NCBI GenBank assembly: GCA_036676985.1
Contig: JAKFBU010000038.1
Coordinates: forward strand, 172,468 to 236,467
DNA length: 64,000 bases
Origin: Candidatus Sericytochromatia bacterium
GTDB taxonomy: Bacteria > Cyanobacteriota > Sericytochromatia > S15B-MN24 > UBA4093
Direction: 5' to 3'
In this document: piece by piece, positions 1-64,000 of the stretch
How positions within the stretch are numbered: position 1 is the first letter of the stretch
How the letters are laid out: each line of letters begins with the position of its first letter
Position numbers and translations under genes: made by a program
Notes under the pieces: model-generated
Told to the model about the DNA's origin: nothing
The model's database searches: none
The model's input: the letters and a program-made list of their open reading frames with translations, nothing else

Positions 1-111
1 GTTTAGCGAGCCGAGCGAGGGCTCGGGTGCCGAAGCAAGCGGGGAAGGGGCCAGCGACTGGCAACCCGACAGGGCTGCCAGCGTGCAGACGAGGATCGCC
101 CGGCCCCGCAT
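1..111 (-). CDS. Lipoprotein, N-terminal part only (runs off window); probable next gene of the repeated cassette
   Basis: ATG at 111, 13 bp after the stop of 124..1014. Reads MRGRAILVCTLAALSGCQSLAP..., with a lipobox LSGC. Not in the ORF track. Confidence 0.65.
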   Translation of the reverse strand, partial: MRGRAILVCTLAALSGCQSLAPSPLASAPEPSLGSLN

Positions 112-123
112 TGCGCCCCGGTC

Positions 124-1014
124 CTAGTTCATCGTGACGGTGCCGATGGAGGCCGTGGCCTCGATGGACACGTTGCGGACGCGGCGTGACAAGAGATAGC
201 TGCCGCTCGACGTGTTGAAGGCGTCGACGACCAACTTGTAGTTCTGGGAGGAGGCGACGTAGGGCAGCGTGATGCTGGGCACCACCGTCGAGGGGCTCGC
301 GATGTTGCCGACGCTGATGCTCGCACCGGGAATGACTGCGTCGGCGAGGTCCGTCAGGTAAACGTTCACCTGGTTCACGCCCGGGTTGTTCGCGTTGTTG
401 ACGAGCGTGTTGACGATGGCCGAGTCGCCGGACATCAGGACGGGGGTGGCGTGGTTGATGTGGATGGTCGGACTTTCGATGATGAAGTCCCCCACGGCGT
501 TGATCTTGACGGTGACGGACTTGTTCTCGCCGGGGTTGATCGTGATGTTGTTGGTGGCGCCCTCGCCCACCTTGTTGGCGAGCACCGTGTAGCCCGTGTC
601 CGCCGCGTTGGCGGGCGTGCCGATGTTCCGGTACAGGCCGACCGACAGGGCGTAGTTGCCGCCCGGATCGGCCGGGATGGCGGGGAACACGGTCGTATAG
701 GTCGAGGTGCCGCCGCCGAGGCTGTTGACGGCGGTCGCGAGGCTCGCCTTGAGCTTGACGCTGTTGCTCAGCCTGAAGTACACGGCGTTGAAGCTGTCCG
801 CGTCCGCGAAATTCTGGACCCGGCGCGGTCGCTGGTCGATGATGCGGATCGAAAGGGCGCCGGCGCCGCCGGCCTTGGCGAACATGTTGATCGGACCGGT
901 TGCCTTGGGGGCGTCCAGGACGCGCTGGGAGAGTTGGGGCGCTGTGCAGCCTACCAGCAGGATCAAGGTGATGGCGGATAGTCCGGGGGTCAAGGCGGCG
1001 ATCGATTGTCGCAT
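124..1014 (-). CDS. Beta-rich lipoprotein, cassette type A (copy 3)
   Basis: Lipobox LVGC. GALSIRIIDQRPRRVQNFAD...VYFRLS and VTVKINAVG match 9525..10385 and 4393..5376. RBS AGGAGG. Confidence 0.85.
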   Translation of the reverse strand: MRQSIAALTPGLSAITLILLVGCTAPQLSQRVLDAPKATGPINMFAKAGGAGALSIRIIDQRPRRVQNFADADSFNAVYFRLSNSVKLKASLATAVNSLGGGTSTYTTVFPAIPADPGGNYALSVGLYRNIGTPANAADTGYTVLANKVGEGATNNITINPGENKSVTVKINAVGDFIIESPTIHINHATPVLMSGDSAIVNTLVNNANNPGVNQVNVYLTDLADAVIPGASISVGNIASPSTVVPSITLPYVASSQNYKLVVDAFNTSSGSYLLSRRVRNVSIEATASIGTVTMN

Positions 1015-1114
1015 GGGGCCTCCTGTGAACGAAGCAGCGTCAACGGCTAGGAGGTAAATACCCCGCTTGGAAGCTTACGAACCGGTGTGCGCAGGATTTC
1101 TTTCAGATTGCACG

Positions 1115-2266
1115 TTACTCGAGCGTGATGCCGACCTTGGGCGGCGGGGCCGGGGTGGGCTCGGGGGGCAGCGTCGGCAGCGGCTCGGCGGGCGCCTGCT
1201 GGGTGATGGCCGAGGCCGCCTGCTTGATGGCCGCGAGGTCCAGCTGGTTGGCCATGGCCTCGAAGAGGTTCGCGGACGCCGTGGCGTCCTGGCTCGGGTC
1301 GAAGTCGGCGAGCTTCGCGACCATCTGGCTGATGACGGCCGTCTGGAGACCGAGGGCCGTGCCGGCGTCCACCTGGCCGAGCGAGGTGCCCGCGGCCTTC
1401 TGGGCCACGGTCTTGACCTGATTGGTCAGGACCGCCGAGGCCGTCGCCGTCTCGCCCATGAGGCGCTCCAGGCTGGGGGGCTCGGAGAGGGCCGAGCTCT
1501 GGTCGAGCAGGAGCGAGGCCTTCTTGACCTGGCTCGGGGGCAGCTCCTGGGCGATGGTGGCGAGACGCTGGCTCTTGAGGCCTGCAAACCCCGTGCGCAC
1601 GTCGAACGTCTGGTAGGCCTCGGTCATGAGCGTCGAGGCGAACGCCACCAGCGTGCTGCCGGGCGTCACGTCGAGGCCCTGCTTCTTGTCCTTGACCGAG
1701 GCCATGGCTGCACCCAAGGGGGCTGCGAGGAAGCCCGCGGTCTCTCCGCTCGCGTTCTTGAGGATGGTCTGCAGCACGAAGCCCTGCCGGGACCCGCGCA
1801 TCGTGAGCCGGAGGGTGTAGCGGCCCGCGGCATCGGTCTTGACCGTCTCCTTGACCTCACCCGTCAAGGGGTCGATGAGCTGGATCTCGGCGTACCGGAT
1901 GGTGCCGTCCGGGTTCCAGTCGGTCTGACCCGCCGTGCCGCCGATGGCAAGCGTGCGATAGCCCGCCGCCTGCTGCAGGGGGGCGACGGTCGTGAGCGGC
2001 GCCACCGTGGTCAGGGGCGCGACGGTCGTGAGCGGGGCGACGGTCGTCAGCGGCGCCACGGTCGTCAAGGGGGCGACGGTGGTCAGGGTGGCGGGCACCT
2101 TGACCGCGCCCTCGACGCTCATGGCCCGATACGCCGGCTCGCCGAGCCCGGCGCCCGAGCCCGAGGCGCCCAGGCTCACGCCCAGCCCGTATAGGCTACA
2201 GCCGGCGAGGGGGGCCATCGTGGCCAGGATGAGCGCGGTGCGCAGGGCCCGCCGGGTGTTTCTCAA
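1115..2266 (-). CDS. Lipoprotein, cassette type E (copy 2), with TTVAPL repeats and Pro-rich C-terminal linker
   Basis: Lipobox LAGC. Clear paralogue of 5479..6567 (GFLAAPLG, TPG[ST]T.VAF, FD.RTGF.G.KSQRLA, ASLLLDQS/ASLLDQS). Confidence 0.85.
   Translation of the reverse strand: MRNTRRALRTALILATMAPLAGCSLYGLGVSLGASGSGAGLGEPAYRAMSVEGAVKVPATLTTVAPLTTVAPLTTVAPLTTVAPLTTVAPLTTVAPLQQAAGYRTLAIGGTAGQTDWNPDGTIRYAEIQLIDPLTGEVKETVKTDAAGRYTLRLTMRGSRQGFVLQTILKNASGETAGFLAAPLGAAMASVKDKKQGLDVTPGSTLVAFASTLMTEAYQTFDVRTGFAGLKSQRLATIAQELPPSQVKKASLLLDQSSALSEPPSLERLMGETATASAVLTNQVKTVAQKAAGTSLGQVDAGTALGLQTAVISQMVAKLADFDPSQDATASANLFEAMANQLDLAAIKQAASAITQQAPAEPLPTLPPEPTPAPPPKVGITLE
1976..2083 (-). repeat. Six tandem 18-bp coding repeats encoding (TTVAPL)6
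   Basis: Units such as caggggcgcgacggtcgt and gagcggggcgacggtcgt differ only at synonymous positions. Confidence 0.95.
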
Positions 2267-2267
2267 G

Positions 2268-2996
2268 CTAGAACCCGACCATGGAGACCGAGGCGATGGC
2301 CCCCGACGTCTCGCGGTTGAAGCCGCCGCCCACGGCCCGTTCGTAAAAGTAGCCGATGGAGGCCCGGTCGTTCCAGAGCGTGAAGCGAGGCGCCACCCGG
2401 AAGGTCACGAGCCACGGCAGGGAGAGCCGCTGGTCCCCGAAGTTGCTGAAGGCGTAGGGAGAGGCCTCGGCGTCGATGGCCAGGCCGAACGGGCCCGCGA
2501 TTGGCATCCGGTAGCCGCAGAGGAGGGTGAAGCCGTGGTGTGCCTGCCAGGGAGCGAACAAGAAGGCCGGATCGTTGCCGGGTGCCTTCGCTGAGCTGTC
2601 GATGGTCAGGGCCTGCACGCCGTAACCGAGGCCGTAGCTCAGCTGACCGGCGAGAAAGCCCATGCGCTGGAGGTTGGCCACCAGCACGCCGGTCTCGCTG
2701 CGCTGGTGGATGGTGCCCGGGAAGTCCTGGTCGGCGAGCTGGTAGCTGCCGCGCGTCACGCGCAGGAAGAACTGGTTCTCGTCGTCGTAGCGCCAGCGCC
2801 AGTCGAGCACGTAGCGTTCGACGCCGGTCGCGCGGGAGTCGAGGCTCTCGGGGGCGTAGGTCTCGGCGAAGCCCCCCCGCGTCAGGCCGAACAGCAAATC
2901 GCTCGGCGCCTTGAGGGCCGGGGCCGCATGGGCCGACGGCGCCAGGGCCGAGACGGCCAGGGCGATGAGCGGCAAGCTTGAGGCGAAGCGACGCAC
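2268..2996 (-). CDS. Putative outer-membrane beta-barrel protein, cassette type C (copy 2)
   Basis: GTG start after AGGAG. Signal peptide ...APSAHA. Alternating aromatic strands and C-terminal Phe (SVSMVGF). Paralogue of the C-terminal part of 6938..8077 (GYFYER.VG..FNRE.SG). Confidence 0.75.
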   Translation of the reverse strand: MRRFASSLPLIALAVSALAPSAHAAPALKAPSDLLFGLTRGGFAETYAPESLDSRATGVERYVLDWRWRYDDENQFFLRVTRGSYQLADQDFPGTIHQRSETGVLVANLQRMGFLAGQLSYGLGYGVQALTIDSSAKAPGNDPAFLFAPWQAHHGFTLLCGYRMPIAGPFGLAIDAEASPYAFSNFGDQRLSLPWLVTFRVAPRFTLWNDRASIGYFYERAVGGGFNRETSGAIASVSMVGF

Positions 2997-3006
2997 GGTA
3001 AGGCTC

Positions 3007-4389
3007 CTAAAAGGTCGGTTGCGGGCGGTAGACCCGGATGCAGTGGTTCCGGGTGTCCGAGAGGTAGAGGCGATCGCCGCGGACGGCGATGCCGCCGGGG
3101 TAATTGAAGCGGGCGTTCGCAGGGCTGCCGTCGACGTAGCCCGCGGTGGTGCTGAACTTGGTGCCGACCATCCCTGCGGCCGTGATGGTGCGGAGCGTGT
3201 TGTTGCCGCTGTCGCCCACCAGGAGGTCGCCCAGGGCGTCGAACGCCATGCCGCCGAAGTAGTTGAACTGGGCCGCGGTGCCCAGACCGTCCTGGTAGCC
3301 GAACGACGACCCCGCGAAGGTCGTGACGGTCGAGCCGACCGTGATCTTGCGGATCCGGCGGCTGAAGATGTCCGCGACGAACAGCTCGCCGAGACCGTTG
3401 ATGGCGAGTTTCCGGGGGCCGTTGAACAGCGCGGAACTCGTGGTGCCATCCTGGTTCCCGCCCGTTTCCTGTCCGGCGAAGACCGTGACCGCTCCGGCTC
3501 GGGTCATGCGGCGGATGCGGTTGTTGGTCATGTCGGCGATGTAGAGGTCGCCGTTGGCAGCCAAGGCCAGCCCGGACGGGTTGTTGAAGAGGGCGCCGGG
3601 ACCCGTGCCGTCGCTGAAACCCGCGACGCTCGGAGAGCCCGCGGGCGTCGTGACGTTGCCGGTGGCCAGGTCGATGCGCCGGATGGCGTGGTTCGAGGCG
3701 TCGGCGACGTACAGGCTGTTGATTGCCGCGTCGTAGACGAGGTCCTGCGGATAGGTGAAGCGCGCGGCCGCCCCCACGCCGTCCGAGAAGCCGAAGGCGC
3801 CGTTGCCCGCCAGCGTCGTGACGGTGCCGTCCGGCGTCACCTTGCGGATGGAGTGGTTGCCGTAGTCCGCGACGTACAGGTTGCCGATGTCGTCGAAGGC
3901 GAGCCCGTTGGGCTCGTTGAAGCGCGCCGCCGCGCCGAGGCCGTTGGCGAAGCCGCTGGTGCCGTTGCCGGCGAGCGTCATGACCAGGTCGTCGCCGGGC
4001 GTGAGGCTGATGCCCAGGGCGTTCGGTCCGGGCATGAGCGTGGCGGTCGCCGTGCCGCTCGCCACCGGAAGGCCGCGGGCGCGGACCTGCACCGAGATGG
4101 TGGCGGGGCCGGGCGGCACCAGGAACTCGACCTGCAGGCTGGAGGTCGCCGTCGCGACGCTCCGGGTCTGGGGCGCGCGCAGCTTGGCGGACTCCACCGT
4201 GACGTCCGCCTGGTCCCAGAAGTCCGGCAGGAGCTGGACCCGGCGCGGCGCCTCCACGCCCACCCGGAGGGTGGCCTGGTAGAGGTCCACGCCCCGGGCG
4301 GCCCGGTGCTCAGGGTCGAGGGCTGCGGGCTGCGCAGCGGCGCAGCCCGCCAGGAGCAGCGCGACGAAGGCGAGGGCTGGGCGCCGCAT
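3007..4389 (-). CDS. NHL-repeat (beta-propeller) lipoprotein, cassette type B (copy 2)
   Basis: Lipobox LAGC. Repeated ARFNxPxGLAFDxxGNLYVADxxNHxIRK and TLAGNG..GF.DG motifs. Confidence 0.9.
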   Translation of the reverse strand: MRRPALAFVALLLAGCAAAQPAALDPEHRAARGVDLYQATLRVGVEAPRRVQLLPDFWDQADVTVESAKLRAPQTRSVATATSSLQVEFLVPPGPATISVQVRARGLPVASGTATATLMPGPNALGISLTPGDDLVMTLAGNGTSGFANGLGAAARFNEPNGLAFDDIGNLYVADYGNHSIRKVTPDGTVTTLAGNGAFGFSDGVGAAARFTYPQDLVYDAAINSLYVADASNHAIRRIDLATGNVTTPAGSPSVAGFSDGTGPGALFNNPSGLALAANGDLYIADMTNNRIRRMTRAGAVTVFAGQETGGNQDGTTSSALFNGPRKLAINGLGELFVADIFSRRIRKITVGSTVTTFAGSSFGYQDGLGTAAQFNYFGGMAFDALGDLLVGDSGNNTLRTITAAGMVGTKFSTTAGYVDGSPANARFNYPGGIAVRGDRLYLSDTRNHCIRVYRPQPTF

Positions 4390-4392
4390 CGG

Positions 4393-5376
4393 CTAGGGGT
4401 GCTCCGACCCCACGGAGAGAATCGCGGGACCCGTCCGGACGCGCGCGGGTCTTGCCGCCGGGGCCACGTAGGCCGCGGCCGAGGGGGACGGCAGCGGGTT
4501 CAGGTCCACGCCCAGACCCGCGCCGCGCAGCACCAGGATGTTGCGGGTCTTGGTGGCGATGACCTCGTCGCTGGCGTTGAGCCCCACGACCGTCACGCGC
4601 TGGATGGCCTCGTTGGTGCCCGCGGGCAAGGCCGGCAAAGTCAGGATCTGCTGGGGGCTCGTGGCGGACACCGAGCTCGTGGCGAGCAGGAGGGTACCGC
4701 TGAGCGAGCGGAGCTCGGTGTAGTACTTGTCGAAGCGCTGGGAGGCGGGCACGTCGGCGGGGGTGTTCGGGAAGTTGGGCGAAACCTCCACCGCGGAGTC
4801 CGCGAGCAGCTCGGGGTAGCCGAGCGAGGCGCTTGCCAGGAGCGAGGTGCCGATGCCCGTGATGTAGTCCGCGTTGTAGAAGGAGATGGTGCCGACCGTG
4901 TTCACGTAGATCGAGACGGTGGCGACGCTGCCGGGCAGCACGCTGATGCTCTCCGAGGCGCCCTGGCCGAGCACGATCGACTGGCTCGCGATGGTGACCA
5001 TGAGCTGGTAGTCGCTCGCCGGAGGCAGCTGGCCGAGTGCGTCGGTGGCATAGGTGCTTTGACGTGCGGCCGTGAAGCCGGGATTGCCGAAGGCGATGCT
5101 CGCCGAGCGGGCGGCACGAAGCTTGCTCGAGCTGAGGCGCAGGCGCACCTCGTCCCAATCGTCGGCGAGGCCCAGGGCCTGCGTGCTGCGTCCTTCGCGC
5201 CGGTCGATGACCTGCAGGGCGATCTGGCCCAGGCCGTCCGGCCGCTCGAACAGGGTCACCTTGCCGGTCCGCTCGGCCGGTACGGAAGCGACCTCGGGCG
5301 GCTGGACGCAGCCCGCCATGATCACGAGCGAGGCGGCGATCGCCGAAAGCCCCATCCAGGCACGCGTCACACGCAT
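4393..5376 (-). CDS. Beta-rich lipoprotein, cassette type A (copy 2)
   Basis: Start moved to MRVTRAW (GAGG RBS). Lipobox MAGC. GQIALQVIDRREGRSTQ...VRLRLSS and VSIYVNTVGTI match the other type A copies. Confidence 0.85.
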   Translation of the reverse strand: MRVTRAWMGLSAIAASLVIMAGCVQPPEVASVPAERTGKVTLFERPDGLGQIALQVIDRREGRSTQALGLADDWDEVRLRLSSSKLRAARSASIAFGNPGFTAARQSTYATDALGQLPPASDYQLMVTIASQSIVLGQGASESISVLPGSVATVSIYVNTVGTISFYNADYITGIGTSLLASASLGYPELLADSAVEVSPNFPNTPADVPASQRFDKYYTELRSLSGTLLLATSSVSATSPQQILTLPALPAGTNEAIQRVTVVGLNASDEVIATKTRNILVLRGAGLGVDLNPLPSPSAAAYVAPAARPARVRTGPAILSVGSEHP

Positions 5377-5478
5377 GACATCAACCTCTTCACGACAACA
5401 GGGATCCATGACCTCCATACCCACGCTTGGCGGGTTCCATGCCCGCCGCTGGGTGAAGAATCTTGTCGTTGCGCGGAA

Positions 5479-6567
5479 TTAGTTGAAGGTCACGTCCAAC
5501 CCGTCGGCGGGCGTCGGCGACGGCAGGGGCGGCAGCACGGGCAGGGAGCCCCCGATGGAGTCGCCCTCGCTCTTGGCGAGCGGCAGGTCCACCTGCTGGG
5601 CGATGGCCTCGAAGAAGCTCTGGGTCGAGCCGACCACGGGCGGCGAGGTCAGCGTCGAGAGGCGCTCGATCATCTGGCCCAGGAGGGCCGCGTTCAGCCC
5701 CGGGGCCTCCGCTGCGAGGCTGTCGGTGGCGAGCGCCTCCATGGCGAGCTTCCTGACCTGGAAGGTCATGACCGCCGAGGCGGTGGCGGTGTCGCTCGTC
5801 AGCCCGTCGAAGGTCGTGGCCTGGTTCAACGTCCGGCTCTGGTCCAGGAGGGAGGCGGCCGACTGCAGCTTGGCGGGCGGGATGGTGCTCACCATGGCGG
5901 CCAGTCGCTGGCTCTTGATGCCGACGAAGCCCGTGCGCAGGTCGAAGGTGGGATAGGCCTCCGTCAGGAGCACGCTCGAGAAGGCGACCATGGTCGTGCC
6001 GGGCGTAAGGTCCACCCGGGCACGCTTGCCGCCGACCGTCGAGACGTCGACGCCCAATGGAGCGGCCAGGAAGCCCACCACCTGGTTCAGCTGGTTGCGC
6101 AGGACGGTCTGGGCGATGTAGGGGCGCTCGGTGCCCTTGAAGACGAGGCGGGCGGAGTACTGACCCGTCGGATCGGTGGAGGCCGTGGCCGCCACCTCGC
6201 CCGTCGTCACGTCCACGAACTGGATTTGGGCCTCGCGCACGGTCCCCGGTCCGAAGCCCAGGGCCTGCGTCTGCCGCAGGCTGGTGGTGCCGTAGACGTG
6301 CACGCCGGCCATGGGCGCCACGGCCATGAGGGGCGAGAGCGAGGTCAGCGCCGGCAGCTCATGCAGGGCTCGGCCCGTGGTCAAGGTCTGGGGCAGCCGG
6401 ATCTGGCCCTCGACGTTGAAGATGCGGTCGGTGGCCACGTCGCTGACCGACTGGCCATTACCGGTCAGGCCGCCGAGCGCACTGGTGAAGCCGTAGACGC
6501 TGCACCCCGCGAGGGGGACGACGGTCGCGAGGAACAGGGAGAGGCGGAGCGTCGTGCGTCGGGTCAT
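5479..6567 (-). CDS. Lipoprotein, cassette type E (copy 1)
   Basis: Start MTRRTTLRL overlaps the upstream stop (ATGA). Lipobox LAGC. Paralogue of 1115..2266. Confidence 0.85.
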   Translation of the reverse strand: MTRRTTLRLSLFLATVVPLAGCSVYGFTSALGGLTGNGQSVSDVATDRIFNVEGQIRLPQTLTTGRALHELPALTSLSPLMAVAPMAGVHVYGTTSLRQTQALGFGPGTVREAQIQFVDVTTGEVAATASTDPTGQYSARLVFKGTERPYIAQTVLRNQLNQVVGFLAAPLGVDVSTVGGKRARVDLTPGTTMVAFSSVLLTEAYPTFDLRTGFVGIKSQRLAAMVSTIPPAKLQSAASLLDQSRTLNQATTFDGLTSDTATASAVMTFQVRKLAMEALATDSLAAEAPGLNAALLGQMIERLSTLTSPPVVGSTQSFFEAIAQQVDLPLAKSEGDSIGGSLPVLPPLPSPTPADGLDVTFN

Positions 6568-6929
6568 GGCGTCGCCTCGGGTTGCTGGGGCACGACCCGC
6601 TGGTAGGCGTCCCAGGGACTCCAGAGGCCGATGCCGACCAATCCGATGCCGCCGACCAGGCGCAGGGTGCCGTCCGGCTGGCTCGCTCCGAAGTGGGTGG
6701 CCGCGAGGCACGCAGCACCGAAGCCGAGGTGCGCGAGGCCCTTGAGCCACTCGCCCTGGATCACCTGTCCTGAGCCCGGAACGAGGAGCGAGGTCACCAC
6801 CGGGATGTACTGGGGCCACTCGACGGTCTGCTGCTGGGGCACCGAGGGGGTGGGGGCCAGTTCGTACGACGGGGCCACCGGTCCGGTCGCGAGCGCGAGC
6901 GTGGTGGCAGCGGCTAACGTGAGCACCAT
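6564..6929 (-). CDS. Small membrane protein, cassette type D
   Basis: GGAGG RBS. MVLTLAAATT..., SLLVPGSGQ motif followed by hydrophobic segments, as in TM2/DUF5683-like proteins. Confidence 0.7.
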   Translation of the reverse strand: MVLTLAAATTLALATGPVAPSYELAPTPSVPQQQTVEWPQYIPVVTSLLVPGSGQVIQGEWLKGLAHLGFGAACLAATHFGASQPDGTLRLVGGIGLVGIGLWSPWDAYQRVVPQQPEATP

Positions 6930-6937
6930 GGTCCCTC

Positions 6938-8077
6938 CTAGAAGCCCGAGAAACTCATCCCGAGCGTGACTCCGCTGGACTCGCGGTTGAAGGAAGATCC
7001 CACCGTCCGCTCGTAGAAGTAGCCCAGCGACAGGCGCTCGTCGGAAAAGAGATACAGCCTCGGCTCGACCCGCAGCGCGGTGAGCCAGGGCATGGTCACG
7101 CCCCCGTCCACATGGGCGAAGACGTACGGCGACCACCCCAGCTCGAGGCCGAGGCCCAGGGGGCCCATGACCAGGCCCGAGAACGTCTGGCGCAGGCTCG
7201 GCCCGTGCATGGCCTGGTAGCCCGCGAAGAAGAAGGTGGGGCTCTGGGCCGTGGCGCTGTTCTGGACCTGCGTCAGGGAGGTCGCATAGCCGAAGCCGGA
7301 GCTCGCCTCGACGGGCCCCAGGTCGTAGCGGCGAGCGACCGACAGCTCGAGAGTCGTCTCGACGCGCTGGTGGTCGACGCCCGCGTAGTCCGGGTCCTCG
7401 TAAACGTAGCCGCCGCGCCCGAGGCGCAGGGGCAGACTGTACTCGCCGTAGGTGGGTTCCCAGGTGGCCTTGAAGCGGCCCACGCCTTGCGCACCGCCCG
7501 AGAGGCCTTCCGGCGAGAACTGCTCGGTGGTGGGGCCGGTGCTGAAACCGAGGCGCACGCCGGGCAGGTCCCAGTCGCGCTTCATGTCGCCCACCGAGTA
7601 GGAGGGCAGGTTGCTGCCGTCCCGGGGCACGACGCTGATGCGCTGGGTGACGTTCTTGGGGCGCGCCACGACGTACTTGGGGTCCTTGGGCAGGATCAAG
7701 AAGCGCATGCCATGCCCGTGATACGAGAGGTCCGGCTCGGCCGTGAGGGGCACGTTGCCCTCGATGACCAGGTGGATGCCCCGGATCTGGGGGTCGTAGG
7801 CCGCCACCAGGGCGCGGATGAGGGGCGATCGCTCGATCTTGTCGTACCACTCGGCAAACGGGAAGTCCACGCGCGGCACGTCGATGACGAGGCTCTGGCC
7901 CCGCGACGAGATGGTCGTGATGGACGGCCGGGGGCCGTCGAAGGGCAGGTAGAGGGCGTTTTCGGCGGGCTCGAAGCGCAGCTCGTTGATCTGCAGCTCA
8001 GGGGCCGCTTCCGGCGCCGCCACAGCCGGGCCGCCGACGGCCAGTAGACAGAGGGTCAGGGCGATCAGGCGCTTCAT
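6938..8077 (-). CDS. Secreted protein with AMIN-like N-terminal domain and C-terminal outer-membrane beta-barrel, cassette type C (copy 1)
   Basis: Signal peptide ...PAVA. LVIDVP...SPLIRAL...IHLVIE is AMIN-like. Terminal strand GVTLGMSFSGF. Confidence 0.75.
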   Translation of the reverse strand: MKRLIALTLCLLAVGGPAVAAPEAAPELQINELRFEPAENALYLPFDGPRPSITTISSRGQSLVIDVPRVDFPFAEWYDKIERSPLIRALVAAYDPQIRGIHLVIEGNVPLTAEPDLSYHGHGMRFLILPKDPKYVVARPKNVTQRISVVPRDGSNLPSYSVGDMKRDWDLPGVRLGFSTGPTTEQFSPEGLSGGAQGVGRFKATWEPTYGEYSLPLRLGRGGYVYEDPDYAGVDHQRVETTLELSVARRYDLGPVEASSGFGYATSLTQVQNSATAQSPTFFFAGYQAMHGPSLRQTFSGLVMGPLGLGLELGWSPYVFAHVDGGVTMPWLTALRVEPRLYLFSDERLSLGYFYERTVGSSFNRESSGVTLGMSFSGF

Positions 8078-9516
8078 TGGGCGCTCCGGATCCGGTGGCC
8101 GTTGGTACCCGACTCGGAGACGAAGAGCGAGCCGCCTGCGCCCGAGAGCCCCAGGCCCGCGGGCGCGAACAACGAGGCCTGCTGGGCGCCCTGGCCGTCA
8201 CCCGCATAGGCGGACGTGCCGTTGCCGAAGACCGTGGCGATCATGCCGTTGCCGAGCGTGATGGCACGGACGACGTAGGCTCCCGTGTCCAGGACGAAGA
8301 GACGCCCGCCATCGGTGCTGTCGAAAGCAAGGGCGGCCGGGGCCTTGAAGCTTGCGCTCGCAGCGAGGGTCCCGTCGCCCGCCGAGGCGTCCGTTCCAGT
8401 GCCTGCGAGGGTCGAGGTCGTACCGCTGCCGAGCGTCACCCGGCGGATCTTGCGGTTGCCGGTATCGGCCACGTAGAGGTAGGTCCCCGTGTCGTCGATG
8501 GCGAGGCCCTGGGGGGAGTTGAGCTGGACGCTCGTGCCCATGGCCGTACCGCTGGTGTCGCCCGCGGTCCCCGTCCCCACGATCACGTTCGGAGTGCCCG
8601 CCATGATCGAGGGCGCATCGATCGAGACGACCGTATGGTTGGAAAGCGCAACGTACAGCGCGTCACGGCTCGGATCGTAGGCGAGCGCCTGGGGCTGGGC
8701 GGCCAGGAGCAGCGTCGTGCCCGAGACCGTCGGCGCGGTGCCGAGGCTCGTGACGAAGCGGATCCGCTGGTTGCTCGTGTCCGCGATGAACAGCACGTCC
8801 CGGTCGGCGTCGTAGGCCAGGGCCGATGGGTTGTCCAGGGTAGCCGAGGTGCCGTCGCCCACCAAGGTGGTGACGGTGGTCTGGGCGGCGTCGATCTTGC
8901 GCACCCGGTCGTTGCCCGCGTCGCAGATGTACATGGACCCGTCGCCGCCGAAGGCGATGCCCTTGGGGCCGTTGAAGCCGGCCGCGGCCGGGACGCCCGC
9001 GTCACCGGCGAAGGTGGCCGTTCCCGCCGCGTTGGCGAGCGTTCCCGCCGTCCACTCGGGCAGGGTCCGCAGGGTGATGGTCGCGCCCGTGCTCGAGCCG
9101 GCCGCCAGGTCGACGGAGGCGTAGCCGACGGCGTTGCGCACCGAGTTGTTGTAGGTGCTGGCAAAGAGGGAATAGCTGCCCGCCCGTGCCGAGGAGAAGA
9201 GGGTGGTCGTCGTCGAGGCCGAGCCGCCGCCGATGTCGTTGAAGGAGGCCTTGGCGATGGTCTCGGTGCGATCGCCCGTCAGCAACGTCGGGTTCGACAG
9301 CGTGAACCGGGCGGCGGTCCAGGTGTTGGGAACCGTCTGCACCGTTCGGCCGTGCGAGACCAGCCGAACCCGCAGGCCGCCCGACGCGAGCGGCCCGTCG
9401 AGGTCGAAGGGCCCTGTCGTCGGAGCAGTCGGCGACGCTGCGACGCAGCCGGCCAGGATCAGGCCGATGCTACCTGCGGCGAGTGCCGAGTTCCAGGGAT
9501 AGGGGTGCCGGGTCAT
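8074..9516 (-). CDS. NHL-repeat lipoprotein, cassette type B (copy 1)
   Basis: Lipobox LAGC. Multiple NHL repeats (FNGPKGIAF...YICDAGNDRVRKI, LNSPQGLAID...YVADTGNRKIRRV). Confidence 0.9.
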   Translation of the reverse strand: MTRHPYPWNSALAAGSIGLILAGCVAASPTAPTTGPFDLDGPLASGGLRVRLVSHGRTVQTVPNTWTAARFTLSNPTLLTGDRTETIAKASFNDIGGGSASTTTTLFSSARAGSYSLFASTYNNSVRNAVGYASVDLAAGSSTGATITLRTLPEWTAGTLANAAGTATFAGDAGVPAAAGFNGPKGIAFGGDGSMYICDAGNDRVRKIDAAQTTVTTLVGDGTSATLDNPSALAYDADRDVLFIADTSNQRIRFVTSLGTAPTVSGTTLLLAAQPQALAYDPSRDALYVALSNHTVVSIDAPSIMAGTPNVIVGTGTAGDTSGTAMGTSVQLNSPQGLAIDDTGTYLYVADTGNRKIRRVTLGSGTTSTLAGTGTDASAGDGTLAASASFKAPAALAFDSTDGGRLFVLDTGAYVVRAITLGNGMIATVFGNGTSAYAGDGQGAQQASLFAPAGLGLSGAGGSLFVSESGTNGHRIRSAQ

Positions 9517-9524
9517 CGTGGTTC

Positions 9525-10385
9525 CTAGTTCAGGGTGGCCGGGGTAATGGAAGCTCCCTTGTAGACCGTGACGGCCTTGGTCTTGTAGGCGATCTGGTTG
9601 CCGCCCGTCTGGGCGTCGTAGCCGTACACGTGGAGCGTGCCGAGGTCCTGGGTGCCCGAGGTGATGTAGGTGGGCACCGTCCAGCTGAAGGTCGTGTTGC
9701 TGCCGGCGATGGTCGTGGTCGAGAGCGTCGTGCCGCGCTGCGACAAGTTGGCGCTGCGGAACACGAGCTCGATGCGACGAACCGAGGGGTTGTTGGTCGA
9801 GGTCATGCCCGTGTCGACCGTCAGCGTGTCATTCTCGACCACCACGAAGTCCGAGACGACGTTCGAGCTGGTGCTGTTGCTGAAGGCGATGGTGCCCACC
9901 GAGTTGATCTTGATGACGGCCGTGGTGGTCGAGCCGGCGTTGAGGGTCAAGGGACCGCCGATGCCCTCGCCGCGGACGATGTTCTGGGTGAAGGTGTTCT
10001 CGCTCGCCAGGTCGCTCTGCTTGTAGAGGTCGGCCTTGAGGTAGTAGTCGGTGCCCGGGCGCAGGCCCGCGAAGGTGCTGACGTTGGTGAAGGTCTGCGA
10101 GGGGCCGATGGTCACGGAGTCGCTCGCGGTGCGGCTGGCCGTCAGCCGGGTGGCCGACGAGAGCGTGAAGCGCACGCGGTCGGCTCCCTCGAGGTCCGCG
10201 AAGTCCTGGGTGCGCTGACGCGCGTCCACCAGGCGAACGGCGAGCGTCGCCGAACCATCGGTGTTGCTGAAGAGGGGGAAATCGGTCAAGGACTGGGGTG
10301 AATTCGTAGCGGTAGACGTGCAACCGACCAGGGCCAACACGGCCAGACCAGCGGGCACGACCTTCCGAGCGAATGGGGTGTGCAT
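9525..10385 (-). CDS. Beta-rich lipoprotein, cassette type A (copy 1)
   Basis: Lipobox LVGC. ATLAVRLVDARQRTQDFAD...VRFTLSS. GAGGAGG RBS. Confidence 0.85.
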   Translation of the reverse strand: MHTPFARKVVPAGLAVLALVGCTSTATNSPQSLTDFPLFSNTDGSATLAVRLVDARQRTQDFADLEGADRVRFTLSSATRLTASRTASDSVTIGPSQTFTNVSTFAGLRPGTDYYLKADLYKQSDLASENTFTQNIVRGEGIGGPLTLNAGSTTTAVIKINSVGTIAFSNSTSSNVVSDFVVVENDTLTVDTGMTSTNNPSVRRIELVFRSANLSQRGTTLSTTTIAGSNTTFSWTVPTYITSGTQDLGTLHVYGYDAQTGGNQIAYKTKAVTVYKGASITPATLN

Positions 10386-10447
10386 GAACTGAGAATCCTC
10401 CTCGCGATGTGCCCAACTACTAACGGGCAGTTGAGGTCCTAATGTGT

Positions 10448-10473
10448 CTACCCTCGCCCGACCCTTTTTAAAC
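10448..10473 (-). promoter_or_regulatory. SigB/SigF-type promoter candidate GTTTAA-N14-GGGTAG
   Basis: Matches the Bacillus SigB-type consensus GTTTAA-N12-14-GGGTAT, upstream of the first cassette gene. Confidence 0.45.
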
Positions 10474-10557
10474 TACCGTCTAAGGAGCCAGGGAGGCCGT
10501 GATGACGGCACATCCCAGCTTGCAACCGAAAGCTGAAAATAGGGTGAACGCCAAAGA

Positions 10558-12126
10558 TTACACTGGCATTACGCCGTGCTTGCGTTCAGGTTGCCGCACG
10601 TGCTTCTGGCTGGCGAGCTCCAGCCCCCGCATGAGCACGCGCCGGGTCTCCCGGGGGTCGATGACGTCGTCGATGAGGGCCGAGCCCGCGGCGATGTAGG
10701 GGTTGATGTAATCCTTGAACTGGTCGACGAGCCGGGTGCGTTCGGCATCGGGATCGGCCGCTCCGTCGATCTGCTTGCGGCCGATGATGTTCACCGCGCC
10801 CTCGGGGCCCATGAGCGAGATCTCGGCGCCTGGCCAGGCGACGATGAGGTCGGGCTCGTAGGCCCGCCCGCACATGACGTAGTAGCCCGCGCCGTAGGCT
10901 TTGCGCACGATGACCGTGAGCTTGGGGACCGTCGCGTTGGAGACGGCGTAGAGCATCTTCGCGCCGTGGCGGATGATGCCCTCCTTTTCCACCTTGGACC
11001 CGACCATGAACCCGGGCACGTCCTGAAAGAAGATGAGCGGGAGGTTGAAGGCGTCGCAGAGGCTGATGAAGCGCGCGGCCTTGTCCGCCGCGTCCGTGGT
11101 CAGGACCCCGCCCATGACCTTGGGCTGGCTCGCGACGATCCCCACCGAGCGGCCGCCGATCCGCGCGAGGGCCGTGATGATCGACTGCGCGAACCGCGGC
11201 TTGAGCTCGAAATAGCGCCCGTCGTCCACGATCCGCGAGAGCACGGCCTTCATGTCGTAGGGCAGCTTGGGCTGCTCGGGCAGGATGCGCAGGAGCTCTT
11301 CGTCCGAGCGCAGTGGCGGCTCGACGGCCGGCCGCATCGGCGGGGTCTGCCGGCAGTTGTCCGGAAAGTAGCTCAGGTAGTCCTTGATGGCCTGGATGCA
11401 GGCCTCGTCGGACCCGACCTCCAGGTCGGCCACCCCGGACACCTCGCAGTGCACCCGCGAGCCCCCGAGCTCCTCGACCGACACCGTCTCGCCGATGGCC
11501 GCCTTGACCAAGGGAGGACCCGCCAGCGCCATGGAAGACGTCCCCTTGACCATGGGCACGAAGTCCGCGAGCGCCGGGATGTAGGCCGTGCCCGCCGCGC
11601 AGTGGCCCATCATGGCGGCCACCTGTGGCACGACGCCCGACATGAGGGACTGGTCGTGGAAGAGCTTGCCCGATCCCGCGAACTGGGAGCCTGCGATCTC
11701 GTGGACCCGGGCGCCGGCCGAGTCCAGGAGCCAGACGATGGGGATGCCCTGGCGCATGGCCGTCTCGCGGATCCGGTTGGCCTTGGCCTCCCCGATCATG
11801 CCGATGGTGCCCGCCATGACCGTGAAGTCGTAGGCGATGACGGCCACCAGCCGCCCGTTGACCTTGCCAACACCCGTGATGACGCCGTCGGCCGGGGTGT
11901 CCCGGCCCTGCATCTCGGCGGCCTGGGACTGATGGTTGGCGTGCAGGCCCCATTCCTCGAAGGTGCGCGGATCGAAGAGCAGATCGAGCCGTTCGCGGGC
12001 CGTGAGCTTGCCGGCGGCGTGCTGCTTGTCGACGGCTTCCTGGCCGCCCATCCTTTTCGCCTTCTCGCGGCGCTGCTTGAGATCGGCGACCGCGGCCGCC
12101 ATGCCCGTCAACGTGGTATCTGCCAT
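10558..12126 (-). CDS. Acyl-CoA carboxylase carboxyltransferase (beta) subunit
   Basis: GKLTARERLDLLFD, DFTVMAGT, DSAGAR, QDVPGFMVG, RKAYGAG motifs. Start at MADTT (AAGGAG RBS). Confidence 0.93.
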   Translation of the reverse strand: MADTTLTGMAAAVADLKQRREKAKRMGGQEAVDKQHAAGKLTARERLDLLFDPRTFEEWGLHANHQSQAAEMQGRDTPADGVITGVGKVNGRLVAVIAYDFTVMAGTIGMIGEAKANRIRETAMRQGIPIVWLLDSAGARVHEIAGSQFAGSGKLFHDQSLMSGVVPQVAAMMGHCAAGTAYIPALADFVPMVKGTSSMALAGPPLVKAAIGETVSVEELGGSRVHCEVSGVADLEVGSDEACIQAIKDYLSYFPDNCRQTPPMRPAVEPPLRSDEELLRILPEQPKLPYDMKAVLSRIVDDGRYFELKPRFAQSIITALARIGGRSVGIVASQPKVMGGVLTTDAADKAARFISLCDAFNLPLIFFQDVPGFMVGSKVEKEGIIRHGAKMLYAVSNATVPKLTVIVRKAYGAGYYVMCGRAYEPDLIVAWPGAEISLMGPEGAVNIIGRKQIDGAADPDAERTRLVDQFKDYINPYIAAGSALIDDVIDPRETRRVLMRGLELASQKHVRQPERKHGVMPV

Positions 12127-12133
12127 GGGCTCC

Positions 12134-12916
12134 TTACCTGCCTGTCCACCTGGGGGTTCGCTTGTCGGCGAAGGCCCGGAGGCCCTCTGCTGCATCCGCC
12201 GTCGAACCGACGACCGCTCTGATGCTGCGCAGGTGCTCCAGCGCCTGCTCGTAGCTCATGCCGGGAATCGAGTAGAAGGCCGCCTTACCGAGCTTCACGA
12301 CGGCCGGGCTGAAGCCGTCGAAGCTCGCGGCGAAGTCGGCGACGGCCCCCATGAACCCATGGTGCGGGACCACCCGGTTGACGAGGCCCGCGGCCTTGGC
12401 CTCGTCGGCCGTGAGGCTGCCGCCGGTCATGAAGAGTTCGAAGGCCTGCTTGGGGCCCAGGGCCGCCATGAGGGGGGCCATGACCATGAGGGGAAAGGTT
12501 CCCACCTTGATCTCGGGCGTGCCGAACTCGGCCCGGTCGCTCGCGATCGCCAGGTCGCACCCCGCCACCAGCCCGAGCCCGCCACCCAGGGCCTTGCCGT
12601 TGACCGCGGCGATGGTGGGCTTCGAGAGGGATCTCAGGCGCAAGAGCAGCTTGGTGTAGAGGCCGTCTGCCTGGTAGCGCCGATAGGGCTCCTCCGCGAG
12701 GTCCTGGGCCTCCTTGAGGTCGCCGCCCGCCGAGAACACGTCGCCGGTGCCTGTCAGGATGACCGTCCGCACGGCGGGGTCGCCCTCGGCCTCGTCGAGG
12801 CCAGCCAGGAGCTCGGAGAGCACCTCGCCGTTGAGCGCGTTGCGCGCCTCGGGACGCCGGAGCTCGAGCACCAGGGATCCATCCATGTGGTGAACGCGAA
12901 CCGTCGATACTTGCAT
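12134..12916 (-). CDS. Enoyl-CoA hydratase/isomerase family protein
   Basis: RPEARNAL, FSAGGDL, AVNGKALGGGLGL, FGTPE crotonase motifs. Confidence 0.92.
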   Translation of the reverse strand: MQVSTVRVHHMDGSLVLELRRPEARNALNGEVLSELLAGLDEAEGDPAVRTVILTGTGDVFSAGGDLKEAQDLAEEPYRRYQADGLYTKLLLRLRSLSKPTIAAVNGKALGGGLGLVAGCDLAIASDRAEFGTPEIKVGTFPLMVMAPLMAALGPKQAFELFMTGGSLTADEAKAAGLVNRVVPHHGFMGAVADFAASFDGFSPAVVKLGKAAFYSIPGMSYEQALEHLRSIRAVVGSTADAAEGLRAFADKRTPRWTGR

Positions 12917-13068
12917 GGCCGCCTCCTCTCCAACACGGCCCCATGATAACGATCCGTTCGGGGGGACGCCAGCATTCCGGGCCGATGCTCGTCCCCACGT
13001 TGTTTCGCGCTTGAGGGCTCTGCTATGCTTGAGGCGGACCCTCATTTTTTTGTAAGGCAGGAGAGCCC

Positions 13069-15102
13069 TTGGAGACCTTCCACCTGCTTCGAGACCTCGC
13101 CGCGGCCCTGGCTGCGGCGCTCCTCATGGGCCTGCTCTTCTATCGGCTCAAGCAACCGGTCATCATCGGGTACCTGCTCGCGGGCCTCATCGTGGGCCCC
13201 TACGGCCTCAAGATCGTCTCGGACATCCACACCATCGAGGGCCTCGCCGAGCTGGGCGTCATGCTCCTCATGTTCGCGCTCGGCGTCGAGTTCTCCTTTT
13301 CCGAGCTCGCCCCCGTCAAGCGCCTCGCCCTCATCGGCGGCGCGACCCAGATCGGCGTCACGGTCCTCTTGGGGACGCTCGCTGCGCGCTTCTTCGGCCT
13401 GGAGGTGGGCGCGGGCATCCTGCTCGGCTGGATGATCGCCCTGTCCAGCACCATCATCGTCCTCAAGGTCCTCCTGGAGCGCGGCGAGCTGGAGAGCGCC
13501 CACGGCAAGGCCCTCCTGGGCCTGCTCATCGTGCAGGACCTCTCGGTGGTCCTCATGATGGTCATGATGCCCAACCTGGGCGACCCGGCGAAGATCCTGG
13601 GCTGGCCGATGGTGTGGGCGATCGCCAAGGCCGCCCTCTTCCTGGCGGCGGTGGTGTGGCTCGGCACCCAGCTCTTCCCGCGCTTCATGCGCCGGGTGGC
13701 CGCCACGCGCAACAAGGAGCTCTTCCTCCTGGCGGGTGTGTTCCTCTGCTTCGGCACGGCCGCTGCGGGCTACCTGATCGGCCTCTCGTTGGCGCTCGGG
13801 GCCTTCATCGCGGGCATCGTCGTGAGCGAGTCGGACCACAGCCACCAGATCCTGGCGGACGTCTTGCCCCTGCGGGACCTGTTCGCCACGCTCTTCTTCG
13901 TCTCCATCGGCATGCTCATCAACCCGGCCTTCCTGGTGAACAACCTGGCGGCGGTCATCCTCCTGGTGCTCGCCATCGTGCTGGGCAAGGCCACGCTCGG
14001 GTTCGCCACCGCCCGCGGCTTCGGGTACGGCGGCCGGACGGCGCTCGCCATCGGGCTCGGACTCGCGCAGATCGGCGAGTTCTCCTTTGTCCTCGCCAAG
14101 CTGGGCGAGCAGCAGGGCCTCATCTCGAGCGACCTCTTCTCCTTGATCCTGACGGGCGCGCTCATCACCATCATCCTCACGCCCCTCCTGATGCAGCTGC
14201 CGACGCCCCTGTACCTGGCCTTCGCCCGGCTGGGCTGGGCGGATCCCAAGGGTCCGGGCGGCAAGGTCAAGGCCAAGATCGTGACAGGCGAGCTCACGGG
14301 GCTCGTCGACCACGTCATCATCTGCGGCTTCGGCCGGGTGGGCCACAACCTGGGCGAGGTGCTCATCCACAACAACTCGCCGGTGCTGGTCATCGACATG
14401 GACCAGAACGTCATCATGGACCTGCGGCGGCGCGGGGTGTCCTGCATCTACGGCGACTCCTCCAACCTGGCCGTGCTGCAGCACGCGCGCGTGCCCCTCG
14501 CCAAGGCCGTCATCATCACCCTGCCCGATCCCTTGAGCTGCCAGCTCGCCGTCCAGAACGCGCGGCGCCTGAACGCGAGCGTGCCCATCATTGCCCGGGC
14601 CCACCGCTCGCAAGACATGGCGGCCCTCTACGAGCTGGGAGCGACGGAGGTCATCCAGCCGGAGTTCGAGGCGAGCCTCGAGGTCATTCGCTCGACCCTG
14701 GCCAAGCTCGGCTACACTACCCGCGAGATTGGCCGCTACTCGCGCCTGATCCGCGTCAAGCGGTACAGCCAGTTCCAGGACGACTTCAACCCCGACACGG
14801 TGCCCGACCTCATGGAGGCTCTGGGCGAGGCCGACCTGACCTGGATCGAGGTCGCCGAGGACTCGGAGCTCATCGGGAGCACCTTGCGCAACCTGGACTG
14901 GCGTGGGCGCACGGGAGTGGGCGTGCTCGCCATCCATCGCGAGGGACGGGTCATTCCGAACCCGCGCGCCGACAAGCCCTTGAAGGCCGGAGACAAGCTC
15001 TTGGTGCTCGGGACGCAGGATCAGCTGCAGCTGCTCGCCCGGATCCTGCCCGGGGGGCCGCTATCCCCAACCGACGAGGGGATCGGTTATACTGATCACT
15101 AG
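13069..15102 (+). CDS. CPA2 monovalent cation:proton antiporter with TrkA-N and TrkA-C domains
   Basis: About 12-13 TM segments, ALSST, LIVQD, FF.SIG motifs. GFGRVG KTN fold and C-terminal RCK-C. Confidence 0.92.
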   Translation: METFHLLRDLAAALAAALLMGLLFYRLKQPVIIGYLLAGLIVGPYGLKIVSDIHTIEGLAELGVMLLMFALGVEFSFSELAPVKRLALIGGATQIGVTVLLGTLAARFFGLEVGAGILLGWMIALSSTIIVLKVLLERGELESAHGKALLGLLIVQDLSVVLMMVMMPNLGDPAKILGWPMVWAIAKAALFLAAVVWLGTQLFPRFMRRVAATRNKELFLLAGVFLCFGTAAAGYLIGLSLALGAFIAGIVVSESDHSHQILADVLPLRDLFATLFFVSIGMLINPAFLVNNLAAVILLVLAIVLGKATLGFATARGFGYGGRTALAIGLGLAQIGEFSFVLAKLGEQQGLISSDLFSLILTGALITIILTPLLMQLPTPLYLAFARLGWADPKGPGGKVKAKIVTGELTGLVDHVIICGFGRVGHNLGEVLIHNNSPVLVIDMDQNVIMDLRRRGVSCIYGDSSNLAVLQHARVPLAKAVIITLPDPLSCQLAVQNARRLNASVPIIARAHRSQDMAALYELGATEVIQPEFEASLEVIRSTLAKLGYTTREIGRYSRLIRVKRYSQFQDDFNPDTVPDLMEALGEADLTWIEVAEDSELIGSTLRNLDWRGRTGVGVLAIHREGRVIPNPRADKPLKAGDKLLVLGTQDQLQLLARILPGGPLSPTDEGIGYTDH

Positions 15103-15178
15103 TATGCGCGCCGGACGAGTTCACGGCGCTCCGTGCGGCCCCCGGTGGGGGCCATTCTGACGAAGGGGTCACGCACAC

Positions 15179-16522
15179 ATGTTCTCCAAGATCCTGATCG
15201 CCAACCGCGGGGAGATCGCGGTCCGCGTCATCCGGGCCTGCCAGGCCATGGGCCTGCGCACGGTGGCCGTGTATTCCGAGGCCGACGCCGACGCCATGCA
15301 CGTCAAGCTCGCCGACGAGGCCTACCCGATCGGTCCGGCACCCGTCGCCCAGAGCTACCTCAAGGTCGACGCCATCCTCGAGGCCGCCAAGCAGTCCGGC
15401 GCCGAGGCGATCCATCCGGGCTACGGCCTCCTGTCGGAGAACGCGGGCTTCGCGCGCGCCTGCGCCGAGGCGGGCCTCACCTTCATCGGTCCCAAGCCCG
15501 AGGTCATCGCCCAGATGGGCGTCAAGACCGAGGCGCGCGCCCTTATGAAGGCGGCGGGCGTCCCGGTGGTCCCGGGCATCGAGACCGCCTGCTCGGACAT
15601 CGAGGAGGCCCAGCGGATCGCCCTGGAGATCGGCTACCCCGTGATGCTCAAGGCGGCCTCGGGCGGCGGCGGCATCGGCATGCAGGTCTGCCCGGACGCC
15701 GCCGAGCTCGAGAAGGCCTTCAAGCTGTGCGCCGGTCGGGCCAAGGCCTACTTCGGCAACGGCGACCTCTACGTCGAGAAGTACATCGCCAACCCCCGTC
15801 ACGTCGAGATCCAGGTGCTCGCCGACCACCACGGCCACGTGGTGCACCTCAACGAGCGCGAGTGCTCGATCCAGCGCCGGCACCAGAAGGTCGTCGAGGA
15901 GGCCCCCTCGCCCGTGGTCGACGCGGCCCTGCGCGCCCGCATGGGCGAGGTGGCGGTCCAGGCCGTCCGCGCCCTCGGCTACACCAACGCGGGCACGCTC
16001 GAGTTCCTGGTCGACGCCGATCGCAACTTCTACTTCCTCGAGATGAACACCCGCCTCCAGGTGGAGCACCCGGTCACGGAGCTCACGACGGGGGTGGACC
16101 TCGTGCGGTGGCAGATCCGGATCGCCGCGGGTGAGGCGCTCACCCTGCAACAGGCGGAACTGGCGCCCAAGGGCCACGCCGTCGAGGTGCGCCTCTACGC
16201 CGAGGACCCCAACACCTTCTTCCCGAGCCCCGGCACCATCGCCGAGCTGCGCTGGCCCGACGGCATCCGCGTCGATACCTGGGTCGAGGCGGGCACGGTG
16301 GTCAGCCCCCACTACGACCCGATGATCGCCAAGCTCATCGCGCACGGCGCCGATCGCGCCGAGGCGATCGCCAAGCTCCAGGAGGCGCTCGGTCGCCTGG
16401 AGGTCGCGGGCATCAAGACCAACACGCCGATGCTTCTCACCGTGCTCGGGCACCCCAAGTTCCGCGCGGGCGACTTCTCCACGGACTTCGTCGCCGCCGA
16501 GCTCACCCCCGCCAAGGTTTAG
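15179..16522 (+). CDS. Biotin carboxylase subunit (AccC/YngH-like)
   Basis: KILIANRGEIA, HPGYG.LSEN, ERECSIQRRHQK, FLEMNTRLQVEHPVTE. Confidence 0.95.
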   Translation: MFSKILIANRGEIAVRVIRACQAMGLRTVAVYSEADADAMHVKLADEAYPIGPAPVAQSYLKVDAILEAAKQSGAEAIHPGYGLLSENAGFARACAEAGLTFIGPKPEVIAQMGVKTEARALMKAAGVPVVPGIETACSDIEEAQRIALEIGYPVMLKAASGGGGIGMQVCPDAAELEKAFKLCAGRAKAYFGNGDLYVEKYIANPRHVEIQVLADHHGHVVHLNERECSIQRRHQKVVEEAPSPVVDAALRARMGEVAVQAVRALGYTNAGTLEFLVDADRNFYFLEMNTRLQVEHPVTELTTGVDLVRWQIRIAAGEALTLQQAELAPKGHAVEVRLYAEDPNTFFPSPGTIAELRWPDGIRVDTWVEAGTVVSPHYDPMIAKLIAHGADRAEAIAKLQEALGRLEVAGIKTNTPMLLTVLGHPKFRAGDFSTDFVAAELTPAKV

Positions 16523-16546
16523 GACACAGAAAGGAACGCAGCACCC

Positions 16547-16759
16547 ATGCCCAACGTCACCAGCACCATGGCCGGCACCATCATCGAGGTCACCGTCAAC
16601 GTCGGCGACCAGGTCGAGGCCGGTCAGGACGTCGCTTGCCTCGAGTCCATGAAGATGCAGATGTACCTCCAGTCCGAGACCTCTGGTAAGGTCAAGGCGG
16701 TGAAGGTGAACTCCGGCGACTTCGTGAACGAGGGCGACGTCGTTCTCGAGCTCGAGTAA
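16547..16759 (+). CDS. Biotin carboxyl carrier protein (70 aa)
   Basis: Biotinyl motif LESMKM. Confidence 0.92.
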   Translation: MPNVTSTMAGTIIEVTVNVGDQVEAGQDVACLESMKMQMYLQSETSGKVKAVKVNSGDFVNEGDVVLELE

Positions 16760-16783
16760 GTAGGAACGAGAGAAAGGGAGTCC

Positions 16784-17701
16784 ATGGCGACGACGGAGTT
16801 GCCGCGGAAGGTGACGGTAGTCGAGGTCGGTCCCCGGGACGGCCTCCAGAACGAAAAGACCCCCGTCGATACTGCGGACAAGGTACGGTTCATCGATCGG
16901 CTCTCCGAGACGGGCTTGACCCAGATCGAGGTGACCAGCTTCGTCAACCCGGCCTGGATTCCCCCCCTGGCGGACGCGGTGGAGGTGGCTTCGGCCATCC
17001 ACCGCAAGCCCGGCGTCACCTACTCGGGCCTGGTCCCCAACCTCAAGGGCTACGAGCGGGCGCGGACCGCCCGGATGGATGCGATCGCCCTCTTCATGTC
17101 GGCGAGCGAGACCCACAGCAAGAAGAACATCAACAAGACCATCGCCGAATCGCTGCCCGTCCTGCGGGAGGTATCCGAGGCGGCCGTCGCGGACGGCGTC
17201 CAGGTCCGGGCCTACCTCTCGGTGGTCTTCGGCTGCCCGTACGAGGGCCACGTCGATCCCGAGCAGGTTCGGTCCATCGTCCGCGAGCTCCTGGCCATGG
17301 GCGTGTACCAGGTGAGCCTGGGCGACACCACTGGCATGGGCAACCCCTTGCAGGTCAAGCGGATGCTTGCGATGCTCGAGGCCGAGTTCGGCCTGGAGCC
17401 CTTCGCGCTGCACTTCCATGACACGCGGGGCACGGCCCTGGCCAACGTCCTGGCGGGCCTGGAGATGGGCGTCACGACCTTCGACGCATCGGCGGGCGGC
17501 CTGGGCGGGTGTCCCTACGCACCGGGGGCTTCGGGAAACCTCGCCACCGACGATCTCGTCTACATGCTGCACGAGATGGGCGTGGAGACGGGCATCGACC
17601 TGGACAAGCTCGTCGCCTGCTCGGCCATGATGCAGCAGATCCTCGGCAAGGAGCTGCCCAGCCGTTACCTCAAGAGCCGTCTGGCCACGTGTTCGGTCTG
17701 A
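16784..17701 (+). CDS. Hydroxymethylglutaryl-CoA lyase
   Basis: EVGPRDGLQNE, HFHDTRG, GGLGGCPYAPGASGNLAT. Confidence 0.95.
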   Translation: MATTELPRKVTVVEVGPRDGLQNEKTPVDTADKVRFIDRLSETGLTQIEVTSFVNPAWIPPLADAVEVASAIHRKPGVTYSGLVPNLKGYERARTARMDAIALFMSASETHSKKNINKTIAESLPVLREVSEAAVADGVQVRAYLSVVFGCPYEGHVDPEQVRSIVRELLAMGVYQVSLGDTTGMGNPLQVKRMLAMLEAEFGLEPFALHFHDTRGTALANVLAGLEMGVTTFDASAGGLGGCPYAPGASGNLATDDLVYMLHEMGVETGIDLDKLVACSAMMQQILGKELPSRYLKSRLATCSV

Positions 17702-17719
17702 AGGGCCAACCCAGTGACC

Positions 17720-17845
17720 ACCCCCCCAACCCCCCCTGCTTCGCAAGGGGGGCTCATGAAGGGGCGGCTCAGCTCATCTAATCCCTTCCGCGCAGCGGAA
17801 GCACTCCCTATGTCCCCCTTGCGAAGCAGGGGGGGAAGGGGGGGT
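17720..17845. repeat. Palindromic C/G-tract intergenic element (family 1, copy 1)
   Basis: Arm ACCCCCCCAACCCCCCCTGCTTCGCAAGGGGG is inverted as CCCCCTTGCGAAGCAGGGGGGGAAGGGGGGGT. Similar element at 46709..46817. Confidence 0.8.
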
Positions 17846-17886
17846 AAAAAGTAGCCACTACTGAAGCACCAGGAGACCCAGAAGAC

Positions 17887-18666
17887 ATGGAACAAGTCGT
17901 CCTCACCGAGCGCCGCGGCCCGGTCGTCATCCTGACCCTCAACCGCCCGGACAAGATGAACGCCCTCAGCTTCCCGACCCTGATCCTGCTGCGCGAGGCC
18001 ATCGAGTCCGTGCGCTTCGATCCCGAGGTGCGGGCCCTCATCATCACGGGCTCGGGTGAAAAGTCCTTCTGCGCGGGCGCCGACCTCAAGGAGCGCGCTG
18101 CCATGACCCCGGTCCAGGTCAAGGAGTTCATCCGGACCATCCGGGACACCTTCACGGCCATCGAGGACCTGGGCAAGCCCGTCATCGCCGCGGTCAACGG
18201 CGTGGCCCTCGGCGGTGGCACCGAGCTCGCGCTCGCCTGCGACATCCGCCTCGCGGCCGAAACGGCCACCCTCGGCCTCACGGAGACGGGCCTCGGCATC
18301 ATCCCGGGCGCCGGCGGCACCCAGCGCCTGCCGCGCCTGGTCGGCAAGGGCAAGGCCAAGGAGCTCATCTTCACGGCGCGCAAGGTCTCGTCCGCCGAGG
18401 CCAAGGAGATCGGTCTCGTCGAGCAGGTCTACCCCGCCGACCGATTGATGGACGAGGCCCTCGCCATGGCCGACCAGATCGCCCAGAACGGCCCCGTGGC
18501 CATCGAGCAGGCGAAGTACGCCATCAACGCGGGCATCGAGACCGACCTCAAGACGGGCTTGCTCTTCGAGAGCCGCGCCTACGACGTCATCATCCCCACC
18601 AAGGATCGGCTTGAGGGTCTTGCCGCCTTCCGCGAGAAGCGCAAGCCCGTGTACATCGGGGAGTAG
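17887..18666 (+). CDS. Enoyl-CoA hydratase (methylglutaconyl-CoA hydratase/YngF-like)
   Basis: NRPDKMNAL, FCAGADLKER, ALGGGTELALACD, LTETGLGIIPGAGGTQRL. Context next to HMG-CoA lyase. Confidence 0.92.
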   Translation: MEQVVLTERRGPVVILTLNRPDKMNALSFPTLILLREAIESVRFDPEVRALIITGSGEKSFCAGADLKERAAMTPVQVKEFIRTIRDTFTAIEDLGKPVIAAVNGVALGGGTELALACDIRLAAETATLGLTETGLGIIPGAGGTQRLPRLVGKGKAKELIFTARKVSSAEAKEIGLVEQVYPADRLMDEALAMADQIAQNGPVAIEQAKYAINAGIETDLKTGLLFESRAYDVIIPTKDRLEGLAAFREKRKPVYIGE

Positions 18667-18668
18667 TC

Positions 18669-19157
18669 TTGGGTCCGAACCTCATCGTCCTCCTGGTCCT
18701 CGCCTACGGCTTTCTGCGCTCGAAGATGCCGGAGAGCCTGTGGCCCCAGGCGCCCGACCTCAAGGGCTACTTGATCGGTGCGCTGTTCCCGCCCCTCCTG
18801 GACTTGGTGGCCATGGGGGCGGTCGCCCTCTACGCCGCTGTCAACTTCCAGCGCTTCAAGTGGTTCACCCGGGTCTTCGTGGTGGCCGCCATGGCGGCCG
18901 GCGTCCTCGCCTTCCTGATCGCGGAGGCTCCGGTCATGGCGGACATCGGGCACCTCGAGCTCCGGCAGGGCGTCGTCACCAAGAAGCTCGGGAACCGGAC
19001 CGTGGAGCTCGGCGACGTCCGCGGCCCGGAGTATGCGACGTCCTCCCTGCGCCTGCCCCATGCCGACGAGTACGAGCGGGTCCCGACGGGCATCCCCGTC
19101 GAGTTCCAGGTGGCCCCGAAGCTGGGCGTCGGCTACGTCATCGGTGTCCTAGAGTAG
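18669..19157 (+). CDS. Hypothetical membrane protein
   Basis: Three hydrophobic segments plus a beta-rich C-terminus. Starts 2 bp after the upstream stop, with GGAG RBS. Confidence 0.7.
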   Translation: MGPNLIVLLVLAYGFLRSKMPESLWPQAPDLKGYLIGALFPPLLDLVAMGAVALYAAVNFQRFKWFTRVFVVAAMAAGVLAFLIAEAPVMADIGHLELRQGVVTKKLGNRTVELGDVRGPEYATSSLRLPHADEYERVPTGIPVEFQVAPKLGVGYVIGVLE

Positions 19158-19242
19158 CGCCGGGCGCACGGACGGCCGTTCTGTTACAATTTGAATCGAT
19201 CCATCGCTGTAAGGGTGCGATGACGCACGTTTAGGAGTTGAT

Positions 19243-20790
19243 ATGAATCCCGGTACGACCATGCAACACGATGGCCAGACGCTGCACGACGCGATCGGCC
19301 AGATCAAAAAGGGCGGCGCCCAGAAGTACCACGACGCCAACGCCAAGAACGGCAAGTTGTTTGTCCGCGATCGCCTCAAGCTCCTCTTCGACGAGGGCTT
19401 CGAGCTCGAAGATGCCATGTTCGCCAACTTCCTGGCGGGTGATTTGCCCGCGGACGGCGTCTTCACCGGCATCGGCAAGGTGAACGGCCGCACGGTCTGC
19501 GTCATGGCCAACGATTCGACGGTCAAGGCGGGTTCGTGGGGCTACCGCACGGTCGAGAAGATCATCCGCATCCAGGAGACGGCCGCCAAGCTCCAGGTGC
19601 CCATGATCTACCTCGACGACAGCGCGGGCGCGCGTATCACCGACCAGGTCGAGATGTTCCCCGGCCGCCGCGGCGCCGGCAAGATCTTCTACAACGAGGT
19701 CAAGATGAGCGGCACCGTGCCGCAGATCTGCGTGCTCTTCGGCCCGGCGGCCGCCGGCGGTGCCTACATCCCGGCCTTCTGCGACATCACGATCATGGTC
19801 GAGAAGAACGCCAGCATGTACCTGGGCAGCCCCCGCATGGCCGAGATGGTCATCGGCGAGAAGGTCTCGCTGGAGGAGATGGGCGGCGCCCGCATGCACT
19901 GCTCGGTCTCGGGCTGCGGCGACGTGCTCGTGCAGACCGAGGAGGAGGCGATCGCCGCCCTCAAGCGCTACCTCGAGTTCTTCCCCCAGAACTACACCGA
20001 GAAGGCCCCCGTGCTGCCCTCGATCGAGCCCAAGGCGGGCAAGGAGATCGAGGCCATCATCCCGGCCAACCAGAACCAGCCCTTCAACATGTACGAGCTG
20101 CTCGATCGTCTGATCGACGAGGGGTCGTTCTTCGAGATCAAGAAGCTCTTCGCGCAGGAGCTCGTCACGGGCTTCGCCCGCATCGGCGGCCGCGCGGTGG
20201 GCATCCTCGCCAACCAGCCCCGTGTCAAGGGCGGCGTGCTCTTCACGGACACGGCCGACAAGGCGGCGCGCTTCATCTGGCTGTGCGACGCCTTCAACAT
20301 CCCCCTGCTGTTCCTCGCGGACGTGCCGGGCTTCATGATCGGCTCGAAGGTCGAGAAGGAAGGCATCATCCGCCACGGCGCCAAGATGATCTCGGCGGTG
20401 TCGGACGCGACGGTGCCCAAGATCTCGGTCATCCTCCGCAAGGCCTACGGTGCGGGCCTGTACGCGATGGCGGGCCCGGCCTTCGAGCCGGACGTCTGCC
20501 TGGCGCTGCCCTCGGCCATGATCGCCGTCATGGGCCCCGAGGCCGCGATCAACGCGGTCTATGCCAACAAGATCGCCGAGCTGCCGGAAGCGGAGCGTGC
20601 GGCCTACGTCGCCGAGAAGCGCGAGGAGTACCAGCGGGACATCGACATCTACCGCCTGGCCTCGGAGCTCGTCATCGACGGCATCATCGAGCCGGCCTTG
20701 CTGCGTGATGAGCTCATCAAGCGCTTTGCCGCGTACGAGACCAAGGAAGTTCCCCCGGCGCCCAAGCGCCGGTCGGTGCTGCCCGTCTAA
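19243..20790 (+). CDS. Acyl-CoA carboxylase carboxyltransferase subunit (methylcrotonyl-CoA carboxylase beta/YngE-like)
   Basis: GKLFVRDRL, ANDSTVKAGSWG, DSAGARITDQ, ADVPGFMIG, RKAYGAGLYAM. Confidence 0.93.
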   Translation: MNPGTTMQHDGQTLHDAIGQIKKGGAQKYHDANAKNGKLFVRDRLKLLFDEGFELEDAMFANFLAGDLPADGVFTGIGKVNGRTVCVMANDSTVKAGSWGYRTVEKIIRIQETAAKLQVPMIYLDDSAGARITDQVEMFPGRRGAGKIFYNEVKMSGTVPQICVLFGPAAAGGAYIPAFCDITIMVEKNASMYLGSPRMAEMVIGEKVSLEEMGGARMHCSVSGCGDVLVQTEEEAIAALKRYLEFFPQNYTEKAPVLPSIEPKAGKEIEAIIPANQNQPFNMYELLDRLIDEGSFFEIKKLFAQELVTGFARIGGRAVGILANQPRVKGGVLFTDTADKAARFIWLCDAFNIPLLFLADVPGFMIGSKVEKEGIIRHGAKMISAVSDATVPKISVILRKAYGAGLYAMAGPAFEPDVCLALPSAMIAVMGPEAAINAVYANKIAELPEAERAAYVAEKREEYQRDIDIYRLASELVIDGIIEPALLRDELIKRFAAYETKEVPPAPKRRSVLPV

Positions 20791-20802
20791 TCATCCGGTT
20801 AC

Positions 20803-20833
20803 GAGGCCCCCTCGCTTGCGAGGGGGCCTTTAT
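20803..20833 (+). terminator. Intrinsic terminator
   Basis: AGGCCCCCTCGC-TT-GCGAGGGGGCCT followed by TTAT. Confidence 0.7.
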
Positions 20834-20904
20834 TCATGGGAGGGCCGACTGATCTACCCCGGTAAGAGCCGTACCCTCGCCAAACAAACGGGTATACCAC
20901 CCCT

Positions 20905-21399
20905 ATGAACCAGCAAAGGGATAGTCTCACGCACTCCGGCGGCGTCGTGCTGCGCTCCAGCTCGCGTCGCTGCCTGCTGTTCGCCCTGCCGCTTCTCGTC
21001 CTGACCGTCATCAGCCTCGCGACGACCTGGCAGAAACCGCATGCCCTGCTTCCCTTGCTGCTCTTCGGCCTGTTCATAGGCGCTCCGTTCATCTGGTGGG
21101 CCATCGCTCACCAAATCGAACTGACCGCCGAACGCGTGCGCCACCGGATCCCCCTCGCTCCCGTGCGCGAGGTCGCTCTGGCCGACCTGGAGCTCGTCGA
21201 CCTCCGCCCCTCGGACCGACGCTGGCCCTGTCCTGTCTACGTCGTCACCCTGGCGACCAGGCAAGGCGACTACCTGCCCTTCGAGACGGCCAACTTCACA
21301 TCGCCGGACCTGCGGGCCTTCTTGGATGACCTCATGGCCCGGGCCCCGCATGCGTCCTACACCGACCGCGCGGTAACCCTTCTGACCTCAGGGCTTTGA
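20905..21399 (+). CDS. Hypothetical membrane protein (2 TM plus possible PH-like domain)
   Basis: Two hydrophobic helices followed by IELTAERVRHR...EVALADL. Confidence 0.6.
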   Translation: MNQQRDSLTHSGGVVLRSSSRRCLLFALPLLVLTVISLATTWQKPHALLPLLLFGLFIGAPFIWWAIAHQIELTAERVRHRIPLAPVREVALADLELVDLRPSDRRWPCPVYVVTLATRQGDYLPFETANFTSPDLRAFLDDLMARAPHASYTDRAVTLLTSGL

Positions 21400-21430
21400 C
21401 CGCATCGGGATGAGCCCTGGACCCGAAACG

Positions 21431-21468
21431 AGGACGCAGGCCCCCGGCGAACCGGGGGCCTGCGTCCT
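21431..21468. terminator. Strong hairpin between convergent genes
   Basis: AGGACGCAGGCCCCCGG-CGAA-CCGGGGGCCTGCGTCCT, a perfect 17-bp stem. Confidence 0.7.
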
Positions 21469-21482
21469 GGGGAGGACCTGTT

Positions 21483-23126
21483 TTAGGGCGTCACTTCCAG
21501 GATCGTGACCGACGCCTTCGGGAACGTGTACGCACCCGACAGGGAGGCCGCGGTCGACGTCGTGTAGACGTCCGTGGTCGAGTTCCAGCCGCTGTTCCCG
21601 CGCAGGGTATGGGCCGTCACCTGCTTCGGCGTGAAGCCGAGCGCCACGTGCGTGCTCACGTCCGAGTCGTTCGTGCGGTTGGTGACCATCACGTACACCT
21701 TGCCGTTCGACGCCTTCGAGGCCGTGAAGGCCAGCTTGGGCATGTCGAGGTTGGCGCTCGCGCCGTTCACGTGCACCGTCGGGATGGCCTGGCCCTCGGT
21801 CTTGAGTACCGAATCCCCCCAGTTCTTGGCGAGCATCTTCTGGAACTGGAAGATGGGCGTGACCTGGTTGGCATCGTTGTTGTAGAAGAAGGCCGCGTCC
21901 GACAGCTCGCCGTGATCCAGGCAGAACTGGTTCGCGATGATCATGGCGTGGTTGAAGCCCAGCGTCAGCGTGTCCGCCGAATACAGGGCGCCGAACATGC
22001 CGCGTGACTTGGCCGCGTCGTTGTACTGCTCGGTGAAGAACTCGGTGTTGGCGATGTAGACCGGATGCTTGGCGTACTGCTTGATGGCGGGCACGATCTC
22101 GGTGCGGAGCTTGTTATCGTTCCAAGCGTTCTGGGCCATGATGGTCAGCAGGTCGCCATCCTTCTTGAGCGGCCAGCTGGGATAGCCGTGGTAGATGAGG
22201 AAGTCCACGTCCGTGCCCATGGTCGTCAGGATGTTCTTGACCGTCGCGGCGCCGCCGCTCCAGCCGTCGCCCAGCCAGTTCGAGTTGGTCGTCGCCACCG
22301 CGCCGATCTTGATGGGCGTGGGGCTCGACTTGCGCATGGCCTGGGCGTACAGCTTGGCGCGCTGGGCGTACTTGGTCTCGGTGGAGGCGTACTCGGAGTG
22401 CCCGCGCACCGTCGACCAGCTGATCTCGTTGCCGATCTCGAAGAACTTGGCGTTCTGGACGGGGAAGGGGTACTGCTTGCGGTTCGCGTCGTCGGGGTTG
22501 TTCAGGTAGCTGACGTAGCGGCCGGCCTCCTCGGGAGTGCCCGTGCCGAAGTTCACGACATGCAGCTGCTCGGCGTCGAGGCTGTTGGCTTCCTTGAGGG
22601 CATTGCGGAGGTCGTCGTAGGGGTAGCCGCCGTTCTTGTTCCAGCTCTGCTCGAAGTGGTAGCCCGTCATGTAGTTGTAGTCATGACGTCCGTCGGTCGG
22701 ACCATGGCCGATCCGGTACATGTAGCGGGCAGCTCCCCAAGTGGGACGGAGCTCCTTCATCTTCTCGAGCTTCGCGGCGCCGTTCGGGAAGTTGTCCGAC
22801 GTGTGGTTGCGGTTGGTCGTGAGCATGTACGAGCTCGCGGGCGCCAGCACGTCGTTGACGTACACCTTGATGCCGGTCGAGCCCGAGGGCACCGTGGGCG
22901 CCTGGGCGGGCAGGGTCGGTGTCGTCGCGCCGCCGTCGGTCGAGCCGCCGCCGCCCGAGACCGGAGGCTTGGCGCCAGGAAACTGGATGGAGCCGCCCGG
23001 GAGGTTGATCGTGACGGGACCGGTGGGAAGGGGAACGTTCGCGAGGTTCTCGACCCCGCAACCGGCCATGGAGAGGATCAAGAGGCTGCCTGCGAGGGGG
23101 AAGAGAGCGGAAGTGTATCGGTTCAA
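21483..23126 (-). CDS. Clan GH-A glycoside hydrolase lipoprotein (GH51/GH79-like, with C-terminal beta-sandwich)
   Basis: TTG start after AAAGGA. Lipobox MAGC, Pro/Gly linker. VNFGTGTPEEA, FEIGNE (acid/base), IANTEF (nucleophile), C-terminal YTFPKASVTILE. Confidence 0.8.
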   Translation of the reverse strand: MNRYTSALFPLAGSLLILSMAGCGVENLANVPLPTGPVTINLPGGSIQFPGAKPPVSGGGGSTDGGATTPTLPAQAPTVPSGSTGIKVYVNDVLAPASSYMLTTNRNHTSDNFPNGAAKLEKMKELRPTWGAARYMYRIGHGPTDGRHDYNYMTGYHFEQSWNKNGGYPYDDLRNALKEANSLDAEQLHVVNFGTGTPEEAGRYVSYLNNPDDANRKQYPFPVQNAKFFEIGNEISWSTVRGHSEYASTETKYAQRAKLYAQAMRKSSPTPIKIGAVATTNSNWLGDGWSGGAATVKNILTTMGTDVDFLIYHGYPSWPLKKDGDLLTIMAQNAWNDNKLRTEIVPAIKQYAKHPVYIANTEFFTEQYNDAAKSRGMFGALYSADTLTLGFNHAMIIANQFCLDHGELSDAAFFYNNDANQVTPIFQFQKMLAKNWGDSVLKTEGQAIPTVHVNGASANLDMPKLAFTASKASNGKVYVMVTNRTNDSDVSTHVALGFTPKQVTAHTLRGNSGWNSTTDVYTTSTAASLSGAYTFPKASVTILEVTP

Positions 23127-23411
23127 AGGAGGTGTCCTTTCCGGGTGCAAGACGCGCATGAAGAGGCTGCGTTTCGCGTCGTATGGGCTGCAAATGCGCT
23201 CAACGACGGTGTTTGGCGCTTCGGTGCCGTCTATATACCCGCAATATTGTGAAGTTGCGTGTCACTTAGTAATACTTAACGGTGTCGACACGCCGGTTTC
23301 GGGGAGCGACACCGGGTGCCCAGCCTTGAGACGAGACGGGTTGGGGAATGTTCCGTGCTCGAAAAAATACCCCCGGCCGTGGCCGGGGGTATTGCGGACC
23401 AGTGCGGGCGA

Positions 23412-24620
23412 CTAGTACCCGAGCAGATAGGTCGAAAGGCGCTGGTGGAAGCTGTCCGGCCCCAGGGAGGCCGGGTTCTGCTGCACCTTGGCGTCGGCCG
23501 CGGCGACGGCCGCCTTGGGGTCCGAATTGACCTGCGGCCCCGCGGCCGTGGGGAGCTGGCCGTCCAGCGGGCGGGCCGTGTTGTACACGCCGAAGCCGCC
23601 CATGGCCACGGCCTGCATGGGGCTGCGATCGCCCGCGACGAACGCCTGCGCCCGCGTGACGGCCGCATCGAGCATGTCCAGCAGCTCCTGGGCGCCCGCG
23701 CGATGCACCGCGCCGTCATAGGCGGGATCCTGCCGCGCGACGAGCTCCGCGACCCGGTCGCGCTGACCCGTCAGGTACTGCGCCATCGCCTCGGGCCGGC
23801 TCAGGTCGGGGCTGATGCCCGCCGTGCGCAGCGTGGCATCGGAATTCTGCTGCATGGGCACGTCCCAGAACAGCGTCTGGGCGATGGCTCCGAGCTCCCG
23901 GGTGGCCTCGGATCCCGGGAAGAGGTCGTTCTTGCCCTGCTCTCCCACCCACTGCATCTGGGAACCGCGCGTGCCCGCGCCGAAGTAGTTGGCGAAGGGA
24001 GCCATGTAGTCCCGGAAGCGCTCCATGTCGCCCTGGGTCGAGAGGGCCCCGGGACCTCCGTTGCGCGAGCCCTCGGGATAGGGCCACAGGACCTGGACCG
24101 ACTTGTCGCTGCCGGGCACGTTCAGCGCCATGGGCGTGCCGGCCTGGAAGGCGGCGTCGACCCGGGCGGCCCGCTTGGCGAACTCGGGGCTCGCGACCAG
24201 GTTCTCGAGGAAGGCCTGGCGATCGCCCCCCACGTTGGAGAGGCCGCGCTCCAGCTCATCACGGGAGGGAGCCCGTCCCAGGGCCTCGCGGAAGGCGCCC
24301 TGCACGAAGATGGCGTCGTCCGAGAGCGCGCGCAGGTCGGGCCGGCGCGCGTGCATGCGATCGACGGCAGGAGCGGCGGCTGCGGCCACGGGGGCCGCGT
24401 CCAGGATCGCCCCCACTCGCGCCAGGCTCGGCAAGGGATCCGCCAAGCCACGCGTGCTCTCGTGACCGAACCGCGCCCGATCGAGCGGGGCGGTGGTGCG
24501 CGGCGCGTCCGCAGCGTCCAGCGGACGCGTCGGAGCGGGCCGCGCGGCCGGGTTGAGGCCGGGGCGGGCGATGGGGGGGCGTATGGAGTTGGGGTTGATC
24601 CGAAAGTCGTCGGACACCAT
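23412..24620 (-). CDS. Hypothetical protein with DUF4214-like segment
   Basis: FVQGAFREALGRAPS...FLENLVASPEF resembles DUF4214. GGAGG RBS. Pro/Ala-rich N-terminus with no signal peptide. Confidence 0.7.
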   Translation of the reverse strand: MVSDDFRINPNSIRPPIARPGLNPAARPAPTRPLDAADAPRTTAPLDRARFGHESTRGLADPLPSLARVGAILDAAPVAAAAAPAVDRMHARRPDLRALSDDAIFVQGAFREALGRAPSRDELERGLSNVGGDRQAFLENLVASPEFAKRAARVDAAFQAGTPMALNVPGSDKSVQVLWPYPEGSRNGGPGALSTQGDMERFRDYMAPFANYFGAGTRGSQMQWVGEQGKNDLFPGSEATRELGAIAQTLFWDVPMQQNSDATLRTAGISPDLSRPEAMAQYLTGQRDRVAELVARQDPAYDGAVHRAGAQELLDMLDAAVTRAQAFVAGDRSPMQAVAMGGFGVYNTARPLDGQLPTAAGPQVNSDPKAAVAAADAKVQQNPASLGPDSFHQRLSTYLLGY

Positions 24621-24776
24621 TCCTCCAAGCTAGCAGCTACTTATAGGCTATGTACCCCTTGAAACAACCGAGTCTTCGTTCTTTAACACTCCTTCAACAC
24701 TCTTTTGAGCCGCACCAAACCTCCGAGACGCACCGTTAATGAAACGACCGGCGGCTTCTCGGGGTATAAGAGGCCC

Positions 24777-25364
24777 ATGGCCGATCAACCGAAGCGCCCA
24801 CCGGAAAGCTCGCGCGACTTTCTGTCCTGGGGCAAGGAGTTTCTCAAGGACGCGCTCTCCAAGACCCCCCCCGCCGAGCAGCGCCGCACGCGTCCGCTGG
24901 GCGCCGACAGCCTGGGGCGACGCCAGACGACCTTCCTCAATGAGGACGCGGTCGCCATGGCGGCCATGCCGCGGGCGTCGGTCTCGGACCTCGCGCGCCT
25001 CAACATCATCTTCACGGACAACGCCCATCGGCCCCTGTTCGAGAGCCTGGGCCGGACGGATGCGCCGTTTTCCGCCGAGACCGAGCGCATGGTGATGGAC
25101 CGCTGTCTGCTCGCGGTGCGGGAGGTCAAGGATCGCGTGGCCGCCGTCGAGGACCTGGTGCCCCGCGGCCGCTACGCGGGATTGCCCCTGGCCCAGGTGA
25201 TCGAGACCCTTTCGACGCGTGATCTGCGGCTCTTCTTCTACTTCGTGCGCGAGAACCCGCGGGCCTTCATCGGCAAGCCGCTGCGCCTCGCGGAGGCCTT
25301 CGTGGCGTGGCTCGTGGATCACGGCGACGCGGAGGCCCGTCCCGACCCGCTACCGCCCGCGTAA
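24777..25364 (+). CDS. Hypothetical protein
   Basis: Good GC3 codon bias. Start MADQPK after GAGG. Confidence 0.7.
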   Translation: MADQPKRPPESSRDFLSWGKEFLKDALSKTPPAEQRRTRPLGADSLGRRQTTFLNEDAVAMAAMPRASVSDLARLNIIFTDNAHRPLFESLGRTDAPFSAETERMVMDRCLLAVREVKDRVAAVEDLVPRGRYAGLPLAQVIETLSTRDLRLFFYFVRENPRAFIGKPLRLAEAFVAWLVDHGDAEARPDPLPPA

Positions 25365-25546
25365 ACCCACCGGTGCCAACGGACGCCGATCCTTGTTGGC
25401 CATGGTGACGAAGCCCCCTGGCACCTGCGGAGGGATCATGAGGTCACGGACGGCGGCCATTGGGCCCCCGCTTCGAGGTCGTGATGGTCTGACCTTACCG
25501 GTCACTGACGCTCCGCGACGAGCCTCTCACACCGGATAGCGACCGG

Positions 25547-25586
25547 CCCTGCTGCTCCCCGAGAGGTTGAGCGGCAGGGTTTTTTT
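25547..25586 (+). terminator. Intrinsic terminator
   Basis: CCCTGCTGCTC...GAGCGGCAGGG followed by T7. Confidence 0.8.
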
Positions 25587-25658
25587 CGTGCCGGCGTCCG
25601 ATGGAACCTTTCGGGCCCCGGCTCGTCCATGCCATGGGCGGAGGCCGGGGATGCCCCG

Positions 25659-25667
25659 TGGTATACT
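25659..25667 (+). promoter_or_regulatory. Extended -10 promoter candidate for the lpt operon
   Basis: TG-G-TATACT about 150 bp upstream of lptC. Confidence 0.4.
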
Positions 25668-25814
25668 GCTCAGGTGTTTTGCCCGGAGGAGCCCGCGCGG
25701 CGTTGATACGAGCCCTGTGGGCACCGTTCAATGCCAGGCTTTGTCCCGGTTTGGTCGCCCGCGGCGGCTGGATGGAACAGGTTTGATCGGCGCGCGCCCA
25801 TGGTTGTCAGCGGC

Positions 25815-26381
25815 ATGAAGAAGCTCCTCGTGGCGGTGAGTGTCCTCCTTATCGGCGTCGTCGCCTGGTGGGGAGCGGGCCTCGTCGCTCGGTGGACCCA
25901 GCCCCGCGCCCAGGCCTCGCCTCCGCCGCCGGCCATCGAGTTTCGCGGCGTCGACCTGGTCGAGTTCACCGAGGGCACCAAGCTCTGGGATCTGCGAGCC
26001 GAGCGGGTGCACTACGATCCGGACAGCCAGGTCGCCAACCTGGACGGGATCACGGCGCGCTTCTGGAAGGGGGGACGCCTCGTCTCGACTGCCGTGTCGC
26101 CGACGGCCGTCCTGGATTCGCGGACGCGCGACCTCCGGATGAAGGGCGGCATTCGCGTGGACTCGGCCATCGCCAACACCCAGGTGCGGGCCGACGAGGT
26201 CGTGTGGCAGGCGGCGTCCCAGTCGCTTCAGGCGAGCGGGGACGTGACCTTCCAGCGCGGGCCGAGCATGCTCACGGGGCCGGAGCTGCGGGCCGACCGC
26301 AGCCTGATGAAGGTGCAGATGGGCTCGCCGGTGCGGGCACGGATAGCGTTGGAGCCGATCATGGGAGCGGTGAAGCGATGA
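25815..26381 (+). CDS. lptC: LPS export ABC transporter periplasmic protein LptC
   Basis: N-terminal TM anchor, beta-jellyroll pattern (G.KLWDLRAE, L.M.GGIRV). Located upstream of lptA and lptB. Confidence 0.8.
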   Translation: MKKLLVAVSVLLIGVVAWWGAGLVARWTQPRAQASPPPPAIEFRGVDLVEFTEGTKLWDLRAERVHYDPDSQVANLDGITARFWKGGRLVSTAVSPTAVLDSRTRDLRMKGGIRVDSAIANTQVRADEVVWQAASQSLQASGDVTFQRGPSMLTGPELRADRSLMKVQMGSPVRARIALEPIMGAVKR

Positions 26382-26848
26382 AGATGGTACTCGGGTCGTT
26401 GCTGGTGGTGGGCCTCGCGCTCGGCCTGACGGTCGCCCCCGCGGCGTCGGCCCCCAAACCCGCCGCCAAGGCCACCCCGGCCCCCAAGGCGCGCCCGCCG
26501 CAGCCCCTGCCCGCGGCCGTGTCCCTGGACCAGATGGACATCACGGCCCGCCAGTCGGAGTACGACGGCCAGGCGCACACCTACGCCATGGAGGGCGACG
26601 TCCGCATCGCGCTGCGCGACATGATCGTCACCTGCCGCGCGGCCACCGTCTACGCCACCCCCAAGGAGGACCGCGTGGAGCGGATCGTCTTCACGGGGCA
26701 GGTGGAGGCCAAGCGCGGCAACAGCCTCTTTCGGGGCGAGAAGGTGACGTACTTCGTCTCCGACCGGCGCCTGCTCGCCGAAGGCGGCACCCACACCCGC
26801 CTGTTGGTTCCGGCCACCGGCTCGGCAACCCCCGCCGGAATCCGGTAG
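26378..26848 (+). CDS. lptA: LptA/OstA family protein
   Basis: Signal peptide, ITARQSEYD, EGDVRI, GEKVTY. ATGA overlap with lptC. Confidence 0.78.
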   Translation: MKMVLGSLLVVGLALGLTVAPAASAPKPAAKATPAPKARPPQPLPAAVSLDQMDITARQSEYDGQAHTYAMEGDVRIALRDMIVTCRAATVYATPKEDRVERIVFTGQVEAKRGNSLFRGEKVTYFVSDRRLLAEGGTHTRLLVPATGSATPAGIR

Positions 26849-26890
26849 AATCCTCTTGGCCCGCCGGCCGATCGAGATGGAGCGCCCCGC

Positions 26891-27607
26891 GTGATCGAGA
26901 CCCAGAACCTCATCAAGTCCTACCGCCAGCGACGCGTCGTCAACGACGTGTCCATCAACGTCAACCGTGGCGAGGTCGTCGGCCTCCTGGGCCCCAACGG
27001 CGCCGGCAAGACGACGACCTTCTACATGGTCACGGGCCTGGTCCGCCCCAACGAGGGCGACATCCGCCTCGACGGCGAGAGCGTCGCGGCCCTGCCCATG
27101 CACATGCGGGCCCGCAAGGGCATCGGCTACCTGGCGCAGGAGCCCTCCGTGTTCCGGAAGCTCTCGGTCGAAGAAAACCTCTTGGCGGTCTGGGAGCTGC
27201 TGGGCCTCAAGCGCGCCGAGCAGAAGGAGCGCCTCGAGGAGCTCCTGGACGAGTTCCACATCCAGAAGATCCGCAAGTCCAAGGGCTACCAGCTCTCGGG
27301 CGGCGAGCGCCGGCGCGTCGAGATCGCCCGCGCCATGGCCACCAACCCGAGCTTCCTCTTGCTGGACGAGCCCTTCAGCGGCATCGACCCGTTGGCCATC
27401 TCGGACATCCAGAAGATGATCCGGCAGCTCAAGAGCCGCAACCTGGGCATCCTCATCACGGACCACAACGTCCGAGACACCCTCGCCATCACGGACCGCG
27501 CCTACATCCTCGCCGAGGGCAGGATCGTGGTCCAGGGGACGCCCGACTTCATCGCCAACAACGAGCTCGCCCGCAAGTTCTACCTGGGAGAAGAGTTCAG
27601 TCTGTGA
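26891..27607 (+). CDS. lptB: LPS export ABC transporter ATP-binding protein
   Basis: GLLGPNGAGKTTTFYM, LSGGERRRVEIAR, LLDEPF, ITDHNVR, YLGEEF. Confidence 0.95.
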   Translation: MIETQNLIKSYRQRRVVNDVSINVNRGEVVGLLGPNGAGKTTTFYMVTGLVRPNEGDIRLDGESVAALPMHMRARKGIGYLAQEPSVFRKLSVEENLLAVWELLGLKRAEQKERLEELLDEFHIQKIRKSKGYQLSGGERRRVEIARAMATNPSFLLLDEPFSGIDPLAISDIQKMIRQLKSRNLGILITDHNVRDTLAITDRAYILAEGRIVVQGTPDFIANNELARKFYLGEEFSL

Positions 27608-28722
27608 GCAGTTGGCGGTTTCCCGGACTCTCCATCGTCGATCGCTACTTGATCGGCGAGCTGTTGGGCCCCTTCCTCTTCGGGGTCGCGGCCTTCACGG
27701 CCATCATGACGGCCACCTCGGTCCTCTTCGAGCTCATCACGCTCATGGTCCGCTTCGGGCTGCCCGTGGCGGCGGTCCTCCAGGTGCTGGCGTTGCGCCT
27801 GCCCGAGATGGCCTTCTACACCTTCCCCATGTCGATGCTGCTCGCGAGCCTCTTGGCCTTCGGCCGGCTCTCGGGGGACAGCGAGATCACGGCCCTCAAG
27901 GCGTGCGGCGTCTCCCTGTTCCGGATCATGGCCCCGGTGGCCATCGTGAGCCTGCTCGTCAGCGGGGCGACCGTCGCCCTCAACGAGTACGTGGTGCCCA
28001 GCGCCGAGTGGGCCGCCAAGAACATCCTCTACGAGGCCCAGCACCAGAAGAAGCTGCCCACCGCCCGCGACAACGTCTTCTACCAGGAGCTCGAGGCGGG
28101 CCGCCTCAAGCGCGTCTTCTACGCGCGCACCTTCGACGGCGAGCAGATGCGCAACGTGCTGGTGCAGGAGTTCGAGGGCGATCGCCTCGACCGGATCATC
28201 CACGCCGACCGCGCGCGCTGGGAGTCGGGGGCCTGGACCTTCCTGGACGGCACCCTCTACCAGATGGCCGACAACGGCGAGTACCGGATCTTCGTGCGCT
28301 TCAAGGAGCAGCGCGTCCAGCTGCGCGAGGCCCTCTTGGACCTGTCGAGCGAGCGGCGCACGCCGACCGAGATGAACATCCGCGAGCTGAGGGGCCACAT
28401 CCAGCGCCTGGAGGAGAGCGGACAGCAAGGTAGCGGGCTGAATGAGTTGCGAGTACAATTGCATCAGAAGCTGTCCGTACCGTTTGCAAGTATGGTGTTC
28501 ATGCTGGTCGGGGCCCCCTTGGGGCTGCGGCCCAATCGCAGTTCCTCGGGCATCGGCCTGGGGCTGAGCATCCTCATCATCTTCGTCTACTACCTGGCCA
28601 TGTTCACGTTCATGGCCCTCGGACAGACCGGGGTCCTGCCGCCCGTGGTGGCGGCATGGATGCCCAACCTACTCGGAGCCGCCGTCGGGATCGGGCTGAT
28701 CGCCCGGGCCGCGCAGAAGTAA
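27604..28722 (+). CDS. LptF/LptG family permease (single copy)
   Basis: [33 protein letters not shown]. 3 TM, periplasmic jellyroll, 3 TM. Confidence 0.9.
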
Positions 28723-28760
28723 GCCCCACGGGGCGAGAAAAAAGGAGCCTGACCTTGACC

Positions 28761-30068
<1,308 letters not shown>

Positions 30069-30081
30069 GCCACAAGCCACT

Positions 30082-30118
30082 CGAGCCCGTCGGCATGCGC
30101 CGGCGGGCTCGTTGCTTT
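30082..30118 (+). terminator. Intrinsic terminator after ahcY
   Basis: CGAGCCCGTCGGC...GCCGGCGGGCTCG followed by TTGCTTT. Confidence 0.6.
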
Positions 30119-30216
30119 GGGACGAGTTGACTCGGTTAGGGCAAGGTTGTTGCCGAATTAGGGTACATAGTAAGTAGCAAACAAGCTGCCTATCGACTCA
30201 AAGGAGGGCACGACCC

Positions 30217-31365
30217 ATGGGCGGAGTTTCCAACACGAACGCGGTGCGGCAGACGGCCGCCGTCAACACCCAACTCAAGCCCTTCAGCGAGGAGACCCGT
30301 CGCCTGCAGGCCGAGATCAACCAGGCCATCGACGATGGCAAGCTGCCCGGCCCCAAGTTGAAGGAGGACGGCATCGAGGGTCCCAAGACCCGCGCCAAGC
30401 TCCAGGAGTTCCAGGCCCTCAAGCAGGCAGCTGCCGCGACTCCGACCGCATCCGCCGACCAGGTGGCGACCAAGGTTCCGACCGTCGGCGAGTACGTCGA
30501 GGGCCAGATCAAGGAGTTCGGCAACGAACTCAAGGAAGACGCGCAGCTCTCGGCCATCATGCTCGCGCCGGGCCTCAACGTGGTGGCGGGCGTCATCATG
30601 ACCCGGCACATGAACGAGGCCCGCGAGCAGATCGCCAAGCTGCCCATGGATCCCGAGGGCAAGTGGAAGCAGGAAGCGGCCAAGATCCTCGACAAGGAGC
30701 GCCATGAGGCCCGCGAGGAGATCCTGGCCCTGCCCGGCAAGGCCGCCCAGGGCGTGGTGGACGGCGTGAACACCGCGGTCGAGACCGTGGACCATGCGGT
30801 CGATAAGGCCGTCGAGACCGTCGACAAGACCATCGATCAGGGTATCGAGGCTGCCAAGGGCGCCTGGGACGGTGTCTCGGGCAAGGCCGGCGAGGCCTGG
30901 GCCTACGCCAAGGAGGCCGTGCCCCGCGCCTTCCGCGAGATCGCGGCCGACGCGCAGGTGGCGGCGGTCATGGTGAACCCGCTCTTCGCCGCGCCCAGCG
31001 CCATCATCCTCCAGAACCACATGGCCAAGGCCTACGACCGCATCATGAAGCTGCCGATGGACCCGGACGGCAAGTGGAAGCAGGAAGCGGTCAAGATCCG
31101 GAACGAGGAGATGGCGGCGGCCAAGAAGGAAATCGTCGGGCTGCCGGGTCGGGCCCTCGACACGGTGGTCGACACGGCCACGGGGATTTACGAGGGCGCC
31201 AAGAGCGGCGTCATCTCGGCGGGCAACTGGATCGCCAAGGAGGTCAACGAGGAGATCCAGGAGACCAAGCAGGAGATCAAGGAGGCCCGCAAGGGAATCG
31301 GCGGCTTCTTCGGCGCGATCGCGAGCGGCATCTCGCGCTTCGGCAAGTGGATCGCGGGCGAGTAA
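30217..31365 (+). CDS. Helical protein with a peptidoglycan-binding-like motif and two ~85-aa internal repeats
   Basis: LKEDGIEGPKTRAKLQEFQ. KLPMDP[ED]GKWKQEA.KI occurs twice. AAGGAGG RBS. Confidence 0.8.
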   Translation: MGGVSNTNAVRQTAAVNTQLKPFSEETRRLQAEINQAIDDGKLPGPKLKEDGIEGPKTRAKLQEFQALKQAAAATPTASADQVATKVPTVGEYVEGQIKEFGNELKEDAQLSAIMLAPGLNVVAGVIMTRHMNEAREQIAKLPMDPEGKWKQEAAKILDKERHEAREEILALPGKAAQGVVDGVNTAVETVDHAVDKAVETVDKTIDQGIEAAKGAWDGVSGKAGEAWAYAKEAVPRAFREIAADAQVAAVMVNPLFAAPSAIILQNHMAKAYDRIMKLPMDPDGKWKQEAVKIRNEEMAAAKKEIVGLPGRALDTVVDTATGIYEGAKSGVISAGNWIAKEVNEEIQETKQEIKEARKGIGGFFGAIASGISRFGKWIAGE

Positions 31366-31372
31366 GCTCACT

Positions 31373-31419
31373 CGCATGACAAAAGGGCCCGGCCAGTCGG
31401 CCGGGCCCTTTGTCATGCG
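31373..31419. terminator. Bidirectional terminator
   Basis: CGCATGACAAAAGGGCCCGGCC-AGTC-GGCCGGGCCCTTTGTCATGCG between convergent genes. Confidence 0.75.
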
Positions 31420-31448
31420 GGTGGTCGGCCCGTTTGAATGGCCAACGC

Positions 31449-31529
31449 CCGTCAACCCGGCGAAAGCCGGGATCCAGGATCGGCTTCACGGGCGCAAGCC
31501 CTGGACCCCGGCTTTCGCCGGGGTGACGG
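31449..31529. repeat. 81-bp palindromic element (family 2, dRS3/RPE-like), copy 1
   Basis: CCGTCAACCCGGCGAAAGCCGGGATCCAGG...CCTGGACCCCGGCTTTCGCCGGGGTGACGG. Second copy inverted at 62873..62953. Confidence 0.85.
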
Positions 31530-31566
31530 TTACAGCTGCCCGGTTTCCGTCATGATTCGGGAGAGG

Positions 31567-32631
31567 CTAGGGCAGAAGGTCCCTCGGGATGCTCGTCTGC
31601 TCCTTGATCCGCGGGTTGTGGATCCCTGGCAGCTTACCCAGCTCCTTGAGGTTGTCCTTGCCCGTGAGGGCTTCCAGGAACGCGATCAGGTCCTCTTGCT
31701 CTTCCGGCATGAGGTGGATGGGCTTGAGCTTCTGGTCGAGATGGTCGTTCTCGTTGCCGCCGCGGTTGTAGAAGTCCACCACGTCCTGCAGGGTCGCAAG
31801 CGAGCCGTCATGCATGTAGGGCCCGGTCTTGGCGACGTTCCGGAGGGTCGGGGTCTTGAAGCGGCCCGTGTCCGCCGGATCCTTGGTCACGGCGAACCGA
31901 CCGAGGTCCGGCGCCGGCCCATCGAAGCCCACCCCCAGGTTGTGGAACGCTCCGTCCGTGAGGTTCGGGCCCGTGTGACACTCGGTGCACCGGCCGCGGT
32001 CCTTGAAGACCTGCTCCCCGCGGATCTGCTGGGCCGTGAGGGCCCCCTGGTCGCCCGCCAGGTAGCGGTCGTAGGGGGAGGGCCCCACCGTGAGCGCTCG
32101 TTCGAAAGTCGCGATCGCCTTGGCGATCCCATCTGCCGTCACGCCCGTTCCGAACGCCTCGCGGAACTTCTGCGGGTAGTAGGGATGGGCCTCCAGCTTG
32201 CGGACGACCTCGGGCAAGGTCGTCCCCATCTCGATGGGGTTCTCGATAGGCCCGAGCGCCTGCTCCTCGAGCGTCTTGGCGCGACCGTCCCAGAACTGGT
32301 GCGAGCTGTACGCCGCGGCGTAGATGGTGGGGACGTTGCGGTTGCCGCGCGTGCCCGTGACGCCCGCGGCGTTGGGCTCGTCGTTGGAGAAGCCCTTCAT
32401 GTGGTGGTGGCAGGTGCCGCAGGTCATGCGGTTGTTGGCCGAGAGCCGGGGCTCGAACCAGAGGCGGAAGCCGAGCTCCACCTTGGCCTGGGTCATGGGG
32501 TTGTCGGCGGGGACGGGGACTCCGGCCGTGCGCACGGCGACGTTGGTCCGGGTGGTAGGCAGGGTGCCAGGCCGCTGGCAGCCCGCCAGCATGACGAGCC
32601 CCAAGCCGAGAATCGCTACCCGCTGCCACAT
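31567..32631 (-). CDS. Di-haem cytochrome c peroxidase family lipoprotein
   Basis: Lipobox LAGC. CGTCH and CTECH haem motifs, QFWDGRA..LEEQA, FKTPTLRNV..TGPYMHDGS. Confidence 0.92.
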   Translation of the reverse strand: MWQRVAILGLGLVMLAGCQRPGTLPTTRTNVAVRTAGVPVPADNPMTQAKVELGFRLWFEPRLSANNRMTCGTCHHHMKGFSNDEPNAAGVTGTRGNRNVPTIYAAAYSSHQFWDGRAKTLEEQALGPIENPIEMGTTLPEVVRKLEAHPYYPQKFREAFGTGVTADGIAKAIATFERALTVGPSPYDRYLAGDQGALTAQQIRGEQVFKDRGRCTECHTGPNLTDGAFHNLGVGFDGPAPDLGRFAVTKDPADTGRFKTPTLRNVAKTGPYMHDGSLATLQDVVDFYNRGGNENDHLDQKLKPIHLMPEEQEDLIAFLEALTGKDNLKELGKLPGIHNPRIKEQTSIPRDLLP

Positions 32632-32717
32632 GTGCCGGCTGTCCTCCCCAAAAAATCGCAGGCCGCCCAGCCGGGCGGCCTGCAATTATTATAGCCAGTT
32701 TAAGACGAGGACTTGTC

Positions 32718-34082
32718 CTAGTAGAGCTCCAGGTAGCGCTCGACTTCCCAGTTGGAGACGTGGATACGGTACTCGTCCCACTCCTGGGTCTTGGTGGCGA
32801 GGAAGCGCTCGTAGATGTGCTCGCCGAGGGCGGCCTGGACCACTTTGTCCTTCTTGAGGGCTTCGAGGGCGTCGCCCAGGCTCGCGGGCAGCGAGCCGAT
32901 GTTGCGGCTGGTCCGCTCCTCGGGCCCCATGTGGTAGAGGTCCTCCTCGATGGGGGCGCGCAGCTCGAGCTTGCGCTCGATGCCGTCGAGACCCGCCGCG
33001 AGCATGACGGCGAAGGCGAGGTAGGGGTTGCAGCTCGGATCCGGGCAACGCAGCTCGACGCGGGTGGCCTTGGGCACGCGCGGGTTGATGCGGGGGATGC
33101 GGATGAGGGCCGAGCGGTTGTTGCGGGCCCACGAGAGGTAGACGGGAGCCTCGTAACCCGGCACCAGGCGCTTGTACGAGTTGACGGTGGGGGCGAGGAT
33201 CGCGATCATGCCGGGGGCATGCTCCAGGACGCCCGCGATGAAGTGACGGGCCAGCTGCGAGAGGCCGTAGTCGTCCGAGGCGTCGTAGAAGGCGTTCTCG
33301 CCGTCCTTGAACAGGCTCATGTGGGTGTGCATGCCGCTGCCATTGGTGCCGAAGATGGGCTTGGGCATGAAGGTGCAGTGCAGGCCGTGGCGCTGGGCGA
33401 TCGCCTTCAGCGTGTAGCGGAAGGTGACGGCGCTGTCCGCGGTCGTGACGGCGTCGGCGTACTTGAAGTCGATCTCGTGCTGGCCGACGGCGACCTCGTG
33501 GTGCGAGGTCTCGACCTCGATGCCCATCTCCTCGAGGGCGTTGACCATGTCGGCGCGGACGTCCATGGCGAGGTCCGTCGAGAGGTCGAAGTAGCCGCCC
33601 ATGTCGTTGGGCAGGGTCTCGACCTTGCCGGGCTCGGCGCTCTTGAAGAGGAAGAACTCGAGCTCGGGGCCGGTGTTGAACTCGTAGCCGAGGCTGCGGG
33701 CCTTGGCCACCGCGCGCTGCAGGGCGCCGCGGGGATCGCCGACAAAGGGCGTGCCGTCCGGCAGGAAGACGTTGCAGATGACGCGGGCGTGCTTCTTGTC
33801 GAGCGACTGATCCCAGGGGATCACCTTGAAGGTGTTGAGGTCCGGCAAGAGGAACATGTCGGACTCGGCGATGCGCAGGTAGCCCTCGATGGACGAGCCG
33901 TCGAACCACTTGCCGTGCTTGATGGCGTCCTCGAACTGGGTGGTGGGGATGGTCACGCTCTTGACGATGCCGAGGATGTCGCAGAATTGCAGGTTGATGA
34001 ACTTGACGTTATCGCGCTCGCACCGGGACAGGACCTCGGTGATGGCGGCGGTCTGGGCTTCGTGGCTCAGCATGGTGCTCAT
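32718..34082 (-). CDS. glnA: Glutamine synthetase type I
   Basis: FDGSSIEG, HHEVA.GQHEIDF, FMPKPIFG.NGSGMH, NSYKRLVPGYEAP, ELRCPDPSCNPYLA. Confidence 0.96.
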   Translation of the reverse strand: MSTMLSHEAQTAAITEVLSRCERDNVKFINLQFCDILGIVKSVTIPTTQFEDAIKHGKWFDGSSIEGYLRIAESDMFLLPDLNTFKVIPWDQSLDKKHARVICNVFLPDGTPFVGDPRGALQRAVAKARSLGYEFNTGPELEFFLFKSAEPGKVETLPNDMGGYFDLSTDLAMDVRADMVNALEEMGIEVETSHHEVAVGQHEIDFKYADAVTTADSAVTFRYTLKAIAQRHGLHCTFMPKPIFGTNGSGMHTHMSLFKDGENAFYDASDDYGLSQLARHFIAGVLEHAPGMIAILAPTVNSYKRLVPGYEAPVYLSWARNNRSALIRIPRINPRVPKATRVELRCPDPSCNPYLAFAVMLAAGLDGIERKLELRAPIEEDLYHMGPEERTSRNIGSLPASLGDALEALKKDKVVQAALGEHIYERFLATKTQEWDEYRIHVSNWEVERYLELY

Positions 34083-34168
34083 GAGAATGAAAATCCTCCT
34101 CTAGGTGGGATCCAACATGAACAGGCTACCGCAAGATCGCTGAAGATGGGCTGAAGATCCCCAAAGCG

Positions 34169-34194
34169 AAGAGGCCGCCTTGCGGCGGCCTCTT
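34169..34194 (-). terminator. Terminator hairpin
   Basis: AAGAGGCCGCC-TTGC-GGCGGCCTCTT right after the stop of 34200..34826. Confidence 0.65.
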
Positions 34195-34199
34195 GGAGT

Positions 34200-34826
34200 C
34201 TAGTCGATGGAAGGAGGGGTCGGTCGACCGCCGGTCGAGGGCGGGGTCGGACGGCCACCCGTCGAGGGCGGGGTCGGACGATCGTAGCCACCGGCAGGGG
34301 GAGGCGTGGGGCGATCGTAGCCGCCGGCCGGAGGAGGCGTGGGACGATCGGATTCGCGGGGCTGCGGATCGTAGTAGGTGTAAGAGCTGCGGCCCGTCTC
34401 CTTGCGGCTGGTGCCTTCGAACTTGTTCTGGAGGTCGCCGGCGCCCGTCTTGAAGCGCTCGTTGCCGAACAGTCCCAGGAAGCCCTTGTCGATCTGGCCG
34501 TTGCCGTTCTTGTCGGCCTCGCGAAGAATGAGGTCGACCATCTCGTCGGCGTCCAGGCCATCGCCGTTCTTGTCCGCGAGCTTGGCTTCGGGCGTCTTCA
34601 GGGAGCGGAGCACGTCGTAGTTGACGGTGGTGACGGTGACGAAGTCGCCCGTCAGCCAGTCACGCGAGCGGTAGACGTCGGTGTCCCGGTGGCTGAAGGT
34701 CGGGCCGCCCTCGCCGTTGTCGAGCTTGCCGTTGCGGTTGGCATCGAAGCGGGTGATGATCTCACTCGCCTTCTTCCGCAGCGCGTTGAGATCCTTTTCG
34801 GGCAGACCGGTCACCGAGTACGACAT
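34200..34826 (-). CDS. EF-hand-like protein with Pro-rich C-terminal repeats
   Basis: DANRNGKLD, DKNGDGLD and DKNGNGQID loops. DRPTPPPAGGY x2 and RPTPPSTGG x2. Confidence 0.8.
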   Translation of the reverse strand: MSYSVTGLPEKDLNALRKKASEIITRFDANRNGKLDNGEGGPTFSHRDTDVYRSRDWLTGDFVTVTTVNYDVLRSLKTPEAKLADKNGDGLDADEMVDLILREADKNGNGQIDKGFLGLFGNERFKTGAGDLQNKFEGTSRKETGRSSYTYYDPQPRESDRPTPPPAGGYDRPTPPPAGGYDRPTPPSTGGRPTPPSTGGRPTPPSID

Positions 34827-34943
34827 CTGAAAACCTCCCCTTGCGAGTTGCGTTAGCCACGTCCTGTTGAAGATCTTATGGCGCGGGAAAGTTAAAAACT
34901 TGCTTAAAAAGAGATAAATAACGGCTTATTGACTCGTCGCCGA

Positions 34944-35633
34944 TCAAGCCTCGGGCGTGTGGAACGAGTAGCCGCGCCGCGAGGACAGGATCAGCTTCGG
35001 GGTGGTCGGCTCGGCTTCCAGCTTTCGGCGCAGGTTCTTGATGTGCGTGTGCACGACCTGCGGGTTTCCGAGCTGCCGCGGCTCGCCGAGGGCCTCGACG
35101 AGCAGGTTCTCGGTGGAGACGGACTGCGCGGGCCGGGATGCCAGGTAGGCGAGGATGGCGAACTCGGAGGGCGTCAGCGCGATGGCTTGCCCGTTGATGC
35201 GTGCCGAGTGCGAGCCCGGCTCCAGCTTCAGCGGGCCCGCCTCGACGACGGCCGTCGTCTCGAGGGCCCGCAGGCGCGATCGCAGGTGGACCTTGAGCCG
35301 ATACTGGAACTCCAGCTGGTCCAGGGGCATGAGCATGACGTCCGTCGCCCCCACCTGGAAGGCCTGGTACTTGGAGTCCGTGCGATCGACGAGCAGGAAG
35401 ATCGGCGTGTCGAGAAAGGGAGCGATGCCGCGCAGCCGACGGGTCAAGCTCAAGCCGTCGAGCCCCGCATCGATCACGATCGCGTCCGGCAGGACGGTCT
35501 CGGCGCGGCGGAGGGCCTCGGCCCCCGTGGTGGCCGTCAGGACCTCGAGGCTTCCGACCTTGGCGGCGAGGAAGGTCACGAGGCGCTGGAGGGCTAAATC
35601 AGCGGTGGCGACGAGGAGTTTGAGCTTTTTCAT
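34944..35633 (-). CDS. OmpR-family response regulator with an atypical receiver domain
   Basis: Winged helix LTPSEFAIL...VHTHIKNLRRKLE...GYSF. Receiver lacks the DD pocket and the conserved Lys. Confidence 0.85.
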   Translation of the reverse strand: MKKLKLLVATADLALQRLVTFLAAKVGSLEVLTATTGAEALRRAETVLPDAIVIDAGLDGLSLTRRLRGIAPFLDTPIFLLVDRTDSKYQAFQVGATDVMLMPLDQLEFQYRLKVHLRSRLRALETTAVVEAGPLKLEPGSHSARINGQAIALTPSEFAILAYLASRPAQSVSTENLLVEALGEPRQLGNPQVVHTHIKNLRRKLEAEPTTPKLILSSRRGYSFHTPEA

Positions 35634-35767
35634 GGTGTCGAGGGGCATTGTAACGTAGCCATACTCGCCCGGCAACCGGCCGGCGGCGCCCGTCCGCAAG
35701 GCTTCCTTCTCCGTGTTCAACGGCGGCGCGCTTGGATAGAATCAGCGCATCAGGAGGGAGGGACACC

Positions 35768-35971
35768 ATGGACAAGAAGCTGCAAGCGCGCCCGGTCAAG
35801 GGCGGACTGGTCCACACCCGCTACGAGTCGGACGAGCATTCCAACCAGGTCGGGCTGACGGACGCCGAGGCCCTCACAACGGAGGTGCCGGTGGAATACG
35901 CAGAGGTCGATGACTCGCACAAGCATGGGCCCAAGAGCGTGCGCGACATCGACAGCGGCGGCGAGTTCTAG
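35768..35971 (+). CDS. Small acidic hypothetical protein
   Basis: Strong RBS AGGAGGGAGG, good codon bias. Confidence 0.65.
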   Translation: MDKKLQARPVKGGLVHTRYESDEHSNQVGLTDAEALTTEVPVEYAEVDDSHKHGPKSVRDIDSGGEF

Positions 35972-36084
35972 CCGCCTGCGACCGGCCGGACCCGCATGCT
36001 TCCCTGAATGCGCTCGGAGGGCTACAATGCAAGGGGTATGGACGCTCGTCATGTGGCCACCGGGCCGCGAGTGACCGCACCAAG

Positions 36085-36321
36085 TTGGCCCCCGTCCCAC
36101 TCGTGAGGAAGAACATGCTCGACGTTTGCCACCAGGTCCTGCGCTACATGCACGACAAGTACGGCCCCCAGCAGCCCATGGTCGTGGCCCTTAACCACGA
36201 GGGTCGCGGCATTTCCCGCCACGTCCGGGTGGAGCTCATCTCGCGCCTCGGACGCGATCTCACCCTGGGCAAGGCCCTCGAGGTCTACGAACCCCAGCCG
36301 GTCGCCAAGACCTTCAAGTAG
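36085..36321 (+). CDS. Small hypothetical protein (start may be 36115)
   Basis: High GC3 codon usage. GAGGAA precedes the ATG at 36115. Confidence 0.6.
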   Translation: MAPVPLVRKNMLDVCHQVLRYMHDKYGPQQPMVVALNHEGRGISRHVRVELISRLGRDLTLGKALEVYEPQPVAKTFK

Positions 36322-36375
36322 GGATCAGCCCTTATTACTCTCGACCGTCATACCCCCTTCCAGTATAAAAGGGGT

Positions 36376-37650
36376 ATGACGGTCAGCTTTTTCTACCTTC
36401 AGGCTCCCGAACCGGGCCCGCATCCCGCGACCCTAGCCGACGAGCTCTTGCGGGTGGCGATCGCCCTCAACGAGGGCAACACCCCGGAGCAGCTGATCGA
36501 CATCCTGTTCGACACCCTGGGCGACTTCGTGCCGATCGATCGCATCGGGCTGGCCATGCTGGGTCCCGATGACGTCCTCGAGAGCCGCTACGTTCGCTCC
36601 CGAGGCCCCGTCTTCCTGAGATCCGGGGCGCGGGCGCCCATCCATGGGTCGAGCCTCGAGCCCATCGTCCGCGAGCGCAAGCTCCGCATCATCGCCGACC
36701 TGGAGGCATACGCCGCCGAGCATCCGTCCTCCTGGAGCACCCAGCTGATCCTGAAGGAGGGGATGCGCTCCAGCCTCACGCTGCCCCTCATCGTCCGGGA
36801 TCGCCCGCTCGGCATCCTGTTCTTGTCGAGCACGCGCCCCGACGCCTATCGCGCGGAGCACGCGAACTTCATCCGCGCCATCGCCCTGACGGTGGCCGCG
36901 GCGCTCGAGCGCGGCTTGTTCGTGGGCGAGCTGCGGCGCGCCAACGAGGATTTGCGCGAGCTGGACCAGCTCAAGACCAACTTCCTGAGCAACCTGAGCC
37001 ACGAGCTGCGGACCCCCCTGAGCGAGGTCCTCAGCTACGCCTACGCCCTCGATGACGAGGTGGCCGGGGCCATGGGGCCGGATCAGCACCAGTACCTCCA
37101 CCGCATCCTGGCCGGCGCAAAGCGTCTGGAGAGCCTGCTCACGGAGCTCTTCGACTACACGGCCCTCGAGTCCGGCGCGTTCACCCTCGAGCGGGTGCCG
37201 GTGGACCTCGGGCCGCTCGCGCTCGAGGTGGCCGAGGAGTGCCGTCCCGCCATCGAAGCGTCCGGCCTGGAGCTGACGGTCGAGACCGCCCCGTCGTCCG
37301 TCAACTTGGAGGGGGATCCGCCGCGACTGGCGCAGGTGCTCCGGATTCTGCTGAGCAACGCGCGCAAGTTCACGCCGGCTCCAGGACGCGTGACGCTTCG
37401 GACGGGGGCGGAGGAGGGTCGGGGCTGGGTGGAGGTCGAGGACACGGGAATCGGGATTCCCGAGGACCAGCAGCCCCGGATCTTCCAGCGCTTCTTCCAG
37501 GTCGAGGGCGACGCCGGTCGCTCCTATGGGGGCACCGGTCTCGGGCTGGCGCTCGCCAAGGCGATCGCCGAGGCCCATGGCGGCACCCTGACCTTCCGCA
37601 GCCGGCCCGGTGAGGGATCGGTCTTCCGCCTGTCCCTATCGCGAACGTGA
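36376..37650 (+). CDS. GAF-domain sensor histidine kinase
   Basis: GAF domain, then FLSNLSHELRTPL (H box), LLSNARKFT, VEDTGIGI, GTGLGLA. Confidence 0.93.
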   Translation: MTVSFFYLQAPEPGPHPATLADELLRVAIALNEGNTPEQLIDILFDTLGDFVPIDRIGLAMLGPDDVLESRYVRSRGPVFLRSGARAPIHGSSLEPIVRERKLRIIADLEAYAAEHPSSWSTQLILKEGMRSSLTLPLIVRDRPLGILFLSSTRPDAYRAEHANFIRAIALTVAAALERGLFVGELRRANEDLRELDQLKTNFLSNLSHELRTPLSEVLSYAYALDDEVAGAMGPDQHQYLHRILAGAKRLESLLTELFDYTALESGAFTLERVPVDLGPLALEVAEECRPAIEASGLELTVETAPSSVNLEGDPPRLAQVLRILLSNARKFTPAPGRVTLRTGAEEGRGWVEVEDTGIGIPEDQQPRIFQRFFQVEGDAGRSYGGTGLGLALAKAIAEAHGGTLTFRSRPGEGSVFRLSLSRT

Positions 37651-37727
37651 GCCCGTCGCGCCGCCCCTTGGCGTGAGGGTGGCTCCGGCGTATGCTAAAA
37701 GGCCATCTTCCCTGTTTCGGAGGCGCT

Positions 37728-38639
37728 GTGACCCGTCCCTTTCCTCGCCTGTCCGGCACTGCCGGGCCGCTCGTCGTCGCGCTCGGCATCGTCTACCTGG
37801 TCTGGGGCTCGACCTACCTGGCCATTCGCGTCGCCGTCCTGGGCATGCCGCCCTTCCTCATGGCCGGCATGCGCTTTGCCATGGCGAGCGCGCTCATGCT
37901 CCTGGCGGGACTCGTGCTGCGCCAGGCGCGGCCGACCTGGCGCGAGGTCGCAGGATCCTCCATGGTGGGGCTCTTCTTGCTCCTGGGCGGCAATGGGCTG
38001 GTGGTCTGGGCCGAGCAGTTCGTCTCGTCCGGCCTTGCGGCGCTCTTGGTCGCGTCCGTGCCGCTCTGGATCCTCGCGCTGGAGGCCGTATTTCCCGGTG
38101 GTAACCGTCCCACTCGCCTGGGGACCGTGGGCGTGCTCATGGGCTTCATGGGGGTGGTGGCCCTCATGTGGCCACAGCTGTCAAAGGGAGAGCACACCGC
38201 CGTCTGGGCCCAGGGTCTTGTGCTGGTGGGGACCTTCCTCTGGGCCCTCGGTACCTTGCTCGGCCGGAAGGTGCCCATCCCGCGCTCGGGGATCTACAAC
38301 TCCGCCTTCCAGATGCTGGCGGCGGCGGTCGGCTTCCTGGCGGTGTCGTACGGCTTCGGTGAGCCCTTCCGGGTGGTCTGGTCTGCCGTGCCCCCGCAGG
38401 CCTGGGCGGCCCTCGCCTACCTCGTGGTGTTCGGCTCCTGCATCGCCTTCTCCGCCTTCGCGTGGCTCGTGCAGCATGCCCGCCCCGATCTGGTCTCGAC
38501 CTACGCCTATGTGAACCCGGTCGTGGCCGTGGCGCTGGGGGCGCTGATCCTCGCCGAGCCCCTGGATCGGTGGGTAATGGGCGGCGCGGCCCTCATCGTG
38601 GCGTCCGTCGCGCTGGTGGTCAAGGGCGGCCGCCGCTAG
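37728..38639 (+). CDS. EamA/DMT transporter (YedA-like)
   Basis: VYLVWGSTYLAIR, YAYVNPVVAV, 10 TM segments. Confidence 0.9.
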   Translation: MTRPFPRLSGTAGPLVVALGIVYLVWGSTYLAIRVAVLGMPPFLMAGMRFAMASALMLLAGLVLRQARPTWREVAGSSMVGLFLLLGGNGLVVWAEQFVSSGLAALLVASVPLWILALEAVFPGGNRPTRLGTVGVLMGFMGVVALMWPQLSKGEHTAVWAQGLVLVGTFLWALGTLLGRKVPIPRSGIYNSAFQMLAAAVGFLAVSYGFGEPFRVVWSAVPPQAWAALAYLVVFGSCIAFSAFAWLVQHARPDLVSTYAYVNPVVAVALGALILAEPLDRWVMGGAALIVASVALVVKGGRR

Positions 38640-39001
38640 GAGCGGCTGAGCCAGGTCAGGACGATCGCCAGGAGGGCCGGAGCCGCCTGCACCCACAGGA
38701 TCGCGCGGGAAGCCGTGAAGGCTCCGACCACTCCGGCAATGACGACGCACGCCAGGAAGAAGAGGCGCAAGGCGACGGGATCCGGAGCCTGGGGCATGAG
38801 GCTCCAGAGCAGTCCCGCCGCGAGGAAGCCGTTGTAGACCCCCTGGTTGGCCGCGAGGACGGCCGTGGCCTGGGCCTGTTCCGGGGTCATGCCAAAGGTC
38901 TTGAGCCCGATGGGCGTGCGCCAGAGCAGGGACTCGAGGACCATGAACCAGACGTGTGCCAGGGCGACGAGCGCGACGAGGAGATCAGAGGCTAACCGCA
39001 T
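38636..39001 (-). CDS. DUF1304 family membrane protein
   Basis: H...LE..LW and LAANQGVYNGFLAAGL signature. Confidence 0.88.
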   Translation of the reverse strand: MRLASDLLVALVALAHVWFMVLESLLWRTPIGLKTFGMTPEQAQATAVLAANQGVYNGFLAAGLLWSLMPQAPDPVALRLFFLACVVIAGVVGAFTASRAILWVQAAPALLAIVLTWLSRS

Positions 39002-39010
39002 GGGGACTCC

Positions 39011-39868
39011 CTAGGCGAACTGTTGCAAGTGAGCGTAGACGAAGTCGACGTAGGGCTGGTTCGCGTACTTCCCGCTCGCGTCCTTTTTGACGCTGCCCGC
39101 GTTGTAGGCGGCCACGGCGTCCTTCCAGTCCCCGTAGCGCTTGTATTGAGAGGCGAGGTACTGGGCGCCGTACTCGATGTTGTAGGCCACGTCGGTCTTG
39201 GCCCGGGGGAAGGCCTGCGGGTGCCAGTAGTCGTTGATCTGCATGACGCCCCAGTCGGTGGTGCTCGGGTTGCGGCCGGCCACCGGATTGCCGCTCGAGT
39301 CGTACTGGCGCCAGTTGCTCTCGCGGAGGGCGATCGCCTTGAGGAAGGGCCTCGGGATGCCATACTTGTCCGCCGCCCGGCTGAGCAGGGTGTCGAGGAC
39401 CGCGTGACTGGGATTGGTGCCCGGCGCCGGGATGGCGAGGCCGCTCGCGATGTCGCTCGGCGAGCCGGTCGTCGGGGGCGTGGTCGGAGCGGGGGCTAAA
39501 CCACTGCTGCCCGGGAGCTTCAGGACCATGCCGGGATGGATCAGGTTCGGGTTGCTGATCTGGTCCCGGTTCAACTCGTAGATCTCGCGCCAGCGGTTGC
39601 CGTCGCCCAAGGTCTTGCGAGCGATGCCGGAGAGGGTGTCGCCGGGCTGGACCGTGTAGGTCGCGGGCGCTGCGTCCTTGCCGCCGAAGAGGCGCTTCAG
39701 GCCGTTCCAGAGGCGCGAGAGGAGGCCCGCGATGCCGGAAAGCAGGCCGTCGGCCTGCACGGTGAGCGCCGGCGCTACCGTCGGGGCCGCGACCGGCGCG
39801 GCCACCGGGGTGGCCGTTCGGGGGGCGTAGGTGCCGGGGGTGGGGGCCATGCGGCTGCCGATGATCAT
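39011..39868 (-). CDS. LysM plus lytic transglycosylase (SLT) domain protein
   Basis: [13 protein letters not shown]...NPNLIHPG (LysM). [19 protein letters not shown] (SLT). Confidence 0.92.
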
Positions 39869-40044
39869 CTCGCCCTCCTCGGGGTGACGGGGGATGAAGA
39901 CGTCATCGGTCGTTAAACCCGGGTTAAGAACGGCTTCGGCAGCCTCGAGTGGTTAAGTTTACGTTAAAGCGGGCGCTCGCCGAGCGCCCGCCGGGGCAAG
40001 GTTCAGTTGTGCGATGGGAATGGTCGGGGGTGTCGTGGCAGGGA

Positions 40045-40518
40045 CTAGTACCCGCTGCCGCCGGATTGCTGACCAGTGCCCATGGCGCCGGCCCGCTGGC
40101 TGACGTCCGCACCCGCTTGCTGCCCGGTGCCCATAGCGCCGGCCTGGTCGGCACCCTGCTGCTGACCGACTGCCGAGGCGCCCGCATGCTGGTCGGCACC
40201 CTGCTGCTGGCCGATTGCCGAGGCGCCCGCCTGCTGGTCGCCACCCGTCGATTGCTGGCCTGCGGGCGGACAGGGCTGCTGCCGGTCCGTCCCCAAAGGC
40301 TGCTGGGCTTGCTGCTGGTCGGTGCCCATCTGCTGCTGGTCGGTGCCCATTTGCTGCTGGTCGCCACCGCGGTCTCCGACCTGGATCGACATGCCGTGCG
40401 GCAGGACGCGAGCACGTTCGGGCTGGCTCATGGTCGGGGTGTTGAGCGCGCAGCCGCCCAGCAGCGCGACGAGGATGGTGCCGCTCAGCAGAGCTTGAGC
40501 GTTGTAGTGCTTGGCCAT
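40045..40518 (-). CDS. Gln/Gly-rich repetitive lipoprotein
   Basis: GAGGAGG RBS. Lipobox LGGC. Repeats of MGTDQQQ and GADQ.AGA. Confidence 0.7.
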   Translation of the reverse strand: MAKHYNAQALLSGTILVALLGGCALNTPTMSQPERARVLPHGMSIQVGDRGGDQQQMGTDQQQMGTDQQQAQQPLGTDRQQPCPPAGQQSTGGDQQAGASAIGQQQGADQHAGASAVGQQQGADQAGAMGTGQQAGADVSQRAGAMGTGQQSGGSGY

Positions 40519-40830
40519 CGAGTCTTCCTCCTCACATCTCTTCGGGTCTTGGCTTGGGCGGCTGAGCGCTGGTAACCCGTGCCCTTGCCGTCCACGATGG
40601 GGAGTATGCACAAGGGCGAGTGCTCGTCACAACGCTAAGACGACAGCCTCAAGTCTCGCAACCGCCTGGTGGACGGCCTATCGATCCAAAGGCGCTCCGG
40701 CGCATGAGGGTCACATCCGGACCGTGGAAGCGTCGGGGGGATCTCCCTACTTCGACCAAGGTTCTTTGTTCGGAGACGGACAAGACGACGCCCCGCCGTG
40801 TGACGGGCGGGGCGGGTGACAGGCTGGTTC

Positions 40831-42693
40831 CTACTTGCGGTTCTTGACGTACTTGTCGAGGAAGTCCGCGGTTGCCGTGAAGCTTTTGATCCGGTTGGGA
40901 AGCTTCGCGACGCCATGGCCCTCGTCCGCGAAGAGCACGTACTCGACCGGGTGGCTGCGATCCTTCAGCGTGGCGACGATCTGATCCGCCTCGCTCTTGG
41001 GCACCCGGGGGTCGTTGGCCCCCTGGATGACCATCAGGGGCGCCTGGATCTTGTCCACGTGGTTGATGGGCGAGACCGTCTTCAGGAACTCCCGGTCGTT
41101 GGCGAGCGAGCCGTACTCCGCCTCGCGCAGGGGGCGGCGCCAGGGGCCCGTGTTTTCGAGGAAGCTCACGAGGTTCGACATGCCGACCGTGTCCACGCCC
41201 GCCGCCCAGAGGTCGGGCAGCATGGTGAGGGCCGCGAGCGTCATGTAGCCTCCGTAGCTGCCGCCCATGATGGCGATCTTCTTGGGATGGGCGTAGCCCG
41301 ATCCCTTGAGGTACTTCACCGCGTACTCGACGTCGCGGATGGCGTCCATGCGCTTGCGGGCGTCGTCCAGGTGCGTGTAGGTCTTGCCGTAACCCACGCT
41401 GCCCCGGATGTTGAGGGCGAGCATGGCGTAGCCGCGGCTAAGGTAGTACTGGAATGAGTAGGCGAAGTCAGGGCGCTCCTGGCTCTCGGGACCGCCGTGC
41501 ACGTAGACCAGGGTCGGAAGCGAGCCGTCCTTCTTGGCACCCTTGGGCAGGTACAGGAAGGCCGGGATCTGCTTGCCGTCGAAGGTCTTGTACTTGATGA
41601 GCGAGGGCCGGACGAACGACGACTGCGGGATGCCCGCGAGCGTGCTCTTGGTCACCTGGCGGGCCTGGCGGCTCGCGAGGTCGTAGGTCCAGACGTCGTA
41701 GGTGTGGGTGGGGCCGCTCAGGGTGAAGGCGAGGCTCTTGCCGTCCGGCGCCCAGTTCAGGTCGGCATAGACGCCCTCGGGCAGTCCCGCGATCTTCTCG
41801 GCCTTCGCGGCGCCGAGGTCCCGGACGTAGAGGTCCGAGTAGCCGTCACGGTTCACGAAGTAGGCGACCTTGTCGCCGGCTTCGTTGAACTCCACTGTCT
41901 CCACGTCGTTCGTGTCAGGCGTGAGGAAGGTGAGGGGGCCGCCCTTGGGGTCCAGGGAGGCCAGGCAGGAGAACTCCCGGCCTTCGTCCGAGGAAAAGTA
42001 GAGCTTGCCGTCTCGCCCGAAGGCGACCGACTCGTAGTTGGCATTGCCCTGGTGCGGCGTCAGGAGGCGCTCCTTGCCCGTCGCGAGGTCGAGCAGGTAC
42101 AGGTTTTGGTTCGAGGGCGTGTCGACCCGCGTGAAGACGACGCTCTTGCCGTCCGGCGAGAAGGCGAGGGCGTAGTTGGTGCCGTCTTGCGTGAGGACGC
42201 GCTTGGCCTTGCGGGTCTGCACGTCCATGACGTACACGTCGAAGTAGGCCACGTTGCGCTCGTTGGAGGCGTAGACGATCCGGGCGCCGTCCTCGGACCA
42301 GCCGCCGAAGGTGTAGATGGCCTTGGGGTTCTTCGTCAGGGCGACCGTGCGGGTCCCGTCCGGCGACATGAGGTACAGCTGCGTGCGCTCGTCACCGCCG
42401 GTGTCCTTGCTGAAGAGGTACCAGTCGCCCTTGGGCGAGCGGGAAGCCCCGCGCACGGAGTCGGCGTAGAACGTCATCTGCTCGGGCCAGCCGCCCGTGC
42501 GCGGCACTCGCCAGAGCTGCGAGACGCCCGTGATGTTGGTGGAAAAGACGATGTCCTGGCCATTGGGGCTGAAGACCCCGGCGCTGGCGCCACGGATCTG
42601 CAGGTATTGCTGGATCGGGTAGGCGGCGAAGGCCGGCTGGACCTGGGCGGCCAGCATGACGCCGGCGGCGATCGCCACGAGGCTCTTGCGCAT
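40831..42693 (-). CDS. S9 family peptidase (beta-propeller plus alpha/beta hydrolase), secreted
   Basis: Signal peptide, VHGGPE, GGSYGG nucleophile, GANDPRV, DEGHG. Confidence 0.93.
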   Translation of the reverse strand: MRKSLVAIAAGVMLAAQVQPAFAAYPIQQYLQIRGASAGVFSPNGQDIVFSTNITGVSQLWRVPRTGGWPEQMTFYADSVRGASRSPKGDWYLFSKDTGGDERTQLYLMSPDGTRTVALTKNPKAIYTFGGWSEDGARIVYASNERNVAYFDVYVMDVQTRKAKRVLTQDGTNYALAFSPDGKSVVFTRVDTPSNQNLYLLDLATGKERLLTPHQGNANYESVAFGRDGKLYFSSDEGREFSCLASLDPKGGPLTFLTPDTNDVETVEFNEAGDKVAYFVNRDGYSDLYVRDLGAAKAEKIAGLPEGVYADLNWAPDGKSLAFTLSGPTHTYDVWTYDLASRQARQVTKSTLAGIPQSSFVRPSLIKYKTFDGKQIPAFLYLPKGAKKDGSLPTLVYVHGGPESQERPDFAYSFQYYLSRGYAMLALNIRGSVGYGKTYTHLDDARKRMDAIRDVEYAVKYLKGSGYAHPKKIAIMGGSYGGYMTLAALTMLPDLWAAGVDTVGMSNLVSFLENTGPWRRPLREAEYGSLANDREFLKTVSPINHVDKIQAPLMVIQGANDPRVPKSEADQIVATLKDRSHPVEYVLFADEGHGVAKLPNRIKSFTATADFLDKYVKNRK

Positions 42694-42820
42694 GATGTCT
42701 CCTTGAACGGTGTGGGGCACCCCTCAAGTCTAGGCGCCGAGTGCCTGGATGGCAAGATGGCGCCCGGTCGTCATGAGACCGGGCGCCACGGGGGATGAGG
42801 CGGGTGATGCGCGACGATCG

Positions 42821-43474
42821 CTAGCGCTGATACTGGGTGAGCACCGAGACGATGAGGTCCTTGCCCCATCCGCCGACGCGCTGGTCGACGTAGCCTTCCT
42901 CGTAGACGCGCTTGACCGGCCCGACACCCGGGGCGAGCCACAGGTAGTCGACCTTGCGGTACTCCTGGCCCGAGCGGCCCATGCGCTCGTTGACCTGGAT
43001 CTCGATCTTGAGGCACTTCTCGAACCGGCCCGCCGGCGTCTCGACCGTCTCGAAGCCCAGGTGCGTGATGATGCGTCCCTGCTTCTCGGACATGCGGCCG
43101 GGAGTGCCCAGGCGCTTGAGGTCCAGGCTGAGGCCGTAGGCATCCCACACGATGGCGGTCGGGGTCTTCACGACCTGCTGCTTGCCGACCTCCTGGCCGT
43201 TGGCGAGATAGACGAGGTTGGCCTGCTCGCCGTTCTTGGCGACGTAGTCGCGGATGCTCACGGTGCGCTCGCCCGAGAGGCGGCTCAGCTTGTCCTCGAC
43301 CTGGTAGGTCCAGCGGGTGGTGCTGCCGAGTGGAAAGTAGTCCTGGTCCACGCTCTGGGCGGCGATCACGTCCTGGCCGCCGGTCGGGGCGATGGGCGTC
43401 GATAGGCCGCAACCGACGAGTCCCAGGGCGACGAGGCCGAGGGCCGCGAGACGAGCGAGTGGACGAACGACCAT
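42821..43474 (-). CDS. Lipoprotein with a TPAGxF...WLAPGVGPVK beta-rich domain
   Basis: Lipobox LVGC, YFPL....RWTY, ETVETPAGRF. Confidence 0.8.
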   Translation of the reverse strand: MVVRPLARLAALGLVALGLVGCGLSTPIAPTGGQDVIAAQSVDQDYFPLGSTTRWTYQVEDKLSRLSGERTVSIRDYVAKNGEQANLVYLANGQEVGKQQVVKTPTAIVWDAYGLSLDLKRLGTPGRMSEKQGRIITHLGFETVETPAGRFEKCLKIEIQVNERMGRSGQEYRKVDYLWLAPGVGPVKRVYEEGYVDQRVGGWGKDLIVSVLTQYQR

Positions 43475-43575
43475 GGTGCGCCTCCTTCAAAGCTGCATAG
43501 GGGGTTATCCCGGGCAGCGGGAGGCGCCTTGCCGGGATCTGGATAAGCGAACGATATATTTGCTTAAAGGTTTAG

Positions 43576-44466
43576 TTAAGGCTTGCGGGCGAGCGTGATG
43601 CCCGCCCCGAGCAGGAGGGCGCCGCCGGCCCAGGTGCCCCAGGTCGGCACGTGCTGGAAGATGGCCACCCCGAGCACGGCGGCGAAGAGCGGGGTGAAGA
43701 GCGAGACGATGCTGGCCGTGGAGGCCCGAGCGAGCCGGTAGCCGTAGGTCATCAGGACCTGCGCGACGGTCGCCGAGACGGCCACCCCGGCGAGCAACAG
43801 CCACTCGGTGGGCGTGGGGGCGTGGTAGGTCCGAAGCAACCAGGGCAGCGTGAGGACCGAGGCCACCACGGAGAAGTAAAGGACGATGGACCAGGGGCTG
43901 TTGTTGGCCGTGGCGCGCTTGACCGCCACGTAGGCGAAGGCCGCGAAGACGGCCGACCCGAGGCCCGCCACGGCGCCCAGGTTCCAGAAGCCGCCCTTGG
44001 GCCCCACCACCAGCGCCACCCCGCCGATGGCCGCCGCAAGGCAGGCGCCCGTCCGCCAGTTGAGGCGTTCGCCCAGCAAGAAGGCCGCGAAGAGGGCCGT
44101 GAAGAAGGGCGAGGTGTAGTTGAGGAGGACGGCGTCGGCCAGGTAGAGGTGGGCGATCGCATAGAAGTACGCCGTCAGCGCCGCCCAGCCCATCACGCCG
44201 CGCCAGACGAGCAGCCCCTTGTCGTTGGCGGCGAAGCTCATCCGGCGAGCGACCATCCAGCCCGCGATGAGGACCAGCCCGCCGAAGGCCCGGAAGAAAG
44301 TGACCTCCTCGATGGGCAGGGTCTCGCTCGCTACCTTGACGAGGGCCCCCATGACGGCGAAGCAGAGGCTCGAGCCCAGCATGAAGGCGTAGCCATGCCG
44401 TTCCCTGGACGACTGGTCGACAGCCAGCGACGTTGGCGGGTTCGCGGTGGGCGAGAGGTCGGTCAT
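43576..44466 (-). CDS. DMT/EamA family transporter
   Basis: 10 TM segments, TFFR, YTSPFFTALFA...LGE. Confidence 0.88.
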   Translation of the reverse strand: MTDLSPTANPPTSLAVDQSSRERHGYAFMLGSSLCFAVMGALVKVASETLPIEEVTFFRAFGGLVLIAGWMVARRMSFAANDKGLLVWRGVMGWAALTAYFYAIAHLYLADAVLLNYTSPFFTALFAAFLLGERLNWRTGACLAAAIGGVALVVGPKGGFWNLGAVAGLGSAVFAAFAYVAVKRATANNSPWSIVLYFSVVASVLTLPWLLRTYHAPTPTEWLLLAGVAVSATVAQVLMTYGYRLARASTASIVSLFTPLFAAVLGVAIFQHVPTWGTWAGGALLLGAGITLARKP

Positions 44467-44572
44467 GAGACGATCTTAGCATGCCCAGAGGGCCAGGGCG
44501 CCTTTAGCGAGCGAGCATCCGCTCGAAATGCGCTAGAATCATGGGGCCATAGTTGCAGAACGGAGGCTCCCC

Positions 44573-45028
44573 ATGGCGATGGAGAAGAAGGCCTACACCC
44601 CCGAAGCGTTCGAAGAGGAGCGCGAGCGCACCCGGACCTTCGTGGACGGCGTCTGCGCCCGGCTCGGCTGGGAGCGCTTCAAGGAGCCGGACGTGGTCGA
44701 GGCCATCGAGCTCGGGCTCACGCGCAACAACCTCGAGTACGGCTCGCGCTTCTGCCCGTGCTACGCGCCCATGAGCTACTTCAAGGCGGATGGTCGAAAG
44801 AACCCCGCGGCCATCTGTCCGTGTCCCGCGGCCATCCGCATGGACGTCACGGACACCGGCGTCTATGGCCCGTTCGCCACCCGCGAGGAGCTGGAGGACA
44901 AGACGAAGGACTGGCCCTACCACGGCGAGATCGAGTCCCGTGACGACGGCTGGTACATGGTCAGCCCGCACCGCGGCATCGACCACTGAATGATCTTCGT
45001 CAAGCCCGGTACGGGCTGGAACGAATAG
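44573..45028 (+). CDS. Ferredoxin-thioredoxin reductase catalytic-subunit-like protein, probable selenoprotein (TGA 44987-44989 read as Sec)
   Basis: GLTRN..EYG..FCPC and ICPC motifs. Read-through gives GIDH-U-MIFVKPG, matching the FTR C-H-C-M-L-F motif. Hairpin follows the TGA. True stop TAG at 45026-45028. Confidence 0.75.
44996..45025 (+). promoter_or_regulatory. Bacterial SECIS-like stem-loop
   Basis: UUCGU-CA-AGCCCG-GUA-CGGGCU-GGA-ACGAA. The apical loop starts with G, 19 nt after the UGA. Confidence 0.65.
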
Positions 45029-45060
45029 GCGCGGACAGGATTTGCCGGTAGACTGAGGCC

Positions 45061-45714
45061 ATGAAGATTACATCCGCCGCGATCGCGGCCACCGCGGTCC
45101 AGCGATCGCAGTACCCCAAGCCCCCCTTGCCCGCCATCGCCCTGGTGGGGCGTTCCAACGTGGGCAAGTCGTCCCTCATCAACTGTCTGTTGAACCGCAA
45201 GAGCCTGGCGCGTACGAGCTCGACGCCGGGCAAGACGGCGACCATCAACTTCTATCGCGTCAACGAGGCCTTCGACCTGGTGGACCTGCCGGGCTACGGC
45301 TATGCCCAGGTCTCCCGCGAGAAGAAGGGCCAGTGGGCCAAGTTCATCGAGGAGTTCCTGATCCATTACGAGCGCTTGCACGGCGTGATCCAGGTGATCG
45401 ACGTGCGCCATCCGCCCTCGGATCTGGACGTGCAGATGTTCGAATGGCTGCAGGCGGAGGGGATCCCCACCACGGTGGTGGCGACCAAGGCGGACAAGAT
45501 CGGCCGGTCCAAGTGGGAGGCGCACCGCAAGGTCTGTGCCGAGGCCCTGCTGTTGACCGAGGCGCCGCGCGATGCGCTGATCGTGGCCTCGTCGGAGCTC
45601 GGGGAGGCCAAGGATCGGATCTGGACCCGCATCGGGGCCTACCTGGCGGAGAAGCCCCTGCGCATGGAGGTGCCGTCCCTGGTGGGCGACGCGACCGACG
45701 AGGAAGAGGCCTAG
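45061..45714 (+). CDS. engB: Ribosome biogenesis GTP-binding protein YihA/YsxC
   Basis: GRSNVGKSSLIN, STPGKT, DLPGYGYA, TKADK. Confidence 0.95.
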   Translation: MKITSAAIAATAVQRSQYPKPPLPAIALVGRSNVGKSSLINCLLNRKSLARTSSTPGKTATINFYRVNEAFDLVDLPGYGYAQVSREKKGQWAKFIEEFLIHYERLHGVIQVIDVRHPPSDLDVQMFEWLQAEGIPTTVVATKADKIGRSKWEAHRKVCAEALLLTEAPRDALIVASSELGEAKDRIWTRIGAYLAEKPLRMEVPSLVGDATDEEEA

Positions 45715-45715
45715 G

Positions 45716-45907
45716 CTAGGCGGTCGCGCAGAGCTCGGACAGCGGCAGGATGGACTGCCTGTTGTCCACGATCTGGGTGACGCGGACCTGCTCCTTGCCG
45801 ATGAGCGTCACCGCGAGCTTGCAGCTCTCGCAGCAGTACCCGAGCCACTTGTGGACCCGGGTCAGCCGCGACCGGCACTGAGGGCAAATGTAGTTGTTGA
45901 GCAGCAT
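45716..45907 (-). CDS. Small zinc-ribbon protein
   Basis: CPQC...CESC. GGGGAGG RBS. Confidence 0.6.
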   Translation of the reverse strand: MLLNNYICPQCRSRLTRVHKWLGYCCESCKLAVTLIGKEQVRVTQIVDNRQSILPLSELCATA

Positions 45908-46014
45908 ACAGGCCTCCCCTCTTGTCCATCCCTGGGGACAGTATTCCCGCGCCACATTGCGCGAAGATTACAAAATGGCCTCCCATGCGTGTTGTTCGTT
46001 GTAAAGGAGTCGGG

Positions 46015-46467
46015 GTGGCCCACCGCGACTGGATGAAACAGGCGATCGAGCTGGCCGAGCAGGCGCGCGCCTTGGGGGAAGTTCCCGTCGGCGCGGTGCT
46101 CGTGTGCGACGGCGAGCTCGTCGCCGCCGGCTGGAACACCCGCGAGTCCGCCCCCGATCCGACAGGCCATGCCGAGTTGATGGCCTTGCAGAAGGGGGCC
46201 CAGGCGCTAGGGCGCTGGCGTCTGACGGGCTGTACCCTGTACGTGACCCTGGAGCCCTGTCCCATGTGCGCGCCCGCCATCGCGCAGGCGCGCCTGGATC
46301 GGGTCGTCTTCGGCGCCTACGATCCCAAGCTCGGGGCGGCGGGATCGGTGTTCAGCCTGATCGAGCGCCCCGAGTACAACCACCGGGTCGAGGTCATCGG
46401 CGGGGTGATGGAGGCGGAGTGTCGCGCTCAGCTGGCGGGCTTCTTCGCCGATCGTCGGGGGCGATGA
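46015..46467 (+). CDS. tadA: tRNA adenosine(34) deaminase
   Basis: GEVPVGAV, DPTGHAE, LYVTLEPCPMC, YDPKLGA. GTG start after AAGGAG. Confidence 0.9.
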   Translation: MAHRDWMKQAIELAEQARALGEVPVGAVLVCDGELVAAGWNTRESAPDPTGHAELMALQKGAQALGRWRLTGCTLYVTLEPCPMCAPAIAQARLDRVVFGAYDPKLGAAGSVFSLIERPEYNHRVEVIGGVMEAECRAQLAGFFADRRGR

Positions 46468-46491
46468 ACGGTCCCGGGGCCGGTCCGGAGG

Positions 46492-46520
46492 TTGACGACC
46501 GGTGTGATGCTTGGTATAGT
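46492..46520 (+). promoter_or_regulatory. Sigma70-type promoter of the tRNA
   Basis: TTGACG-N17-TATAGT with an extended TG. Confidence 0.75.
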
Positions 46521-46558
46521 TTACACACGTCGGGCGTCACACCTCGGCGGCCAAACCT

Positions 46559-46640
46559 GGAGGGTAACCGAATGGTGAGGAGGCTGACTCGAAATCAGTT
46601 ACCCCGCAAGGGGCTGTGGGTTCGAATCCCATGCCCTCCG
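46559..46640 (+). tRNA. tRNA-Ser(CGA), CCA not encoded
   Basis: GGAGGG/CCCTCC acceptor, anticodon arm GCTGA-CTCGAAA-TCAGT, long variable arm CCCC-GCAA-GGGG, T arm GTGGG-TTCGAAT-CCCAT, discriminator G. Confidence 0.9.
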
Positions 46641-46646
46641 CTAAAA

Positions 46647-46683
46647 GGGGCGTCCTGAGAAATCAGGGCGCCCTGTTTGGTTT
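46647..46683 (+). terminator. Terminator after the tRNA
   Basis: GGGCGTCCTGA-GAAA-TCAGGGCGCCC followed by TGTTTGGTTT. Confidence 0.65.
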
Positions 46684-46708
46684 CTCCGGGGCTTCCGTCA
46701 TACCAACG

Positions 46709-46817
46709 GATCTACCCCCCATCCCCCCTGCTAGGGGGGGCACCGCTCATTGGCACAACCCCTCGATGGGAAGCCACAGAATGCCCCCCCTAGCAAGGGG
46801 GGGAGGGGAGGTAGATC
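46709..46817. repeat. Palindromic C/G-tract intergenic element (family 1, copy 2)
   Basis: GATCTACCCCCCATCCCCCCTGCTAGGGGGGGCA ... TGCCCCCCCTAGCAAGGGGGGGAGGGGAGGTAGATC. Confidence 0.8.
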
Positions 46818-46836
46818 AGTAGCGGAACACGAGCGC

Positions 46837-48489
46837 TTAGGCCGGCGCCGCCTCTTCCTTCGGCGGCAAGAACCGCTCCAGCGGGATGCTGAGATCCGCC
46901 ATCTCCAGGAGCAGCTCGCGCGGCGGCAGCTCGTTGCGGTTCAGGTCCACGGGCCCCATGTCCGCCATCGCCCGGAAGAAGCCCGCGACCACCTCCGGAT
47001 CGAAGTGCCCGCCCGCACAGCGACGCATCTCGACGAGCGCGTCCATGATGGGCATGCGCTGCCGGTACTTGCGATCGCTCGTCAACGTATCGAAGGCGTC
47101 CGCCAGGGCCAAGATGCGGCCGCCGACCGGAATGGCGTCCCCCTTCAGCTTGCGCGGATAGCCCATGCCGTCGAACCGCTCGTGGTGCGAGCAGGCGGCA
47201 TCCGCCACGTCGCGCAGCTGCTTGAAGGGCTCCAGGATCCGGTAGCCCTTGCCGGGATGCTGCTTGATGATCATGAACTCCTCGTCCGTCAGACGGCCGG
47301 GCTTGTTCAGGATGTCGTCCGGGATGCCGATCTTGCCGATGTCGTGCAGGATGCCCGCGAGCTTGATGCGCTGGCACTGCTCGCTGCCGAGCCCCATGGC
47401 CACTGCCGTCAGGAAGCCGTACTGCGCGACGTTCTCCGAGTGGTTGGCCGTGTACTTGTCCTTGCTGTCCAGGGCCCGCGCGAGCCCCTTGATGGTCTCC
47501 AGGCTCGCGTCGTTCAGCTGCTCGAAGAGCGCGTGGTTGTCGTAGGACAGCCCCAGCTTGCGGCCCACCTGCTCCAGGAGGTCCAGCTCGTCCTGCGTGA
47601 AGTCCGCGCCGTTGCGCTTGTTGAAGGCCTGGATCAGGCCGTAGTGCTGCCGGTGGCTGTGAATGGGGGCGATCGCCACCTGGCGCTCCCGGCAGAGGTC
47701 CTGGCCTGCGCCGATCTCGGCGGCGATCGCCTCCGCGTTGCGGGTCTCGACCGTGCGGATGGCGGCGAGCTGGTTGGCGAGCTTGCCGCACGCATGGCCC
47801 GTGAGGCAGCCACCGCTCGCATACGGGCAGCCCTCGGCCACGATGACGTCGAGCCCCTGTGCGCGCTTGGCCTTGGGCGCGACGAAGAGGAGGACCCGCT
47901 CGACCTCCAGCACGCGCTGCAAGAGCCGCGTGGTCTCGGAGAGCACCTGCGGCAGCTCGGGCATCAGCATGATCTGGTCGAGCTCGGAGAGGAACGCCTG
48001 GTGAGCTTCGTTGCGCGTGGCGAGGGTGAGGAGGGTCTCGGTCTCCATCAGGGCCGTCACCTGGGGCACGAAGGCGCCGATGTAGGCCTCCTCCTCGGGC
48101 GTGAACTCGCGCACGTGGCCGGAGCCGAGTGCGAGGACCCCGAGGGCCGTGTCGCGGACGATGAGCGGGATGAAGAGGAGGGTCGGCAGGCGCCAGTCCG
48201 CGATCTCGGGCGGCATCTCGAAGCCGTGCTCCGAGGCCGCATCCTGGACGAAGATGGGGCGGCGCTGCAGGGCGATGTACTCGAAGAAGGGCAGCTGGTT
48301 GCGCCCCGGCGCCGAGAGCTCGCGCATGGGTCGCCCGATAGGGACGAGCACCGCCCGTTCCATGTCGATGAGGCGCTTGGCCGCATCGTAGAGGTACTGG
48401 CGGCGTTCGGCGAGATCGTCGATGGCCGTGACCTCGCCGAACAGCTTGGCGAGCTCTTGCCACCGTTCCAAGGAGTGCGCAGGGCTCAT
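46837..48489 (-). CDS. GAF-GAF-HD-GYP cyclic-di-GMP phosphodiesterase
   Basis: KDKYTANHS, LHDIGKIG, HHERFDGMGYP, ADAFD, FDPEVV. Confidence 0.92.
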   Translation of the reverse strand: MSPAHSLERWQELAKLFGEVTAIDDLAERRQYLYDAAKRLIDMERAVLVPIGRPMRELSAPGRNQLPFFEYIALQRRPIFVQDAASEHGFEMPPEIADWRLPTLLFIPLIVRDTALGVLALGSGHVREFTPEEEAYIGAFVPQVTALMETETLLTLATRNEAHQAFLSELDQIMLMPELPQVLSETTRLLQRVLEVERVLLFVAPKAKRAQGLDVIVAEGCPYASGGCLTGHACGKLANQLAAIRTVETRNAEAIAAEIGAGQDLCRERQVAIAPIHSHRQHYGLIQAFNKRNGADFTQDELDLLEQVGRKLGLSYDNHALFEQLNDASLETIKGLARALDSKDKYTANHSENVAQYGFLTAVAMGLGSEQCQRIKLAGILHDIGKIGIPDDILNKPGRLTDEEFMIIKQHPGKGYRILEPFKQLRDVADAACSHHERFDGMGYPRKLKGDAIPVGGRILALADAFDTLTSDRKYRQRMPIMDALVEMRRCAGGHFDPEVVAGFFRAMADMGPVDLNRNELPPRELLLEMADLSIPLERFLPPKEEAAPA

Positions 48490-48597
48490 GGATCGCTCCC
48501 TCTAGCTAGGTGCTCCGCCCCTTGTGCGGACCTAGGGCTTCCTGCGGCGAAAAGAAAACGGCGCGCCACAGCTCATGCCGCGGCGCGCCGAAAGCCC

Positions 48598-49416
48598 TTA
48601 CCAGGGCATGCTGATGCTGCTCGTGGCGTCCGGGTTCTCGAGGAGCTTGACGGTCCACTTGCCGTTCTGGCCCGTGCAGTTGGCCACACGGTTGGACGTC
48701 GAGCCGCTCTTGTCCTTGGCGACCCAGCCCGTGCCGTTGTGGTTGGAGTCCACCTCGAGGTGGGTGTAATGCTGCACGTTGTTGATCATGACCGGGCCCG
48801 TGATCTTCCAGACGGTGGTGCTGGGGCCCGTCACGGAGAACGTGAAGTCCACCGGCGTGTTGGTGCCGTCCTTGGAGAAGAGCATTTCGCCCTTGAGGCC
48901 CTGATCCGACGAGTCGGCCGACAGAGCGAGCGTCCCCGTGATGTGGGCGCCCTGGAGCGCCGGGATCTTGGTGGCCGTCGTCACCGTCAGGTCGAACTCG
49001 AAGGCCCGGTAGATGTTGTCTTGCTTGTTCGAGCCCACGATGGTGCCATCGGCCACCAGGTCGCCGGTGCCGAACGGCCCAGTCGCGGTGTCCGTCTCGG
49101 AATTGAACGAAACGCCGCTCTGGATCACGTAGGCCGCCGCCTGCTGGAGTCCGGCTGCCTGCTGCAGGCCCGCGGTGGGGCCGTTGAGGATCACGCCGAA
49201 GCCCGCCGCCTGCTGGAGGTTGGCCGCGAAGCCCGCCGCCTGCTGCAACTGCGCCTGGGTATCGATGACCTGGCCACCGGTGTTGCCGGTGTTGACGTTG
49301 GTATTGGTGCCCGGCTTGTTCGTGGCCGGAGGCGTCAAGAGCTTGGTCAGGTCCGCGCAACCCGCGCCGACTACGACCGTGGCGCCGATGAGCGAGGCGA
49401 GGAACAGTTTCCGCAT
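48598..49416 (-). CDS. Lipoprotein with LQQAAG repeats
   Basis: Lipobox GAGC, AAGGAG RBS. LQQAA(G/A) x4 precedes a beta-rich domain. Confidence 0.8.
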   Translation of the reverse strand: MRKLFLASLIGATVVVGAGCADLTKLLTPPATNKPGTNTNVNTGNTGGQVIDTQAQLQQAAGFAANLQQAAGFGVILNGPTAGLQQAAGLQQAAAYVIQSGVSFNSETDTATGPFGTGDLVADGTIVGSNKQDNIYRAFEFDLTVTTATKIPALQGAHITGTLALSADSSDQGLKGEMLFSKDGTNTPVDFTFSVTGPSTTVWKITGPVMINNVQHYTHLEVDSNHNGTGWVAKDKSGSTSNRVANCTGQNGKWTVKLLENPDATSSISMPW

Positions 49417-49452
49417 GAGAGTCTCCTTATCGATAGGTTGCTAGGTAAGTTG

Positions 49453-49477
49453 TTTCCCAAACGACGCGATCTTAAAC
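49453..49477 (-). promoter_or_regulatory. SigB/SigF-type promoter candidate GTTTAA-N13-GGGAAA
   Basis: Consensus match upstream of the LQQAAG lipoprotein. Confidence 0.45.
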
Positions 49478-49497
49478 CCTCCAGGCGGAAAGGCCGC

Positions 49498-52400
49498 CTA
49501 GGATGCGGGGATGAAGGCCGCCAGCTTCTCGAGCTCCAGGGCGGCGCCGATCTCCTCGAAGCGGCTTTTGGCTTCGTTGATGGCGGTCTCGGCGCCCGCC
49601 AGGTCGCCCTGCGCCCGCAGGACCGTGGCGAGCTGGGCGTAGGCGCGACCCAGCTCCAGGGGCATGTCCAGCGCCGAGACCAGCTCGATGGCGCGCTCGG
49701 CCTCCTGGCGGGCCGAGTCGAGCGAGCCTTCCAGCAGATGGACCTCGCTCAGGATGCGCGGAATCAGGGCCTTGGTGCCGTCGTCGCCGACTTCCACCGC
49801 GTAGCGGTCCGCGTCCTCCAGGAACTTTCGGGCCTCTGCCGGCTGCTTGGCTTCGGTCCAGACCCGGCCGATGGTCATGTAGACCTCGGGGTAGACCTCC
49901 TTGGAGTCGAGCTCGTGGAAGATCTCGAGGGCCTGTTGCATGGACGCCAGCGCGTCAAGCGGAGTGCCGCGCCGCGAGCGCACCTCTCCGATGTTGAAGA
50001 GCACGATGCCCACGCCGAGGCGATCGCCAATCTTCTGCTTGCTCTCGAGCGCCTTGTGGAAGTGCTCCTCGGCCTCGCCGAGCTCGCCCTGGTTCAGGAG
50101 CAACGTGCCGTGGTTGTTGTGGACCAGGCTGACGAAGTACGGGTCGCCGATGCGCTCGTAGGCCACCAGGCTGCGCCGGTAGTACTCGTCGGCCTCCTGG
50201 TACTCGCCGCGGTTGGAGTAGATGTTCGCCAGGCTGTTGTAGCAAGCCGCGATGCCGCCCAGATCCTTGCAGGCCTCGCGGTACTGCAGGGAAAGTCGGG
50301 TGTGGTGGATGGCCCGCTCGACATCGCCCCGGCGGTTGTAGCTGATGCCCAGGTAGGAGTGCGCGAGGCCCTGCTCCTTGGCCATGTCCGTGCCTTCCAT
50401 GAGCTCGAGCGCCTCGGTGCTGAGCCGCACGCAATCGTCGTGCTGGCCCAGACGGTACTTCACGTAGCCCATCTTGGCGAGCAAGGGAGCGCGCGAGAGC
50501 TTGTCCTCGGTCGGGAAGACGCTCAGGCCCTCCTGGTAGCAGTCGAGGGCCGCCTCGAACTCGCCCTTGCGCTCATGGGCATCCCCCTTGGTCCTGAGCA
50601 CGCTCGCCTTGGACTCGTGGGTGGGGGCGAGATCGAGGGCCCGGGACAGGATATCGAAGGCTCCGTCGAACTGTCCGAGCAGCGTGAGGACCTGACCCAA
50701 GAGCCACTTCACCTGCCACTTGGCGGGTGCCGGCTGCTCGGGAAGGTTCTTCATGACCTCGATGGCCCGCTCCAGATCCGCCCGGGCGCGCGACAAGTCG
50801 TAGAAGTCGAAGGCGCGCTTGCCGGACAGGTAGAGGAACTTGAGGGCGGGGGCGTTCTGCTCGGCCAGGAGGTAGTGGTGCGCCAGGAGGTGGGCATTCT
50901 CCTCCAGGTGATCGGCATAGAGGGCCTCGAGGGCCCGGCCCGTCCGGCCGTGGATCTCCTTGCGGCTGCTCATCAGGAGGCTCTGATAGGCGACCTCCTG
51001 GATGAGGGGCTGGGTGAAGGCGAAGTCGCCCTGCGAGTTGCGATACAGGAAGCCGAGCTTGCACAGCTCGAGGAGGGCCTCGAGGTTGTCGTTGGCCCGC
51101 AGGCAGACCTGCTCGATCATGGCCAGGGAGAACGTGCGACCCAACAGCGCGCCGACCTGCAGGAGCCCCTTGAGGTCCCGGTTGAGCCGATCGAGGCGGG
51201 CCGCGACCGCGCCGTGGATGGTGCTCGGGAGCTTGATGTCCGCGCCGGAGGTCGCGAGCGTCCATCCGCTCGGTCCCTGCAACAGCATCTTGCTGTCGAT
51301 GAGCGACGTGACGAGCTCGTGCAAGTAGAAGGGATTGCCCGACGAGCGCTCCAGGACCTGCTGGATGAGCTTGCCGAGCTCGCTGTCTCCCGAGAGATCC
51401 TCGGGCGAGGCCTTGAGGATCGACGCCACGATGTCCAGGCAGTCCAGCAAGTCCATGGGGCGCAGCTGCACGACCGTGAGGTCCTGCTTCCAGTGGTCGC
51501 TCGGGACCGGGTTCGCCTCCGGGCGGTGCTGGCAGAGGATCAGGAGCTGCAGGGGGTCGGCGTACTGCGAGACGTGGTCGAGGAACGAACGGAACCACTC
51601 CAGCGACGCGTCGTCCGCCCACTGGAGGTCCTCCAGGGACACGAGCAAGGGGCCGCGGGCCGCTAGACCGACCAGGAGCGAGTCGAGGGCGTTGAGGGCC
51701 GCGTTACGGCGCTGCTCCTGGCTCAACGAGGCAAGCTCCGGGTCCGTGGGCTCGAGGCCCAAGAAGCCGCCGATGAGGTCCGCGAGGCGCGCGCCGTCGG
51801 CGGGCAAGGCCGACACGCAGAGGTCGCGCAGACGCTGGCGCACCTCCTGGCTCGGGGCGTTGGGTGCCAGATCGAGCCAGTAGTTGAGCATGCCCGTGAT
51901 GAGGCCGAACGACGCCGTGCTGGTGTAGGATTGGCAGCGCGCCCGCAGCGTCAGCGGGGCGGGAGTGCAGCGGCTCTGCACGAAGTGCGCGACCAGGCGG
52001 CTCTTGCCGATGCCCGCCTCGCCGTTGACCACGATGAGCTGAGGCATCCCCTCGCAGGCGCGTGCCCAGCTCAGCGCCAGGCTGTCGAGCTCGCGCTTGC
52101 GGTTGACGAAGATGGCCTTCTCGCGCGCCGTCTCCTGGTTGGAGGCGCGCGGGCCCACGAGCTCGTACACCTTGACGGGCTGGCTCTTTCCCTTGATCTC
52201 AAGGGGGGCCAGCTCCTTGAACTCGAAGGACGGGCTGGTCAGGCGGTAGGTCTCGAGCGTGACGAGGACCTTGCCGGGCTGGGCGGCGGCCTCCATGCGC
52301 TGGGCCATGTTGACGGTGTCGCCCATGACCGTGTAGTCGCGCTTCTGCTCTCCGCCCACCGCACCCGCGACCACCAGGCCGGTGTTGATGCCGATGCGGA

Positions 52401-52902
52401 CCCGCAGGGCGATGCCCGTGCGGGCCTCGAGCTGGTCCGCGAACTCCTTGGCCGCGCGCTGCATCTCGTAGGCGGCGTGGGTCGCGCGCTCGGGGTCGTC
52501 CTCATGGGCGATGGGCGCGCCGAACAGGGCCATGATGGCGTCGCCGATGTACTTGTCGACCACCCCGCCGTAACGGTAGATGGGCTCGGTCAGGACCTCG
52601 AAGAATTGGTTGACGATCTCGGTGACGCGCTCGGGGTCGAGCTTCTCGCTCATGGCCGTGAAGCCCGAGACGTCGGTGAAGAGCACCGTGACGACCCGGC
52701 GATCGCCCGCGTTGGCGTTGGCGGTCTGGCGCGGAGCGGCCAGCTCGGGGGCGACCACCGCGGTGCCGCACTGGGTGCAGAACTTGCTGCCGGGAACGCA
52801 CAGCGACTGACAGCCCGGGCAGACGATCGCCGCTCGAGTCCCGCACTGGGTGCAGAACTTGGCGTTGGCGTGAAGTGTCGCCTGGCAATGCGAGCAGTTC
52901 AA
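49498..52902 (-). CDS. Class III adenylate/guanylate cyclase with double zinc ribbon, AAA ATPase and TPR repeats
   Basis: CxxC pairs, LFTDVSGFT, KYIGDAIMALFG, GDTVNMAQR, GEAGIGKSRL, LEDLQWAD, C-terminal TPRs. Confidence 0.92.
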   Translation of the reverse strand: MNCSHCQATLHANAKFCTQCGTRAAIVCPGCQSLCVPGSKFCTQCGTAVVAPELAAPRQTANANAGDRRVVTVLFTDVSGFTAMSEKLDPERVTEIVNQFFEVLTEPIYRYGGVVDKYIGDAIMALFGAPIAHEDDPERATHAAYEMQRAAKEFADQLEARTGIALRVRIGINTGLVVAGAVGGEQKRDYTVMGDTVNMAQRMEAAAQPGKVLVTLETYRLTSPSFEFKELAPLEIKGKSQPVKVYELVGPRASNQETAREKAIFVNRKRELDSLALSWARACEGMPQLIVVNGEAGIGKSRLVAHFVQSRCTPAPLTLRARCQSYTSTASFGLITGMLNYWLDLAPNAPSQEVRQRLRDLCVSALPADGARLADLIGGFLGLEPTDPELASLSQEQRRNAALNALDSLLVGLAARGPLLVSLEDLQWADDASLEWFRSFLDHVSQYADPLQLLILCQHRPEANPVPSDHWKQDLTVVQLRPMDLLDCLDIVASILKASPEDLSGDSELGKLIQQVLERSSGNPFYLHELVTSLIDSKMLLQGPSGWTLATSGADIKLPSTIHGAVAARLDRLNRDLKGLLQVGALLGRTFSLAMIEQVCLRANDNLEALLELCKLGFLYRNSQGDFAFTQPLIQEVAYQSLLMSSRKEIHGRTGRALEALYADHLEENAHLLAHHYLLAEQNAPALKFLYLSGKRAFDFYDLSRARADLERAIEVMKNLPEQPAPAKWQVKWLLGQVLTLLGQFDGAFDILSRALDLAPTHESKASVLRTKGDAHERKGEFEAALDCYQEGLSVFPTEDKLSRAPLLAKMGYVKYRLGQHDDCVRLSTEALELMEGTDMAKEQGLAHSYLGISYNRRGDVERAIHHTRLSLQYREACKDLGGIAACYNSLANIYSNRGEYQEADEYYRRSLVAYERIGDPYFVSLVHNNHGTLLLNQGELGEAEEHFHKALESKQKIGDRLGVGIVLFNIGEVRSRRGTPLDALASMQQALEIFHELDSKEVYPEVYMTIGRVWTEAKQPAEARKFLEDADRYAVEVGDDGTKALIPRILSEVHLLEGSLDSARQEAERAIELVSALDMPLELGRAYAQLATVLRAQGDLAGAETAINEAKSRFEEIGAALELEKLAAFIPAS

Positions 52903-52982
52903 GGTCTCAGGATCCTCTGCCGACTCCGCGGCTCCGAACAATCGAGCGGACTTAGGTCATTATACCACCCGATCTAGCAATG

Positions 52983-53017
52983 CGCCCGGTTGGAATCCTG
53001 TCCAACCGGGCGTTTTT
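52983..53017. terminator. Terminator hairpin downstream of the Ca2+/H+ antiporter
   Basis: CGCCCGGTTGGA...TCCAACCGGGCG followed by TTTTT. Confidence 0.6.
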
Positions 53018-53035
53018 GACCTCTTGGCCCCTCTT

Positions 53036-54091
53036 CTAGGGATGGAAGAAGAAGGCGATGCCAAGAATCAGGTAGGTCCCGAGCAGCTGGGCTCCTTCGA
53101 ACCAGTTCGACTCGCCGTCCAGAGCGATGACGTTGGCGATCGCCACCGCCGCTCCCACGGCCACGATCTCGAACAGGTTGAAGTGCAGCGTCAGGGGCTG
53201 TCCGATGGCCCAGCCCGCCAGAACCAGGAGGGGAGCGATCAGCAGGGCGATCTGGAGGCTTGAGCCCACGGCGATGCCGAGGGACAGGTCCATCTTGTTC
53301 TTCATGGCCACCGTCACGGCCGTCAGGTGTTCGGCCGCGTTGCCGATGACCGGGATCAGGATGACGCCGATGAAGAGCTCCGACATGCCCCAGGCGTGGG
53401 TGACGGCCTCGATGGAGCCCACGAGGAACTCGCTCTCGAGGGCCACCAGGGCCGTGGCCAGGAGCAGCAGGCCGACGGCCTGGGGCATCTTGAGCGTCGG
53501 CTCCTCGACGCCCTCGCCGTGACTGCTGCCGTCATACAGGTGGGCGTGCGTCTTGAGCGTGAAGAGCAGGCCCAGAAAGTAGATGACCAGGAGCACGATG
53601 GCGACCCAGTGCGACAGGTTCTCCACGCCCCGGGTCGCTTCCGAGGCCGGCGACGTGAAGACGAAGGCCGCCGGGATCAGGAGGGCGACCACGGCGAGCG
53701 TCAACATGGCCGCGTTGGTGCCGGCCGCCGTGCGGTTGAACTTCTGCTCCTTGAACTTGAGGCCGCCCAACAACACCGACAGACCCAGGACCAGCAGGAT
53801 GTTGCCGAGGATCGAGCCGGTGATGGAGGCCTGGACCACCCCGATCAGGCCCCTCTGGAGGGCCATGAAGGCGATGATGAGCTCGACGGCGTTGCCGAAG
53901 GTGGCGTTCAGGAGGCCGCCGATGCCGGGGCCGGCCTTCATGGCGATCTCCTCGGTGGCGTAGCCCATCAGCTTGGCGAGCGGCACGATGGCCAGGCAGC
54001 TCGTAATGAAGATGACGGTCGGATCCCAGTGCAGCAGCTCGGCGGCGATGCTGATGGGGATGAAGACCAGCAACAGATAGAGGTATTTCAT
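53036..54091 (-). CDS. Calcium/proton exchanger (CaCA family)
   Basis: LNATFGNAVE, GSILGNILLV, GNAAEH, AVGSSLQIAL. Confidence 0.93.
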   Translation of the reverse strand: MKYLYLLLVFIPISIAAELLHWDPTVIFITSCLAIVPLAKLMGYATEEIAMKAGPGIGGLLNATFGNAVELIIAFMALQRGLIGVVQASITGSILGNILLVLGLSVLLGGLKFKEQKFNRTAAGTNAAMLTLAVVALLIPAAFVFTSPASEATRGVENLSHWVAIVLLVIYFLGLLFTLKTHAHLYDGSSHGEGVEEPTLKMPQAVGLLLLATALVALESEFLVGSIEAVTHAWGMSELFIGVILIPVIGNAAEHLTAVTVAMKNKMDLSLGIAVGSSLQIALLIAPLLVLAGWAIGQPLTLHFNLFEIVAVGAAVAIANVIALDGESNWFEGAQLLGTYLILGIAFFFHP

Positions 54092-54168
54092 GCGATGTCC
54101 TGTCAGCTTGTGGGCAACGAGGGAGACAATATGTGGGTCTGTGAGAGTGCGAGCGCCTGAGATCGCCG

Positions 54169-55635
<1,467 letters not shown>

Positions 55636-55646
55636 GGGGATCTCCT

Positions 55647-57119
55647 CTAAGACCGGGACGCCAGGAGCTCGGGACGCCGCGCGTGGTAGCGGGTGGCCTG
55701 CTCGAAGGCGTACGCCGCTCGGTAGATCGTGCCCTCCGACAAGGGCGGGCCCTGCAACTGCAGACCGATGGGCAGCCCGTCGGCGTCGTAACCGCCCGGC
55801 AGGGACAGGGCCGGGATGCCCGCGAGGTTTGCCATGACCGTGGCGATGTCGTTGAGGTACATCTCCAGGGGATCGCTTGTCTTCTCGCCGAGCTTGAAGG
55901 CCGTCGAGGGCGTCGTGGGGCTGAGTAGCAGGTCGAAGCGCTCGAACGCCCGGGCGTAGTCCTCCCGGATCCGGGTGCGCACCTGCTGGGCCTTCTTGTA
56001 GTAGGCGTCGTAGTAACCGCTCGACAGGGCGTAGGTGCCCAGCATGATCCGGCGCTTGACCTCGGCGCCGAAGCCTTCGGCGCGGGTCTTGAGGTAGGTG
56101 TCGCCCAGATCGGTGCCCTCGACCCGGCTCGTGTACTTGATCCCGTCGTAGCGCGCCAGGTTCGAGCTCGCCTCGGCCGTGGCCACCAGGTAGTAGGCGG
56201 CGATGCCGTGCCCGCTCGTGGGCAGGCTGACGGGTTCGACCGTCGCCCCGAGATCCCGCAGCACCTGGGCCGCGGTCTCGACGGCCGCGCGCACCTCGGG
56301 GGCGATGCCCTCGCCTGCCAGCTCGGCGATGAGCCCGATGCGCAGCCCCTTGACCTCGCCGCTCAAGAAGGCCGTGTAGTCGGGGACTTCGACAGAGAGG
56401 GACGTGGAGTCCAGAGGATCGTGGCCCGCCATGGCCTGCAGGAAGAGCGCGTTGTCCCGCACGTCGCGCGTCATGGGGCCCACCTGGTCCAGGCTGCTCG
56501 CGAAGGCGACGAGGCCGTAGCGCGACACGAGCCCGTAGGTCGGCTTCATGCCCACGATGCCGCACAGGGCGGCCGGCTGCCGGATGGAGCCGCCGGTGTC
56601 CGAGCCCGTCGCCAAAGGCACCATGCCCGCCGCGACGGCCGCGGCCGACCCGCCAGAGGAGCCCCCCGGCACGCGCGTGGTGTCCCAGGGGTTGCGCGTG
56701 GGCTTGAACGCCGAGTTCTCGGTAGAGGAGCCCATGGCGAACTCGTCCATGTTCGCCTTGCCGACCGACACGAGGCCCGCCGAGCGCAGCTTGCGGACGG
56801 CCGTGGCGTCGTAGGGCGGCACGAAGCGCTCCAGCATGCGGCTCGCACAGGTGGTGACCACCCCCCGGGTGCACAGGTTGTCCTTGGTGGCCATGGGAAC
56901 GCCCGCCAGGGGGCCGAGAGCTTCGCCCGCCGTGCGACGGCGGTCGATGTCGGACGCCTCGGCGAGCGCCTCTTCGCGGGTCAGGTTGACGAAGGCCCCG
57001 ATCTGGGGTTCGAGGGCGTCGATCCGGCTGAAGGAGGCCTCGGCGGCCTCGACGGCGGTGAGTTCCCGGCGGCTGAGCTTGTCGGCCAGTTCCGCTGCCG
57101 ACCAATCGGTTGGGGTCAC
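55647..57119 (-). CDS. gatA: Asp/Glu-tRNA amidotransferase subunit A
   Basis: [60 protein letters not shown] start after GAGGAG. Confidence 0.97.
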
Positions 57120-57199
57120 GGTCTTCTCCTCGGCGGGTGCGATGTTGTCGAGCGTGAAAGGTCCCATGCTACCGGATCTCGCCCCCGAGATAAAGCCGG

Positions 57200-57240
57200 A
57201 CGGATAAAGCCCCGGGCCTTCGCCCGGGGCTTTATCCGTT
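57200..57240. terminator. Long perfect hairpin after the KGG gene
   Basis: ACGGATAAAGCCCCGGGC-CTTC-GCCCGGGGCTTTATCCGT. Confidence 0.7.
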
Positions 57241-57259
57241 ATGCAGCCGTTTGGCAGTT

Positions 57260-57556
57260 TTACTTGACGACCTTGCGGCGTCCCGCCCGAGAGGTCGAAC
57301 CGCCTTTGCGGCCGATCGAGGAGTAGAACTCGACGCCCCGCTCCTTCTTCACGGCCTCGCCACCCTTGCGTCCGATGCTCGAGAAGAATTCAGGGCCGTA
57401 CTTGGCCTTGGTGGCCTGGCCGCCCTTCTTACCTATCTGTTGGAAGAACTCGCGACCGCGCTCTTCCTTGACCGTCTGACCGCCGCGGCGCCCCGCCTCG
57501 ACCATGCGGGGATCGCCCTTGGCAGGGCCTGGCTTGTTTCCGACCATGGATGACAC
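57260..57556 (-). CDS. KGG-repeat general stress protein (GsiB/YciG-like)
   Basis: Repeats of EF[FY]xxIG[RK]KGG. Confidence 0.9.
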   Translation of the reverse strand: MSSMVGNKPGPAKGDPRMVEAGRRGGQTVKEERGREFFQQIGKKGGQATKAKYGPEFFSSIGRKGGEAVKKERGVEFYSSIGRKGGSTSRAGRRKVVK

Positions 57557-57811
57557 GCTCCTTTCCTATGCCGAGGGCTCAGCGTCGTAGACCGTCACGA
57601 CGGCATTACGAGATCCGTTCGACAAGGAAGGGCAGGAGATTTCAGGTCTGGTGCGGAATTGAAGCCACTGGACGCTGGGTTACGAAAAGTTACGAAGCCA
57701 CCTTAACACAGGACATGCGGGCTGGCAATATCCTTTGCCCCTCTCTTGGCGAAATCGGGCAATTTTGTCTCAATCGAGCAAGCCGCTTGCCGCCGGTTAG
57801 GAGAAGTAGCC

Positions 57812-57846
57812 AAACGCGCGCGTCCCGTTCGGGGACGCGCGCGCGC
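57812..57846 (-). terminator. Terminator after pit
   Basis: CGCGCGCGTCCC hairpin with a TTT tail on the minus strand. Confidence 0.55.
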
Positions 57847-57871
57847 GGTTCGCTTAGCTCTCGATTGGCCC

Positions 57872-58888
57872 CTATTGCAGGTGCAGGATCGAGATGAGGC
57901 ACCAGTAGATGACGTAGGCCAGCACGGCGGTGATGGGGATCGTCACGAGCCACGCGGCGAGCATGTTACCCGCCACGCCCCAGCGCACGGCGCTGAAGCG
58001 GCGCGTGGAGCCCACGCCCATGATCGAGCCCGCGGCCACGTGGGTGGTGCTGACGGGCAGGCCGAAGTGGCTCGCGGTGGTGATGACGAAGGCCGAGGTC
58101 ATGTCGGCGCCGAACCCCTGGATGGGCTGGAGCTTCACGATCTTGCTGCCCATGGTCTTGATGATCTTCCAGCCGCCCGACGCCGTGCCCAGGCCCATGG
58201 CCGTGGCGCATGCCACCATGACCCAGACGGGCACCGTGAAGTCGTCGAGCATCCCGGCCGAGATGAGGGCCATGGTGATGATGCCCATGGCCTTCTGGGC
58301 GTCGTTGGAGCCGTGGCTGAAGCTGATGAAGGCCGCCGCGAAGATCTGGCCGAAGCGGAAGATGTCCCGGACCTGGTGCGGCAGGAAGCGCCTGAAGACC
58401 CAATAGAGCCCCGTCACCAGGCTGAACGCGAGGACGAAGCCCAGGATCGGAGAGAAGACCAGGCTCTGGACGATGGCCGAGAAGCTCTTGGGCCCGAGCC
58501 AGTGGACGGCATGGAAGCCGTGCCCCGCGACCCCCGCCCCGACGATGCCCCCGATGAGGGCATGGGACGAGCTGCTGGGCAGGCCCCAGTACCAGGTGAT
58601 GAGGTTCCATGCGATGGCCGAGACCAAGGCCGCGACGACCAGCGGCTGCGTGACGTTGACCGGATCGATGATGCCCTTGCCGATGGTCTTGGCCACCGCG
58701 GTGCCGATGGTGATGGCCCCGACGAAGTTGAGGATGGCCGCCATCATGATGGCCCGGCGCGGGCTCAGGACGCCCGTCGAGACCGAGGCGGCGATCGCGT
58801 TGGCCGTGTCGTGGAAGCCGTTGATGAAGTCGAAGGCCAGCGCCAGGAAGATGACGACGACCAGGAGCGCGATGGTGACCTCAGGCAT
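57872..58888 (-). CDS. Inorganic phosphate transporter, PiT family
   Basis: NGFHDTANAIA, GLPSSSSHALIGG, HGSNDAQK, PVSTTH. Confidence 0.95.
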   Translation of the reverse strand: MPEVTIALLVVVIFLALAFDFINGFHDTANAIAASVSTGVLSPRRAIMMAAILNFVGAITIGTAVAKTIGKGIIDPVNVTQPLVVAALVSAIAWNLITWYWGLPSSSSHALIGGIVGAGVAGHGFHAVHWLGPKSFSAIVQSLVFSPILGFVLAFSLVTGLYWVFRRFLPHQVRDIFRFGQIFAAAFISFSHGSNDAQKAMGIITMALISAGMLDDFTVPVWVMVACATAMGLGTASGGWKIIKTMGSKIVKLQPIQGFGADMTSAFVITTASHFGLPVSTTHVAAGSIMGVGSTRRFSAVRWGVAGNMLAAWLVTIPITAVLAYVIYWCLISILHLQ

Positions 58889-59516
58889 TCTTGATCACCA
58901 CGCCATGCAAGCGGTCGGCCACGTCCTCCGTGAAGTCGATGGCCTCTTCGAGCACGTTGTAGAGTTCCTTCCACTTGATGACCTCGAGGACGGCCTGGGG
59001 CGTGTCGCCCGGGTCCTCGAACAGCTTCTCGAGCGCGGCGCGCGAGAGCTGGTCGCCTTCGTTCTCGAGGCGGTTGATCTCGATGGTGTGATCGAGGATC
59101 TCCTTCATGCGCTTGGGGTGGCGCAGGAGGCCCATGGCCGCGTGGATCTCCTCGCAGCAGCGCACCAGGATGCGCACCAAGGAGAGGGTCATGGACGTGG
59201 GCTTGTCGATCTTGTAGAGCAGGAAGCGATCCGCCACCAGCTCGATGGAGTCGACGATGTCGTCCAGCGCGAAGGCCAGCGAGTGGATGTCCTCGCGGTC
59301 GATGGGCGTGACGAAGGTCCTGTTGAGCTTGTCCATGATCTGGTGGGTGATGCGATCACCCGCGTGCTCGGTGTCGCGGATCTTCTGGAAGCGCTCGGGC
59401 AGGTTGCGGTAGTCCTCGACCATGTCGCGCAGGAGGCGCGCCGTGTCGATGACGTTCTTGGCAGAGGCCTCGAGGAGGTCGAAGAAGGTCTCCTCACGAG
59501 GGATCAGGCTAATCAT
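58881..59516 (-). CDS. DUF47 (PhoU-like) phosphate transport regulator
   Basis: EHAGD, TFVTPIDREDI, ENEGD. Overlaps pit. Confidence 0.92.
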   Translation of the reverse strand: MISLIPREETFFDLLEASAKNVIDTARLLRDMVEDYRNLPERFQKIRDTEHAGDRITHQIMDKLNRTFVTPIDREDIHSLAFALDDIVDSIELVADRFLLYKIDKPTSMTLSLVRILVRCCEEIHAAMGLLRHPKRMKEILDHTIEINRLENEGDQLSRAALEKLFEDPGDTPQAVLEVIKWKELYNVLEEAIDFTEDVADRLHGVVIKNA

Positions 59517-59533
59517 GGGAAAAAGGTCGCTCC

Positions 59534-60961
59534 TTATGCAAGCGGCGCGAGCTGCAGTGCCGTGAGCAGCGCCTGCGCCTTATTCAGCGTTTCCTGATAC
59601 TCGTTCTCCGGGATGGAATCGGCGACGATGCCGGCCCCCGCCTGAACGGTCACTTGGCCATCCTTCACGACCATCGTGCGGATGGTGATACCGGTGTTGA
59701 TGGATCCGTCGTACCCGAGCACCCCGACCGCCCCCGCGTACGGGCCGCGCTTGGTGGGCTCGAGCTCGGCGATGAGCTGCATGGCGCGGATCTTGGGGGC
59801 TCCCGAGACCGTGCCTGCTGGAAAGCATGCCGCAAGGAGGTCCAGCCCGTCGAGACCCTCTCGCAACGATCCCGACACGTTCGATGTCATATGCAGCACG
59901 TGCGAGTACCGCTCGATGGCCATGAGGTCCTGCACTCGCACCGATCCGGGCTCGCAGACGCGACCTAGGTCGTTGCGCCCGAGGTCCACGAGCATGACGT
60001 GCTCGGCGCGCTCCTTGGGGTCGTTCAGCAGGTCGGATCCGAGCTCCGCGTCGGGGACCTCCCCGCGGCGGCGCGTGCCGGCGATGGGGCGCACGGTGGC
60101 TTCCTTGCCGTCCAGGCGCACCATGACCTCGGGGCTCGAACCGACGAGCTGGAAGTCGCCCCAGTTCACGAAGAACATGTAGGGGCTCGGGTTGATGGTG
60201 CGCAGGATTCGATAGAGGGTGAAGGGGTCGCCCAGGTAGGGGGCGCTGAGGCGCTGGGAGCCGACGAGCTGGAAGATGTCGCCGGCCTTGATGTGCTCCT
60301 TGGCGCGCTCGACGAGGTCGCAGTAGGCCGCGCGGGTCATGTTGGCCGTCACGTCCAGGGGCGGCCGGTGCTCGGAGAGCTCGATGGGCTCGGCCGACAG
60401 CGGAGCCCGCAGGCGCTCGATCCACTCGAGGATGAGCCGGCAGCCGTCCAGGTAGGCCGCGTCTGGGTCGGATCCCGGGCGGACGTTGGCGATGACGCGG
60501 ATGGTCCGGCGGGCGTGGTCGAAGGCCACCAGGCCCTTGGTCCACATGAAGGCGGCGTCCGGCAGGCCCATGTCGTCCAGGGCCGCTTCGGGAATGGACG
60601 GCTCGAGCCGGCGGACGGTCTCGTAGCCCCAGTAGCCCATCGCACCGCCCGAGAAGGGGGGGAGGTCCTCTGCAGGTGGCGGATGGAACCGATCCATGGC
60701 CCGGCGCAGGACCTGCCAGACATCTTCCCGAGGGCCCACGCGAACCAGCTCGAGGGGCTCGCACCCGATGAACGAGTAGCGGCCCAGCCGATCGCCCTGC
60801 TCGACGCTCTCCAGGAGGAAGGCCGGCGCCATGTGGCGCGTGACCTTCAAGAAGGCGGAGACGGGCGTCTCGAGATCGGCGCTGATCTCGGCGGAAAGGG
60901 GGATTGGATCGAACTCGCGGGCCAGGGCACGAAAGGCTTCGAGACTGGGGGTGACCTTCAT
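59534..60961 (-). CDS. trpE: Anthranilate synthase component I
   Basis: ADLETPVS, LLESVE, NPSPYM, PIAGTR, AEHVMLVDLGRND, FPAGTVSGAPK. Confidence 0.92.
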   Translation of the reverse strand: MKVTPSLEAFRALAREFDPIPLSAEISADLETPVSAFLKVTRHMAPAFLLESVEQGDRLGRYSFIGCEPLELVRVGPREDVWQVLRRAMDRFHPPPAEDLPPFSGGAMGYWGYETVRRLEPSIPEAALDDMGLPDAAFMWTKGLVAFDHARRTIRVIANVRPGSDPDAAYLDGCRLILEWIERLRAPLSAEPIELSEHRPPLDVTANMTRAAYCDLVERAKEHIKAGDIFQLVGSQRLSAPYLGDPFTLYRILRTINPSPYMFFVNWGDFQLVGSSPEVMVRLDGKEATVRPIAGTRRRGEVPDAELGSDLLNDPKERAEHVMLVDLGRNDLGRVCEPGSVRVQDLMAIERYSHVLHMTSNVSGSLREGLDGLDLLAACFPAGTVSGAPKIRAMQLIAELEPTKRGPYAGAVGVLGYDGSINTGITIRTMVVKDGQVTVQAGAGIVADSIPENEYQETLNKAQALLTALQLAPLA

Positions 60962-61096
60962 GGCGGGGAGGGGGCCTCGCTTTCTTGCACGCTATTGTAG
61001 CGTAGCCCCCGCTCAAACGCCAATGGCACAGAACGCGCGGTTTGCGGGCTTCACATCCCTTAGCAATTAAGGGTCTCGGGCCTCTTTTCCGGTACA

Positions 61097-61999
61097 ATGT
61101 CCCTCATGGCAATCGAGCGACCGCGCCTGACCGTCCTCATGAACCCCGTCTCGGGCCCCACGCGCACGCGCGGGGCCGAATGGGACTGGGTCCAGCCCGA
61201 GGCCGAGGCGGCCGGCTGGCGGACCGAGGTGCGCGTGAGCGAGGCGCCGGGCGACATCGAGCGCCTCGCCCGCGAGGCCGTCGCGAGCGGGATCCGTCGC
61301 CTGGTGGTGGTCGGCGGCGACGGCTCCATCAACGAGGCCTTGCAGGCGGTGGTGGGCACCGACGTCGAGCTGGGCATCGTGCCGGCCGGCACGAGCAACA
61401 TCCTCGCCAACGAGATCGGCGTGCCGGAGGACTTCCGGGAGGCGGCCAGGCTCGCCTTCACGGGCCGGGCGCTGGCCATGGACGTGGGCAAGGCCAACGA
61501 GCGCTTCTTCGCGTTGATGCTGGGCATCGGCTACGACGTCTCGACCATCGAGGTCATGTGGCCCCAGCTCAAGCGCTTGATGGGCCAGGTGGCCTATACG
61601 GTCGCCGGCTTCCAGTCGTTTGTCCGGCATCGCGCCGTACGGACCCGCGTCGAGGTCGATGGACGCCGCGTCCGACGCCTCGTCTACTTCTTGGTGGTCG
61701 CCAACACGCGGCTCTACGGGATGGCCAACACGACGGTCGCCGAGCACGCGGACATCCGGGACGGCCTCTTCGACGTGGTCATCATCCGGGCCCGGGCGTG
61801 GTACCACGTGATCTCCTCCATGGCCCGCATTTTCTTCCGGATCAAGAGTCCCTTCGAGAAGGTGGAGACCATCCGCGGCCGCGAGGTGACCATCCGCTCG
61901 TCCCGCAAGGTGAAGTATCAGCTGGACGGGGACCCGGCGGGGACCCTGCCGGTGCGGGTGACCATGTTGCCCAAGGCCCTGCGGATCATCGCCCCCTAA
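61097..61999 (+). CDS. Diacylglycerol/lipid kinase family protein
   Basis: NPVSG, GGDGSINE, PAGTSN, QLDGD. Confidence 0.92.
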   Translation: MSLMAIERPRLTVLMNPVSGPTRTRGAEWDWVQPEAEAAGWRTEVRVSEAPGDIERLAREAVASGIRRLVVVGGDGSINEALQAVVGTDVELGIVPAGTSNILANEIGVPEDFREAARLAFTGRALAMDVGKANERFFALMLGIGYDVSTIEVMWPQLKRLMGQVAYTVAGFQSFVRHRAVRTRVEVDGRRVRRLVYFLVVANTRLYGMANTTVAEHADIRDGLFDVVIIRARAWYHVISSMARIFFRIKSPFEKVETIRGREVTIRSSRKVKYQLDGDPAGTLPVRVTMLPKALRIIAP

Positions 62000-62096
62000 A
62001 CTTCACGATCCGCAACGAAACGCGCCGCTCTCCGGTGCTATCATGGAGACGCTCGATTGGCCCCTGGACGAGGGGCCGTTTTCCTGAGAGGGTCCT

Positions 62097-62777
62097 ATGC
62101 AGGTTGCATCGAAGCCGATGGTCATCGTGATCGCGGGGAATATCGGCTGCGGCAAGTCGTCGCTCTCCCGTTGGCTGGCGGACAAGCTCAACTACGTGCC
62201 CTGGTACGAGTCGGTGGACGACAACCCTTACCTCGACGACTTCTACCATGACATGCACAAGTGGAGCTTCCACCTGCAGGTCTACTTCCTCTCGACCCGC
62301 ATCGAGACCTACCGCCGGGTCATCGCGAGCGGCCGTCCCGCCATCCTGGACCGCTCCATCTTCGAGGACGCCGCGATCTTCGCGAAGAACGCCCACGAGA
62401 CGGGTCTCATGACCGATCGGGACTTCGGCACCTACCAGCGCATCTACGACGGCATCATCCCCTCGTGCCCGCCTCCGGACCTGCTCATCTACCTGCAGGC
62501 CTCGGTGCCCACGCTGATGCGGCGCATCGCTCTGCGGGGGCGCGACTACGAGCAGAGCATCCCGCGCGAGTACCTGTCGCAGCTCAACGTCCTCTACGAG
62601 GACTGGATCCGGGACTTCAACCTCTGCCCCAAGCTGGTGCTGCCGGCGGACGACCTGGACTTCGTCAACTCGTACCACGACTTCGGCTACATCCTCGACA
62701 TGATCGAGACCATGCGCCAGGCGCCGGAGCAGCCGCTGTTGCCCGGACTGGGCTTGCGTGGGGCCGTATCGGTCTAG
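62097..62777 (+). CDS. Deoxynucleoside kinase
   Basis: GNIGCGKSS, DRSIFED, PDLLIYL, RGRDYE. Confidence 0.93.
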   Translation: MQVASKPMVIVIAGNIGCGKSSLSRWLADKLNYVPWYESVDDNPYLDDFYHDMHKWSFHLQVYFLSTRIETYRRVIASGRPAILDRSIFEDAAIFAKNAHETGLMTDRDFGTYQRIYDGIIPSCPPPDLLIYLQASVPTLMRRIALRGRDYEQSIPREYLSQLNVLYEDWIRDFNLCPKLVLPADDLDFVNSYHDFGYILDMIETMRQAPEQPLLPGLGLRGAVSV

Positions 62778-62872
62778 CCAGCGCCGCAAGGTAGAGGCCC
62801 CTTCCCGTCCTGTTCGGGAGGGGCATTTGTCTGTCGTTGGGTCTCGGGGTAGCGCTGCAAGATGTGGAGTTG

Positions 62873-62953
62873 CCGTCACCCCCGCGAAAGCCGGGGGCCA
62901 GGGCATACGCCCGGGAAGCCTACCCTGGATCCCGGCGTTCGCCGGGATGACGG
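62873..62953. repeat. 81-bp palindromic element (family 2), copy 2, inverted relative to copy 1
   Basis: Its reverse complement differs from 31449..31529 at 9 of 81 positions by manual alignment. Confidence 0.85.
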
Positions 62954-62982
62954 ACCTTAGCAAGACGACGTGGGCTGCCACG

Positions 62983-63013
62983 AAAAAAGAGCCAGGCATT
63001 ATGCCTGGCTCTT
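62983..63013 (-). terminator. Intrinsic terminator
   Basis: AAGAGCCAGGCAT-T-ATGCCTGGCTCTT with a T-tract on the minus strand. Confidence 0.7.
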
Positions 63014-63033
63014 CGAGGTGTCTGGTTTGTTGC

Positions 63034-63156
63034 CTAGGGAGCGTAGCTCATCGCGACGGCAATGATGGCCGAGAGGATGATGGTCCCGACGATCACCCAG
63101 GTGATTTCCCGGTTGACGTTCGGGTCGAGGCTGTAGAGCTCTTCAGGCTTCGCCAT
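63034..63156 (-). CDS. 40-aa single-TM small protein (not in the ORF track)
   Basis: MAKPEELYSLDPNVNREITWVIVGTIILSAIIAVAMSYAP. Starts 4 bp after the upstream stop and is followed by a terminator. Confidence 0.65.
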   Translation of the reverse strand: MAKPEELYSLDPNVNREITWVIVGTIILSAIIAVAMSYAP

Positions 63157-63160
63157 CGTC

Positions 63161-63373
63161 CTAGCCCTGGAAGGGGACCTTGGGGGCGCGGGGCTTGCGG
63201 TAGCGCACGGGGGTCATGCCGTGCATCTCACCGGCGCCGAACAGCGCGAAGTCGGGCTGGAAGCTTTCCGAGGAGATGGTCCCCGAGGTGTTGCCGGCTT
63301 GCCACATGGCAATCGCCTTGTTGACGGTCAGGCCCGAAGGCAGCGGAGCGGTACCGATGGCTTCCATCTTCAT
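63161..63373 (-). CDS. Small hypothetical protein (70 aa)
   Basis: GGAGGA RBS before MKMEAIG, good codon bias. Confidence 0.6.
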   Translation of the reverse strand: MKMEAIGTAPLPSGLTVNKAIAMWQAGNTSGTISSESFQPDFALFGAGEMHGMTPVRYRKPRAPKVPFQG

Positions 63374-63657
63374 TCCTCCATAGTCGGGTGTCGGCTTGGT
63401 GGACCACGTTTGGGGCAACGAGAACCTCTGTTAAGAGGACCTTATCACACTTGCTCCACGTCTCCAAGTGGTATTTAGCTTTCTGTTAAAAAAACTTTCG
63501 TCCCGGCCGACTCCGCGGGCTCGTTCGATCCCCTGGAAAGCAAGCTGCTGACGCGATCAGGGGGCAATGAAGATTTTCATCGCCCCCTGGGAACAGTATC
63601 TTAAATTTCGGTTAGATGAGCGGTCCTACGGGGACCACTCCGGGCTTACCCTGTCCT

Positions 63658-64000
63658 TTACCGAGCTGCCGTCAGCTTGGGGGCCTGGGCCCGATCGATG
63701 TGGATGCTGATCTGGGGGGCCCTGGTGGTGGGTTGACCGTCCTTGAAGAAGGCGACGGCCTCCAAGAGCCCCGCCGCCTGTCCCTGCAACTCGGTGGCGG
63801 ACTGGGCGATGAGCGTCGTGGCGCTCGCCGCCTCGCGGGCCGAGCGGTTCATGCTCTCGACGGCCTTGACCACCTGGTCGGCGCCCTTCTTCTGCTCGAC
63901 GGTGGCGCCTGAGACCTGCTGGGTCATGCGGTTCATGCCGTCGACGGCCTGCAGGATCTGCTCGGAGCCACGGGCCTGCTCGCGGGTGGCGCCGTTGACC
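63658..64000 (-). CDS. Methyl-accepting chemotaxis protein, C-terminal part
   Basis: Repeated ATxEQxxGxxQ heptads ending in ELQGQAAGLLEAVAFFK. Confidence 0.85.
   Translation of the reverse strand, partial: VNGATREQARGSEQILQAVDGMNRMTQQVSGATVEQKKGADQVVKAVESMNRSAREAASATTLIAQSATELQGQAAGLLEAVAFFKDGQPTTRAPQISIHIDRAQAPKLTAAR

Follow-up and report, generated by a model that had tools for sequence, protein, structure and literature searches.

The question raised by this locus is whether an in-frame TGA is the end of a short gene or a codon for selenocysteine (Sec) inside a longer one. In the 64,000-nucleotide stretch of DNA that was analyzed (the window), an ORF of 138 amino acids at 44573..44989 on the forward strand starts with ATG at 44573 and, according to both the sequence and the ORF list, closes on GIDH-TGA. 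It is highly probable that the gene in fact occupies 44573-45028 and encodes a 151-residue selenoprotein homologous to the catalytic subunit of ferredoxin:thioredoxin reductase (FTR), with the UGA decoded as Sec, and homology points to FTR-type catalysis. A hidden selenoprotein had been proposed here by the sequence-only reading, and that proposal is supported by the Sec/Cys pairing among relatives, the conserved tail, the Sec machinery and the hairpin described below.

Gene structure and translated product

The TGA lies at 44987-44989 and is preceded by the codons CGC GGC ATC GAC CAC. The ORF does end there, directly after GIDH, and the third FTR motif is cut off, as had been noticed at the outset. 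The codons that follow (ATG ATC TTC GTC AAG CCC GGT ACG GGC TGG AAC GAA TAG) lead to a second stop, TAG, at 45026-45028, and read-through of the TGA adds 12 codons, MIFVKPGTGWNE. Translation of the whole frame gave a product of 151 residues with the C terminus GIDH-U-MIFVKPGTGWNE, identical to the read-through product first suggested. There is only one TGA in the gene, and the codon for Cys63 is TGC. The features of the locus are collected in Table 1.

Table 1. Positions of features at the locus, numbered within the window.
Feature	Position	Strand	Remarks
Shine-Dalgarno-like GGAGG	44562..44566	+	6 nt ahead of the ATG; read directly from the sequence
Complete CDS, proposed FTR-catalytic-subunit-like selenoprotein	44573..45028	+	151 residues, Sec as residue 139, TAG stop; homologues align over 1-151 across the TGA
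First CPC motif, Cys61-Pro-Cys63	44753..44761	+	Invariant in the 36 rows of alignment A2
Second CPC motif, Cys82-Pro-Cys84	44816..44824	+	Putative cluster ligands by homology; hhalign match to canonical FeThRed_B stops here
Subfamily-specific insert of about 50 residues (85-134), between second CPC and third motif	44825..44974	+	Missing from A2's 24 canonical rows
Third motif, Asp137-His138-Sec139 (GAC CAC TGA), in place of Cys-His-Cys	44981..44989	+	Sequence and alignment A2
12 codons after the Sec codon (MIFVKPGTGWNE), also containing the SECIS-like hairpin	44990..45025	+	Tail shared by TGA forms and Cys forms
Upper stem-loop, conserved part of the putative bacterial SECIS, AGCCCG-GUA-CGGGCU	45003..45017	+	Flanking pair C45001-G45019
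Whole hairpin as originally drawn	44996..45025	+	Lower stem not conserved in the second Sec lineage
GTPase gene, MMR_HSR1, EngB/YihA-like	45061..45714	+	32 nt past the TAG; syntenic in Sec and Cys forms

The truncation expected from standard gene calling was evident in the databases, where eight of nine homologues terminate at GIDH. The gene is almost solely represented in this truncated form in public protein sets, and any use made of such a sequence therefore lacks the residue of the active site.

Conservation across the TGA codon

A TGA was found at this codon in genomes G000, G001, G003 and G006 and at metagenome loci L038/L039 and L041, and these genomes and loci encode six distinct TGA-bearing proteins. 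Four distinct close homologues have Cys instead, specified by TGC in G007, G004 and L040 and present also in P0004, which is a protein record only. Two of the four (G007 and G004) were shown to be syntenic and have the order S9 peptidase-EamA-gene-EngB-TadA in common. Farther relatives from the same order display CHCFLF at the third motif. Cys was observed at the TGA column in four DH-clade and three CHC-clade forms, and the residue replacing the TGA in relatives was always Cys.

The tail MIFV[KR][PA]G[TS]GWN is common to the TGA forms and the Cys forms. Homologues with Cys or TGA at the site and a conserved MIF tail had been predicted, and both kinds were recovered; the opposite pattern, in which homologues would end at GIDH with nothing conserved beyond, was not observed. 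Conservation ceases at the second stop and not at the TGA, and the DNA diverges only beyond that second stop. Moreover, the TGA is retained between lineages that are only 67-68% identical, and the codon is covered by contigs from four other studies, with no other letter at 44987-44989 among the matches listed. The concern that the TGA might be an assembly error is answered by its retention in independent assemblies as well as in those contigs. On the strength of sequence comparison, the TGA at 44987-44989 very probably encodes selenocysteine.

A tree of 12 rows, calculated with the Sec/Cys column masked, did not resolve the three DH lineages (supports of 43/46 and 63/80), and no claim is therefore made on whether the change ran from Sec to Cys or from Cys to Sec.

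Selenocysteine machinery and the meaning of the TGA

The sequence-only reading called for selA, selB, selD and a tRNA-Sec, and all four were present in the genome from which the window is derived. The tRNA-Sec scored 75.2 bits and was called SeC(tca) by ARAGORN, while selA, selB and selD scored 627, 381 and 387 bits, respectively. The selD gene has an in-frame TGA of its own, and fdhA is likewise Sec-containing. Each of the four genomes with TGA forms has selA or tRNA-Sec: selA was found in G000, G001 and G003, and G006, which is 81% complete, has a tRNA-Sec of 73 bits. In the Asp-His-Cys genomes G007 (100% complete) and G004 (96%), no selA, selB or tRNA-Sec was found above the cut-off. Genome G023 has Cys at the site despite a complete Sec machinery, which counts against the Sec reading. 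Of 2087 long ORFs in the source genome, 530 close with TGA, and the G003/G006-type gene itself terminates in TGA; the codon has therefore not been reassigned genome-wide. The literature search returned one paper linking FTR with selenocysteine, none linking Sericytochromatia with selenocysteine and none on DUF5939.

One interpretation of the locus is that the TGA is a genuine stop, giving a 138-residue product that lacks the third motif, with the downstream conservation reflecting an untranslated RNA element or a short ORF. That gene callers produce the GIDH-ending form for eight of nine database homologues, and that an ATG stands directly 3' of the TGA, would fit this interpretation. However, the 12 downstream codons match the tail of the Cys orthologues residue for residue and conservation halts at the second stop, truncation would remove a near-invariant Cys of the family, and TGA forms are confined to genomes with Sec genes; a genuine stop is very unlikely. 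Slimmer still is the chance that the TGA is read as Trp, Cys or Gly, through near-cognate decoding or a changed genetic code, or that it arose by recent nonsense mutation or through faulty assembly. This is a generic alternative for any in-frame TGA, with nothing specific to recommend it here, and it is opposed by the normal use of TGA as a stop, both at the ends of those 530 ORFs and in related genes of the family (G003/G006-type), by its persistence in lineages 67-68% identical and in contigs of four other studies, and by the fact that Cys is invariably the alternative residue in relatives.

A SECIS-like hairpin downstream of the TGA

A bacterial SECIS is a stem-loop just 3' of the UGA whose apical loop, some 16-37 nt downstream, has a G near its beginning. 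At this locus, a hairpin with a lower stem at 44996-45000/45021-45025, an upper stem at 45003-45008/45012-45017 and a GUA loop at 45009-45011 begins 6 nt past the TGA, and 19 nt separate the TGA from the loop. These coordinates agree with the geometry described earlier, and the 6-bp stem and the 19-nt distance from the UGA to the GUA loop accord with the general rule for bacteria. The proposal of a SECIS was supported with one correction: conservation covers the upper stem and triloop only and does not extend to the lower stem, UUCGU/ACGAA.

The 29-nt core folds at -13.2 kcal/mol (z -2.84), and one in 200 shuffles folds as well, while a wider stretch of 56 nt was not significant (z -1.1). With a search pattern that was picked after the locus had been seen, such a hairpin was found to follow 265 of 22005 comparable TGAs in the source genome (1.2%), and 80 of them (0.36%) when a GUN triloop was included. 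When the 265 hairpin-bearing TGAs were ordered by the coding score of the sequence before and after the codon, this locus took first place, and ranks 3 and 4 were occupied by fdhA (TIGR01591, 839.6 bits) and a rhodanese. The Sec codons of these two genes are followed by 6-7-bp stems with GUN triloops 19-22 nt after the UGA, and the selD hairpin has the same shape at 33 nt. The four Sec-codon hairpins of the genome suggest a simple lineage-specific SECIS made of a GC stem and a GUN triloop. This shape can be used to find more selenoproteins, and a cyclase candidate has already been flagged by it.

In a comparison that comprised two hairpin types, folding energies were -13.2 and -16.5 kcal/mol for the Sec forms (z -2.8 and -3.0) and -8.5 to -10.1 for the Cys forms (z -0.9 to -1.6), which adopt a different register and lack the GU loop. 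The hairpin is degraded in the Cys forms. The GU of the loop stems from a Gly codon that is GGU at all Sec loci; genome-wide, GGU has a share of 8.2% among Gly codons. At the Cys loci this Gly is encoded by GGA or GGG, and a change of CCC to GCY breaks pair 37-47. The 3' arm of the hairpin codes for a conserved Gly-Trp that is identical in the Cys forms, and its conservation is therefore not independent of the constraint on the protein. A covariation test over nine loci found no pair of eight changed on both sides and four pairs invariant, and the shuffles were uninformative. An Rfam scan of 44800-45200 that admitted E-values up to 10 gave three matches, all attributable to chance, and none to a SECIS family. 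Separately, an intrinsic terminator was ruled out, as there were no terminator-like sites in 44300-45900.

Family assignment and predicted fold

The only Pfam domain in the protein is FeThRed_B (PF02943), matched at 46.8 bits against a cut-off of 22 (E 3.3e-12) over residues 18-92 only; a second HMMER stretch was not significant alone. Alignment of the subfamily with canonical members by hhalign gave a probability of 99.6% but spanned residues 6-87 only, and hhalign itself therefore does not align the third motif. The alignment of DH-U with the canonical CHC rests on MAFFT, on the CHC members of the subfamily itself and on the ranges covered by structural superposition.

The AlphaFold model (pLDDT 95, pTM 0.87) superposed on 1dj7_A with Z 10.5 and an rmsd of 1.8 Å over 90 residues, matching model residues 13-150, tail included, to residues 7-98 of the chain and leaving about 48 model residues unaligned. 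The next unrelated chain reached a Z of 2.3. A Foldseek search against the PDB gave no match at E <= 0.001, the best being 2.9e-3 with a probability of 1.00. Within the insert, DSSP assigned helices to 85-91 and 104-110 and strands to 97-101, 119-123 and 126-130 of the model, and the insert is predicted to be a small alpha/beta sub-domain.

The insert-bearing subfamily is carried by eight of the 47 genomes of class Sericytochromatia. In alignment A2, which has 36 rows, the Asp137 column holds Asp in nine (the whole DH clade), Cys in 26 and a gap in one, while the TGA column holds Cys in the Cys forms; His138 and Cys63 are invariant in the DH clade. By its sequence, the protein is a member of a narrow Sericytochromatia subfamily with an insert of roughly 50 residues and Asp for the first Cys of the CHC motif. 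That first Cys, at the position of Asp137, is a cluster ligand in FTR. By homology with FTR, Cys61 would be a cluster ligand and Cys63 the exposed redox Cys. The description of the protein as FTR-like with Sec at the catalytic Cys was upheld, but it is not simply a CHC motif with Sec, because Asp replaces the cluster-ligand Cys too.

Comparison with known FTR-type proteins

The fold of the model is shared with FTR catalytic subunits of cyanobacteria and chloroplasts (1dj7, 2pvg, 7bzk and others), to which it superposed with Z 10.1-10.5 and an rmsd of 1.7-2.4 Å over 90-94 residues. Two CPC motifs and an x-H-[C/U]-M-[IL]-F tail are common to the canonical subunit and this protein. However, the canonical subunit has six Cys in the pattern CPC...CPC...CHC, with roughly 8-12 residues from the second CPC to the third motif in A2, whereas here that gap is 52 residues and the third motif reads Asp-His-Sec. 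Canonical FTR is also a heterodimer with a variable subunit. No match to that subunit (PF02941) was found in the source genome, which is 100% complete by markers, while a Synechococcus control was matched.

A core resembling FTRC that likewise lacks the variable subunit is seen in the ferredoxin:disulfide reductases (FDR) of anaerobes, represented by Methanosarcina acetivorans 4tpu and the Desulfotalea glutaredoxin-FDR fusion 7pwe, and the model matched the folds of these two with Z 8.7 and 9.2, respectively. These enzymes have all-Cys motifs and a fused rubredoxin or glutaredoxin domain, whereas the protein described here has no second domain and its extra piece is an internal insert. The insert and overall architecture are shared by the CHC-type subfamily members G015, G023 and P0011 from the same order, at 36-41% identity, but these have the canonical Cys-His-Cys and no TGA, even where Sec machinery is present (G023).

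The kind of selenoprotein is not new, since Sec-containing FTR homologues from ocean metagenomes were already reported by Zhang and Gladyshev 2008 (PMC2398784). The motif of Sec-FTR is given as CxU in PMC9312934 and PMC13188914, and NCBIfam models Sec-FTR as NF041072, 'FtrB family double-selenoprotein'. The published homologues belong to the same superfamily as this protein (COG4802/PF02943) and have Sec at the same place, the last Cys of the third motif, which is one of two redox-active Cys. NF041072 has two Sec, one for each redox-active Cys, in contrast to the single Sec found here, and this protein scored 38.1 bits against its cut-off of 160, with other subfamily members at 30-40 bits. By the published text descriptions, the protein is further set apart by Asp instead of Cys two residues before Sec and by an insert of about 50 residues; the published forms come from ocean metagenomes, whereas this one belongs to soil and freshwater Sericytochromatia. 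The protein is almost certainly a real selenoprotein of the known Sec-FTR kind, but with features that the described members lack, namely the insert and Asp for Cys.

A 2022 survey (PMC9025218) reported neither FTRC nor FTRV in non-photosynthetic relatives of cyanobacteria. Contrary to that statement, an FTRC-type protein with Sec is now placed in Sericytochromatia.

Proposed mechanism and an alternative role

In the mechanism that we propose, the UGA at 44987-44989 would be decoded as Sec, with the stem-loop at 45003-17 (6-bp stem rich in GC, GUA triloop) recruiting SelB that carries Sec-tRNA(Sec), and translation would continue for 12 codons past Sec to the TAG at 45026. By homology, the FTRC-folded protein would hold a [4Fe-4S] cluster through Cys61, Cys82 and Cys84, and Asp137, which occupies the place of the fourth Cys ligand of other family members, may serve as a ligand. 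Cys63 and Sec139 would form a redox-active selenenylsulfide beside the cluster, and electrons would be supplied singly by a ferredoxin-type donor. Once one electron has arrived, Sec139 would bind cluster iron through its selenium and Cys63 would attack the disulfide of a substrate, thioredoxin or another; these turnover steps are patterned on the published FTR mechanism.

Alternatively, Sec could be inserted into a protein that is not an FTR-type disulfide reductase. In this case, with the fourth Cys ligand gone, the [4Fe-4S] cluster would have Sec139 (Cys139 in the Cys forms) as its permanent fourth ligand, Asp137 would be a non-ligand and Cys63 a lone thiol, and the protein would act as an electron carrier or redox sensor. 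The DH clade has five conserved Cys/Sec positions compared with six in canonical members, and there is no hint of a thioredoxin partner among the neighbouring genes. In addition, the homologous FTR Cys adjoins the cluster and can bind its iron, according to PMC3838966. However, Asp137 is invariant in all nine full-length DH-clade rows and in eight truncated database proteins, which argues for a role of its own, and His138 and Cys63 are invariant too, as an intact FTR-type active site would need. A permanent ligand of this kind is unlikely, and FTR-type disulfide reduction is preferred. It is conceivable, if rather doubtful, that this preferred activity belongs to a natural FTR-type enzyme that lost one [4Fe-4S] Cys ligand to Asp and in which Sec makes an iron-chalcogen bond, in turnover or permanently; such an Asp/Sec-tuned disulfide reductase would be confined to non-photosynthetic relatives of cyanobacteria, with the insert replacing the variable subunit.

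The occurrence of Cys-His-Cys, Asp-His-Cys and Asp-His-Sec variants among proteins that otherwise resemble one another amounts to a natural experiment, which can reveal the effects of a Cys-to-Asp change at a cluster ligand and a Cys-to-Sec change at the redox partner on an FTR-type active site.

Genomic context

The neighbours of the gene encode an EamA transporter, a DUF3108-like protein, an S9 peptidase, an EngB-like GTPase and a TadA-like deaminase, and no functional clue or thioredoxin partner was found among them. In RNA runs, only 4-11% of sampled words were present. Record titles and run labels give soil and freshwater as the source habitats of the lineage. The metagenome copy L039, which is 85% identical, lies in a different gene context. 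At the locus itself, the gene and the downstream EngB-like GTPase gene are probably co-transcribed, since no terminator lies in the short gap between them.

The in-frame TGA and the reading frame beyond it

The gene in focus encodes a protein resembling the catalytic subunit of ferredoxin:thioredoxin reductase (FTR), and the assignment of its in-frame TGA as a selenocysteine (Sec) codon is solid. The ORF listing of the window takes this TGA as a stop (44573..44989, 138 residues), and inspection of the sequence bore out the earlier observation that the annotated ORF halts directly after GIDH. Translation with TGA as Sec gives 151 residues, and the frame after the codon reads Met-Ile-Phe-Val-Lys-Pro-Gly-Thr-Gly-Trp-Asn-Glu before a second stop is reached. 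TGA is otherwise a normal stop codon in this genome, where 530 of 2087 long ORFs end in it, and the G003/G006-type version of the gene, from two related genomes, uses TGA as its own terminal stop. The sequence-only reading had named an assembly error at the TGA as one way in which it could be wrong; contigs from four other studies (X5-X8) span 44987-44989 and carry no other letter there among the rows listed, one of them differing from the window at 42 positions elsewhere.

Coordinates of the gene, its hairpin and other loci considered (window coordinates unless a contig of the own genome, G000, is given)
Feature	Position	Strand	Remarks
Shine-Dalgarno-like GGAGG box	44562-44566	+	Upstream of the ATG; read in sequence
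Start codon ATG	44573	+	Read in sequence
Gene in focus	44573..45028	+	Scan rank 1
In-frame TGA	44987-44989	+	Preceded by Arg-Gly-Ile-Asp-His; read in sequence
Lower stem	44996-45000 with 45021-45025	+	Read in sequence
Upper stem	45003-45008 with 45012-45017	+	Read in sequence
Loop GUA	45009-45011	+	19 nt between TGA and loop
Second stop TAG	45026-45028	+	Read in sequence
tRNA-Ser(CGA)	46559-46641	+	Downstream of the TadA-like gene
Cyclase gene (SRPBCC, DUF5939 and cyclase domains)	G000:C78:22482-24386	+	Scan rank 2; loci L045/L046; in-frame TGA at C78:23412
Formate dehydrogenase alpha subunit	G000:C27, TGA at 48025		Scan rank 3; locus L043; TIGR01591, 839.6 bits; TGA in Cys-Ala-Arg-Thr-U-His
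Rhodanese	G000:C7 53246-53881	-	Scan rank 4; locus L044; Cys-Thr-Sec; best NCBIfam match NF041203 'rhodanese-related (seleno)protein', 82 bits, below the cut-off of 115
selD	G000:C26:280471-281394	-	Locus L018; in-frame TGA

Sec and Cys forms of the gene

A six-frame search of 40 related genomes, the own genome not counted, located the gene in seven. The TGA forms translate as GIDH-TGA-MIFV[KR]PG[TS]GWN, and the two Asp-His-Cys forms as GIDH-Cys-MIFVKAGTGWN. Metagenome contigs added two further TGA forms (L038/L039, 85% identity, and L041), one Cys form (L040) and a copy of the Cys-His-Cys (CHC) form. In the DNA alignment, conservation ran through the TGA and collapsed only past the second stop; the tail is thus kept in TGA and Cys forms alike, contrary to the pattern of homologues ending at GIDH with nothing kept beyond, which had been put forward as evidence against a Sec codon. 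Within the close clade (Asp-His-Sec or Asp-His-Cys), the Sec and Cys forms are orthologues, since they share a neighbourhood of an S9 peptidase, an EamA transporter on the opposite strand, the gene itself, an EngB-like GTPase and a TadA-like deaminase.

The 85%-identical TGA copy on contig L039 (gene at 1501-1953) was found without EamA, EngB or TadA matches nearby and with a glycosyltransferase-9-like ORF downstream, so that the gene has moved or the region has been rearranged in that lineage.

Forms of the gene and Sec machinery in the genomes that carry it
Genome	Form	Identity to window protein	Sec machinery
G000 (own genome)	TGA		selA found
G001	TGA	90%	selA found
G006 (81% complete)	TGA	69%	tRNA-Sec 73.1 bits; selA not found
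G003	TGA	68%	selA found
G007 (100% complete)	Asp-His-Cys, no stop	78%	selA, selB, tRNA-Sec: none over cut-off
G004 (96% complete)	Asp-His-Cys, no stop	73%	selA, selB, tRNA-Sec: none over cut-off
G015	Cys-His-Cys-Phe-Leu-Phe, no stop	about 40%	selA, selB, tRNA-Sec: none found
G023	Cys-His-Cys-Phe-Leu-Phe, no stop; keeps Cys	about 40%	selA, selB and tRNA-Sec all present

Sec machinery

All four components sought as a check on the Sec reading were present in the own genome (79 contigs; marker completeness 100%), namely a tRNA-Sec (75.2 bits; called SeC with anticodon tca by ARAGORN), selA (627 bits), selB (381 bits) and selD (387 bits), the last carrying an in-frame TGA itself. With 35.2 bits, the tRNA-Ser(CGA) gene in the window falls short of the tRNA-Sec model's cut-off and is an ordinary tRNA. 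Across the class, selA was over the cut-off in 23 of 47 genomes. The trait is patchy, with selA over the cut-off in none of the 13 genomes of family f6, and genus g4 lacks it and carries the gene in the Cys form, a possible case of Sec-to-Cys replacement upon loss of the machinery. The gene tree did not resolve the direction of Sec/Cys change.

The hairpin downstream of the TGA

Bacterial SECIS elements follow rules of spacing and loop, and SelB recognises the GU of the loop. The two-stem hairpin drawn in the sequence-only reading is present, but its lower stem is not conserved among homologues. The 29-nt hairpin core has a folding energy of -13.2 kcal/mol (z -2.84), a stability reached by 1 of 200 shuffles, and the wider 56 nt around it are unremarkable (z -1.1). 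The Sec forms carry the hairpin in two versions, AGCCCG-GUA-CGGGCU and CCGGCCCG-GUU-CGGGCUGG, the second folding at -16.5 kcal/mol (z -2.96). At the three Cys loci, Pro CCC is replaced by Ala GCY, with a central pair broken, and Gly GGU, rare in the own genome at 8.2% of Gly codons, by GGA or GGG, with the U of the loop gone; these loci fold in a different register and more weakly (-8.5 to -10.1 kcal/mol, z -0.9 to -1.6). Several points count against the SECIS reading besides the unconserved lower stem: the 3' arm, which encodes Gly-Trp, is for that reason identical in the Cys forms, no pair of the hairpin showed a compensatory change across the homologues, and Rfam gave no match to it.

A scripted scan of the own genome covered 22005 TGAs with at least 50 open codons before and at least 8 after. 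A hairpin of at least 6 bp with a loop starting GU, 14-37 nt downstream, followed 265 of them (1.2%), and one with a GUN triloop followed 80 (0.36%); because the pattern was picked after the locus had been seen, the figures serve as background rates and do not amount to a blind test. A ranking by codon usage before and after the TGA put the gene in focus first, and all of the top four have a GC-rich stem of 6-7 bp and a GUN triloop 19-27 nt past the UGA. The selD hairpin has the same shape at 33 nt; selD and the genes for the formate dehydrogenase alpha subunit and the rhodanese are three more Sec genes of this genome. Together, the formate dehydrogenase, rhodanese and selD hairpins suggest that a GC-rich stem with a GUN triloop is a simple, lineage-specific SECIS shape. 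The upper stem-loop (45003-45017) would recruit SelB with Sec-tRNA(Sec), and the ribosome would insert Sec at residue 139 and finish 12 codons later.

Protein family, fold and active site

Pfam assigned residues 18-92 to FeThRed_B (PF02943; E 3.3e-12), a subfamily profile matched solved FTR catalytic chains (1dj7, 2pvg and others; E about 2e-5) up to the second CPC motif, and hhalign against 21 canonical family members gave 99.6% probability over residues 6-87 only. These matches are limited to the N-terminal part because an insert of about 50 residues, absent from all 24 canonical rows of the 36-row alignment A2, separates the second CPC from the third motif. A weak second stretch of the profile search paired I-D-H-C-l-i-f with E-C-H-C-M-L-F of the solved chains. 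NCBIfam gave a single match, NF041072 ('FtrB family double-selenoprotein'), whose cut-off of 160 bits lies far above the 38.1 bits scored.

An AlphaFold2 model built from A2 (mean pLDDT 95.0, pTM 0.87) ranked FTR catalytic chains first in Foldseek (prob 1.00, best E 2.9e-3). VIA-align placed model residues 13-150 on residues 7-98 of 1dj7_A (Z 10.5, rmsd 1.8 A over 90 residues), and the C-terminal tail therefore superposes as well. The ferredoxin:disulfide reductases 7pwe and 4tpu also matched the fold (Z 9.2 and 8.7), with the next unrelated chain at Z 2.3. The gene is the only FeThRed_B gene in the own genome, and the FTR variable subunit (PF02941) was not found in this marker-complete assembly.

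Provided that the first Cys of the CHC motif is a cluster ligand, as in FTR crystal structures, Asp137 replaces a cluster ligand. The Asp137 column of A2 holds Asp in nine rows (the close clade), Cys in 26 and a gap in one, and that of residue 139 is Cys nearly throughout. Asp137 is invariant in the nine full-length rows and in the eight shortened database proteins of the close clade, which suggests a function for it, the simplest being that of a carboxylate ligand. In the main rival reading, the fourth cluster ligand is Sec139 itself, and the protein is not a disulfide reductase. In FTR the redox-active pair consists of the second Cys in the first CPC motif and the final Cys of CHC (PMC2398784), Cys87-Cys117 in Arabidopsis (bioRxiv paper); once the first electron has arrived, the substrate disulfide is attacked by one sulfur while the other becomes a fifth ligand of a cluster iron (PMC3838966). 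By homology with FTR, Cys63 would be the attacking thiol and Sec139 its cluster-proximal partner, the two forming a selenenylsulfide. Such an active site, with Asp and Sec, offers iron-sulfur enzymology an oddity that can be tested.

Distribution, annotation and earlier reports

Of the class's 47 genomes, 8 carry the subfamily, and sampling 151 genomes from the phylum gave no others; the eight belong to two families within one order. A comparison with 1.84 billion representative proteins gave full-length matches at E < 1e-30 to just two clusters, the shortened close-clade form ending at GIDH and the CHC form; all remaining matches covered the N-terminal part only. The expectation that standard pipelines shorten the gene held for eight of nine close database homologues, which end at GIDH, one under the source name 'ferredoxin-thioredoxin reductase catalytic subunit'; the Sec call thus corrects a systematic mis-annotation. 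Related records are labelled Candidatus Sericytochromatia (L029, L031), 'Cyanobacteria bacterium' (L032) and 'bacterium' (L030), and sequencing runs with the window stretch are labelled soil and groundwater metagenomes. The closest copy (L028; 90% identity, same synteny) is labelled 'Stenomitos sp.', a cyanobacterial genus, which may be a binning or naming issue.

Sec-containing FTR homologues are not a new idea: Zhang and Gladyshev (2008) reported FTR catalytic-subunit homologues as a new selenoprotein family, with two sequences from ocean metagenomes, of which one carries Sec in place of each redox-active Cys (PMC2398784). Review tables list the family with the motif CxU (PMC9312934) and, later, with CxU and under NF041072 with two Sec (PMC13188914). 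In the passages of text covered by the literature searches, neither the Asp-His-Sec form nor the 50-residue insert was found, nor any FTRC-type gene in Sericytochromatia; a 2022 survey reports that it identified neither FTRC nor FTRV in non-photosynthetic relatives of cyanobacteria (PMC9025218).

Further candidate selenoproteins

Among the representative proteins, two of canonical FeThRed_B type (P0056, P0057) end exactly at Lys-Tyr-Cys-His where their relatives in A2 go on Cys-Leu-Leu-Phe; both look like additional Sec forms that gene callers have cut, of the CxU type already published. The cyclase gene of the scan encodes 635 residues with SRPBCC/Polyketide_cyc2, DUF5939 and Guanylate_cyc (adenylate/guanylate cyclase) domains. 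'Cyclase' and 'DUF5939' are absent from the main text of the 2026 selenoproteome review (PMC13188914), and no mention of DUF5939 was found in the literature searched. This DUF5939 cyclase is a candidate for a selenoprotein family: its TGA precedes a hairpin of 7 bp whose GUG triloop lies 27 nt downstream, the homologue in the same-genus genome G001 has TGA at the same position, and the six other homologues examined (G002, G004, G005, G007, G008, G018) all have Cys.
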